Below are positions 1-33,749 of a stretch of DNA of 33,749 nucleotides, piece after piece. Below the pieces are notes generated by a model. It ran no database searches. It saw only the letters and a program-made list of their open reading frames with translations, and had not been told where the DNA came from. A program made the translations under genes and the position numbers. The first letter of the stretch is position 1, and every line of letters begins with the position of its first letter. This stretch comes from a virus, in IMG/VR virus record IMGVR_UViG_3300029708_000027, positions 1 through 33,749 of that record; one strand, given 5' to 3'.

Positions 1-99
1 ATACTGCTAACACCTATAGGCAAACCGCTTTCATTATGTCAATTTCCACCCGAGCGAATCCTTATACCAATACCACGTTTGAACCGTTCCATTCTTGAA
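1..99. repeat. Terminal direct repeat, copy 1 (identical to 33651..33749); circular-closure overlap
   Basis: Read directly: ATACTGCTAACACCTATAGG...CCATTCTTGAA at 1..99 recurs exactly at 33651..33749. The repeat cuts through the 3' end of CDS 34..444, which suggests an assembly overlap of a circular or permuted genome. Confidence 0.9.
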
Positions 100-444
100 C
101 GTTGATACCCTTTTAATCCTTCCGTCCGGGTCAATTCCGTAGGTTCTCGATATGTCCTGCTCGTTTCTTTTCTCCTCTGCAAGACGTGCCTCGTCTCTGA
201 TAAGATACTGCCTTTTATTAATAGGCTGTTTATATGTGAAGTCTTGGGCGGCTACATACTTCGCCAGCTTATCAATCCAACCGTTACACAGCTCGGCTTC
301 TACATAACCGCGCCCGTACTTGTCTTTCGTTACCCCGGCGGTATACCCGTATCTCCTTATGAACTCCCATATAATAAACACATGGCAGTTGAGGCATACC
401 GCCATATCCATAAAACTAACTTTCTTCATGAACGATGTTTTCAA
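34..444 (-). CDS. Hypothetical protein (last gene of the early arc)
   Basis: 136-aa ORF. Alternative ATGs at 429 and 411 would shrink or remove the 29-nt overlap with 416..700. CLNCH string near the N-terminus. No family recognised. Confidence 0.6.
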   Translation of the reverse strand: MKTSFMKKVSFMDMAVCLNCHVFIIWEFIRRYGYTAGVTKDKYGRGYVEAELCNGWIDKLAKYVAAQDFTYKQPINKRQYLIRDEARLAEEKRNEQDISRTYGIDPDGRIKRVSTFKNGTVQTWYWYKDSLGWKLT

Positions 445-700
445 TCTTTATATACTTGTAATACGCCCCGGCGCGCGGCTTCTTCATAAACACGTCGCTG
501 CTGCCTGCGCTATATAAGTCTTCGGGCGCGCTCCATGCGCCCACCTCGTCCGCCACACTTTCATGTACTTCTACTATAATCACGTCTTTTAGGCTCGTAT
601 AGCCCACTAATCTAATACCGATAAGGTAATCTACTTCGTCAACCCTTGCGGCTGTTCTATCGCCCCATTTAAGCTTATAGGGAAGCTTTGGTTCTTTCAT
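416..700 (-). CDS. Hypothetical small protein, paralog of the C-terminal half of 675..1043
   Basis: 94-aa ORF. LVGYTSLKDVIIVEVHESVADEVGAWSAPEDL resembles LVGKLYRLDNKMLYLVEIHPEDAAKARAWSVPETEL in the neighbouring gene. Confidence 0.6.
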   Translation of the reverse strand: MKEPKLPYKLKWGDRTAARVDEVDYLIGIRLVGYTSLKDVIIVEVHESVADEVGAWSAPEDLYSAGSSDVFMKKPRAGAYYKYIKIENIVHEES

Positions 701-1043
701 ATAATTCTTCTTTAAATGTCATTTTATAAAATTTTCCTCCTTCCAGTAAATACACTCCGCGTAGCTCCGTTTCCGGGACACTCCACGCACGCGCTTTGGC
801 TGCGTCCTCGGGGTGTATCTCGACCAAGTACAGCATTTTATTATCGAGTCGGTATAACTTACCCACAAGACGCGCCCGGCAAAACTCGGTGCGGTGTTCC
901 GGCTTATACCCACTACTGAAATACTCGGGCTTCCTACGTCGCGCGGCTTTCAACGCAAAATATGCGTCCAAGCCCGTAAAGATTGCCGCGGCTACCGCTA
1001 TGGCTATTACCACGGCATACAATACCATTATTGCCCCTTCCAT
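675..1043 (-). CDS. Membrane-anchored hypothetical protein
   Basis: 122-aa ORF. N-terminal hydrophobic helix VLYAVVIAIAVAAAIFTGL followed by RRRK. The C-terminal half is paralogous to 416..700. Confidence 0.6.
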   Translation of the reverse strand: MEGAIMVLYAVVIAIAVAAAIFTGLDAYFALKAARRRKPEYFSSGYKPEHRTEFCRARLVGKLYRLDNKMLYLVEIHPEDAAKARAWSVPETELRGVYLLEGGKFYKMTFKEELYERTKASL

Positions 1044-1156
1044 TACTCGTCGTACTCCCCATCAATATAACGGGCTGCAAACTTGGCTACGAGCCACAAA
1101 CCAGTTACCAAACCCGCACCTATCACAATTCCAAATAAATGCATTAATGCTTCCAT
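1043..1156 (-). CDS. Small membrane protein, 37 aa (below the ORF-track cutoff)
   Basis: My translation: MEALMHLFGIVIGAGLVTGLWLVAKFAARYIDGEYDE. One transmembrane helix. Its stop overlaps the next start as TAATG, and it fills an otherwise empty 124-nt gap. Confidence 0.4.
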   Translation of the reverse strand: MEALMHLFGIVIGAGLVTGLWLVAKFAARYIDGEYDE

Positions 1157-1167
1157 ACATTTTCCTC

Positions 1168-1653
1168 CTATATTTTTGATGATACATTTTCCAAACCGTC
1201 TCCCATACTAACAAGCTTCATACCTCCGTTCTTACCACGGATATAGGCGGCTTGTACATTGCCGTGCTCGTCCGTAGAGAATTGGATACCCCGTACGCCT
1301 TCGTGCTCCTCGATAAGCTCGCCTATCGTCATATGCTTTGAGACTTCCTCCTCATCCATCAGCTCGTCCGGCTCTACCATCAGCTCGTCCGGCTCTACCA
1401 TCAGCTCGTCCGGCTCTACCATCAGCTCGTCCGGCTCTACCAGCATCCCGGCGTTGCGGTATACGTACGACGGAAACTCATCATCGGACACGCCTATATC
1501 GGTAAGGCCCCAGGTCTGCCAACCCTCATGGCTAACACCTAATATCACGCCGAGCATATCGTTCCAACCAACTACCACGCCGGCATACTCACCGTTCTTG
1601 TTGAATACCGCACGCCCGGCGTACAGCAATGCAAAATCTTTGTTTCTAATCAT
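1168..1653 (-). CDS. Hypothetical protein with an internal (MVEPDEL)x4 repeat
   Basis: 161-aa ORF. The N-terminal part (VVVGWNDMLGVILGVSHEGWQTWGLTDIGV) resembles 1660..1938 and 6396..6671. The acidic heptad repeat is encoded by a perfect 21-bp tandem repeat. Confidence 0.65.
   Translation of the reverse strand: MIRNKDFALLYAGRAVFNKNGEYAGVVVGWNDMLGVILGVSHEGWQTWGLTDIGVSDDEFPSYVYRNAGMLVEPDELMVEPDELMVEPDELMVEPDELMDEEEVSKHMTIGELIEEHEGVRGIQFSTDEHGNVQAAYIRGKNGGMKLVSMGDGLENVSSKI
1357..1444. repeat. Perfect 21-bp tandem repeat, 4 full copies plus 4 nt (CATCAGCTCGTCCGGCTCTAC)
   Basis: Units at 1357..1377, 1378..1398, 1399..1419 and 1420..1440, then CAGC. In frame within CDS 1168..1653, encoding VEPDELM x4. 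Confidence 0.95.
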
Positions 1654-1659
1654 AATCTT

Positions 1660-1938
1660 CTAATCTATTAAATCATTAACACTGGCGTAGCAATATTTTT
1701 CACAGTCTTTGGATATCACGTCGAAAGGCCCCAGCGCCGACCAGTCCCAGCCCCCAATTTGCGAGGCATCTACTATCAGCAAGGAGTCACCTGTCAATTC
1801 ATTGTGTATATACCCCACCACCTCGCAATCTATGCCCCGGCAGTTAGCTAACCGCCCTATGTACTTTCCCATCGGATGGGCTTCGAACTTTTTAAACTGT
1901 GAATACATCTCACTAACTGCTTTTGAATACTTTTCCAT
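1660..1938 (-). CDS. Hypothetical small protein (VVG...IVD...GW..SAL family)
   Basis: 92-aa ORF. The start sits exactly 26 nt downstream of a TATATTTG box. CEVVGYIHNELTGDSLLIVDASQIGGWDWSALGPFDV aligns with 6396..6671. Confidence 0.7.
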   Translation of the reverse strand: MEKYSKAVSEMYSQFKKFEAHPMGKYIGRLANCRGIDCEVVGYIHNELTGDSLLIVDASQIGGWDWSALGPFDVISKDCEKYCYASVNDLID

Positions 1939-1964
1939 AATCTTCTGTTTTTAAATCGTTGATA

Positions 1965-2006
1965 CAAATATAACGCTTTTCCCGTTATGTTGGTTCTTTC
2001 GTTAAC
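1965..2006 (-). promoter_or_regulatory. Bacteroidota-type promoter, class II cassette, for 1660..1938
   Basis: Minus strand reads GTTAACGAAAGAACCAAC-N19-TATATTTG-N26-ATG. The -7 box lies at 1965..1972 and GTTAAC at 2001..2006. Near-identical cassettes occur at 13806..13847 and 15987..16028. Confidence 0.6.
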
Positions 2007-2007
2007 A

Positions 2008-2157
2008 TCATTTAAGTATTAAACTATCCTTCAGTGATAGCCCGTACTCTAATTGCTGTAGCTTGAAATTACGCTGTATGCTGTCCGCTGCGTTCTGTAC
2101 TACGGTGCAGCCTACCAAAAGTAGTAGGACTGCGATAACTGTTATTGACTTTTTCAT
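2008..2157 (-). CDS. Small predicted lipoprotein, 49 aa (below the ORF-track cutoff)
   Basis: My translation: MKKSITVIAVLLLLVGCTVVQNAADSIQRNFKLQQLEYGLSLKDSLILK. Signal peptide with lipobox LVGC. Its ATG overlaps the methyltransferase stop as ATGA. Confidence 0.5.
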   Translation of the reverse strand: MKKSITVIAVLLLLVGCTVVQNAADSIQRNFKLQQLEYGLSLKDSLILK

Positions 2158-2876
2158 TGGTCAAAGCATTTTATGCATTCAAACAGATATTGTGCCATGA
2201 GTGGTTGAACTGCGTTACCTATACACTTGTTTCTGTCCATGAGGTCGGGAAGCTCATTAGTGCTTCCGAGAGTTCGGGGTTCGGGTAAATCCCGTCGCTC
2301 TCCCCATCCCGGATATACTCGTGGAAGTTCCCACGGTAAGTAGGGCTCCCGAAAAACCGATTGCACGGGCTTCCCTTCGCCGAACTTACACACGGGGTAG
2401 GCAATGATATATATCCTTTCTCGGCGTTGTTGCAATCCAAGGAAGCTACCTTGTAGACATTGCCACTGCGCATCATACCCGATTTCGGAAAGTCCATGTA
2501 AGACGTACTCGAATCCTCGCTTTCTAAGTAGAGGGCTATTTTCGATAATGACATAATCGGGTCTGACTTCTCCGATAATTCGGTGCATGTGCCCCCACAG
2601 TCCAGACCTGCTTCCCTTAATTCCTGCGCCTTTTCCAGCAGCGCTGATGTCCTGGCAAGGGAATCCACCGCTGATGATGTTAACAAATGGCGGGTTTTCA
2701 AGCGTTCTAATATCTCCATATACTGTGTGCCCATCTCCAAAATTCTTTTTAATTACTTTCGTTTGATACTTTTCAAATTCACAACTCCATTCGGTTTTTA
2801 TGCCAGCAAGTGCAGCCCCCAAACCAAATCCCTCTACTCCGCTAAACAGCGAGCCGTGCGTTAATTCTCTTTTCAT
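2154..2876 (-). CDS. DNA (cytosine-5)-methyltransferase, compact form (240 aa)
   Basis: Motifs in canonical order: FSGVEGFGLG (I), GGFPCQDIS (IV, catalytic PCQ), ENSPLL (VI), QQRRERIYIIA (VIII), IGNAVQP (X). Only about 55 aa separate motifs VIII and X. A 4-nt overlap links it to the SNF2 gene. Confidence 0.85.
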   Translation of the reverse strand: MKRELTHGSLFSGVEGFGLGAALAGIKTEWSCEFEKYQTKVIKKNFGDGHTVYGDIRTLENPPFVNIISGGFPCQDISAAGKGAGIKGSRSGLWGHMHRIIGEVRPDYVIIENSPLLRKRGFEYVLHGLSEIGYDAQWQCLQGSFLGLQQRRERIYIIAYPVCKFGEGKPVQSVFREPYLPWELPRVYPGWGERRDLPEPRTLGSTNELPDLMDRNKCIGNAVQPLMAQYLFECIKCFDQ

Positions 2877-4261
2877 TTCTTACTGTAAAATTCCATAAGT
2901 TCTTTAATGCTCTGCATAAGCCCGTCTTGCGTATGTTTCTTGCCATCCAGGGCTTTTATTATCTTCTCGTCTACCGTTCCCGTGGTTAAGATGTGATGAA
3001 CGGTTACGGGGTACGTTTGCCCCTGGCGGTACAACCGGGCGTTGAACTGCATGTATAGTTCCAAGCTCCATGTATTGCCAAACCATATAAGCGTATGCCC
3101 ACCTTTTTGTAGGTTAAGCCCGTGCCCTGCGCTCGCTGGGTGCGTTACAAGCACTTTAATCTTACCGGCGTTCCACTCGGCTATCTGTTCGGGCTTTTCC
3201 AGTTTGACGGGCTTGTATGCCTTTAGCTTCTTCATTATGCGGTCAAGGTCATGCTCGTAAGAGTAGGCAACCAATACGGGCGAGCCGTTTGCAGCCTCTA
3301 CAAGCTCCTCGAGCTTCTCTAACTTCTCGTCGTGCAACTCGATAACCTTTCGGTCGGCATCGTATATTGCACCGTTTGCGAATTGCTGTAGCTTATTGGA
3401 CAACGCTGCCGCACTTGCCGCGCTTATTGGCTCGTCCGAGTTGATAAGCTCCAATACTTGCTCCTTCTCAAACTCCTTATACTGTGCCAGCACCTTCGGG
3501 GACAACTCTACGCGGTCGTATATGTTAATGCGGTCGGGCATCTTCAAATAGTCCTCTGCCGTCATTGATATGGTTATATCACCTATTAGGTCACTTATTT
3601 GCTTCTCTGTCTCCTCCTGGGGGCTTTTCAGTGCATAACTGAACACTATATCGCCGTTCCGTTTATCGGGTCTAAAAAACCTATCCCTGTACGCTGTGAT
3701 TGATTTACCGAGCCTTTGCCCTTGGTCAATCAAATACATTTGCGCGAATAGGTCTATTAGTCCGTTTGGCGATGGTGTACCCGTCAAGCCTACTACCCGG
3801 GGAATAAACTTTCGCACCTTTCTAAGGGCTTTAAAACGCTTTGAGGCGTAGTTCTTAAAACTGCTCAACTCATCGATAACTACCATATCATAGGGAAGTT
3901 TAATACCTCCGTACTCCATTACGAGCCAAACAATGTTATCACGGCTAATTGCGTATATGTCCGCTTTCTTCTCGTAGGCTTCCCGGCGTTGTTTAACTGT
4001 ACCGTCTATGACTGATATCGTCAAGTCCTTAAGGTGCGCCCATGCCTTAATCTCATCGCTCCAGGTAACCTGCGTTACTTTCTTCGGGGCAATTACCAGG
4101 CAATTAGATATAATGCAATTATCTAAAAGGTCTTTGATGGCTGTTAAGGTTGTTACTGTCTTGCCCAAACCCATATCAAGGAACAACGCGCAAAACTCGT
4201 TGTCGATAATATGTTGCACTCCCTTTACTTGGTATTCATGTAATTGCTTTCTTTCTAACAT
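2873..4261 (-). CDS. SNF2-family helicase/translocase
   Basis: DMGLGKT (motif I), VVIDELS (motif II), LTGTPSPNG (III), ASAGHGLNLQ (V), YRQGQT (VI). Placed next to VRR-NUC and the primase, as in the known DUF2800/DUF2815/PolA phage replication module. Confidence 0.9.
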   Translation of the reverse strand: MLERKQLHEYQVKGVQHIIDNEFCALFLDMGLGKTVTTLTAIKDLLDNCIISNCLVIAPKKVTQVTWSDEIKAWAHLKDLTISVIDGTVKQRREAYEKKADIYAISRDNIVWLVMEYGGIKLPYDMVVIDELSSFKNYASKRFKALRKVRKFIPRVVGLTGTPSPNGLIDLFAQMYLIDQGQRLGKSITAYRDRFFRPDKRNGDIVFSYALKSPQEETEKQISDLIGDITISMTAEDYLKMPDRINIYDRVELSPKVLAQYKEFEKEQVLELINSDEPISAASAAALSNKLQQFANGAIYDADRKVIELHDEKLEKLEELVEAANGSPVLVAYSYEHDLDRIMKKLKAYKPVKLEKPEQIAEWNAGKIKVLVTHPASAGHGLNLQKGGHTLIWFGNTWSLELYMQFNARLYRQGQTYPVTVHHILTTGTVDEKIIKALDGKKHTQDGLMQSIKELMEFYSKK

Positions 4262-4431
4262 AACATTGCTTTTATCATTGCTAACTGGGCGCTAAACTCA
4301 TGGAGAGCCGCCGGCGTTATATGCCCTAATACGCGGTCGTAATCGGCAGCGCACTTAATGCGCTGCCCGTTGATTACTATTTCGGTGTGTCCTGCGATAC
4401 ATTTTAACTTTAAATCTATATAGCTTACCAT
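4255..4431 (-). CDS. Hypothetical small protein, 58 aa (below the ORF-track cutoff)
   Basis: My translation: MVSYIDLKLKCIAGHTEIVINGQRIKCAADYDRVLGHITPAALHEFSAQLAMIKAMLC. It starts 6 nt after the upstream stop and overlaps the SNF2 start by 7 nt. It fills a 176-nt gap. Confidence 0.4.
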   Translation of the reverse strand: MVSYIDLKLKCIAGHTEIVINGQRIKCAADYDRVLGHITPAALHEFSAQLAMIKAMLC

Positions 4432-4437
4432 GGCTTA

Positions 4438-4680
4438 TTACTTCATTAATTTTGTTTTATAGAACACACAAATGCTTTTGAAATCCTGCTCATCCGATAC
4501 GTACCCCAGTGTTTTACGCGAAAGAAAATTAACGTCTCGGGTAATATCGCGTTGCAACTGGTCTAGAATTTCCTCGGTGTTACCGAACTTATCGTCGCGG
4601 ACATACAGCGCGCCGGACTTGATACCAAAGTACATACCCAAACGGTATTCAATTTCTTTTTTTAAACTTCTCTTTTTCAT
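4438..4680 (-). CDS. Hypothetical small protein
   Basis: 80-aa ORF. The ATG sits exactly 26 nt downstream of a TATCTTTG box. Confidence 0.65.
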   Translation of the reverse strand: MKKRSLKKEIEYRLGMYFGIKSGALYVRDDKFGNTEEILDQLQRDITRDVNFLSRKTLGYVSDEQDFKSICVFYKTKLMK

Positions 4681-4703
4681 GATTTCTGTTTTTTAATTTG
4701 ATG

Positions 4704-5045
4704 CTACAAAGATAACCCTTTTCCCGGTGCGTTGTTTATTTCCTTAACATTTCTTAAGAAGAAACTTATTGCAGCGTCCCTGCTTTCCAAATCATCGATA
4801 ACAAATACTTTGAAGCCTAAAGCCTCTAACTTGCTATGTACTAATAACTGTATCTTAGTTGGCTTCTTTCCTGTGGTCTTTATCTCGGCAAATCCTACAT
4901 ATCCACCCTGGCAAAGTATCATTCTATCCGGCAAACCTTTTACAAAGGTGGATAATAACTTTATTACCCACACTTTTTTTGTTCGGTTAAGCTTCTCGGA
5001 GAATGTGCGCTCTAAATCTTTTTCACTTATTATTTCCTTTGACAT
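4704..5045 (-). CDS. VRR-NUC domain nuclease
   Basis: GLPDRMILCQGGYVGFAEIKTTGKKPTKIQ matches the VRR-NUC core (PD...E.K...Q). Confidence 0.85.
   Translation of the reverse strand: MSKEIISEKDLERTFSEKLNRTKKVWVIKLLSTFVKGLPDRMILCQGGYVGFAEIKTTGKKPTKIQLLVHSKLEALGFKVFVIDDLESRDAAISFFLRNVKEINNAPGKGLSL
4707..4734 (-). promoter_or_regulatory. Bacteroidota-type promoter (class II-like) embedded in the 3' end of the VRR-NUC gene, for 4438..4680
   Basis: Minus strand reads AACAACGCACCGGGAAAAGGGT-TATCTTTG-N26-ATG. It is homologous to the 1965..2006 cassette (GGGAAAAGCGT-TATATTTG). Confidence 0.5.
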
Positions 5046-5781
5046 GTTGTAATCCTTGGTTATAAATCTTGCGCTCTGTTACTACCTTGGTGAATTTCCC
5101 GTTGTCATCGAACCTCATATACACGTGCCCCTCGGGAGTGGAATCCATGTATCGGTATAAGTTACCGTGTGCTATTATATAGTCATGTTTCTCGTATGCT
5201 ACACCGTACTTACCGATTTCCATAGATACCGCGTGGTCTTCTTTGCCTAACGAGACTTCGTACAGTCCGAAAGAGCGTTTAGGCATCCAGTCGTATGTAA
5301 AATAGCCCCATAAACCCAGGCCTCCAAGGTCTAAATATGTGTGCGTCTTTCTTCTACACCCGAGATACGCGTATGGTCTGCCATCCAATTGGAAAACGCT
5401 ATACACATTATATATTCCGTCGAACTTTGCACTCTCATTGTATCGTAGTTCGGGCTTGTCCTTTTCAGAAGGGCAAATAACTGTTTTATAATCGGCTTTT
5501 TCCGCTGGGAGGATGGCTGTTTTGTAGCCAGGTTCGTTGCCCTCTATTACTCCGGTACGCTCTGCCTCTAACTGTCTGATACGCTCCTTGCACACATGGA
5601 TAATCTTTTCGTAGTCCAGCTTTCTATCTTCACCATCTTTGGTACGTAACACCCGTTTAACTATGTCCGCATCCCAGGGGTTCAAACCGTACTCTAACCA
5701 AATGTCCCAGGGTTGTATCTTATGTTTTGAATAATCGGACTTTCCCACATTGTAATCTCTAACGTTTTCACTTGTTGACAT
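5023..5781 (-). CDS. DUF3310-like N-terminal domain protein with an uncharacterised C-terminal domain
   Basis: DYSKHKIQPWDIWLEYGLNPWDADIVKRVLRTKDGEDRKLDYEKIIH resembles DUF3310. I favour the start MSTSEN at 5781. The track ORF extends to 5859, but that extension overlaps a better-placed small ORF. Confidence 0.6.
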   Translation of the reverse strand: MSTSENVRDYNVGKSDYSKHKIQPWDIWLEYGLNPWDADIVKRVLRTKDGEDRKLDYEKIIHVCKERIRQLEAERTGVIEGNEPGYKTAILPAEKADYKTVICPSEKDKPELRYNESAKFDGIYNVYSVFQLDGRPYAYLGCRRKTHTYLDLGGLGLWGYFTYDWMPKRSFGLYEVSLGKEDHAVSMEIGKYGVAYEKHDYIIAHGNLYRYMDSTPEGHVYMRFDDNGKFTKVVTERKIYNQGLQHVKGNNK

Positions 5782-5929
5782 AACACAATAGTATTTTATT
5801 TGTTTTGAACTCATTTTTATAAAACGCCCGTGCCATCTCCACGGTTGGAAACACCCCATCGTCCGGGGTCGGATAATAAGAGGTACGCCCCCCTTCGTTT
5901 ACTGCGATAACTTTTAAGATAGTAACCAT
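5768..5929 (-). CDS. Hypothetical small protein, 53 aa (below the ORF-track cutoff)
   Basis: My translation: MVTILKVIAVNEGGRTSYYPTPDDGVFPTVEMARAFYKNEFKTNKILLCYVNK. It starts 6 nt after the upstream stop and its 3' end overlaps the next ATG by 14 nt. It is an alternative to the long form 5023..5859. Confidence 0.35.
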   Translation of the reverse strand: MVTILKVIAVNEGGRTSYYPTPDDGVFPTVEMARAFYKNEFKTNKILLCYVNK

Positions 5930-5935
5930 TTTAAT

Positions 5936-6139
5936 TTAATTGTTTTCTAAGTTAATACACTCCGTTAGTTCTTGCATGCTCGTTTCTGTCAGTTGACGCG
6001 TGTAAGTCTGTCCCAGCATACCGATAAATGGTTTGCCGTCCACGTACATGATACGCGATACGTGTTCAACGTTGATATACTCTACTTGCAATTCACCCTT
6101 AACTACGAATGTCAGTTCAATAAAATTTCCACTTTTCAT
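5936..6139 (-). CDS. Hypothetical small protein
   Basis: 67-aa ORF preceded by the conserved leader CAATTTAAAAACGAAAGATT-ATG. Confidence 0.6.
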   Translation of the reverse strand: MKSGNFIELTFVVKGELQVEYINVEHVSRIMYVDGKPFIGMLGQTYTRQLTETSMQELTECINLENN

Positions 6140-6151
6140 AATCTTTCGTTT

Positions 6152-6319
6152 TTAAATTGTTAAACCGTAATTTGATATAAATTCTAAAGCTTCTTTCCTT
6201 GTTTCAAATCTTCTGGATAAACTATTTCGGTACAATCCCGTTTCGGCATTTATTATGTTCACTTGAAAAGCTATCCTACCGAATGTTTTTACTCTAACTA
6301 CTTCCGCTCTGTCACTCAT
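6152..6319 (-). CDS. Hypothetical small protein, 55 aa (below the ORF-track cutoff)
   Basis: My translation: MSDRAEVVRVKTFGRIAFQVNIINAETGLYRNSLSRRFETRKEALEFISNYGLTI. Preceded by the conserved leader AAATTTAAAAACAAAAGATT-ATG and the GAACC hairpin cassette. Confidence 0.5.
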   Translation of the reverse strand: MSDRAEVVRVKTFGRIAFQVNIINAETGLYRNSLSRRFETRKEALEFISNYGLTI

Positions 6320-6357
6320 AATCTTTTGTTTTTAAATTTCTGATATATACTATAAAC

Positions 6358-6387
6358 GTTTGCGGTTTTAAAAGGTTCACCGCAAAC
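6358..6387 (-). promoter_or_regulatory. GAACC-hairpin cassette, copy 1 (conserved CGGTGAACCTTT)
   Basis: Arms GTTTGCGGT (6358..6366) and ACCGCAAAC (6379..6387) form 9 bp around the 12-nt loop TTTAAAAGGTTC. The hairpin lies 8 nt after the stop of 6396..6671 and is followed on the minus strand by GTTTATAGTAT. Confidence 0.5.
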
Positions 6388-6395
6388 CTATATTT

Positions 6396-6671
6396 TTATT
6401 CTAAAACGGTTACAACATCATTTAAATTCACAAACCAGTATGTTTTGGCCTCCCTCATTACTATGTCCGTATCACACAGGGCACTCCCTGACCAGCCCAG
6501 GCTCTTGCCGTCTATAATAACGTCGCGCGTGTTATTATAGTTAAACCCTATTACTTCTACTATTGAGAACCTATCAAATACTGGTTTGGCTACGCGTTGT
6601 TCTTGCTCTTCTTTTGGTAGGGCACGCAATTTAACTAATACCTTTTTTCCTACTAATTCTTCTTGTCTCAT
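6396..6671 (-). CDS. Hypothetical small protein (VVG...IVD...GW..SAL family)
   Basis: 91-aa ORF. VEVIGFNYNNTRDVIIDGKSLGWSGSALCDTDI...NLNDV aligns with 1660..1938. Confidence 0.7.
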   Translation of the reverse strand: MRQEELVGKKVLVKLRALPKEEQEQRVAKPVFDRFSIVEVIGFNYNNTRDVIIDGKSLGWSGSALCDTDIVMREAKTYWFVNLNDVVTVLE

Positions 6672-6706
6672 AATCTTAAGTTTTTAAATTGTTATACTAT
6701 AAAAAC

Positions 6707-6734
6707 AACGGATGCTTTGTAAAGGTTCACCGTT
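6707..6734 (-). promoter_or_regulatory. GAACC-hairpin cassette, copy 2 (weaker stem)
   Basis: AAAGGTTCACCG at 6721..6732. Arms AACGG/CCGTT form 5 bp around an 18-nt loop. The hairpin lies 16 nt after the stop of 6751..6924 and is followed on the minus strand by GTTTTTATAGTAT. Confidence 0.35.
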
Positions 6735-6750
6735 ATTGCCTTATTAACTT

Positions 6751-6924
6751 TTATTTTGCTTCGTAGCCCTTGCCTGGCACGTAATGTACAAGGCCCTCCA
6801 TTTGGAGATATGCTATTTGTTTAGCTGCTTCGTTGTATTCGGTCTGTAGGTTCAGCGCATAAATAATATCGTTAAAACTAATAATACCGCTTTCTCTGAT
6901 AAGGTTTAAAATTGAAGTTCTCAT
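6751..6924 (-). CDS. Putative winged-helix DNA-binding protein, 57 aa (below the ORF-track cutoff)
   Basis: My translation: MRTSILNLIRESGIISFNDIIYALNLQTEYNEAAKQIAYLQMEGLVHYVPGKGYEAK. The pattern fits helix-turn-helix plus wing (L..L...G..S..DI...L......A...I..L..EGLV). It has a class I promoter and the conserved leader. Confidence 0.5.
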   Translation of the reverse strand: MRTSILNLIRESGIISFNDIIYALNLQTEYNEAAKQIAYLQMEGLVHYVPGKGYEAK

Positions 6925-6951
6925 AATCTTAAGTTTTTAAATTATTATTAT

Positions 6952-6997
6952 TTCCTTTTGACATTACAAATATACGGCAAATAATGATAGGTTGTAT
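6952..6997 (-). promoter_or_regulatory. Bacteroidota-type promoter, class I cassette, for 6751..6924 and downstream genes
   Basis: Minus strand reads ATACAACCTATCATTATTTGCCG-TATATTTG-TAATGTCAAAAGGAA, with the box at 6967..6974. It is 42/46 identical to 16660..16705. Confidence 0.6.
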
Positions 6998-7063
6998 ATT
7001 TCATTAACACCATTTAAGAAATAAATCTCATTTAGTTATTCTGTTAACTGTTAGTTAACATTT

Positions 7064-7081
7064 GGGGGCTATTACGCCCCC
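7064..7081 (-). terminator. GC-rich stem-loop just after the primase-helicase stop
   Basis: GGGGGC (7064..7069) and GCCCCC (7076..7081) with a 6-nt loop. No clean T-run follows on the minus strand. Flanked by two GTTAAC palindromes (7043, 7054). Confidence 0.3.
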
Positions 7082-7089
7082 CTCTGTTA

Positions 7090-9528
7090 TCACTCGTTAA
7101 CAATACGCTCAAACCCTCGTGCGCGTCCGATACCCATAACGGACTTGGCTTTTGCTGAACGCTGCCACCCTTGTACCTTAGACATGATAGCGGCTATTTC
7201 ACGACTCTCCTTTGCGGTTACGCGCCCTACCTCCATTTCGAACACATCTGTAGCGATTTGCATGGTAGACACGAAGTCCATCTTTTCCAGTGTAAAATCT
7301 TCCGGGTCTACCTTTGTCGCGTCGTATTCCCTAAAGTACATGCGTCGTTCGTTTACGTACATCCGCCTCCAATCTGTTGGCACAAGCATATTCAAATACT
7401 CCTCTACTGATGCAGTACGGGGGTCGGCTTCGTAATGTTCTTCACGCCCTTCCTCGGCAATCGCCTCGGCTTCACGGGATAACAGCGTACTCACTTTTCG
7501 GAAATACATTTGGACTGCCTCGGCCCAAAGCTGGTCTACATAATCGTCGAACCCCTTCTCAAAGATAAGGTGCGTATTGGCGTTCGCCTTAACCTTCACG
7601 GGCAAAAAGCGTCTGCCGCCCGTATCGTCCTTTAGAAATTCGTCCCGGTTGGTCGTACCTATAAAGACGCATTGCCGGGGGAAGTTCTTGGTAACGCGTC
7701 CGTATGCCGGTCTAAAGCTATCCTCTGTTTTAGAGATGAAATTTTTCACGCCCTCAACTTCTGAACGTCTCATCGCTGACAACTCGGCTACCTCCAATAT
7801 CCAATTACCTTGCAACTGTTCAAACGCGTCCTTACCGTCCATACTTGAAAGGCTATCGGAGAACCATTGCTTACCCAGCTTTTGGATGAATGTGCTCTTT
7901 CCTGCGCCCTGCTCGGACTGTAGAACTAACATGCTATCGAATTTGCACCCCTTTTGAAAGATACGCTTAACAGCTCCTACCATCATGATACGGAATGCCT
8001 CACGGGTGTATATGTTATCTTCTGCACCCATGATGTGAATTAAAGCCTTATCAACTCTTTCGATACTGTCCCATTTCAATTTTGTTAGGTATTCCTGCAC
8101 TGGGTGGAAAGAATTCATTTCTGCGGATAACGCTATAGCATCGTCAATCTTTGCCCTATTCGATATGCCATAAATATCCTCGATGTGTTTACGTACGCCC
8201 GAATAGTCCACATCCTGGAAGTCCAAAGAAGTATCTTTCGCGCGCCAAAGAGGTATGCGTGTAACAACCCGGCGTTCTTTGAATAGGTCTCGCGCGATAA
8301 GCCCCTTTAGGTTCGGGTCGTACTTCATTATCAGCCCTAAATTCTTTGCTGATGGTAGGTAAGTGCCGCGCTTATCGGTTTCGAGCTTTGCCATCGCGTC
8401 CTCATACGTTGTTGCTACATCTGTGTACGTCGCTTCCTCTACTTCTATAACGTCATCGAAGTCTTCCATAATCTCCCTGGCCTTAACTGCCAGCATCCGG
8501 GCACGTGCCGCGGCTACCTTTGCGTCCTTGTTTACCAGTTCGTTCATAGCCTCGGTAGAGTTCTTCCTATCCGCGCCCTTATCCAATTTGCCGAACTTGT
8601 GCACGCGTACAAGGTCGTAGGCGTTGAACACGTGGTTACCTTGGATAGGGTCGTTGTTGTGGAATGAATAGGCAAACGTATCATTAAAGGTAAGCATACC
8701 GCCCGAAGTAGAGCCACCCGTATAAGTCCATCTATCATCCTGCTCGGTAGGCTCGTAAACGTCTGATAGGTATTCCGCGATAACCTCGCTAATCGTGTAG
8801 GCTCTACAGAAGTCACCTACGATACCCTCCTTCAATGTGGGGTCTTGTTGTTCTTTAGCAAGCGTCCGGGCTTCGCCCTTCTCGTCCTTGTGGTATGCCC
8901 ATTCGGTAGTATCGCTCCAATCGTCGTACATGCCCAAATACTTCTGCACGTCCAAAGGGTTTTCATTAAATGCAGAGTAATCTATAAACTCATACTCTAC
9001 GTCTTTGGAAACCGACGGGAAAAACATGCAGCGCTCGGGCTGAAAGGTGGTGCGGTCGTACAAGTCGATACCCGTCAACTCGGCAACCTTTCGGGCGATG
9101 GCTTCGTATTGTTCCCCGTCCACTGGTTCGGACAACGGAATGATAACACGGTAACGGAGCGTGTTCGCTTTCGGGTTGTGCTTGTGCGTCCCGTGAATGA
9201 TACACGCGCAATTAATAACCGAGTAGAACGCTTCCGGGAAGTTCTTTTCCCCGTAGTCAATATCAAGCGCCAAAATAGAGCGTTCCCCGATATTGTTTTT
9301 GTTTCTACGGCTACCGAACAACTCACCCCCCATGAATGCGCCTACGTCTTTAATATTACCCTGCTCGGCTTTGCTCGCGCTTATAAACTCCCGGTACGTC
9401 TCATCCGTAACGGTTGCCTTCGCTAACTTCTCGGTCAACTCGTCCCATGAGTAGGAGCGGTTTTTCCATGAAGTAGATTTCGCGCTGCTTGCTGTAGCAA
9501 TTTTAAAAACCATTTTTCGTAAATCCAT
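7090..9528 (-). CDS. Bifunctional primase-polymerase (AEP-like N-terminus) / D5-VirE family helicase
   Basis: 812 aa. The N-terminus carries LALDIDYG (DxD) and IIHGTHKH. The C-terminus carries Walker A SEQGAGKSTF, Walker B-like WILEVAEL and FIGTTN. Located directly downstream of the polymerase gene. Confidence 0.85.
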   Translation of the reverse strand: MDLRKMVFKIATASSAKSTSWKNRSYSWDELTEKLAKATVTDETYREFISASKAEQGNIKDVGAFMGGELFGSRRNKNNIGERSILALDIDYGEKNFPEAFYSVINCACIIHGTHKHNPKANTLRYRVIIPLSEPVDGEQYEAIARKVAELTGIDLYDRTTFQPERCMFFPSVSKDVEYEFIDYSAFNENPLDVQKYLGMYDDWSDTTEWAYHKDEKGEARTLAKEQQDPTLKEGIVGDFCRAYTISEVIAEYLSDVYEPTEQDDRWTYTGGSTSGGMLTFNDTFAYSFHNNDPIQGNHVFNAYDLVRVHKFGKLDKGADRKNSTEAMNELVNKDAKVAAARARMLAVKAREIMEDFDDVIEVEEATYTDVATTYEDAMAKLETDKRGTYLPSAKNLGLIMKYDPNLKGLIARDLFKERRVVTRIPLWRAKDTSLDFQDVDYSGVRKHIEDIYGISNRAKIDDAIALSAEMNSFHPVQEYLTKLKWDSIERVDKALIHIMGAEDNIYTREAFRIMMVGAVKRIFQKGCKFDSMLVLQSEQGAGKSTFIQKLGKQWFSDSLSSMDGKDAFEQLQGNWILEVAELSAMRRSEVEGVKNFISKTEDSFRPAYGRVTKNFPRQCVFIGTTNRDEFLKDDTGGRRFLPVKVKANANTHLIFEKGFDDYVDQLWAEAVQMYFRKVSTLLSREAEAIAEEGREEHYEADPRTASVEEYLNMLVPTDWRRMYVNERRMYFREYDATKVDPEDFTLEKMDFVSTMQIATDVFEMEVGRVTAKESREIAAIMSKVQGWQRSAKAKSVMGIGRARGFERIVNE

Positions 9529-9532
9529 AATT

Positions 9533-11551
9533 TTAATCTTTTTTGTAATATTCGGTAATATAACCTGCTGCTCTTAATGGTATGCCCTTTGCCCAACTCG
9601 GGGCATTGCACATGGCATCACTCATTATTTGCAGCGTCTTTTCTTCGTTCCCGTCCTTCGGAATCTCGGCGGCTATCTCATCGTGAACATGCAACACGAT
9701 ATTAAAGCCTAAATCAAAAACCTTGAAAATCGCATTCGCCAGCAAGTCACGGGCTATCGCCTGCACAACGTTCTCGGTTAGCTTGCCGCCGTAGGTGTTT
9801 AGCTTAACCCATTTCCCGGAGGTTTGGTCTTGACCCATGTAAGAGATATCCTCAACTTCAAATGGGCCGTTAACGCCTTCTATGGTGCGCCTCCCCATTC
9901 TTGCAGACGGATAGAATAGCTTTCTACCGCTCGGTAGTTCGATAGTCATTGCGCCGCTCTCATATCGAAAAATAATACTCGAAACATCGTTTATCCTATA
10001 AACTTGTTCGCGTCTCGTTCCGATACATCTTTTGGCGCAATCCTCAAGCGAACGCCACAAAGATACTACTTTTTTATTAGCTTCTCTCCATTTTGACAAT
10101 ATTTGAGGTTTTTCTTCGTCTTTTAACGCTTTCTTAATATCCATTGTAGTAAGTGCGTTAACGCCGCCACCGTACCCTAATGCAAGTTCCGCAACCTTCC
10201 CTCGCTGCCTTAAGTCATCGCCCTTGTGTACCGGGACACCGAACATTTTAGAGGCGGAAGCGCAATAAATATCCGCTTTCGGGTCGTTAAATAAGTCTAA
10301 ACGCCATTGTTCATTAGCAACCCATGCGATTACTCGGGCTTCAATAGCCGAAAAGTCAGCCACAGAGAACGTGTACCCCTCGGGGGCAATAAACGCGGTA
10401 CGTATAAGCTGCGATAGTATATGCGTAGGTTTGTCGTATATAACTTCCATCATATCGAGGTCGTGCAGCTTTGCCAGGTCTCGCGCCCCGTCCAGGTCTT
10501 CGATGTGGTTTTGCGGTAGGTTCTGTAATTGAACCAAGCGCCCGGCCCATCGCCCGGTACGGTTCGCACCATAGTAACGGAACAAGCCCCTAATACGGTT
10601 GCCTCTCCCGGCGCTTGCCAGTATGGCGGTGTACTTGGCATTCGACGTTTTGCCTATCTCCCTACGAAGGTCGATAACGTCTAACACTGCTTGCTTATCC
10701 TCGTCAGTAACGTTTTTAAGGCCCGCTATGGTCTTTATCACCCCCTCGATGTTAGTCTTATTGAGTGAGTCGATAACCACGCCTGTACGCTCTTTAATGA
10801 AGTCTTTTAACTGTGGCATGGACTTTAGAGAGCTTAGCCCAAATTCCTTTTCAGCTTTCTCGGTAAGACGCGCTTTATATTCTTCGTCCATATCTTGCGC
10901 GGCGTGTGCTAAATCAAGGTCTGCCAATATGCCGTAATCGTTTATTCGTTGGTCAGCTGCATAAATTCGCTGCTCTTCTTCCGGGAATTCAAACCGGGAC
11001 AACTTACCGAATATTTCCTTTTCTGAAAGCACATCATAACGTAGGTAGTCGATGAACTCCTCCCAGTCCTCGGGGGCGTGTTCCGGTAAATTACGTGTGC
11101 GCCCTCCGTTTGTTTTGGTAGGCTTGCACGGAATTGAAAAATAACGGATAAGGTTTTTGCCCGTGCCTTTCTTCTTATCGTCAAGGTTCAGAATATTGGA
11201 TACCTCTTCCAATGATGCCGGCATACCACAATACAATGACATGTTAGCCGTACAGAAAAAACGCATGGGACTGATATCAAACCCATATTCACGCAAACAG
11301 ATGCGCTCAAATGTAGCGTTGTGCGCTACTATTATAACGTCCTCGTTGTTCTGTACATACGTGAACAACTCGTTGAACTCGTACAGTCCTTGGGGCTTTG
11401 TTAGGTCGATAATTGAAACGTCCGTATCGGTGTCCCACATGAATCCGCAAAGGAGTATCTCGAAATTCTCGTCCTCACAGTATTTATAGTTACCAGCGCT
11501 TTTAATGTCCGTTTCGGAATACGTTTCAAAGTCAATAAACAGATGTCTCAT
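9533..11551 (-). CDS. Family A DNA polymerase with 3'-5' exonuclease domain
   Basis: Exo I FIDFETYS, Exo II VAHNATFE, Exo III YLRYDV. Pol motif A VADFSAIEARVIAW, motif B RQRGKVAELALGYGGG, motif C VLHVHDEI. Confidence 0.92.
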   Translation of the reverse strand: MRHLFIDFETYSETDIKSAGNYKYCEDENFEILLCGFMWDTDTDVSIIDLTKPQGLYEFNELFTYVQNNEDVIIVAHNATFERICLREYGFDISPMRFFCTANMSLYCGMPASLEEVSNILNLDDKKKGTGKNLIRYFSIPCKPTKTNGGRTRNLPEHAPEDWEEFIDYLRYDVLSEKEIFGKLSRFEFPEEEQRIYAADQRINDYGILADLDLAHAAQDMDEEYKARLTEKAEKEFGLSSLKSMPQLKDFIKERTGVVIDSLNKTNIEGVIKTIAGLKNVTDEDKQAVLDVIDLRREIGKTSNAKYTAILASAGRGNRIRGLFRYYGANRTGRWAGRLVQLQNLPQNHIEDLDGARDLAKLHDLDMMEVIYDKPTHILSQLIRTAFIAPEGYTFSVADFSAIEARVIAWVANEQWRLDLFNDPKADIYCASASKMFGVPVHKGDDLRQRGKVAELALGYGGGVNALTTMDIKKALKDEEKPQILSKWREANKKVVSLWRSLEDCAKRCIGTRREQVYRINDVSSIIFRYESGAMTIELPSGRKLFYPSARMGRRTIEGVNGPFEVEDISYMGQDQTSGKWVKLNTYGGKLTENVVQAIARDLLANAIFKVFDLGFNIVLHVHDEIAAEIPKDGNEEKTLQIMSDAMCNAPSWAKGIPLRAAGYITEYYKKD

Positions 11552-11587
11552 AACTCATTGTTTTAATTGTTAATACTATTATAACGG

Positions 11588-11595
11588 CAAAGGTA
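11588..11595 (-). promoter_or_regulatory. Bacteroidota-type -7 box (TACCTTTG) upstream of the polymerase gene
   Basis: Box lies 36 nt upstream of the ATG at 11551, immediately after the 11622..11662 terminator hairpin. Confidence 0.45.
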
Positions 11596-11621
11596 CGACA
11601 ATGTTTTTAATAAACAAGAAG

Positions 11622-11662
11622 AAAGGCTACTAATTGCATTTATTTAACAATTAGTAGCCTTT
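11622..11662 (-). terminator. Stem-loop terminator after the metallophosphoesterase gene
   Basis: Perfect 15-bp stem AAAGGCTACTAATTG (11622..11636) / CAATTAGTAGCCTTT (11648..11662) with an 11-nt loop. On the minus strand it is followed by CTTCTTGTTTATT. Confidence 0.6.
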
Positions 11663-11666
11663 TAAC

Positions 11667-12767
11667 TTAATCGGCAAAAATAGGTGAGTAGAAAATAAAT
11701 CCTCTCTTTTCATTCAGAATTACGTATGTCTGCTGAGGTTCTTCGTATGCCAGCCCGTGCCCCATTGCGAACGCGTCGAAGCCCTTCAAAGAGCCGTTAA
11801 CACAAACCTCTTTAGTATATACCATTTGGTGATAATGTCCTATAAAGGCTTTATCAATTTGTATTGTTTGGTTCATCTTTGCGTACCAGCGCATCATCGA
11901 CGGGTAAATACCCCCGATACCCCCAGCCGTGCGGAATTGATGCCCGTGTGCAAATAACACTTTCTTTCCGTACACGTCTATGTATGCAAATTCACTTTCC
12001 GGGATAATGAAACTGAATTTTGTCAGCCCCATAAGTGTTAATGTATGCTCTATGTTCTTGTACATAAAATATTCATAATTCATCTCGAAACCGTTGCTAA
12101 ACTGCACCTTTTTTGTAGTTCTTGAGTGATTGCCACAGATACCGATGACGGTTATCTTTTCGAGTTCCGGCAGTTGGTCATGCAAATACTTAAGCCCGGA
12201 AATAATTAGGTTCTTAACAAAGTTAACGCCTCGCATAGGTGACATGCTATTTGTTTGCTCGAGTTCGGGGTGTATGTAGCCGCCTATCATATCGCCAATC
12301 AAACCGATAACAAGGTTATCTACGGGCTTTTTCTTTATCATGTACGCGGCATTTGCAAAGAAATTAGTGATACGCTTTTCTGCGATGTCCTTGTTATACT
12401 CGTTTTTGCCCAACACTGTAGAGGCTTTTACTACTTCGTCGGCGTGCCAATCCGAAGCAATAAGAAAGCCCGTATTACCCTCGTCAAGTGATGTCTTTTT
12501 CTTCGGTGTGATGTCTACCAGTTCGACGGGCGGCGCGTCCTTCTTCAAACCGATAATACCCTTTAATTCTTCTTCGTTGTAATAGCTTTTAAGCTCCTCT
12601 ATCAAGGGGTCTACCTCAACAATGGGTTGTTGTACCGCTACAACTGCTTTGCCCTCACGGGCAGCCCAGTATGCCTTGTTTACCTTATTATATTTTTTCA
12701 ACGGTTTTCCCGTTACCTTTGAAATTCTAACACCTTCTGCGTTTACGTATGAATCGTATTTTCCCAT
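11667..12767 (-). CDS. Calcineurin-like metallophosphoesterase with an N-terminal extension of about 100 aa
   Basis: Metallophosphatase motifs in order: ASDWHAD, GDMIGG, CGNHS, FAHGHQF, IGHYHQ. Confidence 0.8.
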   Translation of the reverse strand: MGKYDSYVNAEGVRISKVTGKPLKKYNKVNKAYWAAREGKAVVAVQQPIVEVDPLIEELKSYYNEEELKGIIGLKKDAPPVELVDITPKKKTSLDEGNTGFLIASDWHADEVVKASTVLGKNEYNKDIAEKRITNFFANAAYMIKKKPVDNLVIGLIGDMIGGYIHPELEQTNSMSPMRGVNFVKNLIISGLKYLHDQLPELEKITVIGICGNHSRTTKKVQFSNGFEMNYEYFMYKNIEHTLTLMGLTKFSFIIPESEFAYIDVYGKKVLFAHGHQFRTAGGIGGIYPSMMRWYAKMNQTIQIDKAFIGHYHQMVYTKEVCVNGSLKGFDAFAMGHGLAYEEPQQTYVILNEKRGFIFYSPIFAD

Positions 12768-12784
12768 TTTTGCTTTTTATTTTT

Positions 12785-12803
12785 GGGCGGCATTACACCG
12801 CCC
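12785..12803 (-). other. GC-rich stem-loop after the SSB-like gene
   Basis: GGGCGG (12785..12790) and CCGCCC (12798..12803) with loop CATTACA. On the minus strand it is followed by an A-run rather than a T-run, so it is not a canonical terminator. Confidence 0.3.
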
Positions 12804-12830
12804 CGGGTATTAATCTGTTTAATTGGATTG

Positions 12831-13370
12831 TTAGTTAAATAAATCGTCATTCTCGTCTTCAAAGTCGAAATCGTCAATGCTCGTACCGCCGTCCAGTCTT
12901 TCATCGTCTCTCGTCTTCTGCACACCGTTCAAGCCTACGCCGATACCGTACTTCCCGGTAAACTCGTAGGGGTAGAATGATACGGCTACGTTGCCCCAAG
13001 AACCGCTATAAACCTCGTTCGGGTCTGTGATGTACTGTTTCTTACCGTCGATTACAATAGGCGCGCCCTGCTTCTCTTTACGCTTTGCGTTGATAAAGTA
13101 GCAACCTTGATACTCTGCGCCGTCTTTTTCTTCGTCCCCGTCTCTTAATGGGTTCGTCCATACCTTCGGGTCTTTACCGTTCAGTTTCGGGTAACGGGCT
13201 TTCAACCCCCTAAATTCCTGTTCTATAGCTTCCTTAATCTTTGGGACTTCCGGGCTATCTTTCGGAATCAATAAGCATACACTGTAACTTGCTTCTCCTT
13301 GTCCGTTGACCTGTTGCGCTTCAAACAATCTAACATAACTCAATCTCACGTTCTTAATCATTGCTTTCAT
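12831..13370 (-). CDS. DUF2815-type single-stranded DNA-binding protein
   Basis: 179 aa. It sits between the DUF2800 nuclease and the polymerase, as in the known module. The acidic C-terminal tail DDFDFEDENDDLFN is typical of SSBs. Confidence 0.7.
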   Translation of the reverse strand: MKAMIKNVRLSYVRLFEAQQVNGQGEASYSVCLLIPKDSPEVPKIKEAIEQEFRGLKARYPKLNGKDPKVWTNPLRDGDEEKDGAEYQGCYFINAKRKEKQGAPIVIDGKKQYITDPNEVYSGSWGNVAVSFYPYEFTGKYGIGVGLNGVQKTRDDERLDGGTSIDDFDFEDENDDLFN

Positions 13371-13433
13371 ATTCTACAATTTTTGTTTTTGCCCTCTAAT
13401 CGGTTCGGGCGTTCCGTTTTTAATTTGATGTTG

Positions 13434-13465
13434 CAAAGATAACAAATAAATCAATAGGTTGTTTA
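13434..13465 (-). promoter_or_regulatory. Bacteroidota-type promoter, class I-like, for the SSB-like gene
   Basis: Minus strand reads AAACAACCTATTGATTTATTTGT-TATCTTTG, with the box at 13434..13441 and a 63-nt leader. GTTAAC at 13470. Confidence 0.5.
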
Positions 13466-13470
13466 CTCTG

Positions 13471-13779
13471 TTAACCTTGTTTAACTTTAAAAGTTTTTGG
13501 TGCTATTGAAATAGCATAATCTAAATCTTTTTGGTCTGCCCACCGTACGGTATACCTCTGTTCATCTTTGTAGTATGCACCAGAGCTATACCGGTCTAGC
13601 TTTCTAATAGCTTTAATCTCGTCCATGCTGAATTCCTTTAGAGCTACTAAAAGTTTTTGCATGTCTGTGGAGGTTCTTTCAAGTTCTTTTTTAGTCCATG
13701 TGCGGAATTGATTTTTGTTCCGAAACTTTGTTCTTTCTTGAATCCCTTTCTCTGTTAGAATACCATTGTTACTTTTCAT
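13471..13779 (-). CDS. Hypothetical protein
   Basis: 102-aa basic ORF. The ATG sits exactly 26 nt downstream of a TATATTTG box. Confidence 0.65.
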   Translation of the reverse strand: MKSNNGILTEKGIQERTKFRNKNQFRTWTKKELERTSTDMQKLLVALKEFSMDEIKAIRKLDRYSSGAYYKDEQRYTVRWADQKDLDYAISIAPKTFKVKQG

Positions 13780-13805
13780 ATCGTTTTGTTTTTAAATTGA
13801 TAGTG

Positions 13806-13847
13806 CAAATATAACGCTTTATCTGGTGGGTTGGTTCTTTCGTTAAC
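13806..13847 (-). promoter_or_regulatory. Bacteroidota-type promoter, class II cassette, for 13471..13779
   Basis: Minus strand reads GTTAACGAAAGAACCAAC-N19-TATATTTG-N26-ATG, with the box at 13806..13813 and GTTAAC at 13842..13847. Confidence 0.6.
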
Positions 13848-13852
13848 TTCTT

Positions 13853-15031
13853 TTATGAATTTAATTCCTCGAAGTCATCTATAGTTGGTCTTAATTCTTC
13901 CCTCTTATCGCTTTCGGGGACTAAAGTTGGCAGCCCTTGCGACTTGACTATCAGCCCGTCAAGTGTTGCGGCGAGCGGTTTCTTACCAACCAGGCGTTCG
14001 AGGTCTCCGATACCTTTCAACTTTCTGTTAGTTACGTCCTCGGTAGATAACCCGATGGCCTTTAGGCGTTCTATGGCTGTTTCCGTGTCGTTTATGACAC
14101 GTACCGAGCGACCCTTTACAAGCTTCCACCCCTTGACCTTTTCGCCCCGTGTGGCGGCTTGCATCGCGAATGTCTTAACCGATGCCAGCCAGTCGGTGAA
14201 CATATCGGACTCGCTTAATATATCGCCTATCTCGTCAAGCGTTAATGCCTTGGTGTCCCTGTAGGTCTCGAACTCGTTAACTAAAGCATCTTTCTGTGCC
14301 CTGCATTGTGCTTTGAACTTGCAGAACTTACAATGACTTCCTACTTTTGTTTCCCCTTGTCCTGCCCATGCCTTTTCAGCCGTCGGGCGAAGTACGTGTA
14401 TAGCCCAGTGGGTCAAGTCCCGTGCGGACATCTCGAATACCGAGTAATTGCCTAACCGTACTTGTGCGATGTGCATGCGTACCGTTTCAATCTTGGAACG
14501 GTGCACTGGCTCTAAGGAGTTAAGAACTCCAATAGCGTACATCATCAATTGGCTGTTTTTGTTTGCATCTACTTGTACTCCCTTACCGTATTTTAAATCT
14601 ATGATGTTTAGGACCGTATCGCCTACTATGTCACAGTCACAGCTACCGAAACACTCGGGAACGTATGTGGTTAGGTCGAACTTCCGTTCTATACTCATTT
14701 TAGCACCTTCCTCCAGTTCGTATATGTCACACACGTAGCAAACGTAATCTGTTACGTAGTGTTCCATTTCTGAACTATAATATTTGTTGTTACGTATCTC
14801 ATCGGGTACGGGCAATTCGTCCAATAACGGTAGGTATTCCCCGGCTAAATACTTTTCTATCGCGTGCTCTGCCAACTCGTGCGCTACCGTTCCCTCTTCC
14901 GATGCTGCGCTACTCGTGCTCTCATACGGTTCTTCCAACCGTGCAGACGGTGTGCAGTTAAGCCATCTATGCGAGCTGCTCGGAGAAAGTAGGGCGTGTG
15001 CCCTACTTGTGTGGTCTACTTGTACTTTCAT
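13853..15031 (-). CDS. DUF2800-type PD-(D/E)XK nuclease (Cas4/RecB-like, with a C-terminal Cys cluster)
   Basis: N-terminus HALLSPSSSHRWLNCTPS, nuclease core IIDLKYGKG, and cysteine cluster CKFCKFKAQC. Confidence 0.8.
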   Translation of the reverse strand: MKVQVDHTSRAHALLSPSSSHRWLNCTPSARLEEPYESTSSAASEEGTVAHELAEHAIEKYLAGEYLPLLDELPVPDEIRNNKYYSSEMEHYVTDYVCYVCDIYELEEGAKMSIERKFDLTTYVPECFGSCDCDIVGDTVLNIIDLKYGKGVQVDANKNSQLMMYAIGVLNSLEPVHRSKIETVRMHIAQVRLGNYSVFEMSARDLTHWAIHVLRPTAEKAWAGQGETKVGSHCKFCKFKAQCRAQKDALVNEFETYRDTKALTLDEIGDILSESDMFTDWLASVKTFAMQAATRGEKVKGWKLVKGRSVRVINDTETAIERLKAIGLSTEDVTNRKLKGIGDLERLVGKKPLAATLDGLIVKSQGLPTLVPESDKREELRPTIDDFEELNS

Positions 15032-15036
15032 TCTTT

Positions 15037-15651
15037 TTAATCGTTATAGGTTTCAATACGTTGTTTTAATAGCTCGTACTTCTCGGGCTTGATACGCATA
15101 AGAGACGCGCCGCCGAACTCCAACATGATATCCGTTAATTGCGGACGGGTGATTTTCCCAGATTTCATTAAGTCAATCATGAACGCCTGCATGTCCTTTG
15201 CCGTTAGAGGCTCGTTTGAGGCTTTCTCCGGGGCTTTCTCCTCTTCGGTGGGAGCTTGTACGGGTTCGGGTTCAATCGTCGCTTGTGGGGCTTCCTTTAC
15301 AGCCTTTGGCTTTACAGCCTTTGGCTTTGCTACCTTTTCGGGCTTCCCGACAGTTACGGGCTTTCCGAGTTCTTTTTTCACTTCCGCGATAGCTTCGGTA
15401 ATTGTTTCCTCTGCAATAGCTATCGCTGTGGCTTCGGGATTTGCTTCCTTCTTAAATTCTTGAACGGGTGCGGCGGTCTGTGTAGGTTCGCTAAACGTTG
15501 GTACACTTGTACTGTTTACGGGGCTTTCTGTAGGCGCTGCCATAGCCTTAAGGGGTGCACTACCAAATAGACGGCCCATGAGTTCATTTACAAACTCTAC
15601 TTCTTGTGCGTTTGTAACGTCAAAATCGATTGTTAACGGTGTAATCTTCAT
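15037..15651 (-). CDS. Hypothetical protein with a Pro/Ala/Lys/Glu-rich low-complexity linker
   Basis: 204 aa. Folded-looking N- and C-terminal parts are joined by about 100 aa of PAKE-rich sequence that includes KAVKPKAVKPKAV. Confidence 0.6.
   Translation of the reverse strand: MKITPLTIDFDVTNAQEVEFVNELMGRLFGSAPLKAMAAPTESPVNSTSVPTFSEPTQTAAPVQEFKKEANPEATAIAIAEETITEAIAEVKKELGKPVTVGKPEKVAKPKAVKPKAVKEAPQATIEPEPVQAPTEEEKAPEKASNEPLTAKDMQAFMIDLMKSGKITRPQLTDIMLEFGGASLMRIKPEKYELLKQRIETYND
15295..15329. repeat. 15-bp tandem repeat x2.3 (CTTTACAGCCTTTGG) inside CDS 15037..15651
   Basis: Units at 15295..15309 and 15310..15324, then a partial unit. Encodes the KAVKP repeats. Confidence 0.8.
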
Positions 15652-15683
15652 TTTCTTTTCTTTTTATATGGTGAATAACTAAT

Positions 15684-15908
15684 TTATGCTTCTTTGATTT
15701 GTTCGGCTTCCAAAATGGCTTGTGCAACCTTGGCTACCGTCTCGTTATAGAACTCGTCCCACTCGTCACAGTAGATATACATCTCCTCTACGTTTACCGG
15801 GTATTTTGTCCCTTCCATTGTAGAGACGTAATAAGGGGAGTATAAACCCTTCAAACGTCGGCATTTCCTGCACTGCGTCAATAACTTGGTATTTGTTCTT
15901 TCTCGCAC
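15684..15908 (-). CDS. Downstream frame of a split small gene (probably continuous with 15766..15960 after a 1-nt frame change)
   Basis: The C-terminal part YSPYYVSTMEGTKYPVNVEEMYIYCDEWDEFYNETVAKVAQAILEAEQIKEA looks protein-like. The track N-terminus starts at GTG and looks spurious. An internal ATG lies at 15818. Confidence 0.4.
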   Translation of the reverse strand: MRERTNTKLLTQCRKCRRLKGLYSPYYVSTMEGTKYPVNVEEMYIYCDEWDEFYNETVAKVAQAILEAEQIKEA

Positions 15909-15960
15909 TTGCCTGCAAATACTTTTTTACTTCGTCGATAATAAACTTTTGCTCTTTCAT
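15766..15960 (-). CDS. Upstream frame of a split small gene
   Basis: The ATG at 15960 sits exactly 26 nt downstream of a TATATTTG box. The N-terminus MKEQKFIIDEVKKYLQASARKNKYQVIDAVQEMPTFEGF looks protein-like, while the last ~25 aa look out of frame. Confidence 0.55.
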   Translation of the reverse strand: MKEQKFIIDEVKKYLQASARKNKYQVIDAVQEMPTFEGFILPLLRLYNGRDKIPGKRRGDVYLL

Positions 15961-15986
15961 AACTTTATCTTTTTAAATTGTTGATG

Positions 15987-16028
15987 CAAATATAACGCTT
16001 TTGCAAATACGTTGGTTCACTTGTTAAC
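15987..16028 (-). promoter_or_regulatory. Bacteroidota-type promoter, class II cassette, for 15766..15960
   Basis: Minus strand reads GTTAACAAGTGAACCAAC-N19-TATATTTG-N26-ATG, with the box at 15987..15994 and GTTAAC at 16023..16028. Confidence 0.6.
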
Positions 16029-16241
16029 CTTATTTAAGAAAATAGCTTCCATAAGGTTCTGCATGTGCCCGTATACCATACCGTTGTATTGGTATGCCTC
16101 AAATCTCCCGTTATGGCGTACCTCTGAAAAAGTATCGCTATACTCGTTGCCCGCCTCGTCTATAAATACTAATACGTGGCTCTTCATCTCGAACTGACCG
16201 GCGGTCAGCGTTTCTCTAAAAATTAAATCAATTGCTTTCAT
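16017..16241 (-). CDS. Hypothetical small protein
   Basis: 74-aa ORF preceded by GAACC-hairpin cassette copy 3. Confidence 0.6.
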   Translation of the reverse strand: MKAIDLIFRETLTAGQFEMKSHVLVFIDEAGNEYSDTFSEVRHNGRFEAYQYNGMVYGHMQNLMEAIFLNKVNK

Positions 16242-16278
16242 AATTTTACTCTTTAATCGGTTTATAATAGATAAACAA

Positions 16279-16304
16279 TAGCGGTTTTAAAAGGTTCACC
16301 GCTA
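16279..16304 (-). promoter_or_regulatory. GAACC-hairpin cassette, copy 3
   Basis: Arms TAGCGGT (16279..16285) and ACCGCTA (16298..16304) around the loop TTTAAAAGGTTC, which is identical to copy 1. The hairpin lies 10 nt after the stop of 16315..16587. Confidence 0.5.
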
Positions 16305-16314
16305 ACCTACTTTT

Positions 16315-16587
16315 TTATCCGAATCTTTTAAAGTCATTGACATAAACCAAATAATCTTTCTCGTAGAACTTCCATCCGCCATACAATCTGTCAAGATAAT
16401 TTTTAATCATCCTCATACAAGCGGCTTTCATATAGTTCTTTTTCTTGTTTCTTTCGAGAAAGGCGTTCAATTCTTCGTAATTGTAACCGTCTTCTTCATT
16501 AAACAACTTTGAATCATCGTTGCTAAAATTTCTGATTTCGTTTATCTTCTCGTAAATGCTGTTCTTAAGTTCTTCAAGTGATTTCAT
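16315..16587 (-). CDS. Hypothetical small protein (first gene of the early arc)
   Basis: 90-aa ORF and the first ORF downstream of the class I promoter at 16660..16705. The 87-nt leader contains the small hairpin GGAAAC/GTTTCC (16648..16663). Confidence 0.65.
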   Translation of the reverse strand: MKSLEELKNSIYEKINEIRNFSNDDSKLFNEEDGYNYEELNAFLERNKKKNYMKAACMRMIKNYLDRLYGGWKFYEKDYLVYVNDFKRFG

Positions 16588-16659
16588 AACTTTATCTTTT
16601 TAATCGTTTATTTCCAATTTAATGTCTTGGTGACCTCCTGCCATCCGGGAAACCCTTGT

Positions 16660-16705
16660 TTCCTTTTGACATTGCAAATATACGGCAAATATCAATAGGT
16701 TGTAT
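16660..16705 (-). promoter_or_regulatory. Bacteroidota-type promoter, class I cassette, opening the early arc
   Basis: Minus strand reads ATACAACCTATTGATATTTGCCG-TATATTTG-CAATGTCAAAAGGAA, with the box at 16675..16682. It is 42/46 identical to 6952..6997. Confidence 0.6.
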
Positions 16706-16796
16706 CTCTTTTTGTGCTAATAAACCTTAATCAAAAGTGAAAAGATGTAAAGAAGTAGCCGGTGTAAGCTAAAGTGCTGATTTCCAATGGCATAGA

Positions 16797-17030
16797 CTGC
16801 ACTGCACAGAAACACACCTAAATTCCTAAACTTTAATATAGGATATAGTGGTTTATACAGCTCGTTCTATAGTGGTAAATGCTATTTTCTCCAGGATAAT
16901 GTTTTACCCCCTTTTTACTGTGCATACTGTGCATTTACATATAATGTATTATAATATAGAGAGTTAGAGTGCACAAAAAACTGCACAGTAGCGATTTTTT
17001 ACTGTGCATCTGTGTCTAAAGAATGTTAAC
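16797..17030. repeat. Junction module, copy A (noncoding, homologous to 33311..33534)
   Basis: Alignable by eye along its whole length with copy B in the same orientation. Carries five TGCACAGTA-type sites, a hairpin, TTGTGC-17-TATAAT on the minus strand, and a conserved CCACTATATCCTATATTAAAGTTTA block. Confidence 0.85.
16982..17008 (-). terminator. Conserved hairpin plus T-run inside module A
   Basis: TGCACAGTA (16982..16990) and TACTGTGCA (17000..17008) form 9 bp around a 9-nt loop. On the minus strand the hairpin is followed by GTTTTTTG. Confidence 0.4.
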
Positions 17031-17033
17031 GAA

Positions 17034-17063
17034 AAATGGAGAACTGTTAACAGCCCTCCATTT
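17034..17063 (-). terminator. Stem-loop terminator closing the morphogenesis/lysis arc
   Basis: AAATGGAG (17034..17041) and CTCCATTT (17056..17063), with an inner CTG-TTAA-CAG mini-stem. It lies 5 nt after the stop at 17069 and is followed on the minus strand by TTCGTT (run CATTTTTCGTT). Confidence 0.55.
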
Positions 17064-17068
17064 CCTAA

Positions 17069-17647
17069 TTATTTTAGCTTTACCGCTATGTCTATATCTA
17101 TCTTTGATTTGGGGTTTTTGTTTGATATGTCGTGCTCTATAGCCTTGACCCCCCATCTGAAAAACAAGAATCTTTTCTTCCGGACTGTGATAACACCCGT
17201 TATCGTGTCCTTGCCTTGGTAGCTTAATTCCGTGCTATCCCGTTTAACCCGTGCTTGTATTGTATTCCATGCGTCCCGGTATTCGGCTATAAGCTCCCCG
17301 GCTACTGTATCGGTACGCACAACCTCCTTTATTACGGTCTTGGTAACGGTACGGGTTGCGGAAAGCGCGTCTTTCACCCGGACGTTAAGCGCATCCACCT
17401 CTTTATATAGTTCCGCGTTCATTTTCTTTAGCTCCTTGTGCGTCATCTCTAAGGCTTTACGCTTCACCGCCGCATCCCCGAGCTTTGTTTTGTACTCTAT
17501 CTGCACATCGTTCATCGCCTCAACGTTACGTTCTAAACGTCCTATTTCGGCTCTTTGCTTCCTTATGGTGTCTACCATTTTGGTGAACGCACCAAACAGC
17601 ACCATAAGGACTGCAAAGCCTATAATTATCTTTTGTAGTTTATTCAT
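17069..17647 (-). CDS. Membrane-anchored coiled-coil protein (spanin-like lysis accessory candidate)
   Basis: N-terminal helix IIIGFAVLMVLFGAF followed by a long charged coiled-coil region. It is the last gene of the lysis cluster. The start MNKLQK at 17647 gives an 8-nt overlap with the endolysin gene (the track start is 17659). Confidence 0.5.
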   Translation of the reverse strand: MNKLQKIIIGFAVLMVLFGAFTKMVDTIRKQRAEIGRLERNVEAMNDVQIEYKTKLGDAAVKRKALEMTHKELKKMNAELYKEVDALNVRVKDALSATRTVTKTVIKEVVRTDTVAGELIAEYRDAWNTIQARVKRDSTELSYQGKDTITGVITVRKKRFLFFRWGVKAIEHDISNKNPKSKIDIDIAVKLK

Positions 17648-18155
17648 AGCGTATCGCATTAATACGGTTCATCCAACCTTTACGGTATTTCTCGTTTTTG
17701 GGTCTCGCCTTGCAAATCTCATCGATGAACTTTGCCCTATCGTCTTTAATCATTTTAAAGAGCGTAGCCGCGTCCATAGCGTTAACGGCTGCAATGGTCT
17801 GCTTACCTACGATACCGTCCGCCTTGACACCCAAAAGACGCTGCGGGCGCTTTATACCGTGCGAGCCAGAAGCCCAAACCCAATCAACTAAGATATTTGC
17901 TATTGCTTGGCTTTTAATCTCGTCGGCTTTCCACCTATCCCAGTACAGAGACTTGAAAACGTCGTGCCATTCGGCATCGGATATGTTTTTCAAGTCTTCA
18001 ACGGTAGGGGCTTTTTGCCCCTTCCGCTTCTTGTATTCGGTGTATGTGCCTATAGTGATACCTTTGTTTGTTGCGCCCCCCAGGTCATCGGGGTCATTAA
18101 CAAAACCGCCCTCCCACTGTAGGATGAACGGTATTAATTTACTGCTGTTTGCCAT
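17640..18155 (-). CDS. Endolysin: GH108 lysozyme domain plus PG_binding_3-like C-terminus
   Basis: ILQWEGGFVNDPDDLGGATNKGIT is the GH108 signature (EGG...D..D.GG.T..GI). The C-terminus carries KYRKGWMNRI. Confidence 0.85.
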   Translation of the reverse strand: MANSSKLIPFILQWEGGFVNDPDDLGGATNKGITIGTYTEYKKRKGQKAPTVEDLKNISDAEWHDVFKSLYWDRWKADEIKSQAIANILVDWVWASGSHGIKRPQRLLGVKADGIVGKQTIAAVNAMDAATLFKMIKDDRAKFIDEICKARPKNEKYRKGWMNRINAIRYE

Positions 18156-18654
18156 CTTCTTTCTCCTTTTCTTCTAAGGGTATATCGAATTCGCCATCCT
18201 TAATTTTTTTCTTAAGTTGGAAATACTTGATATTCGCTATGCTGTTAAGCACCTTCACGAATTCATTTCCCGGCTGTACTACCCGTAGGTTTCTTGTTAT
18301 GCTACGCGCGTATATAATAAGGAATATACCCGTGAGCGCCTTAACTAAAAGCTGATAATCTATTCCCGGCTCTAACATATTGCAAGTAAGGGCCACAAAG
18401 AAAAGAATCACATTGGTTAGGAACAACTCCTTAACCGCCTGCATGGTCTTTTTATGCTTGTAGGGCTTTCCTTTTGCCCGGTCTGCCAAATAACCTACCA
18501 ACCAGTTCAACGCGGTAACTATGACCACTAAAAATATAAAATCCCGTATATCCGTAACTACTGCCAGAACGGTAACAGCAAAAAACGTGCGGAAATAGGT
18601 CTCTAGTTGTTCTATCACTTGATTAACCCTATACGGGTATTCAATACTATACAT
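18139..18654 (-). CDS. Putative holin (multi-pass membrane protein)
   Basis: 171 aa with about four hydrophobic helices (FFAVTVLAVV, FIFLVVIVTALNWLVGYL, LFLTNVILFFVALT, LTGIFLIIYA). Charged C-terminus. Lies immediately upstream of the endolysin gene and overlaps it. Confidence 0.55.
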   Translation of the reverse strand: MYSIEYPYRVNQVIEQLETYFRTFFAVTVLAVVTDIRDFIFLVVIVTALNWLVGYLADRAKGKPYKHKKTMQAVKELFLTNVILFFVALTCNMLEPGIDYQLLVKALTGIFLIIYARSITRNLRVVQPGNEFVKVLNSIANIKYFQLKKKIKDGEFDIPLEEKEKEDGKQQ

Positions 18655-19046
18655 GCCTTTATAAACCCGTCTGCCTTCATTTGGCTTATCAACGGCTCTA
18701 TAAAAAGGTCTGCCTTGCCCCGTTCGGCCTCAAACCTTTTAACCTTGCTTGTATCGGGAACGACTACCGAGCCCCCATAGGTCTGAATCTTCATACCCGT
18801 GCTCGTACTGTTTTGGTCTGCTATCTGCAAATAACGCGCAAACGCGTAGTAGCAAATAACCTTTTCAAGTCCTGCGAAGTTAGACCCGTCCGCGATATAT
18901 TTATCCGGTACGGCATCGTACATGCTGCCTATCTGCGGCAATATGTCGAGTAGGTCCGCCTCGAAGAACGCCTTTTCTATCTTGTTGCCTTTAACGTCTG
19001 TTGCTATCTCAAACAACTGACGGAACACTTCCACCGGGTATGCCAT
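18615..19046 (-). CDS. Hypothetical virion-associated protein (head-tail connector candidate)
   Basis: ORF directly after the portal gene. I favour the start MAYPVEVF at 19046 (the track start is 19088). No motif recognised. Confidence 0.45.
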   Translation of the reverse strand: MAYPVEVFRQLFEIATDVKGNKIEKAFFEADLLDILPQIGSMYDAVPDKYIADGSNFAGLEKVICYYAFARYLQIADQNSTSTGMKIQTYGGSVVVPDTSKVKRFEAERGKADLFIEPLISQMKADGFIKACIVLNTRIGLIK

Positions 19047-20166
19047 CTTCTTCAAATTTATTATTAATTTCTGTAACTGACGGGTCAACCCCGAACACTT
19101 GGTACAACTCGCGTGAAATACGTTGGCGTATCTTTTGCAAGCTATTGCGATAGACCTTTTGCAGCTCCTTTATAACCTCGCCCGAAGCGTTAGAATAGGT
19201 CATCAGAGAGCTATCAATAAGGGGTAACGGAATGTTATATGCCGCTATTGCGATATCCTTTCTAAGGGGCTCTACATATGCCTTGTAAAGCTCTCTATCT
19301 ATCGGGCTTCCCAACTGGTCTACCTTGATAAACGGTTTGTCCGTAGCTACGTTTTCATCTCTCACCGTAAGAACAGAGCCAGCGTTCTCGCTACCCATCA
19401 TATCGGCTAATGTATCTCTGAACTCTTGCTGTGCCTGCTCGGTCTCGAAATCACCGTGCGACACGATACTACACATGTGGAAACCCCTGCCCAAAGTACG
19501 GTTAACGTATTTGCCGTTCTTGTCCTCCGCGCCCATCTCGTTACGTACCGAATGGAACGTGCTAAGGGGGTACGGGCGCGTTGTACCAAGGTTCACGTAT
19601 AGTAGTTGCCCTTTATGGTTCTCGATACCTCCGCACTCCTCAACTTCTGATGCGAAGTTATCCGGGTCAAAGGTAGGATATACCGTGGAGTTCTGCGCGC
19701 TGCTCGTTGCCTTGACGTTCTGCCTGTCCCAATTATTGAAAACGCGCCATCTCTTTATGGCCGGGTCTTTCAAATAATTATCGTTCATCTCGGCACGGAC
19801 ATACTCAAATGGAACGTTGTACACGTTTCGGGGCTTGTAGCCTTCGGGCGTCAGCCCGTACTGTACTATCCAAGCCCAGCCCCTAAAACGTGCGACATCG
19901 TTTGCCGTAGCCTCTAAAACATCGTCCATGTTACAGCCGTTCCCGTTTGTTATCGCCGCGAAATCTTCGTTTTTGAAGCCCTCACAAATAATGTTCTCGG
20001 TCATTTTTTCAACTGCTGCCGTAGCTGTCTTTGAAGCGTATATAAGTTCTGCTATCTCCTGCGGATATAAGTTGCCGTCACCGTAGTTAATAATCTTATC
20101 GCCCGTATTAGCGGACAACTTAAGCGCCTTTTCGACAACAAGCGCGAAACGTCTGTAACCTATCAT
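19009..20166 (-). CDS. Portal protein
   Basis: 385 aa. Portal-like strings YPQEIAELIYASKTATAAVEKMTENIICEGF and MMGSENAGSVLTV (G..NAG motif). Confidence 0.7.
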   Translation of the reverse strand: MIGYRRFALVVEKALKLSANTGDKIINYGDGNLYPQEIAELIYASKTATAAVEKMTENIICEGFKNEDFAAITNGNGCNMDDVLEATANDVARFRGWAWIVQYGLTPEGYKPRNVYNVPFEYVRAEMNDNYLKDPAIKRWRVFNNWDRQNVKATSSAQNSTVYPTFDPDNFASEVEECGGIENHKGQLLYVNLGTTRPYPLSTFHSVRNEMGAEDKNGKYVNRTLGRGFHMCSIVSHGDFETEQAQQEFRDTLADMMGSENAGSVLTVRDENVATDKPFIKVDQLGSPIDRELYKAYVEPLRKDIAIAAYNIPLPLIDSSLMTYSNASGEVIKELQKVYRNSLQKIRQRISRELYQVFGVDPSVTEINNKFEEDGIPGGSVPSVV

Positions 20167-20168
20167 TT

Positions 20169-20525
20169 TTAAACCTCCTCTTTATTGATTTCTACGAAGC
20201 ATTCCGCATAAGCCGGGTTTTCAGTCATGAGGCGTTCCGCGATTTCGTCAGTCATGTTTGCACTCTTATACACAACACCATCGACGTAATGCACGATACG
20301 CGCCCCGGGCTTCATTGCCCATCTGTAAACCACCTTAGTTAAATACTTCGTTTCATACCACAAAGATAAATATTCCATATCCATGTGGCAATTAGGGTCA
20401 AGTTTTAGACCTGTCATTGCGAAATACGCGTCTAATTTTTCCTGTAATGTTGCAACCTTCGGTTCAACAACAACGGGTGCAGTGCTTTCGCCCTGCCCCG
20501 TAGTATTTGTTTTTTCTTCTGCCAT
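20169..20525 (-). CDS. Hypothetical protein
   Basis: 118-aa ORF tightly packed between paralog 3 and the portal gene. Confidence 0.6.
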   Translation of the reverse strand: MAEEKTNTTGQGESTAPVVVEPKVATLQEKLDAYFAMTGLKLDPNCHMDMEYLSLWYETKYLTKVVYRWAMKPGARIVHYVDGVVYKSANMTDEIAERLMTENPAYAECFVEINKEEV

Positions 20526-20540
20526 TTTCTTTTTGATTTA

Positions 20541-21095
20541 TTATGTTTCTGCTGGTGTGGATAACGCGTCATAATCTGCCCTTGACAAGTTGTGAATCGT
20601 TGTCCCTACCTGCCAATCCTCGACGCCATAGGTGTATGTTATATATTCGTTTGCGCTTGAATCGCCCGATATCTCGGTACAAACCAATGGGGCGCCCAAA
20701 CCATAAACGCGTACTATGTCACCGTGGTCTACTGCAATAACGAGTTCTGCGCGCGATAACGCGCCTACAGAACCCATAGGCGTAAAAGCACTTGCTAACG
20801 CGTACTCCCCGGAAAACGTTTTGAACGTAATTGATACGTCGTAAGCCCCGGGCATAATGTCCTGCGACTTCAAACCGACTGTCACAACCAAAGCGTTGTT
20901 AGCCGCCGTAATGTCCCAGCCTGCCGATGTGGGAACCCTTGTAATGGTTGCCTCTCCCGTGGTGGAGGATATTGTAAAACTTGATATATCCGAAGCGTTT
21001 AAAAGCTTTGCCGATACTGGTCTACCTAAGTCTGCCCGTGCAGGCGCGCCGCAAGGCATAGCTAAAGATGCACCTATTTTTCCTATACATGCCAT
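20541..21095 (-). CDS. Structural paralog 3 of 3 (184 aa)
   Basis: N-terminus MACIGKIGASLAMPC with the Cys3/Cys15 pair shared with paralog 2. The C-terminal ADYDAL string is also shared with paralog 2. Confidence 0.7.
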   Translation of the reverse strand: MACIGKIGASLAMPCGAPARADLGRPVSAKLLNASDISSFTISSTTGEATITRVPTSAGWDITAANNALVVTVGLKSQDIMPGAYDVSITFKTFSGEYALASAFTPMGSVGALSRAELVIAVDHGDIVRVYGLGAPLVCTEISGDSSANEYITYTYGVEDWQVGTTIHNLSRADYDALSTPAET

Positions 21096-21126
21096 ATTAT
21101 TTTTTCCTTTCCTTTTTAGTTAATTA

Positions 21127-21666
21127 CTATCCTACTGCTGCCTTATAAAGTGCGTCGTAGTCTGCCACTGACATAGCCACAGAATCCTCTCCGATAACGT
21201 TTTCGGGCGTTTCCAAAGTGAACGTAGTCCAGTTACCGTTTTCGTGCGAGTTGTTGTCAATTGCTGTAGCGGATAACCCGTAATACAGTCCGTAGACGCG
21301 CGGAAACATCCCGTCAGTAGGTTTCGCGATAATCACAAACGACCCGTTAGCAAAAGACTGCATAACTTGCCGCCAAGCGACGTCTACTGTATCAGTGAAT
21401 ATAATTGACGCGGAATGGGTGTTTGCATTTGGCGCGCCGTCGTTAACCTTTAGTGCAGTAGACAAAACGAGTGACCTCTTAACCGTGTCAATTTTGTAAG
21501 CCTTCGCCCCGGACGCTAACGCGAGTCCCGATACAACCATAGTGTTGCCATCCACTGAAAAGCTGGCTATATCCGCTTTATTAATAATAATCGCGCTATT
21601 TAAACCAGTCGCGCCACTGTCGCAATTATAAACGATTGCTCTTGCCAATTTTGAAATACAAGCCAT
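21127..21666 (-). CDS. Structural paralog 2 of 3 (179 aa)
   Basis: N-terminus MACISKLARAIVYNC. LASGAKAYKI matches FASGAKSYKV of paralog 1. C-terminal ADYDAL. Confidence 0.7.
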   Translation of the reverse strand: MACISKLARAIVYNCDSGATGLNSAIIINKADIASFSVDGNTMVVSGLALASGAKAYKIDTVKRSLVLSTALKVNDGAPNANTHSASIIFTDTVDVAWRQVMQSFANGSFVIIAKPTDGMFPRVYGLYYGLSATAIDNNSHENGNWTTFTLETPENVIGEDSVAMSVADYDALYKAAVG

Positions 21667-21668
21667 AA

Positions 21669-22181
21669 TTAAACTGATTTAGAGATTATTGATTCACGGA
21701 CGGCATTATAACACGTCATGTGTGCGTTTCCTGCCGAACCTTCCGGGTCGGACAATGTAACCGTTACAAGTGCTGCATTCGCGTTGCTGTCGAACTCCAT
21801 TGCCGAACACTCTAAAGGGCATTGAACACCCACAATCCCGGCAGAAGCATCTGCGTATTGTACCATCACATAGAACTTACCCGTTGCGAGTGTAGACATT
21901 ATAGAGCCGTCGGCGGGCATCTTAAAAGTCACCGATGTGTTCAACCTCGCAGAAGCGTCTGTTGTTTTAAGGGTTGCGGTGTACTGTAGGTTTTGTTTAT
22001 ACCCTTCCACCTTGTAGCTTTTCGCGCCACTGGCAAAAGATATAGCTGAAACCGCCATCCCAATGGAAGTCAAAGTAACATCTTCTGTGTGCATCAGATA
22101 TATGTCCTTAAGCCCCACTTGCGTAATACCGCAAGGCTGCAAGATATTACCCGAAAGCTTATTTAAACAATTTTTTCCCAT
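21669..22181 (-). CDS. Structural paralog 1 of 3 (170 aa)
   Basis: N-terminus MGKNCLNKLSGNILQPC (Cys5/Cys17, the same C-x11-C spacing) and FASGAKSYKV. It is the first gene after the capsid-gene terminator. Confidence 0.7.
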   Translation of the reverse strand: MGKNCLNKLSGNILQPCGITQVGLKDIYLMHTEDVTLTSIGMAVSAISFASGAKSYKVEGYKQNLQYTATLKTTDASARLNTSVTFKMPADGSIMSTLATGKFYVMVQYADASAGIVGVQCPLECSAMEFDSNANAALVTVTLSDPEGSAGNAHMTCYNAVRESIISKSV

Positions 22182-22190
22182 ATTATTTGA

Positions 22191-22227
22191 AATAAAAAAG
22201 GGGCTGGGTTAATATCCCAACCCCTTT
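22191..22227 (-). terminator. Rho-independent terminator after the major capsid gene
   Basis: Minus strand reads AAAGGGGTTGGG-ATATTAA-CCCAGCCCCTTT followed by TTTATTTC. The 12-bp stem contains one G-U pair that exists only in the minus-strand RNA (it would be C-A in plus-strand RNA). Confidence 0.75.
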
Positions 22228-22246
22228 AATTAGTAAATGATTTTAT

Positions 22247-23191
22247 TTATGTTCTTGCGGTCAACCACAACTGCATTTTCTCGGGTGCTACCAACATAGC
22301 ATCAGCCGCGAACAAAGTCTGTGAGTAGTAGTTACGGCTCTTAGCGTCCTGGATGAACGGAGCGATAACTGTACCAGCGCTTTCCAGTGCAATCTGAATG
22401 TTGTCTTTCGGAGTGAACGCGATAAACGCGGTGTCCAAACCGTCAGCCGTTGCAGCATTAGAAACGTGTCTCAACTCGTTAATCTTGTAACCCTCAAAGT
22501 AATACACCGGGCGGCCGTCTACGATGTCGGACTGTGCTACGCTGTTATCACGGGTCTGCAACAAGTTCTTGTACAAGCGCATAACGTTAGAAGTAACGAA
22601 GAATTCCGAGTTGTCAAGCGTATCGGGGCGCTGTGCGTCGATAGCACCACGCAATGCAGTGAGAACGCCGTCAGTGGTGAGGGTCAATACTTTTTCAGTC
22701 ATTGTGCTGTCCTTGTATTGCTTGATAATACCGCCATTAGTGAAGATACCGTAACCAGTTGCTTCTGCCGATACGTTACCGTCCAACCAAGCCAAACGAA
22801 GCAAGTCAGCCTCCAATACCTTCAATACTTCGGACTGTATAAAACCAGCCAATTCAGTTTCAGAGAAATTGTCATCCAGGTTAATACCCTTTGCAACCAT
22901 CTTACCCCACAAAGACTGCAAACAGATTTCGATAGGCAGTTCGATAGGTGCGTGCTGGTAATACTTAACCTTGTCGGTTACGCTATTGTAGAAGTATTCG
23001 CCACCACATCCTGCTGATTTACGCAATGCCTTGTCGGCTGCTGTAAGGGAAACAACGGGCGTACCGTTAGGAATACCGTTCATTACTGTAATGCCTTGTG
23101 AGATTTCACCGGCAAGTCCTACGGTCAAAGAAATAACCTCGTTTAATGCGTTGAGGTTCAGTTTGTTAAGGTCTGTAAACGTAAAAGCCAT
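22247..23191 (-). CDS. Major capsid protein (HK97-fold candidate)
   Basis: 314 aa. It follows the protease-scaffold gene directly, has an A-rich leader and is followed by a strong terminator. The call rests on position and context, not on a motif. Confidence 0.65.
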   Translation of the reverse strand: MAFTFTDLNKLNLNALNEVISLTVGLAGEISQGITVMNGIPNGTPVVSLTAADKALRKSAGCGGEYFYNSVTDKVKYYQHAPIELPIEICLQSLWGKMVAKGINLDDNFSETELAGFIQSEVLKVLEADLLRLAWLDGNVSAEATGYGIFTNGGIIKQYKDSTMTEKVLTLTTDGVLTALRGAIDAQRPDTLDNSEFFVTSNVMRLYKNLLQTRDNSVAQSDIVDGRPVYYFEGYKINELRHVSNAATADGLDTAFIAFTPKDNIQIALESAGTVIAPFIQDAKSRNYYSQTLFAADAMLVAPEKMQLWLTART

Positions 23192-23208
23192 AATCTTTTG
23201 TTTTTTAG

Positions 23209-24180
23209 TTATTTGTTGTAAAATCTTTTAGCTGCTTCTGCTACAGCCTCTTTTGATAATTTTGTTTCTTTCTTCTTCGGCATGTTAACGGGCGGTACGC
23301 CGGGTTTCGGTGTCGCTCTGTTAAATTGAGCCGTCATAGCCTCTATTGCTGCGGTAAGTTCGGTAACCGATGTTTCCAAAGCTGCCATACGGTTTGCAAA
23401 CTCTTTGGGTACATCAGCGGTAGCCGGGGTTTCAACTTCAGTCTCTTCTTCTTTTACTTCCTCTTCTACCTTGGCTTCTACGCTTTCGATAACACCGTTT
23501 GCAATGGTGATAACCAACACACCGTCCTCAACCTGCACTTCTACTTTGCCGTCCGGGTGAACGTTGCCTTCGCTATCGAAAACCTTGTCACCGATAGCCA
23601 TAACTTCGCCTGCTGCCTCGATAGTGATACTTGCGCCGTCTACGGTTTCTACCGTTTCGGTTGCAAAGCTTGACTTCTTGAATAGCTCTGCGAAAGAACT
23701 AAAAAATTTGTTCATCTTCTTTTCGTTTTGATTATTAAATAAGCTTGTGGTGGCTGCTGGAAGACCTACCAAATCACATGAGTATAACTCAAAAAATTCG
23801 GTAACGTCCAGCACATCACCGTTTAATGTCTGATTGTTTATGCCTACCACCGAAACGCCCAGCATATCGGGTTCGTTCTTTATCATCTCGGAGATGAATT
23901 TTGCCTCCGATGGGTACGCGGCTTGTAGGGCTTCGGATAATTCCAAATCGGCATAGGCTACACCGTCCTCGTAGACGAAGTTAGTGAATTTTCCTAAATA
24001 CCCGTCCAGCATATCCGCCCCGTTATGGGTGCGCCTGCAATGGATAGGCTTTAGGTTGCCGAGCGTTACAACGCTTTGAACTGCGGTCTCCGTAATGACT
24101 AACGGAAATTCCTTGCCTTCGTATGTACCGAAATTGGTAGTAACCCCGGCTTGAATAATTCTAAGTTTTCTAAATTTCAT
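23209..24180 (-). CDS. Prohead protease (HK97/S78-like) fused to a scaffold-like acidic coiled-coil C-terminus
   Basis: IHCRRTHNGADMLDGYLGKF (His region), MLGVSVVG (Ser region), ELYSCDLVGLPAATTS (the L.E.S.V..PA signature). The C-terminus is EVKEEETEVE plus a coiled coil. The start MKFRKL at 24180 lies 26 nt after a TATCTTTG box; the track start at 24237 would include the promoter. Confidence 0.65.
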   Translation of the reverse strand: MKFRKLRIIQAGVTTNFGTYEGKEFPLVITETAVQSVVTLGNLKPIHCRRTHNGADMLDGYLGKFTNFVYEDGVAYADLELSEALQAAYPSEAKFISEMIKNEPDMLGVSVVGINNQTLNGDVLDVTEFFELYSCDLVGLPAATTSLFNNQNEKKMNKFFSSFAELFKKSSFATETVETVDGASITIEAAGEVMAIGDKVFDSEGNVHPDGKVEVQVEDGVLVITIANGVIESVEAKVEEEVKEEETEVETPATADVPKEFANRMAALETSVTELTAAIEAMTAQFNRATPKPGVPPVNMPKKKETKLSKEAVAEAAKRFYNK

Positions 24181-24206
24181 ATAATTTGTCTTTGTTGTAA
24201 CACGTG

Positions 24207-24214
24207 CAAAGATA
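24207..24214 (-). promoter_or_regulatory. Bacteroidota-type -7 box (TATCTTTG) for the protease-scaffold/capsid genes
   Basis: Exactly 26 nt upstream of the ATG at 24180. Preceded by the small hairpin GGCAGT/ACTGCC (24215..24235). Confidence 0.5.
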
Positions 24215-24256
24215 GGCAGTATATAGTAAACTGCCATCTCTGTACGAGTTAATGGT

Positions 24257-26764
24257 TTAAAATGTTGCCAGCCCTTGGACTACTGAAACGTCGTTCTGTC
24301 CGTTGTTGATATCCTGCACCGATACAACCGGGTTGGGCATGCTCATTACTGCGTCGATAACTACCCCGGCGAGTTGGTTAATACTCTCGTTTGATAACTT
24401 CATGCTTCCAGCTTGCTTGACTACCCGGTTAGCCTCGGAAAGCCCGGCAACCATACCGCCATCAGCAAACTTGTAAAGCCCCGATGTACCGAACGAGTTA
24501 CCCCCGTGAGCCTCGTTGAGCGCGGATAGGGCGTTAATCTCGGCGCTTGCTGTCTTCTTCATGATATAGACATTTTCACCGCCTTCCGCCTCGAACACCT
24601 GTCCGTTATCACCCCGGAACGTTACACCGCCTTGTGCATGGGAGCGCCCGTATATCATACCGCCCTTTGCATACTTCTTGACTGACGTGTTAATTTTAGT
24701 ATCGGGGTCTTTCTGTTTTGCAATCGTAGCGACTTGTTTCATACCGAACGCGATAACAACTGCGGCTTGTGCGATACCGAGAATACCACCCGTGGCAAGC
24801 GCTTTTGTTGCACCTAAGTAAGTATTTATTGTCGCTTGAACAACGCCAAATGCCTTACCTATAGCGCTTTGTTCCCCTAAGAGTGTTGACATTTGTCCTG
24901 CAAGACCTGCTGTCATTGTCAGTTCTGCGTTAACGCGCGCTCGGGTGTTTTCCTCCTTTGCCTTCTCATATTTGGACTGTATCAACGCGGTGTCCGCGCC
25001 TATCTTCTCGGCGGCTGCAATCTCCTGCGCGTATTGTGCATCAAGTTGCGCTTGTCTTAAGTCGTACTCGTTTGTTATTTCTGCCATCTTAAGCTCGTGA
25101 AGGTTCGCCGCGTCCATCGCTTCGCGTTCCCTCATAAGAGCGTCCTGCTCTTCTTTACGTTGCATTTCCAACTGCTGTATGCCCAAATTAAATTCGGCTT
25201 CCTTGTTGGCGTATTCCTGCTTTGAGATGAGACCCTGTTCCAATCTGTACTCTTCAAGCTTTAAACTTTCTTCTACGTATGCCTTTTCGTTCTCCAGCTT
25301 GGTTTCCGTCGAACTGTTCTCCAGTTCTTTAGCTTGCATCGAAAGGTTAAGAGCCGTTAATGCTGTTTCCATCTGCTTTATTGTCTCAGCCTGTAAAGCG
25401 CGCTTTTGGTTCTCCGCGTCCTGCGCTGCCTTTATCGCGGCTTGTGCCTTCGCGCTCTCTGCTGCCTTGTAAGCTGCTGCATTAGCTGCTATCCGTGCCT
25501 TTACGATGCCGCTCGCTTGGTTTTCCAACTCTTTACGCTCTGCGATGTAATCCGCTTGACGTGCCTGTAGGTCTGCCAGTGCTTGCATCTCGGCGCGTCT
25601 GTCCTCCTTGCTGGTGTAGCTCAACTCGTTTTGCGCCTTGATTTGGTTGTACTTCTGCTGTAGTACGTCTATCTCGGCTTTTTCCATCTGCTTGGAAATC
25701 GCGATAGCCTTTTGCGCTGCCATGATCTGCTCTTCCGCGGTCTTTAGCTGGTCTCCTGCAATGGTACGTTGCGCCTCAAGTTCCCTGCGCATCGCCGACA
25801 ATGTTACGAGGTTGTTTGTCTCTGCCTCGTATATTGCAAGTTCTTGCTTGGTGAGCGCTTTGGCTGAGTTCGCTGCCTTAGTGGTCTCCTCGGTAATCAG
25901 ACCGATAGACGAAAGCAAGTTTACAACTTTTTCGCTCACCCACTCGAAAGCTTTTGCGACACCGCTCAGCATGTTGGTGATGCCGTCGAGTATCCGGGAG
26001 AAGATAACCTCAAACGGAGCGAATGCCGCCTTTAGGTTTGCCGCCATCTCACTGTTACGTTTCATCAGCTTTTCGATAGTGGACACGAGAACAAGGATAA
26101 CCGAAACAACCGCTAATATCGGGTTAGCTCTCAACGTAGCGTTAAACACCTTTAGGATGTTAACTCCCCCGGAAAGAGAGGTAGCCATAGCCGCTGTAGC
26201 CCCAGAAAGCCCTTGTGTGCTGCTCATTGCTTCCTGTATGCTTTCCGCATAGTTACCTACGTTCCTGCGGTTATCGCCTACTGCCTTTTCCATGTCCTTA
26301 AGCCTGTCGCTTATCTCCTTCGTCTCGGTTACAAGCTTCTGCCCCTCTTCCGTGTTGTTCCTGGTTGCTGCGCTCATCGCGTTTAGCTCCTTGGTATTCT
26401 TTGCCAACTGGGCACGGAGTGCGTCTACACTGTCCTCCTGGCTGTTTAAGAGCGTCGTGTTCGTCTTTATCTCGCGGTTGTTATCGGAGATTGAGGCGTT
26501 AACGTCCAACAACTGCTTTTTCAATTCGATTTGTGCCTTTGCCGCATCGCCTACCGCCTTTTTATACTCGTCTTGTCCGATTGTCCCAGCCTTGTACGCC
26601 TTTCCTGCCTCGTCCAGCTGTTTTTTCTCGTCCTTAAGCGCTGCCATTAGCTGGCTCTTTGTTTCTGCCAGCTCTACGGATTTTGCTATAAGGGCGTCAA
26701 GCCCGTCAAGGGCTGAAGACGTATCAAACGAAAGGTCTAATAGAGTAACTTTTTCTGTTGCCAT
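24257..26764 (-). CDS. Tape-measure-like / ejection protein (long coiled coil with hydrophobic segments)
   Basis: 835 aa, rich in A/E/K/Q coiled coil. Hydrophobic segments ILAVVSVILVLVSTI and GGILGIAQAAVVIAFGM. Gly-rich C-terminal block KGGMIYGRSHAQGGVTF...FADGGMVAG. Confidence 0.6.
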   Translation of the reverse strand: MATEKVTLLDLSFDTSSALDGLDALIAKSVELAETKSQLMAALKDEKKQLDEAGKAYKAGTIGQDEYKKAVGDAAKAQIELKKQLLDVNASISDNNREIKTNTTLLNSQEDSVDALRAQLAKNTKELNAMSAATRNNTEEGQKLVTETKEISDRLKDMEKAVGDNRRNVGNYAESIQEAMSSTQGLSGATAAMATSLSGGVNILKVFNATLRANPILAVVSVILVLVSTIEKLMKRNSEMAANLKAAFAPFEVIFSRILDGITNMLSGVAKAFEWVSEKVVNLLSSIGLITEETTKAANSAKALTKQELAIYEAETNNLVTLSAMRRELEAQRTIAGDQLKTAEEQIMAAQKAIAISKQMEKAEIDVLQQKYNQIKAQNELSYTSKEDRRAEMQALADLQARQADYIAERKELENQASGIVKARIAANAAAYKAAESAKAQAAIKAAQDAENQKRALQAETIKQMETALTALNLSMQAKELENSSTETKLENEKAYVEESLKLEEYRLEQGLISKQEYANKEAEFNLGIQQLEMQRKEEQDALMREREAMDAANLHELKMAEITNEYDLRQAQLDAQYAQEIAAAEKIGADTALIQSKYEKAKEENTRARVNAELTMTAGLAGQMSTLLGEQSAIGKAFGVVQATINTYLGATKALATGGILGIAQAAVVIAFGMKQVATIAKQKDPDTKINTSVKKYAKGGMIYGRSHAQGGVTFRGDNGQVFEAEGGENVYIMKKTASAEINALSALNEAHGGNSFGTSGLYKFADGGMVAGLSEANRVVKQAGSMKLSNESINQLAGVVIDAVMSMPNPVVSVQDINNGQNDVSVVQGLATF

Positions 26765-26775
26765 AATCCAAATTA

Positions 26776-28380
26776 TTAATTTTTAACTGCGATTAACGTA
26801 ACGTTCGCATTTCCCGTTGACACGTCCCAGTTGCTTATCGTTCGGAGATAAAACCAGTAGTTAAGCTCACCTACGAAATAAAGCGCGTCGGACTTCATTT
26901 TCTGTATATCAAAATACGATAGGTTCATTTTAGCCGTCACCTGCCACCCGGGGGAGAAACGGTAGTAATGCCCTGCTATCGTTGCACGGTAACCGCTCGC
27001 ACGGTTGAAATAGTTATCGGGTACGTACGAGCCTGCCAACCTAATCATAGAGGCGTACGGTCTTTGCGCGCCGGGGTTTACCGGGAACGCGCTCTCACCT
27101 ACTGTCTCCTGCGTAGAAATAGCGCCGCCGTAACCGCCTACCGTCTGTTTAAGCGAACCTACCTGTACCACGTATGTTCTTGCCGCGCCAGCGGCTTCCG
27201 ATACTTTGATACTTGACGTGTCTATTTTCCCCGTCCAGTCTACACGGTACTCCGAACTCGTAGACGGGTTGATAAACGGTTTCAGCGTCAACGCAAACGG
27301 GCTTGACCTAAACTCATACGTCCAGCAAAACGCCTTGCAAAATGCCTGCACAATATCGAAAGGCGTATCAATACCCATTGTCTCCACCAAGTCCCAGGCA
27401 TACTCCGGGGCTGTAGCCGAATTAATTCTGAACGATATATAGTACGCTTCCGCATTCGGTACGGTGGTAATAGGCGTACCCGAGTATACCCCCGATACGG
27501 CGGATGTGGTAAAACCGAAGTTCAAATCGCGTGAAGACCTCGGGGTAACCAAACACGATGTACTACCAGGGTTTACCGGGTAATATGGGTGGTTGCCGTC
27601 GGGTCTTACCGCACCGCGCTGAAATGGCAAAGCAAATGTACCGCCGTTGCTTCTAAGATAAACGGTAGAGGGCGCGGTAGGGGGTAGAACGATAAACGAA
27701 TCATCCGTAAACCTTAAATCAAATTCCGAGCCAGTCATGTATGTAAAGCAAGTGGCTACTTCGTTGTTTTCCGCTATCATGTAGTTAGCCGAATATACCG
27801 AGCCGTCCAACCCATCGTGCGCGCCTTTAAAAACCAACTGACTTTCTGCGTCCTTGTAATCACCTGCCTTTTTTGTAACTCGGTCTGCGATGTATGACAT
27901 AAGCACGGGCGTTGTCCCGTTCGCCGCGTATAGTGTAGGCATAGTAACGTCGTTCGGGTACGCGTAATTAAGGCTATCTATATACGTCAAAAACTGATAA
28001 GCCGGTGTTTCAAATTTAGGTATCGCCACCACCGGGGCACGCAATGACGAAAGCTTCGATATGTTTTCTATCAGTTCAAGGCTATACCCGTCCTCGTCTG
28101 CCGTTACACGTACGCGGAACAAACCGCTACCGAACGGAATATTGAAGCCCCCGAAATACAATTCGGCGCGATACGGGGATGTCCTTATGAACTTCCCCGG
28201 GAAACGCTCGGAACGGAATACCCGGTCATTCACTTCTGACCGGGGTACGTTTATCGTCCCGGAGTAACTAACCGTTTGCTCCGTGAACTTTAAAGGGTCT
28301 GGGTTGTTGATAGTAAGTTTCACCGAGTTCGCGGTTACACCGTCTATCACCTCGCCATTAATTCGTATTGTTAAATCCAT
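26776..28380 (-). CDS. Large virion protein (tail/baseplate candidate)
   Basis: 534-aa ORF, beta-rich by eye, within the structural block. No motif recognised. Confidence 0.55.
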   Translation of the reverse strand: MDLTIRINGEVIDGVTANSVKLTINNPDPLKFTEQTVSYSGTINVPRSEVNDRVFRSERFPGKFIRTSPYRAELYFGGFNIPFGSGLFRVRVTADEDGYSLELIENISKLSSLRAPVVAIPKFETPAYQFLTYIDSLNYAYPNDVTMPTLYAANGTTPVLMSYIADRVTKKAGDYKDAESQLVFKGAHDGLDGSVYSANYMIAENNEVATCFTYMTGSEFDLRFTDDSFIVLPPTAPSTVYLRSNGGTFALPFQRGAVRPDGNHPYYPVNPGSTSCLVTPRSSRDLNFGFTTSAVSGVYSGTPITTVPNAEAYYISFRINSATAPEYAWDLVETMGIDTPFDIVQAFCKAFCWTYEFRSSPFALTLKPFINPSTSSEYRVDWTGKIDTSSIKVSEAAGAARTYVVQVGSLKQTVGGYGGAISTQETVGESAFPVNPGAQRPYASMIRLAGSYVPDNYFNRASGYRATIAGHYYRFSPGWQVTAKMNLSYFDIQKMKSDALYFVGELNYWFYLRTISNWDVSTGNANVTLIAVKN

Positions 28381-28384
28381 ATTG

Positions 28385-29404
28385 TTAAGGTTCTATAATT
28401 TCAAACTTGCATTTAAACGCTGCTACACGACCAGCCGCACCGCCTTGTATGTTCAGCGCGTTCGGGTTCTGTATCGTGACCCGTGCCCACTGGTTGGTAG
28501 CCAAAGGGAATACCCCGGCAACCTCGCCCGAACGTGAAAGCCAGTACAACGCGTTTTGGTTATCATCGGTTACTACTACGTTTATTGTAACGTCGTAGGA
28601 CAACACGCGGTTGCCGCCCGAGAAGTTAACCAAGTAGGTAGGAACGATGCGATATTGGTCGAAATACATCGTATCATAAGCGCCTTTGCTGTTAAGCCAT
28701 CGAAGCGTTACCCTCTTGTTGGGGTCCGGGCAATACGGGTATTTACGTTCAAAACGTGCGTAGCCCCATACGCTGGCATCGTTTGCGGTTCTAAACTCTC
28801 TCATGGGCTGGTATGCCGACTGCGATGCGGACGAATTAGCCCAAATGCCAGACGTACCCGTACCGTCGTTCCTAAACCGTAGTCTACCGTCCGAGTTTGC
28901 GGTTTGCTGCCCGTATCTTAGAGCAAAGTTAAACGGTGTACCCGTTAACGGACTGTTAAGAAACGAAGCACAGCTAAAGTCCAACTGGTTAAACATCCCG
29001 TTACCGTAGTCGGATAGATTAATAGTGCTCGCGTCCCAAGCGTTACGCGCGTTTGCTACCGGGGAGTGTACAACGCGCATAGAGATTGACTTCTGCGCAC
29101 CATCCCAGTATTGTATTTGCACCAAGTCGACGAAATCAGTAGCCGCCGGCTCTGCTTTAATGCTCTCCGTTATGCTTGGTGTCGCGGCTGCCATCATCGA
29201 CATATCCAATATAGCACCCTCGTATGAGGTAACGGTAGCCGCTGCCTTGGTAGCGCCATTACGCAAAAAGAAAAGGGCTATACTCGTAACTGAACCTACC
29301 TGCTCCAATCGTATAGGGCGATATATGCCTGCGCCGATGCCGCCAATTACCGTATAGCCAGCTTCCGCGGTGGTTTCGTTAGTTAATAGATTTCGTATAA
29401 TCAT
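28385..29404 (-). CDS. Virion protein (tail candidate)
   Basis: 339-aa ORF within the structural block, with a 4-nt overlap with the upstream gene. No motif recognised. Confidence 0.55.
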   Translation of the reverse strand: MIIRNLLTNETTAEAGYTVIGGIGAGIYRPIRLEQVGSVTSIALFFLRNGATKAAATVTSYEGAILDMSMMAAATPSITESIKAEPAATDFVDLVQIQYWDGAQKSISMRVVHSPVANARNAWDASTINLSDYGNGMFNQLDFSCASFLNSPLTGTPFNFALRYGQQTANSDGRLRFRNDGTGTSGIWANSSASQSAYQPMREFRTANDASVWGYARFERKYPYCPDPNKRVTLRWLNSKGAYDTMYFDQYRIVPTYLVNFSGGNRVLSYDVTINVVVTDDNQNALYWLSRSGEVAGVFPLATNQWARVTIQNPNALNIQGGAAGRVAAFKCKFEIIEP

Positions 29405-29841
29405 TGCTTTTTAGTTAAAATTGTTAATATCTCCGCCCGTACTATCCGGGACACCTCTACTGTGATACGTTGCACCATCTCGGGGGTTAGTATAGAGCTT
29501 GCTACGCCGCCCTCGTTGTGCTCGTTGGGTACTTTAATACCGTCGCGCTTGATAACGTATGCTATCGCGTAGGCCGCTTCTTCGGGTATGTCCGTACCGG
29601 CGTTCGCGTTCTTGTCTTTAATCCACTGCCTAATGGCAGAAACGGGTGGGAAGCTACCAGCCGCCCTCCCGTCCTCCATTTGGTAGATGTATGCCGGGCT
29701 TTCAATCTTAACGCCGCCTGCATACTCTATCACTTCAGTTTCTCTATCGAAGCGACCCGAAGCGTTAAGCCTCATGCGATAGTAGTTAGCTACTATCTCG
29801 TCGCGTATCTGCCTAACTAATTGGGTAACTTCCTTGTTCAT
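29401..29841 (-). CDS. Hypothetical neck/tail-completion candidate
   Basis: 146-aa ORF. SPAYIYQMEDGRAAG weakly resembles the YA..vE.G string of HK97 gp10-like proteins. Low certainty. Confidence 0.45.
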   Translation of the reverse strand: MNKEVTQLVRQIRDEIVANYYRMRLNASGRFDRETEVIEYAGGVKIESPAYIYQMEDGRAAGSFPPVSAIRQWIKDKNANAGTDIPEEAAYAIAYVIKRDGIKVPNEHNEGGVASSILTPEMVQRITVEVSRIVRAEILTILTKKQ

Positions 29842-29843
29842 AG

Positions 29844-30188
29844 TTAAATATACTTAAACCAGCTAAAATGTTTCCTTGTCTTCGGGTAGTATACATCGTG
29901 CTCGTTGTCGTATGCTTCCCTCTCGAAGCTCATGCGGTCATATGGTTTGTCGTTCGGGTCACATGGTTTCTTCTCGAAGCTCCAACCGAAGAAGCGAATA
30001 ACGTACTCGATACCATACCACAAGTAAAACGGCACATACAGCATTTCGCGCATTTGCATCGTGTGGATGTGTTCGTGTCTTAACGTCTTTTCGCTAATAG
30101 CCGCGTTACCACGTACGAAGAGAACGCCGAATAGGTTAATAGCCTTGAAGCCTTTAACCGGGATAATGTTGTTTCTGATGATTTTCAT
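29844..30188 (-). CDS. Small HExxH protein (putative minimal zinc metallopeptidase-like)
   Basis: 114 aa. LRHEHIHTMQMRE contains HEHIH, and a downstream EREAY string offers possible third-ligand Glu residues. It has its own TACTTTTG box 24 nt upstream. Confidence 0.55.
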   Translation of the reverse strand: MKIIRNNIIPVKGFKAINLFGVLFVRGNAAISEKTLRHEHIHTMQMREMLYVPFYLWYGIEYVIRFFGWSFEKKPCDPNDKPYDRMSFEREAYDNEHDVYYPKTRKHFSWFKYI

Positions 30189-30212
30189 GTTCTTTTGTTT
30201 TTAAACAATGCA

Positions 30213-30220
30213 CAAAAGTA
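30213..30220 (-). promoter_or_regulatory. Bacteroidota-type -7 box (TACTTTTG) for the HExxH gene
   Basis: Minus strand reads TACTTTTG-TGCATTGTTTAAAAACAAAAGAAC-ATG, inside the only sizeable gap (67 nt) of this part of the structural block. Confidence 0.5.
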
Positions 30221-30255
30221 CGAAGTAAACCATCAGAAAACAAACTGTATCAAGT

Positions 30256-30660
30256 TCACGCCCCGTACTTGTAAGCGTCGAACGTTGCCTCCCAGCCCGA
30301 TTTGATTGTATCGTACTGGTTCTGCACTTTGGCGATACGGAGCGAGCCAATCTCGTAGCCGCATATGAAGCTCTTAAGCATCTCATGCAAAAGACGGTCT
30401 GTACGTATCAGTGTCGCAATCTCTAACCCATCGTCTCGCATATAAGCCGACGTACCCATACAGCGAATGACAACCGTGTAGGCGCTACTGTTAGGTACGT
30501 TGGTGTCCGTATAGCTTCCAGTCGTTACGTCAAGCGTAAAAAAGTCCTCACTCAATTCGTTAGCCGCTACGTTCTGTACGGCGGTATCTCCGAATATCAG
30601 CGTTTTGCCCAGTGCTGTAGCACGGGCGTTCGCTGTGTTAATTATTGTTTCAAAAGTCAT
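30256..30660 (-). CDS. Hypothetical virion-associated protein
   Basis: 134-aa ORF tightly packed after 30663..31274. Confidence 0.55.
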   Translation of the reverse strand: MTFETIINTANARATALGKTLIFGDTAVQNVAANELSEDFFTLDVTTGSYTDTNVPNSSAYTVVIRCMGTSAYMRDDGLEIATLIRTDRLLHEMLKSFICGYEIGSLRIAKVQNQYDTIKSGWEATFDAYKYGA

Positions 30661-30662
30661 AA

Positions 30663-31274
30663 CTATCTGTTTTTCATTTGTTGTTTCTTTAATTCACGTT
30701 TCTCTTTCTCTATCTCGTCGTTACGTTTGGCGATAGCCAGCATAGCGTCTGAATAGTTGATTTGCTTCGCGTCCTCAAAGCTACAGTGGAATAGCTCTGC
30801 CGTAATCTGCACAAGTCCGAGTAGGTTCTTTGCCTGTTTAATCGTCTCGTCACCTGTCAACGCGCTTTCGCCCGTCTGCTTCATGTTCTGAAACACGATT
30901 TGTTCAAGACCGTCTGCAATCTCCATTTGCGATACGATGAACTTATCAAGCTTCGCAGCGTCGAGAATCGTCTCGGCTTCATAGTTGTCATCAGTCCATG
31001 CCTTGATACGCCCGTTTGCGTCCTCTGCACGGCGTGTTTCAAGCATAGACCATAGGGTTATACCCTCGACGTCCCTAAGTCTGTACACGGCTTTCCCATT
31101 GCGCGTAGCGACTTGTGAGGGGCGGCAGTACTTAATCATATCCTTTAGCAACTTCTCCTCGTCCTTGGTTATGCGTACCGTTCCGTTTGCCGGTAGGTTA
31201 GCAACTCTTAATAAAACCTTTCGGTTGTTAATCGCCGTTATGCGATATATCCATTTCAAAATAAACTTTTTCAT
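30663..31274 (-). CDS. Hypothetical protein downstream of terL
   Basis: 203-aa ORF. Its start overlaps the terL stop as TAATG. Basic coiled-coil C-terminus. Confidence 0.6.
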   Translation of the reverse strand: MKKFILKWIYRITAINNRKVLLRVANLPANGTVRITKDEEKLLKDMIKYCRPSQVATRNGKAVYRLRDVEGITLWSMLETRRAEDANGRIKAWTDDNYEAETILDAAKLDKFIVSQMEIADGLEQIVFQNMKQTGESALTGDETIKQAKNLLGLVQITAELFHCSFEDAKQINYSDAMLAIAKRNDEIEKEKRELKKQQMKNR

Positions 31275-32419
31275 TATTTAGGTCTGTATTTACGTATCAA
31301 GAAGTCCACACCGTAACGGAGTGCGTCAAGTGCGTGATTCCACGCGTCTATCGCCTCGTTGGTGTACGTGTCCGATACTTCGTCCTTAATCCATTTGTAG
31401 TTATCCAGTTCATCAAGTAACTTAACGGAACGCTTTGTTACGTGCAACTTGAATTGCTTCACCTGGGCGATGCCTGCCGCCACCGAGCCGCGTCCCTTGA
31501 CACACGGTATTGCTTTGATACGCTTTTGCTGTAGCTCCACGATACTCTTTTGCTCTGCACTATCGCACACCGTTATTACCCGGTTCAGTGCGTTGGCGTT
31601 CAAGTAGTCCGCTATATGGCTATTCAGTAGACCCTGCTCATAACAAAGCAAGTCTACGTATAAGTCCCAGCCTTCCATGCGAATATCGACAATGGCGGTA
31701 GGGTCATTCACGAAACCGAAGTCAAGCCCCAGGCATCTACCCGTGAAGGTTTCCGGCATATCGTCTATAACTTCATATTCGGGGTAAACGTTACCCTCTA
31801 CGCCGCCCGTCAAGCCCTCACCGTACACGCGCCACCAGTTAGCATCGTTCTTGTTCTTCTCGATGGCTGCCACTTGTTCGGGGGTCAAGTACGGGTTATC
31901 CTTGTACGTCGAATGTATCGTGGTGTATCTGTCACCTACGAACTCGGTTTCGCCCCAAAACTTCCGTACCGGGTTGTAGTCGATGATGACCTTTTTACGG
32001 GTACGGATATCAAGCTGCCTAAAGATTTCCCGGGGTATGCTTTGCGCCTCGTTCACGAAAAGGATATCACGTGCCGGACCGTGCACCTTGCCGGCGTTAT
32101 CACATGAGAAGAACTCTACTATCGTGCCGTTCGGGTATTCGTATGTACTTTCCGTTTTATTAAACTTGTTCTCGTCCCAATAGCCCTCGGCTGCCACCAT
32201 AGCTTTAAAGTCTCGGAGCATACCACGTTTTACCATAGGGAACGTAGCCGCCACACACGAGATAACGAGCGGTTGCGGATTGTTCAATGCGAGTATGTGC
32301 AGCATTTGTAGGGTTGCCCATGTCTTGCCGCTACGGGTACCGCCTTTAGAGGCTACACCGCGTATCTTCGGGTCTACGAAAGCCGCCAGTATCTTTTCAA
32401 AAGTAAATGTAACGTTCAT
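31274..32419 (-). CDS. terL: Terminase large subunit
   Basis: Walker A GGTRSGKT, Walker B ILFVNEAQ, and C-terminal nuclease-type acidic residues (VCDSAEQ, ALDALRYG). Follows terS. Confidence 0.88.
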   Translation of the reverse strand: MNVTFTFEKILAAFVDPKIRGVASKGGTRSGKTWATLQMLHILALNNPQPLVISCVAATFPMVKRGMLRDFKAMVAAEGYWDENKFNKTESTYEYPNGTIVEFFSCDNAGKVHGPARDILFVNEAQSIPREIFRQLDIRTRKKVIIDYNPVRKFWGETEFVGDRYTTIHSTYKDNPYLTPEQVAAIEKNKNDANWWRVYGEGLTGGVEGNVYPEYEVIDDMPETFTGRCLGLDFGFVNDPTAIVDIRMEGWDLYVDLLCYEQGLLNSHIADYLNANALNRVITVCDSAEQKSIVELQQKRIKAIPCVKGRGSVAAGIAQVKQFKLHVTKRSVKLLDELDNYKWIKDEVSDTYTNEAIDAWNHALDALRYGVDFLIRKYRPK

Positions 32420-32422
32420 GCG

Positions 32423-33049
32423 CTAAATGCCTCCTAACTTTTGTAGGTTCTTCACTGCGTCCTCAGATAGTACGTTAACCTGCATAGCCTTCGTGCCCGC
32501 CTCCTTGCCGTTGCTTGTAACGTCTTTAAGGTCGCGTAGCCCTCGAAGCTTCGCCATGTAGTTAGCATCAACCACACCGGCGAGCGCGCTCTCGTCCATA
32601 TCGGTTGCGATGAGTTCGGCGATAAGGGCGTACCCGGTCAATAAGTTAGCCGCGTCTTCGTCCCCATCGTCTGCCAGCTTTTCGAGCCGTGCGCCGTTCT
32701 TCTTGAACGCTTGCAGAGTCCACCCGATGAAAAGGCAGAAGCCGCCAAGCGATGGCGCGCGTTTCTTCTCTATGGGGACTTTTTGCCCTGCCGCGTTCCC
32801 ACCCTTTAGGACTTCATAAGTAATGAACGGGTTTCGCTCGCAGAAGTTCATGTACTCGGCTACGTAATCTACGCACTCCTCGACGGTAGTCAACGTTGCG
32901 CCTTTGCAACCGCGCGTCTGCACAACCTCATAAAGTTCTTTGCACTTCTTCAAATCTGTTTTAGGGGCGGGGGCTTTGCCCGTCGCTTGTCCCTTGGTAA
33001 TTGCCGCCTTCGTATTCGGGGCGGCTTCCTTCTTTGCTCTTCCTGCCAT
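32423..33049 (-). CDS. terS: Terminase small subunit
   Basis: Lies directly upstream of terL. A basic N-terminus is followed by RAPSLGGFCLFIGWTLQAFKKN (terS-like HTH region). The ATG at 33049 has an A-rich leader, whereas the track start at 33112 is a GTG. Confidence 0.7.
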   Translation of the reverse strand: MAGRAKKEAAPNTKAAITKGQATGKAPAPKTDLKKCKELYEVVQTRGCKGATLTTVEECVDYVAEYMNFCERNPFITYEVLKGGNAAGQKVPIEKKRAPSLGGFCLFIGWTLQAFKKNGARLEKLADDGDEDAANLLTGYALIAELIATDMDESALAGVVDANYMAKLRGLRDLKDVTSNGKEAGTKAMQVNVLSEDAVKNLQKLGGI

Positions 33050-33172
33050 ATTTTTGTTATTTGGTAATAAGGTATCGCGCGTGTGCGCTCGCGGTCTCTT
33101 AAAGAGATGCACAAGTAGTATTCGGACTATCCCGGTATTGGCGCGGCAATACGTATCGTTTCAATCATGGCA

Positions 33173-33180
33173 CAAAGGTA
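33173..33180 (-). promoter_or_regulatory. Bacteroidota-type -7 box (TACCTTTG) opening the morphogenesis arc
   Basis: Minus strand reads GTTGGTTGGTCTGATGCGATTTGTTGCC-TACCTTTG. The leader to the terS ATG is 123 nt and contains GC-rich CGCGAGCGCACACGCGCG. Confidence 0.5.
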
Positions 33181-33310
33181 GGCAACAAATCGCATCAGAC
33201 CAACCAACGGGCAGTTATGCCTTTTTCTACAAATAAAGTTTACAAATGAATTATATTTACACGCTGGAACACGCGAACACAGTAACTACCTATCTTTCTG
33301 TTAGTTGCAG

Positions 33311-33534
33311 GCACATGTACAGACACACACCTGTTTTCGTAAACTTTAATATAGAATATAGTGGTTTTTATACCCCTCAAAATACACTTTTCTCCAAAAT
33401 AATGTTATACCCCTCTTTTTACTGTACATCTGTACATATACATATAATATATTATAATAGAGAGAGTTAGAGTGCACAAAAACATGTACAGTAGCGATTT
33501 TTTTACTGTACATGTGTACCTAAAATATGTTAAT
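33311..33534. repeat. Junction module, copy B (noncoding, homologous to 16797..17030)
   Basis: Same layout as copy A, but all five motif sites read TGTACAGTA. Conserved CCACTATATTCTATATTAAAGTTTA block and TTGTGC-17-TATAAT on the minus strand. Confidence 0.85.
33482..33515 (-). terminator. Conserved hairpin plus T-run inside module B
   Basis: ACATGTACAGTA (33482..33493) and TACTGTACATGT (33504..33515) form 12 bp around a 10-nt loop. On the minus strand the hairpin is followed by TTTTTG. Confidence 0.45.
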
Positions 33535-33567
33535 TTTAGAGCCCCTTTTTTCTGAATATAAACAAAA

Positions 33568-33601
33568 GCCCAAATCTGACATTTTGTAATCAGATTTGGG
33601 C
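33568..33601 (-). terminator. Rho-independent terminator closing the early arc
   Basis: GCCCAAATCTGA (33568..33579) and TCAGATTTGGGC (33590..33601) form a perfect 12-bp stem with a 10-nt loop. On the minus strand it is followed by TTTTGTTTAT. It lies 82 nt after the stop at 34, counted across the circular junction. Confidence 0.75.
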
Positions 33602-33650
33602 TAATCGCTATCATTTGGTTTGCCTATAGGCTTTCGTAGAGGGCACTATC

Positions 33651-33749
33651 ATACTGCTAACACCTATAGGCAAACCGCTTTCATTATGTCAATTTCCACC
33701 CGAGCGAATCCTTATACCAATACCACGTTTGAACCGTTCCATTCTTGAA
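33651..33749. repeat. Terminal direct repeat, copy 2 (identical to 1..99)
   Basis: Exact 99-bp duplicate of the left end. It contains a redundant copy of the 3' end of CDS 34..444. Confidence 0.9.

Follow-up and report, generated by a model that had tools for sequence, protein, structure and literature searches.

What is the role of a noncoding block of about 230 bp that occurs twice in this circular phage genome, once at each junction between its gene blocks? The genome is that of a gut Bacteroides phage. The window (the whole stretch of 33,749 nucleotides analysed here) contains a 33,650-bp unit that forms a circular contig, with positions 1–99 identical to positions 33651–33749. The original prediction held that 16797–17030 and 33311–33534 are copies of one dedicated element that controls how transcription, or replication, crosses the operon boundaries. 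Formal pairwise alignment bore out the duplication. On the minus strand, 17029–16799 and 33533–33311 are 80.3% identical over 234 nt in the same orientation (blastn, E = 1.6e-53), and a MAFFT alignment of the two copies (modules A and B) agrees with the blastn result. All of the internal blocks that had been listed were found in both copies by alignment. The two noncoding stretches that hold the modules are indeed the largest gaps between minus-strand ORFs (16588–17068, and 33113–33650 plus 1–33), and the copies divide the circle into near-equal arcs of 16,514 and 17,136 bp. The TAnnTTTG boxes expected to open the next gene blocks are present, 115 bp (A) and 131 bp (B) from the modules. The single indel of 15–20 bp that had been proposed is in fact a main indel of 10 bp plus an 8-bp indel near the distal end. 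Terminators had been placed at the end of both gene blocks; the one at 33602–33567 (minus strand) was called by a terminator scan, while 17034–17063 was not, though it has a palindrome and a T-run. The signals flanking the modules are:

16675–16682, minus strand: TAnnTTTG box (TATATTTG as reverse complement), early promoter downstream of module A; read from the sequence.
33173–33180, minus strand: TAnnTTTG box (TACCTTTG as reverse complement), upstream of the small terminase gene; read from the sequence.
17034–17063, minus strand: hairpin and T-run closing the late operon, a 20-nt palindrome then a T-run; outside the duplicated unit.
33567–33602, minus strand: intrinsic terminator of the early operon, a 14-bp stem then a T-run, called by the scan; outside the duplicated unit.

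The box at 16675–16682 belongs to a 50-bp element that is repeated in front of the primase-helicase gene, and the hairpin at 17034–17063 is kept in all A copies.

Several blocks that had been listed as different elements (a hairpin with a T-run, a –35 box, 9-mers and CTGTRCA) turned out to be copies of one 7–8-nt repeat, which reads TGCACAG in module A and TGTACAG in module B. TGYACAG occurs 12 times in the window, compared to 5.9 ± 2.2 times in dinucleotide shuffles, and 10 of the 12 copies lie inside the two modules of ~235 bp, in both orientations. Each module contains 8–9 such iteron sites of 7–8 bp. Sites 2 and 2' in one orientation are followed by a 35-bp AT-rich spacer and then by sites 3 and 4 in the opposite orientation. 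These two pairs face inwards; another inverted pair lies upstream of them, and iterons cluster again ~115 bp downstream, at the distal end. The modules and their parts were mapped as follows:

16796–17015, minus strand: module A, a full iteron array that separates the late (structural and lysis) from the early (replication) block; 80% identical to module B.
17002–17015, minus strand: A sites 1 (TGCACAG, 17002–17008) and 0 (degenerate ACACAG, 17010–17015), outer arm of the inverted repeat.
16969–16988, minus strand: A sites 2 (16982–16988) and 2' (16969–16976), opposite-orientation iterons; site 2' was previously read as a "TTGTGC –35 box".
16934–16968, no strand assigned: A AT-rich spacer, which reads CTCTAACTC...TATTATAATACATTATATGTAAA in minus-strand sense; putative DNA-unwinding element.
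16918–16933, minus strand: A sites 3 (16927–16933) and 4 (16918–16924), tandem TGCACAG, previously the "9-mers".
16819–16917, no strand assigned: A conserved non-iteron segment, with AAAAAGGGGGTAAAACATTAT, ACCACTATA twice and ATATTAAAGTTTAG.
16796–16818, minus strand: A distal iteron cluster (site 5), GGTGTGTTTCTGTGCAGTGCAGT, 2–3 overlapping iterons in the orientation of sites 2 and 2'.
33311–33519, minus strand: module B, a full iteron array with the last early gene on one side and the small terminase gene on the other; from alignment with A.
33506–33519, minus strand: B sites 1 (TGTACAG, 33506–33512) and 0 (33514–33519); alignment and repeat mapping.
33472–33491, minus strand: B sites 2 (33485–33491) and 2' (33472–33479); alignment and repeat mapping.
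33437–33471, no strand assigned: B AT-rich spacer; from alignment with A.
33422–33436, minus strand: B sites 3 and 4, TGTACAG in tandem, repeating every 8 nt.
33311–33331, minus strand: B distal iteron cluster, GGTGTGTGTCTGTACATGTGCC; alignment and repeat mapping.

The "–35 box" at site 2' of module A reads CTGGTCAC in phages of the TGACCAG type and is therefore an iteron. Site 5 also follows the repeat type (e.g., GGTGTCCATCTGGGCTGGTCAG in TGACCAG phages), and the period of sites 3 and 4 is 8 or 9 nt in relatives. The spacer is 79% A+T on average, and two iterons border it on either side, those on one side pointing opposite to those on the other. Its sequence occurs in two or more AT-rich alternatives among relatives, and its TAACT start is retained even in clades at 72–75% VirE identity. 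The non-iteron blocks are nearly invariant and common to A and B in close relatives, and blocks of the GG(G)TATAAC and AAGTnTAG types are still recognisable in diverged clades. Cumulative GC and AT skews across the genome are monotonic and carry no origin signal, with the location of all genes on one strand as a confounder.

Both modules are kept in ~90 related Bacteroidales phage genomes and contigs wherever both positions are covered, down to ARB25, and the pair persists at initiator identities of 57% (BM127P1) and 42% (ARB25). Relatives with one copy or none would speak against a paired element; the pair is syntenic in every genome or contig that spans both positions. An ortholog of module A lies directly after the last late gene in six GenBank genomes (L001–L006) and ~50 IMG/VR loci, and a syntenic copy of module B is present in every relative whose contig spans that position. 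Orthologous copies are 82–94% alike, compared to 71–80% for A and B within one genome, and each of them has conserved flanks of its own; A and B have thus been kept distinct for a long time. In all clades examined, neither copy has lost any element: the AT-rich spacer and every iteron group are present in both. In a more distant clade (L123–125 and L133; 63% initiator identity), the first junction has a large palindrome with CTATAA-type repeats instead. The arc between the modules makes up 44–51% of the circle in the genomes measured. These results support the prediction of a dedicated, conserved and duplicated cis-element. The GenBank record of BU2-2 ends inside module A, which reflects a 141-bp assembly overlap and not a physical end; the genomes of EMB1 and EMB2 are circularly permuted. 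The two blocks, being 80% identical, can mark assembly breakpoints, and they risk being misread as terminators or promoters. We found no paper in the searchable literature that describes the origins of these Bacteroidales phages, ARB25 included.

At least ten iteron variants are used by different lineages, and all sites within a genome change in concert across relatives. Close relatives have TGCACAG, TGACCAG, GACACAG or TTACACAG, and other clades have TGGCACAG, TGGAACAC, TTGTAACA, TGTCACA, GTTCCGACA, CTGTTCCA or GGATAGAT. The A and B modules of one genome are almost always of the same type. Among genomes in which both modules were seen, a mismatch was found only in the window and a few mixed genomes.

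The best candidate for a protein that reads these iterons is a primase-helicase:

7090–9528, minus strand: primase-helicase, VirE/VapE-like, 812 aa, proposed initiator for both modules; Pfam, PHROG and PDB matches.
7090–7437, minus strand: last 115 aa of the primase-helicase, its C-terminal domain; putative winged-helix domain for iteron binding.
7144–7152, minus strand: codons for K793-A794-K795, located at the beta-hairpin (wing) tip and proposed to determine specificity; top covariation columns, position from the model.

The protein has a Pfam VapE-like domain (PF05272) at residues 481–699 (E = 8e-81), matches the PHROG 256 helicase over its full length and the PHROG 9765 primase at its N-terminus, and matches SaPI1 Rep1 (7pds_A) over residues 394–731 (phmmer, E = 1e-78). 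Full-length relatives were found in 380 phage records, including 105 from Bacteroides, 87 from Staphylococcus and 38 from Streptococcus phages. An AlphaFold2 model of the C-terminal domain had a pLDDT of 92.3 and a pTM of 0.85; a first model built from 14 near-identical fragments (pLDDT 40.6) was discarded, and a profile search of that 14-sequence alignment against PDB sequences returned only noise (e.g., triosephosphate isomerase). The only significant PDB matches to the C-terminal model in Foldseek were chains A–F of 7pds, SaPI1 Rep1 (E = 2e-5 to 1e-4, TM 0.76–0.84, probability 1.00, 18–20% identity). The gene ends 7.4 and 9.7 kb from the modules, and genome-wide repeat mapping found no iteron cluster next to position 7090.

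Association with iteron type was scored for 4,025 variable protein columns from 29 ORF families in 47 loci. The columns ranked 1, 2 and 4 all fall in the last 25 residues of the primase-helicase (maximum association 0.73 for the wing), where the kinship of the genomes is accounted for solely by ranking against all other protein columns. In the C-terminal model, the variable residues lie at the tip of the hairpin, between strands 91–93 and 98–100. The wing reads NGK in 26 of 32 TGCACAG genomes, with KAK or KAR in five of the others and GAK in one, and so the covariation is not one-to-one. It reads GRR or GRK in all four TGACCAG genomes, NAK or NAR in all three GACACAG genomes, and DAK, EAK or EAR in all eight TTACACAG genomes. 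Diverged clades pair RSRQR with TGGCACAG, (A/S)TRR with TTGTAACA and (G/S)VRR with TGTCACA, giving at least ten wing/iteron pairs across clades. TGTACAG sites occur only in genomes with xAK wings (the window, L003, L072, L082 and L093) and in none of the 26 NGK genomes; this explains how TGCACAG (in A) and TGTACAG (in B) can coexist in the window. Between the wing codons and either module lie 7–10 kb with mosaic genes. This comparative evidence suggests that the specificity of the initiator is matched to its own iterons.

Other candidates for a covarying partner were set aside. The high-scoring ORFs at 33405–33614 and 17016–17156 overlap the modules themselves, a hypervariable small-protein family (6396–6671 and 1660–1938) is a mixture of paralogs, some high-scoring families have only 10–13 members, and HNH-AP2 homing endonucleases are absent from the window. 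Among the families tested, no small DNA-binding protein family tracked the repeat type. The small DNA-binding candidate of the original prediction (6751–6924) is present in a minority of the relatives examined and was for that reason left out of the families tested for association. No genes were confined to phages of one iteron type at 70–90% identity, and whole-protein identity to the proteins of the window did not track iteron type; the column-wise analysis alone did.

We conclude that each module is probably an iteron-type replication origin, or at least an origin-type initiator-binding array. The basis for this is the repeats, their architecture, the conservation of the pair, the homology and fold of the protein, and the protein-DNA covariation; from these we infer binding and melting, the firing of origins and why two copies exist. 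The primase-helicase, predicted to be an SF3 helicase that loads itself, of the VapE/SaPI-Rep type and fused to a primase, would recognise the iterons via the beta-hairpin wing of its C-terminal winged-helix domain and assemble head-to-head on either side of the AT-rich spacer. It would then melt the spacer and prime DNA synthesis. One protein would read both modules, half a genome apart, and at least one of them, plausibly both, would fire as an origin. As judged from sequence conservation, the presence of every element in both copies across clades argues that both need the complete origin anatomy. Points that weigh against the origin reading are the skew curves without an origin signal, the distance of both modules from the initiator gene, the ~100 bp of conserved non-iteron sequence in each module and the imperfect match between wing and iteron type.

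The competing reading with the best claim, possible though clearly less favoured, is that the modules are not equivalent, with one firing as the origin and the other serving as a cis partner bound by the same initiator: a looping enhancer like crr of P4, a roadblock like oriR of SPP1 that stalls the fork and brings about the switch to concatemers, or a handcuffing site that limits initiation. SPP1 provides a precedent, as it has two similarly built origins and one binding protein and uses only oriL for theta replication (PMC6316719, PMC3485210). The greater likeness of orthologs than of A and B, each with its own conserved flanks, fits this reading, as does the fact that module B, in phages that package by headful (PMC9584325), lies immediately upstream of the packaging genes. 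However, every element is kept in both copies across the clades examined, and no sequence feature separates a firing from a non-firing copy. A more speculative version, which we regard as rather unlikely, is an obligate coupled pair in which one module fires and initiator at the other arrests or handcuffs the fork ~180 degrees away, beside the packaging genes, timing the switch from circle-to-circle replication to concatemers. If this were true, the near-equal arcs would be selected and not a by-product of gene order, and the wing/iteron pairs, at least ten in number, would be a readable recognition code in a widespread, uncharacterised family of phage initiators. Packaging sites for the small terminase would be another use for the repeats. 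Some pac sites, such as that of phage P1, are clusters of short repeats, and module B lies ~200 bp upstream of the small terminase gene, in phages whose relatives package by headful (PMC9584325). Such a role is scarcely credible given that module A is distant from the packaging genes (15 kb from terS) and that the maximum association of terS is 0.33 versus 0.73 for the primase-helicase wing.

Paired origins and an operator array were both among the candidate roles in the original prediction, and its headline of transcriptional control across operon boundaries found no support. As operators, the arrays would allow a regulator (the primase-helicase wing domain or another protein) to time read-through, termination or promoter firing at both junctions. 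Each array does sit between a terminator and the next TAnnTTTG promoter, repressor-operator systems, too, typically have arrays of sites that evolve along with a protein, and transcription could likewise be affected by a winged-helix initiator that binds at the operon junctions. Nevertheless, we consider this improbable because the arrays stop 115–131 bp upstream of the promoter boxes without overlapping them, the protein with the strongest covariation is a replication initiator, from a group in which the same site architecture serves homologues as an origin, and the other high scores come from paralog mixtures or ORFs that overlap the modules. Promoters of the host phylum have the form TAnnTTTG, and no such box was seen inside either module on reading the sequence. 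The terminator and sigma-70-like promoter proposed within the module did not hold up: among the 74 distinct module sequences used for the repeat and fold statistics, the hairpin is followed by a T-run in only 20 and TATAAT is present in 56. A structured RNA made from the module (an antitermination element, an attenuator with alternative pairings, or a small RNA) could draw on the complementarity of forward and reverse repeats, which change compensatorily, and on the T-run after the first inverted pair in the window. It is nonetheless very unlikely, as all forward sites are identical to each other whereas an RNA helix needs only complementarity, and the T-run is confined to a minority of modules. 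RNAalifold on the 74 modules gave 19 pairs, all of repeat against repeat (–12.3 kcal/mol, covariation –0.93), and joined site 1 to site 2' and not to site 2. Rfam searches yielded nothing at gathering thresholds, relaxed scans gave nothing beyond noise (models of miRNA, CsrB and an HAV pseudoknot, far below the cut-offs), and no tRNA or tmRNA was found.

Read as origins, the modules would give an abundant group of human-gut phages, which includes the tractable B. thetaiotaomicron phage ARB25, a concrete and testable origin. The specificity series may also offer orthogonal initiator/origin pairs for Bacteroides genetics, and it could predict cross-replication or interference between co-infecting phages.

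Among known systems, SV40 large T antigen and papillomavirus E1 are SF3 helicase-initiators that form a head-to-head double hexamer on inverted short repeats by an AT-rich element. They are an analogy of mechanism only, as they act at a single origin in a eukaryotic setting and their origin-binding domain differs in fold and position. The closest likeness is to staphylococcal SaPIs. The SaPI origin has 6–12 short iterons and a central AT-rich region with at least two oppositely oriented iterons on each side (PMC9371898), a layout that each module shows with its 8–9 sites and 35-bp spacer. The SaPI Rep and PriRep proteins (PMC9371898; 7PDS, 7OLA) share with the primase-helicase a homologous VapE-like SF3 helicase (E = 1e-78) and the fold of the C-terminal domain (TM 0.76–0.84, from a predicted model), PriRep5 of SaPI5 also has a fused primase, and in both systems initiator and iterons are matched lineage by lineage. 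Unlike the SaPIs, which are satellites, the window comes from a virulent-looking Bacteroidales siphophage. SaPIs have one origin copy immediately downstream of rep, whereas here there are two, half a circle apart and 7–10 kb from the initiator gene, and SaPI iterons are 5–6 nt long compared to 7–8 nt here. Each module further differs from the SaPI layout by one more inverted pair (upstream), a cluster of iterons at the distal end and ~100 bp of conserved sequence outside the iterons, the last without a known role in SaPI or P4 origins.

In P4, the alpha protein binds octamer iterons in ori and crr, both of which are needed for replication; crr is built differently from ori and lies ~4.5 kb away. 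The modules resemble these in being two separated cis regions with the same iteron (sites in A and B), but they are full homologous copies ~16.5 kb apart. P4 alpha combines a primase, an SF3 helicase and a DNA-binding C-terminal domain of the winged-helix type within one polypeptide (PMC2777425), and the same three domains are found in one protein here. Its primase is of the DnaG type and its helicase belongs to a different family, and no P4 alpha chain, including 1KA8, was among the significant sequence or fold matches of the primase-helicase. SPP1 has two origins per genome with similar repeats and an AT-rich unwinding element, an organisation that the two modules share. Only oriL takes part in its theta replication, and protein at oriR is proposed to bring the fork to a halt (PMC6316719, PMC3485210). 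Both SPP1 origins are bound by one protein, and covariation points to a single binding protein here; in addition, one SPP1 origin is in an intergenic segment of the late region, with transcription signals on either side (PMC6316719). In contrast, gp38 of SPP1 is unrelated and works with a separate loader and a DnaB-type helicase instead of a VapE-type primase-helicase, oriL lies inside the initiator gene, the origins are ~13 kb apart in a 44-kb genome, and the functional asymmetry is documented for SPP1. The modules are thus most likely a duplicated variant of a known origin type, and the occurrence of a SaPI/P4-type origin as a stably maintained, diametrically placed pair raises the question of why two copies are kept.

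The window is a circular contig with a unit of 33,650 bp (positions 33651-33749 repeat bases 1-99), and its minus strand carries all of the long ORFs. The original prediction had described a duplicated noncoding module at two operon junctions, and this observation is confirmed. The two blocks, modules A and B, align in the same orientation with 80.3% identity over 234 nt (blastn, E 1.6e-53; a MAFFT alignment was also made) and occupy the two largest gaps between genes. They lie 115 and 131 bp from the TAnnTTTG boxes and cut the circle into arcs of 16.5 and 17.1 kb, again as first given. A terminator scan called the proposed early-operon terminator; the proposed late-operon hairpin is indeed a palindrome followed by a T-run, but falls outside the rules of the scan.

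Features of the window
16796-17015, minus strand: module A
33311-33519, minus strand: module B
16819-16917 (A) and 33332-33421 (B): non-iteron segment, with blocks common to both copies
33602-33567, minus strand: early-operon terminator
17034-17063: late-operon hairpin
7090-9528, minus strand: primase-helicase gene (812 aa)
7144-7152: codons of the three variable wing residues

Thirteen isolated Bacteroides phages, including EMB1, EMB2, the BU series, BX788P2 and C2_18_80S2P, match the module region with 83-95% identity. A third matching place per record in this BLAST search is explained by a repeated 50-bp element (16656-16705 and 6948-6997, 90% identical). Its copies, each with a Bacteroidetes-type TAnnTTTG box, precede the first early gene and the primase-helicase gene, respectively, which suggests a pair of co-regulated early promoters. 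All six complete genomes examined have both modules in matching positions, one following the lysis block and the other preceding the small terminase gene. IMG/VR scans using the last late protein and the primase-helicase as queries yielded 129 further loci and, within the close group, both modules were present in every contig covering both positions, without counter-examples. Module orthologues are 82-94% identical between genomes, compared with 71-80% between the copies within one genome, indicating that the duplication is old and that both copies have been maintained. In a clade with an initiator identity of 63%, the first junction looks different. In one of its contigs (L133, IMG/VR contig 3300045988_077023) a ~200-bp palindrome with CTATAA/TTATAG repeats replaces the module at the post-lysis junction (2440-2900), and a ~310-bp unit is present in three tandem copies at 17574-18437; these regions may represent an origin of a different build.

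EMB2 has been called a headful packager and, like EMB1, is circularly permuted (PMC9584325), so the modules are not genome ends. The linear record of BU2-2 (L136/L137, PQ571282.1) starts and ends inside module A, but we rejected a physical terminus there because the ends form a 141-bp terminal redundancy, an assembly overlap left in the record. The BM127P1 record (OP172694.1) likewise has a terminal redundancy (341 bp at 97% identity). Homing endonuclease genes with HNH and AP2 domains, absent from the window, are inserted at varied positions in relatives (L003-L006, L067, L069, L071-L073, L075, L078, L080, L081 and others), with up to three per genome, adding to the mosaicism among phages that are otherwise 95% identical.

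Read in the transcription sense, one short motif recurs many times in both copies, as ATGCACAGT / ACTGTGCA in A and ATGTACAGT / ACTGTACA in B.

Order of elements in each module
1: degenerate site and site 1, forward
2: spacer, 12 nt
3: sites 2 and 2', reverse
4: AT-rich segment, 35 bp
5: sites 3 and 4, forward, tandem
6: conserved non-repeat sequence, ~100 bp
7: distal cluster of 2-3 overlapping reverse sites

The hairpin arms, "TTGTGC -35 box", tandem 9-mers and "CTGTRCA", originally listed as separate parts, are therefore all a single element. The genome has 12 copies of TGYACAG (5.9 +/- 2.2 in shuffles), 10 of them within the 1.4% of the sequence taken up by the two modules. The blocks of the non-iteron segment (AAAAAGRGGGTAWAACATTAT, ACCACTATA repeats (two in A) and ATATTAAAGTTTAG) are still recognisable in clades at 57-75% initiator identity, and could serve as host-factor sites, as a start site for the primase, or to bend the DNA so that the distal iterons reach the core.

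Iteron types, assigned by k-mer counts, differ between phages. Four versions (TGCACAG, TGACCAG, GACACAG and TTACACAG) were found in close relatives, whose primase-helicases are 93-96% identical. TGTACAG occurs too: in the window it fills copy B, and elsewhere it is mixed with TGCACAG. All sites of a module change in concert (the supposed -35 box reads CTGGTCAC in TGACCAG phages), and A and B of one genome have the same version, as seen for four versions. At both junctions, more distant clades retain the architecture but have unrelated motifs (the seven from TGGCACAG onwards in the list below). The forward sites are identical to one another, beyond mere complementarity to a partner, which points to a sequence-specific DNA-binding protein with diversified specificity rather than an RNA helix.

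Motif versions, primase-helicase wing residues and genomes
TGCACAG: wing NGK in 26 of 32 genomes
TGACCAG: wing GRR or GRK in 4 of 4
GACACAG: wing NAK or NAR in 3 of 3
TTACACAG: wing DAK, EAK or EAR in 8 of 8
TGGCACAG (diverged clade; L131, L112, L118, L109): wing RSRQR
TTGTAACA (diverged clade; L114, L116): wing (A/S)TRR
TGTCACA, TGTCACA(G) (diverged clade; L115, L121): wing (G/S)VRR
TGGAACAC: L104
GTTCCGACA: L127, L128
CTGTTCCA: Phocaeicola phage BM127P1 (A and B 78.7% identical over 287 bp)
GGATAGAT: B. thetaiotaomicron phage ARB25

To relate proteins to repeat type, ORFs were called in 47 loci of known type and grouped into families, and the normalised mutual information with repeat type was calculated for each alignment column. 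The ranking covered 4,025 variable columns from the 29 families that had 30 or more members and included every one of the four types; covariation here is the rank of a column against the remaining proteome, by a statistic that ignores phylogeny. The columns ranked 1st, 2nd and 4th belong to the last 25 residues of the primase-helicase, whose C-terminal stretch reads ...SKVQGWQR(S/A)A-xxx-..MGIGRxRGFERIVNE (xxx, variable residues). The relation is not strictly one-to-one: among the genomes assigned to TGCACAG, KAK or KAR occurs in five and GAK in one. Sites reading TGTACAG are confined to genomes with an xAK wing (the window, L003, L072, L082 and L093), with none in the 26 NGK genomes. The wing of the window is KAK, which accounts for its unusual difference between A and B, a single tolerated transition. 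Physical linkage is an unlikely cause of the covariation, as 7.4 and 9.7 kb separate the wing codons from the modules and the genes in between are mosaic. We rejected the other high scores as artefacts: they came from ORFs that overlap the modules, from families with 10-13 members, from mobile HNH-AP2 endonucleases, and from a hypervariable paralog family. This last family, of ~90-aa proteins (MEKYSKAVSEMYSQF... type; 6396-6671 and 1660-1938, with relatives in family fam33), has one or two paralogous copies per genome and a very variable central segment, and might be a host-interaction or anti-defence locus.

The primase-helicase contains a VapE-like Pfam domain (residues 481-699, E 8e-81), and PHROGs matches the whole protein to helicase and its N-terminal 430 residues to primase. 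Among solved structures, its best match is SaPI1 Rep1 (7PDS; E 1e-78, residues 394-731). An AlphaFold2 model of the last 115 residues, built from 36 diverse C-termini, had a pLDDT of 92.3 and a pTM of 0.85. The only significant PDB matches of this model were the six 7PDS chains (E 2e-5 to 1e-4, TM 0.76-0.84, 18-20% identity), followed by weak matches to winged-helix transcription factors. In the model, the three variable residues are predicted at the turn between strands 91-93 and 98-100, right behind the helix SREIAAIMSKV, where a winged helix has its wing.

What we observed is the architecture of the repeats, the maintenance of the pair, the homology and fold of the protein, and protein-DNA covariation; from these we infer binding, melting and firing, by one copy or both. 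On this comparative sequence evidence, on which all our functional statements rest, the modules are probably iteron-type origins, or at least origin-type initiator-binding arrays. The C-terminal wing of the primase-helicase would bind the iterons in both modules, and the protein would assemble flanking the AT-rich spacer on both sides, melt it, load itself and then prime synthesis. Retention of the complete anatomy in both copies in all clades slightly favours two real origins. Asymmetry between them is nevertheless conceivable, given A-specific and B-specific flanks that have been kept for a long time. The GC skew of the genome has no origin signal because a single strand bears all genes.

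The position of the arrays between terminators and promoters would suit operators for transcription control, but the promoter boxes lie outside them and the protein that covaries is an initiator of replication, making this role unlikely. That the module is a structured RNA element is highly improbable: it has no Rfam match, RNAalifold pairs only repeat with repeat at negligible covariation energy, and the T-run and TATAAT are present in 20 and 56 of 74 modules, respectively. We give equally little credence to a pac site, given that module A is remote from the packaging genes and that the small terminase has no association with repeat type (maximum 0.33).

The window contains several other repeats. 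A 40-90-bp family lies directly upstream of many start codons (1932-2023, 4674-4765, 6934-7025, 13773-13864 and 15954-16045, with shorter copies at 6134, 6314, 6666, 13402, 16582, 23189 and 30182). On the minus strand these resemble promoter and leader units (TTATATTTGCATCAACAATTTAAAAACAnnAGATTATG), so the early region appears to consist of numerous small transcription units in series. A hairpin element, GCGGTTTTAAAAGGTTCACCGC, with shared flanks in early intergenic sequence (6352-6404 and 16271-16323, 85% identical; also 6716-6735), could be a terminator or regulatory hairpin. A 23-nt inverted repeat (33617-33639 / 33654-33676 (= 4-26), 83% complementary, loop of 14 nt) closely follows the last early gene on its 3' side and precedes the early-operon terminator. 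Within ORF 1168-1653, 4.5 tandem copies of a 21-bp unit (1346-1450) encode a repetitive 7-residue protein segment. ORF 2154-2876 (240 aa) matches only the N-terminal half of PF00145 (C-5 cytosine DNA methylase; E 9e-37, profile positions 4-161 of 324) and has a close homologue in few relatives.

The kind of element proposed here is already known: in SaPI and P4, too, an SF3 primase-helicase reads an iteron origin through its winged-helix C-terminal domain. The P4 alpha primase-helicase binds both ori and crr. The domain layout of alpha is given in PMC2777425. The paper on the 7PDS structure (PMC9371898) describes SaPI Reps as self-loading helicases that initiate replication via a winged-helix domain, located C-terminally, recognising iterons of 5-6 nt; their origins have 6-12 iterons, at least two per side in opposite directions, with an AT-rich region in the middle, and in SaPI5 the primase is fused. 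The module core (sites 2 and 2', AT-rich spacer, sites 3 and 4) has exactly this layout. In SPP1, oriL and oriR are similarly organised and both bound by gp38, and oriR-bound gp38 has been proposed to stall the fork, causing a theta-to-sigma switch (PMC6316719, PMC3485210). SPP1 and P4 are thus precedents for a two-copy arrangement. Our literature search found no description of these Bacteroidales phage origins. In contrast to SaPI and P4, the system has two full copies half a genome apart, neither adjoining the initiator gene, with extra iteron groups and a conserved 100-bp non-iteron segment, in Bacteroidales gut siphophages (ARB25 included). Its natural series of wing variants matched to iteron variants is unusually rich.

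Follow-up and report, generated by a model that had tools for sequence, protein, structure and literature searches.

Three consecutive genes of similar length lie between the capsid and portal genes of a Bacteroides phage, and the question is what their products do in the virion. An earlier note on this DNA, made by eye from the sequence, had proposed that they are three versions of one virion building block, with a tail-tube subunit as first candidate. The window analysed (IMG/VR record IMGVR_UViG_3300029708_000027, 33,749 nucleotides) is the complete 33.65-kb genome of a Bacteroides uniformis siphophage (circular contig, repeat D6). Cultured close relatives are BU3-1, BU2-1, EMB1 and EMB2, and the DNA is about 89% identical over 10 kb to that of BU3-1, BU2-1 and EMB2. 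The phage has the properties by which the 'Bacteroiduroviridae' are recognised: it is a lytic siphophage of Bacteroidaceae in the 30-40 kb range, homologous to BU3-1, BKR1 and BT2, and it has three adjacent genes with similar predicted structures in the interval between capsid and portal.

The core finding, a triplet of probable tail-tube genes, is already known. The description of the 'Bacteroiduroviridae' (Gut Microbes 2025, PMC12694917) reports three tail-related genes with similar predicted structures that are probably tail-tube genes, describes them as lacking sequence homologues and leaves their redundancy open. The present analysis concerns the same locus, but the three genes are shown here to be sequence paralogs, present in strictly three copies, with a conserved cysteine pair and a recombining hypervariable island; these four points are absent from that paper and are new. 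We hold, with moderate confidence, that the genes (here called A, B and C from capsid to portal, Table 1) encode three anciently duplicated, non-redundant tail-tube (major tail) proteins of this lytic siphophage.

Table 1. Features of the capsid-portal region and of the tape measure gene, in positions of the window.
Feature	Position	Strand	Basis
Portal gene, downstream conserved backbone marker	19009..20166	-	phrog_11226, E 2.6e-38
118-aa gene, separates C from portal	20169-20525
Hypervariable island, coincides exactly with the three genes	20540..22182	-
Paralog C, predicted tail-tube-fold protein, 184 aa	20541..21095	-	by homology to B
N-terminal arm of C, Cys3 and Cys15	21051..21095	-
Paralog B, predicted tail-tube-fold protein, 179 aa	21127..21666	-	phrog_21217; AF2 model; Foldseek
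N-terminal arm of B, Cys3 and Cys15	21622..21666	-	pLDDT <50, residues 1-19
Paralog A, predicted tail-tube-fold protein, 170 aa	21669..22181	-	ORF; AF2 model; Foldseek
N-terminal arm of A, Cys5 and Cys17	22131..22181	-	low pLDDT in model
Intrinsic-terminator-like hairpin, between capsid gene and A	22197..22227	-	sequence read directly
Major capsid protein gene, upstream neighbour, conserved backbone marker	22247..23191	-	phrog_1623 (weak)
Tape measure protein, 835 aa	24257..26764	-	PHROG tape-measure families, E down to 5.9e-13

A maintained triplet of paralogs

The similarity noticed by eye is significant in pairwise BLASTP for all three pairs. A and B share 28.7% identity over 157 aa (E 1.7e-17), B and C 28.2% over 188 aa (E 3.5e-10), and A and C 21.5% over 149 aa (E 2.9e-4). 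FASGAKSYKV in A does correspond to LASGAKAYKI in B, and ADYDAL is found close to the C-terminus of both B and C. The family HMM scores 240 bits on C. B matches phrog_21217 (E 2.8e-17), which is annotated 'unknown function'; A and C, both homologous to B, fall below significance against this family on their own at E 0.01.

The position between capsid and portal is also as the earlier note had described it, with the 118-aa gene preceding the portal gene. The order capsid, three genes, small gene, portal is the same in BU2-1 and BU3-1, in both of which the capsid ortholog is labelled major capsid (XkdG-like). A, B and C lie within the late structural operon and run in its direction. The terminator that had been placed after the capsid gene is found there as a hairpin with a 12-bp stem containing 7 G-C pairs and a 7-nt loop, followed by TTTATTT. 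This hairpin is probably an attenuator that keeps the production of A, B and C below that of the capsid protein.

Exactly three copies are present in 79/79 complete related loci. The triplet is thus the norm in this lineage, and the earlier remark that it is unusual for a 33-kb phage does not hold there. Single-protein queries for distant family members recovered only two distant loci. Among more distant phages, the marine Cellulophaga phage phi46:1 has two homologs (gp04 and gp05) and the distant relative L098 has a single copy, in the order protease, capsid, X, 164 aa, portal. The L098 protein matches phrog_21217 with an E-value of 4.7e-43. The family is conserved from marine to gut phages. 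A B-type sub-profile gives the best scores on the phi46:1 and L098 copies; by sequence the relatives with one or two copies are nearest to B, and A and C look derived.

That all three genes are maintained, as had been supposed from their divergence, is supported by the strict copy number, by the positional orthology of A, B and C kept across related loci, by dN/dS ratios of 0.19-0.29 and by conserved blocks that differ between the paralogs and are constant within each. These comparative data argue that all three genes are needed and are not redundant.

Predicted fold and proposed place in the virion

Searches of Pfam, NCBIfam and PDB by sequence and profile gave no match for A, B or C. The proteins belong to no curated major-tail-protein family of Pfam, NCBIfam or the tail PHROGs, phrog_21217 being the sole match, and neither in this genome nor in related ones is there a gene that matches a major-tail-protein family or has been annotated as a major tail protein. 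The AF2 models of A (pLDDT 77.7, pTM 0.73) and B (pLDDT 76.4, pTM 0.77) show a beta-sandwich with one helix behind a flexible N-terminal arm. A beta-sandwich flanked by one alpha-helix is the arrangement of the tube/Hcp fold, the E and TM values of the matches being weak.

Both Foldseek match lists are dominated by tail-tube and Hcp proteins, again with weak scores. For A the top PDB match is the phage 7-7-1 tail (9hz7_M, E 8e-4, prob 1.0), and the Mu tube (9khy_A, prob 1.0) and the Milano tube (8fop, 0.98) also appear. B retrieves the tubes of SPP1 (6yeg, prob 0.97) and of monocin (8qhs, 0.97), lambda gpV (8k36) and Hcp. GTA 6tba is also among the matches, as are tube-like neck, terminator and baseplate chains. 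Matches to solved tubes have probabilities of 0.9-1.0, but their E-values run from 8e-4 to 0.1 and their TM scores from 0.3 to 0.5. Against BFVD the B model gives 25 matches with E<1e-3, one of which is named 'Major tail protein' (TM 0.73, E 3e-8).

The known siphophage tube proteins (lambda gpV, SPP1 gp17.1, T5 pb6, with Hcp and monocin/pyocin tubes) share with A, B and C the predicted beta-sandwich and helix, the N-terminal arm and a length of about 170-185 aa. Some members of the A/B/C family carry C-terminal BspA-type LRR or IPT/TIG Ig-like domains, which fits the usual layout of siphophage major tail proteins, a tube domain plus an adhesin; gpV and gp17.1* have such C-terminal Ig-like or adhesin domains. 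Five family representatives have hydrophobic N-terminal extensions, which would be odd for a tube protein. Siphophage tubes are built from one gene, whereas here there are three paralogous genes, which lie outside the curated tail families and are the most variable of the virion genes. In T5, pseudo-sixfold symmetry is reached by two tube domains fused in one chain. Actinobacteriophages with two annotated major tail proteins, such as Microbacterium phage Damascus (gp17 and gp19, cluster EL), are a precedent for more than one gene; they have two genes and not three, are unrelated, and neither hypervariability nor a cysteine motif has been reported for them.

The relatives are siphoviruses whose tails measure 114-120 nm by electron microscopy, and the 835-aa tape measure corresponds to a tail of about 125 nm, for which a tube has to form around it. 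The genes upstream of the tape measure carry the annotations DUF3168 or minor tail protein U (134 aa) and late control protein D (534 aa) in relatives. That A, B and C belong by position to the head module, lying between the capsid and portal genes and away from the tape measure, counts against a role in the tube. The earlier note had also named capsid decoration or cement proteins as candidates. It is improbable, in our judgement, that the three are capsid-associated (decoration, cement or vertex) proteins with a tube-like beta-sandwich and that the true tube is another gene, for example that of the 203-aa protein. The family always stands directly after the capsid gene and before the portal gene, even as a single copy in L098, surface-exposed decoration proteins are often variable and can bear Ig-like or adhesin domains, and the Foldseek scores to solved tubes are weak. 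With both independent AF2 models, however, Foldseek finds tubes and Hcp but no decoration protein, the tail tube is also what the published structural comparison favours (PMC12694917), and sequence and profile searches give no tube signal for any other gene. None of the neighbouring proteins of 203, 146, 134, 157, 118, 339 and 534 aa has a tail-tube match in PHROGs, Pfam, NCBIfam or PDB, and none resembles the A/B/C family at profile level; comparison of the family profile with the 203-, 146- and 134-aa proteins by hhalign gave no similarity. The 203-aa protein, unassigned like the 118-aa protein, sits after TerL. The proposal of one building block in three versions, with the tail tube as first candidate, thus gains support from the two AF2/Foldseek results and from the published comparison; for the decoration and cement candidates there is no positive support beyond gene position in the head module.

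The literature search found no cryo-EM or proteomics of these phages, and for this reason the tail-tube role is one that we infer. In phi46:1, according to the GenBank notes, gp04 and gp05 are not flagged as virion proteins by MS/MS and seven other proteins are. No other tube candidate was detected by MS/MS in that phage either. The phi46:1 result would be expected if the proteins were non-virion intracellular proteins, either decoys or inhibitors of tube-sensing host defences or assembly factors, with their variability reflecting an arms race with strain-specific immunity; extreme variability and exchanged, apparently host-strain-linked alleles (see below) are likewise seen at anti-defence loci. 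We regard this as very improbable. The genes lie inside a co-oriented late structural operon conserved from marine to gut phages, they match none of the PADLOC defence and counter-defence models, the conserved N-terminal arm and paralog-specific blocks suggest a structure that assembles, and without A, B and C the phage would have no identifiable tube protein.

A hypervariable island of exchanged alleles

Tube genes usually rank with the better-conserved genes of a virion. Variability was assessed in 33 genomes whose capsid proteins are 95% identical. Mean pairwise nucleotide identity in these genomes is 0.88-0.97 in the flanks and drops to 0.40-0.75 in an island that coincides exactly with the three genes, within which short conserved islets remain where A meets B (about 21647-21702) and where B meets C (about 21143). 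At the protein level mean pairwise identity is 95.2% for the capsid protein and 97.2% for the portal, compared with 55-66% for A, B and C (A 55.4%, C 65.9%), A being the most variable of the three. The median dS is 1.4-1.8 in the island and 0.31-0.52 in the flanks, a synonymous divergence about four times higher. The divergence between alleles of one paralog in otherwise near-identical phages is more striking than that between the paralogs, which the earlier note had singled out. The hypervariability is absent in the B. theta cluster alpha isolates and in one small group of four genomes.

A is 91% identical across genomes whose capsid proteins are 83% identical, and 50% identical where the capsid proteins are 95% identical. 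The comparisons indicate that alleles are swapped between phage backbones and that the allele lineages are old. In-situ hypermutation and simple relaxed constraint are rejected on the fourfold elevation of dS over the flanks and on the near-identical alleles carried by divergent backbones. A diversity-generating retroelement is also rejected: the scan of predicted proteins turned up no reverse transcriptase, there is no pair of template and variable repeats, and the variation is gene-wide with raised dS. The only repeat match to the island is a weak inverted match of 31 nt, 77% complementary, in the capsid gene. Silent cassettes or internal DNA repeats of A, B or C were not found.

The three genes are the sharpest diversity hotspot in the structural module and exceed the candidate receptor-binding gene. 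In B. thetaiotaomicron cluster alpha phages, a capsule-specific host range has been associated with the alleles of this gene, gp8 (Hryckowian et al. 2020). The gp8 ortholog here (339 aa) is moderately variable, at 75-80%. Receptor-binding and tail-fibre cassettes such as gp8 resemble A, B and C in having deep allelic lineages swapped between near-identical backbones and an apparent link to the host; they have fibre, lectin or BACON architectures, whereas the variable genes here have a predicted tube fold.

A link to the host strain is suggested by the isolates. Four B. theta phages from three cities, which share one isolation host, carry alleles that are 97-100% identical, and a fifth phage from the same host, BT23, has alleles at 85-92%. 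Pairs of B. uniformis phages from the same host have alleles 85-97% identical with the exception of one gene, one such pair differing strongly in B (67%). Phages from different hosts at equal capsid identity have alleles 56-63% identical. In this handful of phages, allele identity seems to follow the host strain.

The variable patches occupy equivalent alignment positions in all three paralogs; in B they lie at about residues 36-50, 88-107 (which takes in the only helix), 113-124 and 160-168. These shared positions would fit equivalent exposure of the patches in A, B and C. Alternatively, one paralog, most likely B, may be the major tube protein and the other two low-copy specialists of tube fold that form end rings, for instance as initiator of the tube at the distal tail or the hub complex, or as one more ring below the terminator. 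In T4, gp48 and gp54 are related to gp19 in this way, as are the Dit and terminator proteins of siphophages to tube proteins, and differing roles of tube-fold proteins are common inside one virion. The neck, terminator and baseplate tube-like chains in the Foldseek lists, the nearness of B to the single-copy relatives with A and C looking derived, and the separate conserved blocks of every paralog are all consistent with such a division. Even so, we consider it unlikely. Rings buried at junctions are not expected to bear hypervariable patches, yet all three proteins have them, at matching positions and to a similar degree; a terminator resembling gpU/DUF3168 and a hub-like protein (annotated in a relative as late control protein D) are already encoded by the genome; and end-ring proteins of other phages usually lack detectable sequence similarity to the tube protein.

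The N-terminal cysteine pair and a possible tube assembly

The N-termini are MGKNCLNKLSGNILQPC in A, MACISKLARAIVYNC in B and MACIGKIGASLAMPC in C, with cysteines at positions 5/17, 3/15 and 3/15, exactly as first read. The pair is present in A at 84/84 related loci examined, in B as C-x11-C in 84/84 orthologs, most of which have no further cysteine, and in C in 82 of 84 orthologs. In the wider family about 106 of 118 full-length representatives have two cysteines 10-13 residues apart. In sequence terms the pair characterises a family that comprises more than 500 clusters. The motif is far more conserved than could be known from the reading of one genome.

A disulfide-crosslinked tube has been described for phage NBD2, in which two conserved cysteines per subunit of gp39 (PF08813 branch) are proposed to be stabilising (Protein Sci 2026, PMC13576161). 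The gp39 residues, C108 and C126, lie in the body and in a beta-hairpin and link successive rings; here both cysteines are in the N-terminal arm, 12 residues apart. A, B and C do not match PF08813, and their cysteine positions differ from those of gp39.

Returning to the tail-tube reading, an assembly can be proposed in which A, B and C would be transcribed by read-through of the attenuator 3' of the capsid gene and the three proteins would polymerise on the trimeric 835-aa tape measure into a non-contractile tube of about 115-125 nm. The paralog-specific conserved blocks would provide the contacts within rings and between stacked rings and line the lumen, and the cysteine pair of the N-terminal arms might clamp subunits together, through a disulfide that forms once the virion is released or through a metal site held in common; a disulfide and a metal site were also the options named in the earlier note. 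The four equivalent patches would be exposed on the outside of the tube in all three proteins. Their diversity could be upheld by long-term diversifying or frequency-dependent selection tied to the host strain, with whole-gene alleles moving between backbones through recombination at the conserved gene junctions.

In its fullest form this proposal makes the tube a three-component hetero-polymer with a combinatorial, recombining outer 'serotype', in which alleles would reassort almost freely under selection by the host strain and the family-wide N-terminal cysteine pair would lock the subunits together. We offer it as a tentative possibility. Each tube gene would then consist of dozens of old allelic lineages, and selection might act where the tube touches a strain-specific capsule, or by way of immune sensors, also strain-specific, that detect tube proteins. 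If it is true, the tube, besides the tail tip, would determine host specificity or immune evasion.

The triplet has already been published as characteristic of an abundant family of Bacteroides phages in the human gut, and a diversity hotspot in these three genes is unexpected for tube proteins. If the variable patches are the outer surface of the tube, they would point to a new level of host specificity or immune evasion for phages of capsule-rich gut bacteria. The locus would then also serve as a marker to type these phages in viromes, and the phages would offer a tractable hetero-oligomeric siphophage tail tube with a conserved cysteine clamp.

Paralogy and genomic setting of A, B and C

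A, B and C are three tandem genes between the capsid and portal genes, described in the earlier note as mutually similar. The ORFs, their lengths, N-terminal sequences and quoted motifs were each found as that note gave them, and BLASTP bears out the similarity (A-B E 1.7e-17, B-C E 3.5e-10, A-C E 2.9e-4). Pairwise identity is 21-29% over nearly the full length; A, B and C are true paralogs. The terminator reported after the capsid gene was also recovered, as a terminator-like hairpin (12-bp stem, T-run) between the capsid gene and A. Only 2 nt separate A from B, and this spacing suggests that the two are translationally coupled.

All long ORFs of the window lie on the minus strand. Since its first 99 nt recur exactly at its end, the window is a complete, circularly assembled phage genome of about 33,650 bp (33.65 kb). 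A public gut metagenome contig (L007, ENA sample ERZ27256449) is identical to it (100% over 11 kb). Over a 10-kb stretch around A-C the window shares about 89% DNA identity with the cultured Bacteroides uniformis phages BU183P1, BU3-1, BU2-1 and EMB2. Electron microscopy shows these phages to be siphoviruses whose tails measure about 114-120 nm.

In order of transcription, the late genes encode TerS, TerL, a 203-aa protein, a 134-aa protein (DUF3168-like by annotation in BU2-1/BU3-1, and annotated minor tail protein U in its counterpart from phage BF1-2), a 114-aa protein, a 146-aa protein, a 339-aa protein, a 534-aa protein ('late control gene D' in the BU3-1 annotation), the tape measure (835 aa), a 342-aa protein, the major capsid protein (314 aa), A, B and C, a 118-aa protein, the portal, a 157-aa protein, the holin and the lysin. 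The 114-aa gene, flanked by the 146-aa gene and the terminator-like 134-aa gene, looks like an insertion, as that position is empty in BU2-1. The 157-aa ORF runs into the end of the portal gene; on identical and related contigs the gene has been called from an ATG further inside, which gives 143 aa. Its protein matches DUF6712 weakly; the ortholog gp08 of Cellulophaga phage phi46:1 matches this family with E 1e-13 and has been identified in the virion by MS/MS.

Two extra large genes, encoding about 640-670 aa and about 900 aa, lie between the 203-aa-like and terminator-like genes of ARB25 and BF1-2 (phages of B. thetaiotaomicron and B. fragilis). They are absent in the window's lineage, and their products are described in the literature as Ig-like and beta-helix tail proteins.

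Several repeats were also observed. One of about 40-90 nt (families D1-D4) precedes early and middle genes of the minus strand. Its minus-strand sequence includes TTATATTTG, which resembles the Bacteroides -7 promoter box TAnnTTTG; the copies probably serve as recurring promoters for the replication module. Some 200 nt of non-coding sequence occur twice (83-91% identical): one copy lies upstream of TerS, and the second separates the lysis module from the replication module. This may be regulatory DNA that was duplicated, or a region of pac or ori type. Tandem repeats (D5) encode a repeated heptapeptide in a 161-aa protein, for which no family match was found.

Positions of the features discussed, in the window unless a related locus is named
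Feature	Position	Strand	Remark
A (170 aa)	21669-22181	minus	
B (179 aa)	21127-21666	minus	
C (184 aa)	20541-21095	minus	
Hypervariable island	22182-20540		coincides with A, B and C
114-aa gene	29844-30188	minus	phrog_15610 ('protease', E 1.5e-35)
339-aa gene	28385-29404	minus	
157-aa gene	18615-19088	minus	DUF6712; TTG start
161-aa ORF	1168-1653	minus	
D5, five tandem 21-nt repeats	1346-1450		inside the 161-aa ORF
D1-D4 repeat	1932-2023, 4674-4765, 6934-7025, 13773-13864, 15954-16045		also shorter copies
Duplicated non-coding region (D8, D9, D11)	16803-17029, 33316-33533		
Terminal direct repeat	1-99, 33651-33749		exact, 99 nt
phi46:1 gp04 and gp05	L003 2523-3777		
ARB25 gp4 and gp5	L017 2476-7150		extra large genes
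BF1-2 gp42 and gp43	L016 6871-11601		extra large genes

Copy number and the N-terminal cysteine pair

A profile search of 1.84 billion cluster representatives (cut-off E<1e-3) returned 504 relatives of A, B and C, mostly of 170-195 aa. Among 80 related IMG/VR loci exactly three tandem copies are present in 79/79 complete loci, and ARB25 also has three. The marine phage phi46:1 has two (gp04 and gp05), and a distant locus, L098, has one, with the gene order protease, capsid, X, small gene, portal kept. Sub-profiles show the positional orthology of A, B and C to hold down to about 74% capsid identity, and place B nearest to the one- and two-copy relatives.

Of 118 full-length representatives of the wider family, about 106 have a cysteine pair at the extreme N-terminus, with the cysteines 10-13 residues apart (mostly 12). 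The pair recurs in 250 of the 252 sequences of A, B and C taken from related loci, as well as in the copies of phi46:1, ARB25 and L098. Most B proteins contain no other cysteines. The two cysteines could be linked as a disulfide, form a metal site that subunits share, or have some other role. Another family is known to have tail tubes stabilised by disulfides (PMC13576161), although the cysteines there are placed differently. In phi46:1 the N-terminal arms of gp04 and gp05 (MCNKKLTAALINDCTVSPVMGL and MCNKKLIGALINDCTVQPVMGL) are nearly identical and the proteins diverge beyond them. This points to gene conversion, or to the arm being strongly constrained.

Predicted fold and role

No match to A, B or C was found in Pfam, NCBIfam, PADLOC or PDB sequences; of the three, phrog_21217 (function unknown) is matched by B alone. 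Structures were predicted for B from an alignment of 52 sequences covering all three subfamilies (pLDDT 76, pTM 0.77) and for A from 126 sequences (pLDDT 78, pTM 0.73). Each model shows a beta-sandwich that has a single internal helix and a helix at the C-terminus; the N-terminal arm, which bears the cysteines, is poorly ordered and of low confidence.

Tail-tube and related proteins dominate the Foldseek PDB matches of both models. For B these include T6SS Hcp, SPP1 gp17.1 (prob 0.97), the monocin tube (prob 0.97, TM 0.43), lambda gpV and the GTA, T1 and YDC107 tubes; for A, the phage 7-7-1 tail (E 8e-4, prob 1.0), the Mu (prob 1.0) and Milano (prob 0.98) tubes, the phiKZ neck, the PhiTE baseplate and GTA chains. 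These scores are weak (TM 0.3-0.5), and the main argument for a tube fold is that two separately built models agree. Among predicted viral structures, 25 match B at E<1e-3; most are uncharacterised, and one is named 'Major tail protein' (TM 0.73).

A tube protein is obligatory in any siphophage. No tube-family match or tube annotation was found in the other genes of the window genome and its relatives, and the A/B/C family profile shows no similarity to the neighbouring 203-, 146- and 134-aa proteins. The tail-tube subunits listed among the earlier note's candidates gain support from both models. In some members of the family the C-terminus carries BspA-type leucine-rich repeats (E 8.6e-65) or an IPT/TIG Ig-like domain, the same layout as in tube proteins with outward-facing adhesin domains.

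It is somewhat probable that A, B and C are three non-redundant tail-tube proteins which jointly build a tube with a variable outer surface. One major tube protein with two low-copy specialists in the end rings is rather unlikely. A capsid-associated role, which draws mainly on gene position, is clearly improbable, and a role outside the virion highly so. Against the tube reading stand the modest structural scores of both models, the negative MS/MS annotation of the phi46:1 homologs, though it is uninformative, and five family members with hydrophobic N-terminal extensions. In these distant representatives (P0453, P0459, P0464, P0497 and P0503) a transmembrane-like extension of 50-75 aa precedes the cysteine-pair motif in frame; they may be mis-called starts or genuine membrane-anchored variants.

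Hypervariability, host strain and published relatives

The window's flanking proteins are 90-98% identical to those of BU2-1/BU3-1, whereas A is 50-54%, B 59-66% and C 79% identical. Among 33 genomes with a capsid protein at least 90% identical to the window's, mean pairwise identity is 55.4% for A, 63.7% for B and 65.9% for C, against 95.2% for the capsid, 97.2% for the portal, 93.4% for the tape measure, 92.7% for the 118-aa protein and 95.9% for the lysin. The edges of this island are sharp (nucleotide identity 0.40-0.75 within, 0.88-0.97 outside), and conserved islets lie at both gene junctions inside it. Three other backbone groups repeat the pattern; a small four-genome group does not.

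At <80% identity the 33 genomes hold about 20 A, 23 B and 17 C allele groups, and the distance matrices of the three genes are weakly correlated (Mantel r 0.08-0.17). The alleles cross phage backbones: genomes with a capsid just 83-85% identical to the window's carry an A that matches the window's at 86-91%, and in two related loci (L018, L019) only B is close to the window's (91-95%), with A at 50-52% and C at 61-64%. Median dS is 1.4-1.8 in the island, often saturated, and 0.31-0.52 in the flanks, a ratio of about 4; dN/dS is 0.19-0.29 and 0.03-0.12, respectively. Raised dS and backbone crossing together mark these as old allelic lineages shuffled by recombination. Recent hypermutation is ruled out as the source by the roughly fourfold synonymous divergence relative to the flanks, and no retroelement was found in the window genome. 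The variable patches of A, B and C coincide in alignment position (in B, residues ~36-50, 88-107, which includes the helix, 113-124 and 160-168); elsewhere there are blocks that stay constant within a paralog and differ among paralogs.

Four cluster-alpha phages of B. thetaiotaomicron (from Ann Arbor, San Jose and Honolulu), all isolated on one host strain, have A, B and C 97-100% identical; a fifth, BT23 (Livermore), is 85-92% identical to them in these proteins, and the capsids of these phages are 95-99% identical. Among B. uniformis phages, BU241P1 and BU241P2, from the same host strain, share capsid at 98%, A at 93%, B at 67% and C at 97%, and EMB1 and EMB2, likewise from one strain, capsid at 98%, A at 85% and B at 91%. 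BU241P1 and EMB2, from different strains, share capsid at 96%, A at 56%, B at 63% and C at 57%. This suggests that the alleles track host strain, in a small sample with one gene off the pattern.

Susceptibility to this phage family depends on phase-variable capsules, and gp8 alleles of ARB25/SJC01 are associated with capsule-specific host range. The 339-aa protein, positional ortholog of that gp8 and 75-80% identical to its BU2-1/BU3-1 counterparts, is the most divergent structural protein after A, B and C, and is likely to be a receptor-binding or distal tail protein. Selection on A, B and C could act through contact of the tube with capsule along its length, or through intracellular sensors, specific to the strain, that detect tube proteins.

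A 2025 study of cultured gut phages (PMC12694917) proposed the family 'Bacteroiduroviridae', with BU3-1 as a representative, and left the redundancy of the three tail genes unclear; it does not mention their cysteines, proteomics, recombination or diversification. Because it covers phages about 89% identical to the window, the core of the triplet finding is already published, and the triplet is a previously described hallmark of its phage family. Absent from the literature searched are the strict three-copy conservation, the series of one, two and three copies across increasingly close relatives, the family-wide cysteine pair and, most notably, the hypervariability that affects all three genes within sharp limits and involves old, recombining alleles; this last part deserves follow-up in the cultured relatives.

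Follow-up and report, generated by a model that had tools for sequence, protein, structure and literature searches.

The window analysed here, a stretch of 33,749 nucleotides, carries one short motif in two similarly arranged modules, written with a C in one module and with a T in the other, and the question raised by this locus is what reads the motif and why its spelling is uniform within each module. The window phage is a virulent siphophage of Bacteroides uniformis, and 13 isolated siphophages of B. uniformis and B. xylanisolvens are approximately 89% identical to it. Bases 1-99 are identical to bases 33651-33749, an exact terminal redundancy of 99 bp, and the window is therefore a complete circular assembly of approximately 33,650 bp (~33.65 kb). 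In the deposited records of relatives, terminal overlaps of 141, 127, and 55 bp were recognized as assembler k-mer artefacts and not as terminal repeats in the module, and the modules themselves were either unannotated or covered by spurious ORFs. All long ORFs of the window are located on the minus strand. According to the PHROG scans, the late unit (33112 to 17069, minus strand) comprises the small and large terminase, the tape measure, and finally the lysis genes, and the early/replication unit (16587 to 34, minus strand) encodes exonucleases, a gp2.5-like annealing protein, DNA polymerase A, and an 812-aa primase-helicase, along with a VRR-NUC nuclease, an SNF2 helicase, and a methyltransferase. 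Because all genes are on one strand, the GC skew was monotonic and uninformative on the origin. The Rfam and tRNA scans of the window returned zero matches. Four to five tandem 21-nt repeats were found at positions 1346-1450, within the ORF 1168-1653, where they encode a repeated heptapeptide.

Module A, an iteron array of approximately 225 bp (16803..17029, minus strand), is situated between the lysis genes and the early/replication genes, while module B, an array of approximately 220 bp (33316..33533, minus strand), is situated between the last early gene and terS. They lie about 16.5 kb apart on the 33.65 kb circle and share approximately 79-80% identity over about 225 bp. The pattern TGYACAGW occurred 12 times in the window compared to 2.99 expected, a count reached by none of 100 shuffles, and 10 of the 12 occurrences fell in the two modules, five of them C-type in A and five T-type in B. 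The pattern search placed the C-type sites of module A, with TGCACAG as the main spelling, at 16803-16810, 16917-16924, 16926-16933, 16982-16989, and 17001-17008, and the T-type sites of module B, spelled TGTACAG, at 33316-33323, 33421-33428, 33429-33436, 33485-33492, and 33505-33512. The uniform split over five main sites per module, as first reported in the first-pass annotation, was thus confirmed by sequence and pattern search, with coordinates that had been off by 1-3 nt in places.

Along the direction of transcription, each module consists of an inverted iteron pair, an extra iteron oriented as the second arm, a spacer of 34-35 bp, two oppositely oriented tandem iterons, about 110 bp of conserved sequence, and a distal inverted iteron. 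In module A, the inverted pair (16982..17008) is formed by 9-bp arms at 16982-16990 and 17000-17008 with an A-rich loop (arms TGCACAGTA/TACTGTGCA, loop GCGATTTTT), and in module B (33482..33515) by 12-bp arms at 33482-33493 and 33504-33515 (arms ACATGTACAGTA/TACTGTACATGT, loop GCGATTTTTT); the sequence bears out the earlier description of both stems, in which the C/T difference on one arm is matched by G/A on the other. The AT-rich spacer of module A (16935..16968, 82% AT) is a putative DNA-unwinding element conserved in relatives, and its counterpart in module B is located at 33437..33471 (83% AT). The tandem direct iterons are composed of TGCACAGTA twice in module A (16917..16934, minus strand) and TGTACAG twice with an 8-bp period in module B (33421..33437, minus strand); such a spacing of 8-9 bp is unusual for same-face binding. 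The distal inverted iterons, located by sequence and pattern search at 16803..16809 and 33316..33322 (both plus strand), are spelled TGCACAGAA / TGTACAGAC and not with the ending GTA given for them before.

More sites exist than the five originally laid out, which hold as the main sites in both modules. A degenerate iteron, the GTGCAC box, was found on the hairpin side of the AT-rich spacer in module A (16969..16975) and at 33472..33478 in module B, where it is still C-type, and module B is therefore not purely T-type. A further degenerate site adjoins the hairpin at 17010-17016 in A and 33514-20 in B. The sequence beside the motif, GAGTGCACA, had been taken as an unchanged neighbor, but it is itself a degenerate motif copy that changes with the class in relatives: CTGTGCAC is present in many of them, and in others the degenerate box follows the motif class as GGTCAC, GTGTCA, GTGTAA, or GTACAC. 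Each module bears 7-8 sites, which have opposite orientation across the spacer, two on the hairpin side versus the two tandem ones. The iteron-free block of about 110 bp is strongly conserved. The sequence AACCACTATA is present twice in module A (16845-16885, minus strand) and once in module B, and its first copy in module A, CATTTACCACTATAGAACGAG, resembles the SP6/T7 promoter core. A reading of ACCACTATAGAA in module A as an SP6/T7-type promoter was set aside, since no single-subunit RNA polymerase is encoded in the window.

For comparison purposes, approximately 106 module copies were gathered from 12 fetched relatives and IMG/VR contigs. Both modules were present in all 12 fetched isolated relatives and also in dozens of IMG/VR contigs. 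Orthologous copies exhibited 79-93% identity for A and 80-91% for B, and A compared to B approximately 79%; the duplication that produced A and B is thus older than the split between these phages. TGCACAG is the spelling of A and B alike in most genomes. Variation in the motif is usually genome-wide, with TGCACAG, TGACCAG, GACACAG, and TACACAG as the classes of the close group, and whole-genome switches affect all sites of A and B alike, down to the degenerate box and the most distal iterons. The TGACCAG class is composed of BU183P1, 010200, and 028749, the TACACAG class of seven or eight contigs (29713_29 and others), and the GACACAG class of 011728 (IMG/VR 3300045988_011728, 33,649 bp, a different phage with GACACAG iterons). 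TGTACAG mixed with T[GA]CACAG was found in BU2-1, BU2-2, 023109, and 028098, so the mixing of C- and T-type sites within a module, named beforehand as an observation that would refute the original claim, does occur in part of the relatives. Two sites in module B of BU1-1/BU3-1 are spelled ACTCAG, and in a small number of relatives more than one variant occurs within a module or across A and B (e.g., 024297, 021824, and BU1-1/BU3-1). Nearly all relatives carry the same variant at both junctions. Different specificity at the two boundaries is therefore not conserved as a design, and the module-specific split described in the first-pass annotation proved to be peculiar to the window genome.

Distant lineages keep the two junction arrays with heptamers of their own (TGGCACAG, TGTCACA, TGTAACA, or TGTTCCA). 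For example, the Phocaeicola phage BM127P4, whose primase-helicase is approximately 58% identical, has two junction modules that are 78% identical over 288 bp and use the heptamer TGTTCCA in the same layout, composed of an inverted pair with an A-run loop, an AT-rich spacer, a tandem pair, and distal repeats. Lineages with 71-75% primase-helicase identity use TGTAACA, TGTCACA, or TGGCACAG, and their two arrays are situated about 7 kb on either side of the primase-helicase gene. In the Parabacteroides phage PM708P2, no clear A/B homology was detected, only possible [CT]GTAGA repeats.

When the sites of homologous modules were compared, a check proposed along with the original observation, every site covaried across the approximately 106 copies. 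Sites within a module agreed at 6.15 of 7 positions, compared to 5.57 +/- 0.03 for position-matched sites taken from other modules. All 15 site pairs covaried, including direct repeats unable to base-pair, in an analysis that ignores kinship; none of 2000 shuffles reached the observed value in 14 of the 15 pairs, and 1 of 2000 did so for s3-s4. For instance, s2 and s5 were identical at 6.33 of 7 positions versus 5.76 after shuffling, and s5 and s6 at 6.18 versus 5.65. The rule of one spelling at all sites points to a common trans-acting reader and not to an RNA stem.

The proposed reader is the PriRep-type primase-helicase of 812 aa, encoded at 7090..9528 on the minus strand. Its VapE-like domain matched Pfam PF05272 (E 8e-81), and its ATPase core (residues 394-731) matched SaPI1 Rep1 (PDB 7pds) with an E value of 1e-78. 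The AF2 model had a pLDDT of 87.6, and Foldseek aligned it to about 450 of the ~454 Rep1 residues, including the C-terminal domain (TM 0.80-0.84, E 1e-38). In the predicted structure, the last ~80 residues form a winged helix (7093-7335, minus strand) with a helix at residues 772-784 and beta-strands and wing at 788-808. The wing loop Q789-M798 corresponds to positions 7135-7164 (minus strand), and the hypervariable residues Q789 and 793-795 are located in the wing. A homologue search with the C-terminal domain alone retrieved near-identical fragments only. No copy of the motif is located beside the gene (7090-9528), and the distance to the modules is 7.2-7.5 kb in either direction. The region downstream of the gene (5860-7090) is a hypervariable cassette region whose small genes differ between phages and encode, among others, a 57-aa winged-helix-like, a 74-aa coiled-coil, and a 136-aa lipoprotein-like protein.

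In the search for the reader, the ORFs of the genomes and loci were clustered, and approximately 46 protein families were checked for residues exclusive to a motif class. Such residues were found only in the primase-helicase (three for TGACCAG and one for TACACAG) and were absent in TerS, the DNA polymerase, the SNF2 helicase, and the other families among the ~46; one additional family was discarded, being a spurious ORF over the modules themselves. Whole-protein identity gave no signal with respect to motif class, and no BU183P1 protein was class-specific at that level. The class-tracking residues of the primase-helicase were mainly located in the wing loop (56 genomes). Within these 56 genomes, the wing [KR]R[SA]A[DE]A[KR] occurred with TACACAG in 8/8, GR[RK] with TGACCAG in 4/4, NA[KR]P with GACACAG in 3/3, and NGK with TGCACAG in 29/29 cases. 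The wing [KG]AK accompanied C/T mixes containing TGTACAG in five of five genomes, compared to one of the 51 others (Fisher 1.6e-6). Overall, the wing loop and the iteron class shared an adjusted mutual information of 0.536 with kinship ignored, a value reached by none of 5000 shuffles (56 genomes); the mosaic genomes and the clean negative for the other families offset shared ancestry only partly. Since genomes of the TGCACAG class have several wing types (NGK, GQK, RQI, and KAR), the wing-to-iteron code is not one-to-one. The window initiator has a KAK wing, found only in genomes using both TGCACAG and TGTACAG, which makes it probable that one protein recognizes module A as well as module B as its cognate site.

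We consider it probable that the motif is the iteron of this Rep-type primase-helicase and that the two modules represent a duplicated origin-type element. The primase-helicase, with Pri and Rep fused, would belong to the self-loading initiator-helicases of the SaPI Rep1 type, and its C-terminal winged helix would bind iterons of 7-9 bp, with the AT-rich spacer of 34-35 bp as the likely unwinding element. The modules could be two origins, or one origin and a second high-affinity initiator site, which could either take part in DNA looping or block the fork and so set off concatemer synthesis, a role put forward for SPP1 oriR. Iteron spelling and initiator wing loop co-evolve. From the architecture of the modules, the fold of the protein, and the covariation between the two, we infer binding, function as an origin, and a role for the second copy.

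The position of the modules between transcription units bears on the idea, raised in the first-pass annotation, that the sites are operators of a phage transcription regulator for the early and late units. An intrinsic terminator of the early unit (33557..33602, minus strand; hairpin 33602-33567), with a 14-bp stem followed by a T-run, is located directly upstream of module B. The late unit ends in a terminator-like hairpin identified by eye (17032..17059, minus strand; 17059-17038 plus T5), which lies immediately upstream of module A and is formed by GGAGGGCTG/CAGTTCTCC plus T5; the terminator scan called neither this hairpin nor the inverted pairs of the modules. The only nearby Bacteroidetes-type -7 elements are TAtaTTTG of the early unit (16675..16682, minus strand), about 120 bp downstream of module A, and TAccTTTG upstream of terS (33173..33180, minus strand), about 135 bp downstream of module B. 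With a terminator before it and a -7 element after it, each module thus occupies the interval from the terminator of one unit to the promoter of the following one. Both modules precede the opening gene of a unit, the covariation of all sites shows a trans-acting reader, and repression or insulation of transcription could be a further activity of the initiator, all of which would suit operators. However, the -7 elements are 120-135 bp beyond the modules, and no host-type promoter (TAnnTTTG -7) was found inside them. Moreover, no small DNA-binding protein covaries with the motif class, and the small variable gene after the primase, which in the window encodes the 57-aa winged-helix-like protein, is identical in phages of different classes and unlinked to class. 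An origin is the better fit for an AT-rich core flanked by inverted iterons and for a Rep-type initiator that covaries with them, and we regard the transcriptional reading as improbable. Of the original operator proposal, the part that stands is that a phage factor reads the sites, in agreement with the covariation among sites and with the protein; its transcriptional part does not fit promoters that the sites fail to overlap, and architecture and covarying protein point to origin iterons instead.

Other promoter-like sequences were observed in the early region. A sequence of about 92 nt is present in five copies on the minus strand (1932-2023, 4674-4765, 6934-7025, 13773-13864, and 15954-16045), each with a GTTAAC box and a TAnnTTTG -7 element 25-45 nt ahead of an ATG, and these copies look like an early or middle promoter family sharing an upstream element. 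A stretch of 50 nt containing the promoter of the first early gene (16656-16705) is repeated with 90% identity at 6948-6997, just downstream of the primase-helicase gene.

The spelling of module B raises the possibility of an old duplication that simply drifted apart and whose C/T split has no function. Among the approximately 106 copies, only the window has one uniform variant per module, and its module B is the only one with TGTACAG at all main sites. The T-type hairpin pattern had no match in IMG/VR and four in JGI metagenomes, none of which is this module. One JGI metagenome locus (L226, Ga0163111_10417408) carries at 960-1060 a dense array of the palindrome ACTGTACAGT, which has the T-type word in common with the module and is not homologous to it. 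That the all-T module is unique to the window genome would suit neutral drift, as would the mosaic nature of the modules, in which the hairpin of window module A is BU-like and its tandem pair EMB2-like. Nevertheless, compared to its closest orthologue, module B of BU2-1 (91% identity), window module B exhibits four extra substitutions, all of which create TGTACAG, a result far from random. The motif is also enriched fourfold and restricted to the modules, and the modules are kept across lineages with only 58-75% primase-helicase identity, which makes a neutral origin of the pattern very unlikely. The uniform T spelling of module B is real, non-random, and specific to the window genome, and it stays inside the range of spellings that go with KAK-type initiators. 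The candidates to account for it are directional homogenization, selection for altered affinity, and recombination with an unsampled all-T lineage.

A further explanation takes up the RNA hairpin under structural selection from the first-pass annotation: such selection would maintain the inverted pair as a hairpin of RNA or of single-stranded DNA, possibly a second terminator or a processing signal, and the other copies would be by-products. The stems are more stable than shuffled sequence (z -2.9 and -4.4), with single-stranded DNA folding energies of -8.0 kcal/mol for A and -9.7 kcal/mol for B, and in the window a T-run comes after the hairpin on the gene strand. The arms do covary, as the check suggested for them revealed: 82.8% of cells pair versus 75.3% after shuffling, the covariation score is 0.230 versus 0.107, and eight pairs change on both sides. 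This arm covariation is no stronger than that of non-pairing site pairs, however, and identical base changes are seen at direct repeats and at distal sites, which are unable to pair with the arms. Because the non-pairing sites covary as well, the compensatory change in the arms is one case of the rule of one spelling at all sites. In addition, neither the TGACCAG class (TGACCAG versus CTGGGCG) nor module B of BU1-1/BU3-1 has an intact stem, and EMB-type copies have GGTCTC in place of the T-run. A strong canonical terminator, recognized by eye in the case of A, is already present ahead of each module, and no Rfam match was obtained. We therefore find no support for structural selection on the hairpin as the main cause of the pattern and consider it very unlikely.

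The least probable explanation is that the sites are pac recognition repeats bound by the small terminase, which would agree with the position of module B directly upstream of terS and with the headful pac packaging and circularly permuted genome of the relative EMB2 (PMC9584325) but not with a TerS that is ~95% conserved across motif classes without any class-specific residue, with a second identical array half a genome away, unexpected for a pac site, or with the presence of a better pac candidate, a lineage-invariant motif, in the B junction. This motif, ATGATAG[CT]G, occurs as a pair on the minus strand (33606-33614 and 33644-33652), upstream of module B, in the interval from the last early gene to the terminator. 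Distant lineages with differing iterons have similar motifs, AAATGATAG, at the same junction (L152 ~15085, L154 ~16636, L201 ~19447, and L204 ~18548). Because it is invariant between lineages, the motif is a candidate for a pac or TerS site or for another conserved signal. An inverted repeat of 23 nt (GGTTTGCCTATAGGC...) with a 14-nt loop (33617-33639 / 33654-33676) is situated just past the last early ORF and overlaps the ATGATAG pair.

Returning to the duplicated origin-type element, a more specific and rather doubtful version of it can be formulated, in which the modules act as a working pair. One module would fire, while the other, held by the initiator, would serve as a fork barrier or looping partner leading to the switch to concatemers, and the split into all-C and all-T spellings would set different affinities. 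Diversification of the wing and the iterons could then create replication-specificity groups among co-circulating gut Bacteroides phages, thereby limiting cross-replication or parasitism in co-infection. If the origin reading is true, the cis elements and the initiator are located for building replicons or engineering common gut phages. It would also provide a natural data set on how the wing of a winged helix reads DNA, with approximately 8 wing types versus at least 5 iteron spellings in the close group and more in distant lineages. Within the set of papers searched in full text, none dealt with replication-origin iterons in Bacteroides phages.

When compared to known systems, a first analogy is offered by the satellite phage P4, whose alpha protein unites primase, SF3-type helicase, and, at the C-terminus, a winged-helix domain that binds the origin in a single polypeptide. 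Its octamer iteron (TGTTCACC) is repeated in ori and crr, two separate cis regions that are both needed, and crr is situated 4.5 kb from ori with a different internal layout. The window likewise has its motif in two separate regions and a fused primase-helicase with a winged helix, while P4 alpha was not seen among the top PDB matches of the primase-helicase. A second point of comparison is the Bacillus phage SPP1, a virulent pac-type siphophage whose circularized genome has two similar regions, oriL and oriR, that contain repeats and an AT-rich unwinding element; one initiator binds both, and one of the origins is situated in the late region between transcription signals (PMC6316719, PMC3485210). 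It has been proposed that the replication fork stalls at initiator-bound oriR, giving way to recombination-dependent concatemer synthesis (a theta-to-concatemer switch) with phage recombination proteins (PMC6316719, PMC3485210). Like SPP1, the window has two similar regions of repeats and AT-rich sequence in one phage genome and encodes recombination functions, namely the gp2.5-like annealing protein, the exonucleases, and the VRR-NUC nuclease. In contrast, the SPP1 initiator gp38 is unrelated and works with a DnaB-type helicase and a loader, a type of system for which the PHROG and Pfam scans of the window gave no candidate, finding only the VapE-type primase-helicase and the SNF2 helicase. 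Unlike in the window, oriL of SPP1 lies inside the initiator gene, the SPP1 repeats run in direct orientation, and natural specificity classes have not been reported for them.

A close resemblance in protein and layout concerns the pathogenicity islands of Staphylococcus aureus (SaPIs). Their origins contain 6-12 iterons, each 5-6 nt long, which surround an AT-rich center with two or more per side and in opposite orientation, and which are read by the C-terminal winged helix of Rep, a self-loading initiator-helicase to which a primase is fused in SaPI5 (PriRep) (PMC9371898). The window differs in its host system, a virulent Bacteroides siphophage and not a Gram-positive satellite island, in its longer iterons of 7-8 nt, and in the location of its arrays, 7.2-7.5 kb from the initiator gene, while the SaPI origin is directly downstream of rep. 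It also has two arrays, each with an extra conserved block of about 110 bp and a distal iteron. As in the SaPI system, the window initiator is homologous to Rep (PDB 7pds, 7ola), winged helix included, with a primase fused as in SaPI5 PriRep, its short iterons flank an AT-rich center with at least two per side in opposite orientation, and the iteron spelling is matched to the C-terminal domain, as judged by covariation with kinship ignored. If this reading is true, the SaPI system of self-loading initiator-helicase and iterons extends to virulent phages of Bacteroidales, in a two-site form similar to oriL and oriR of SPP1.
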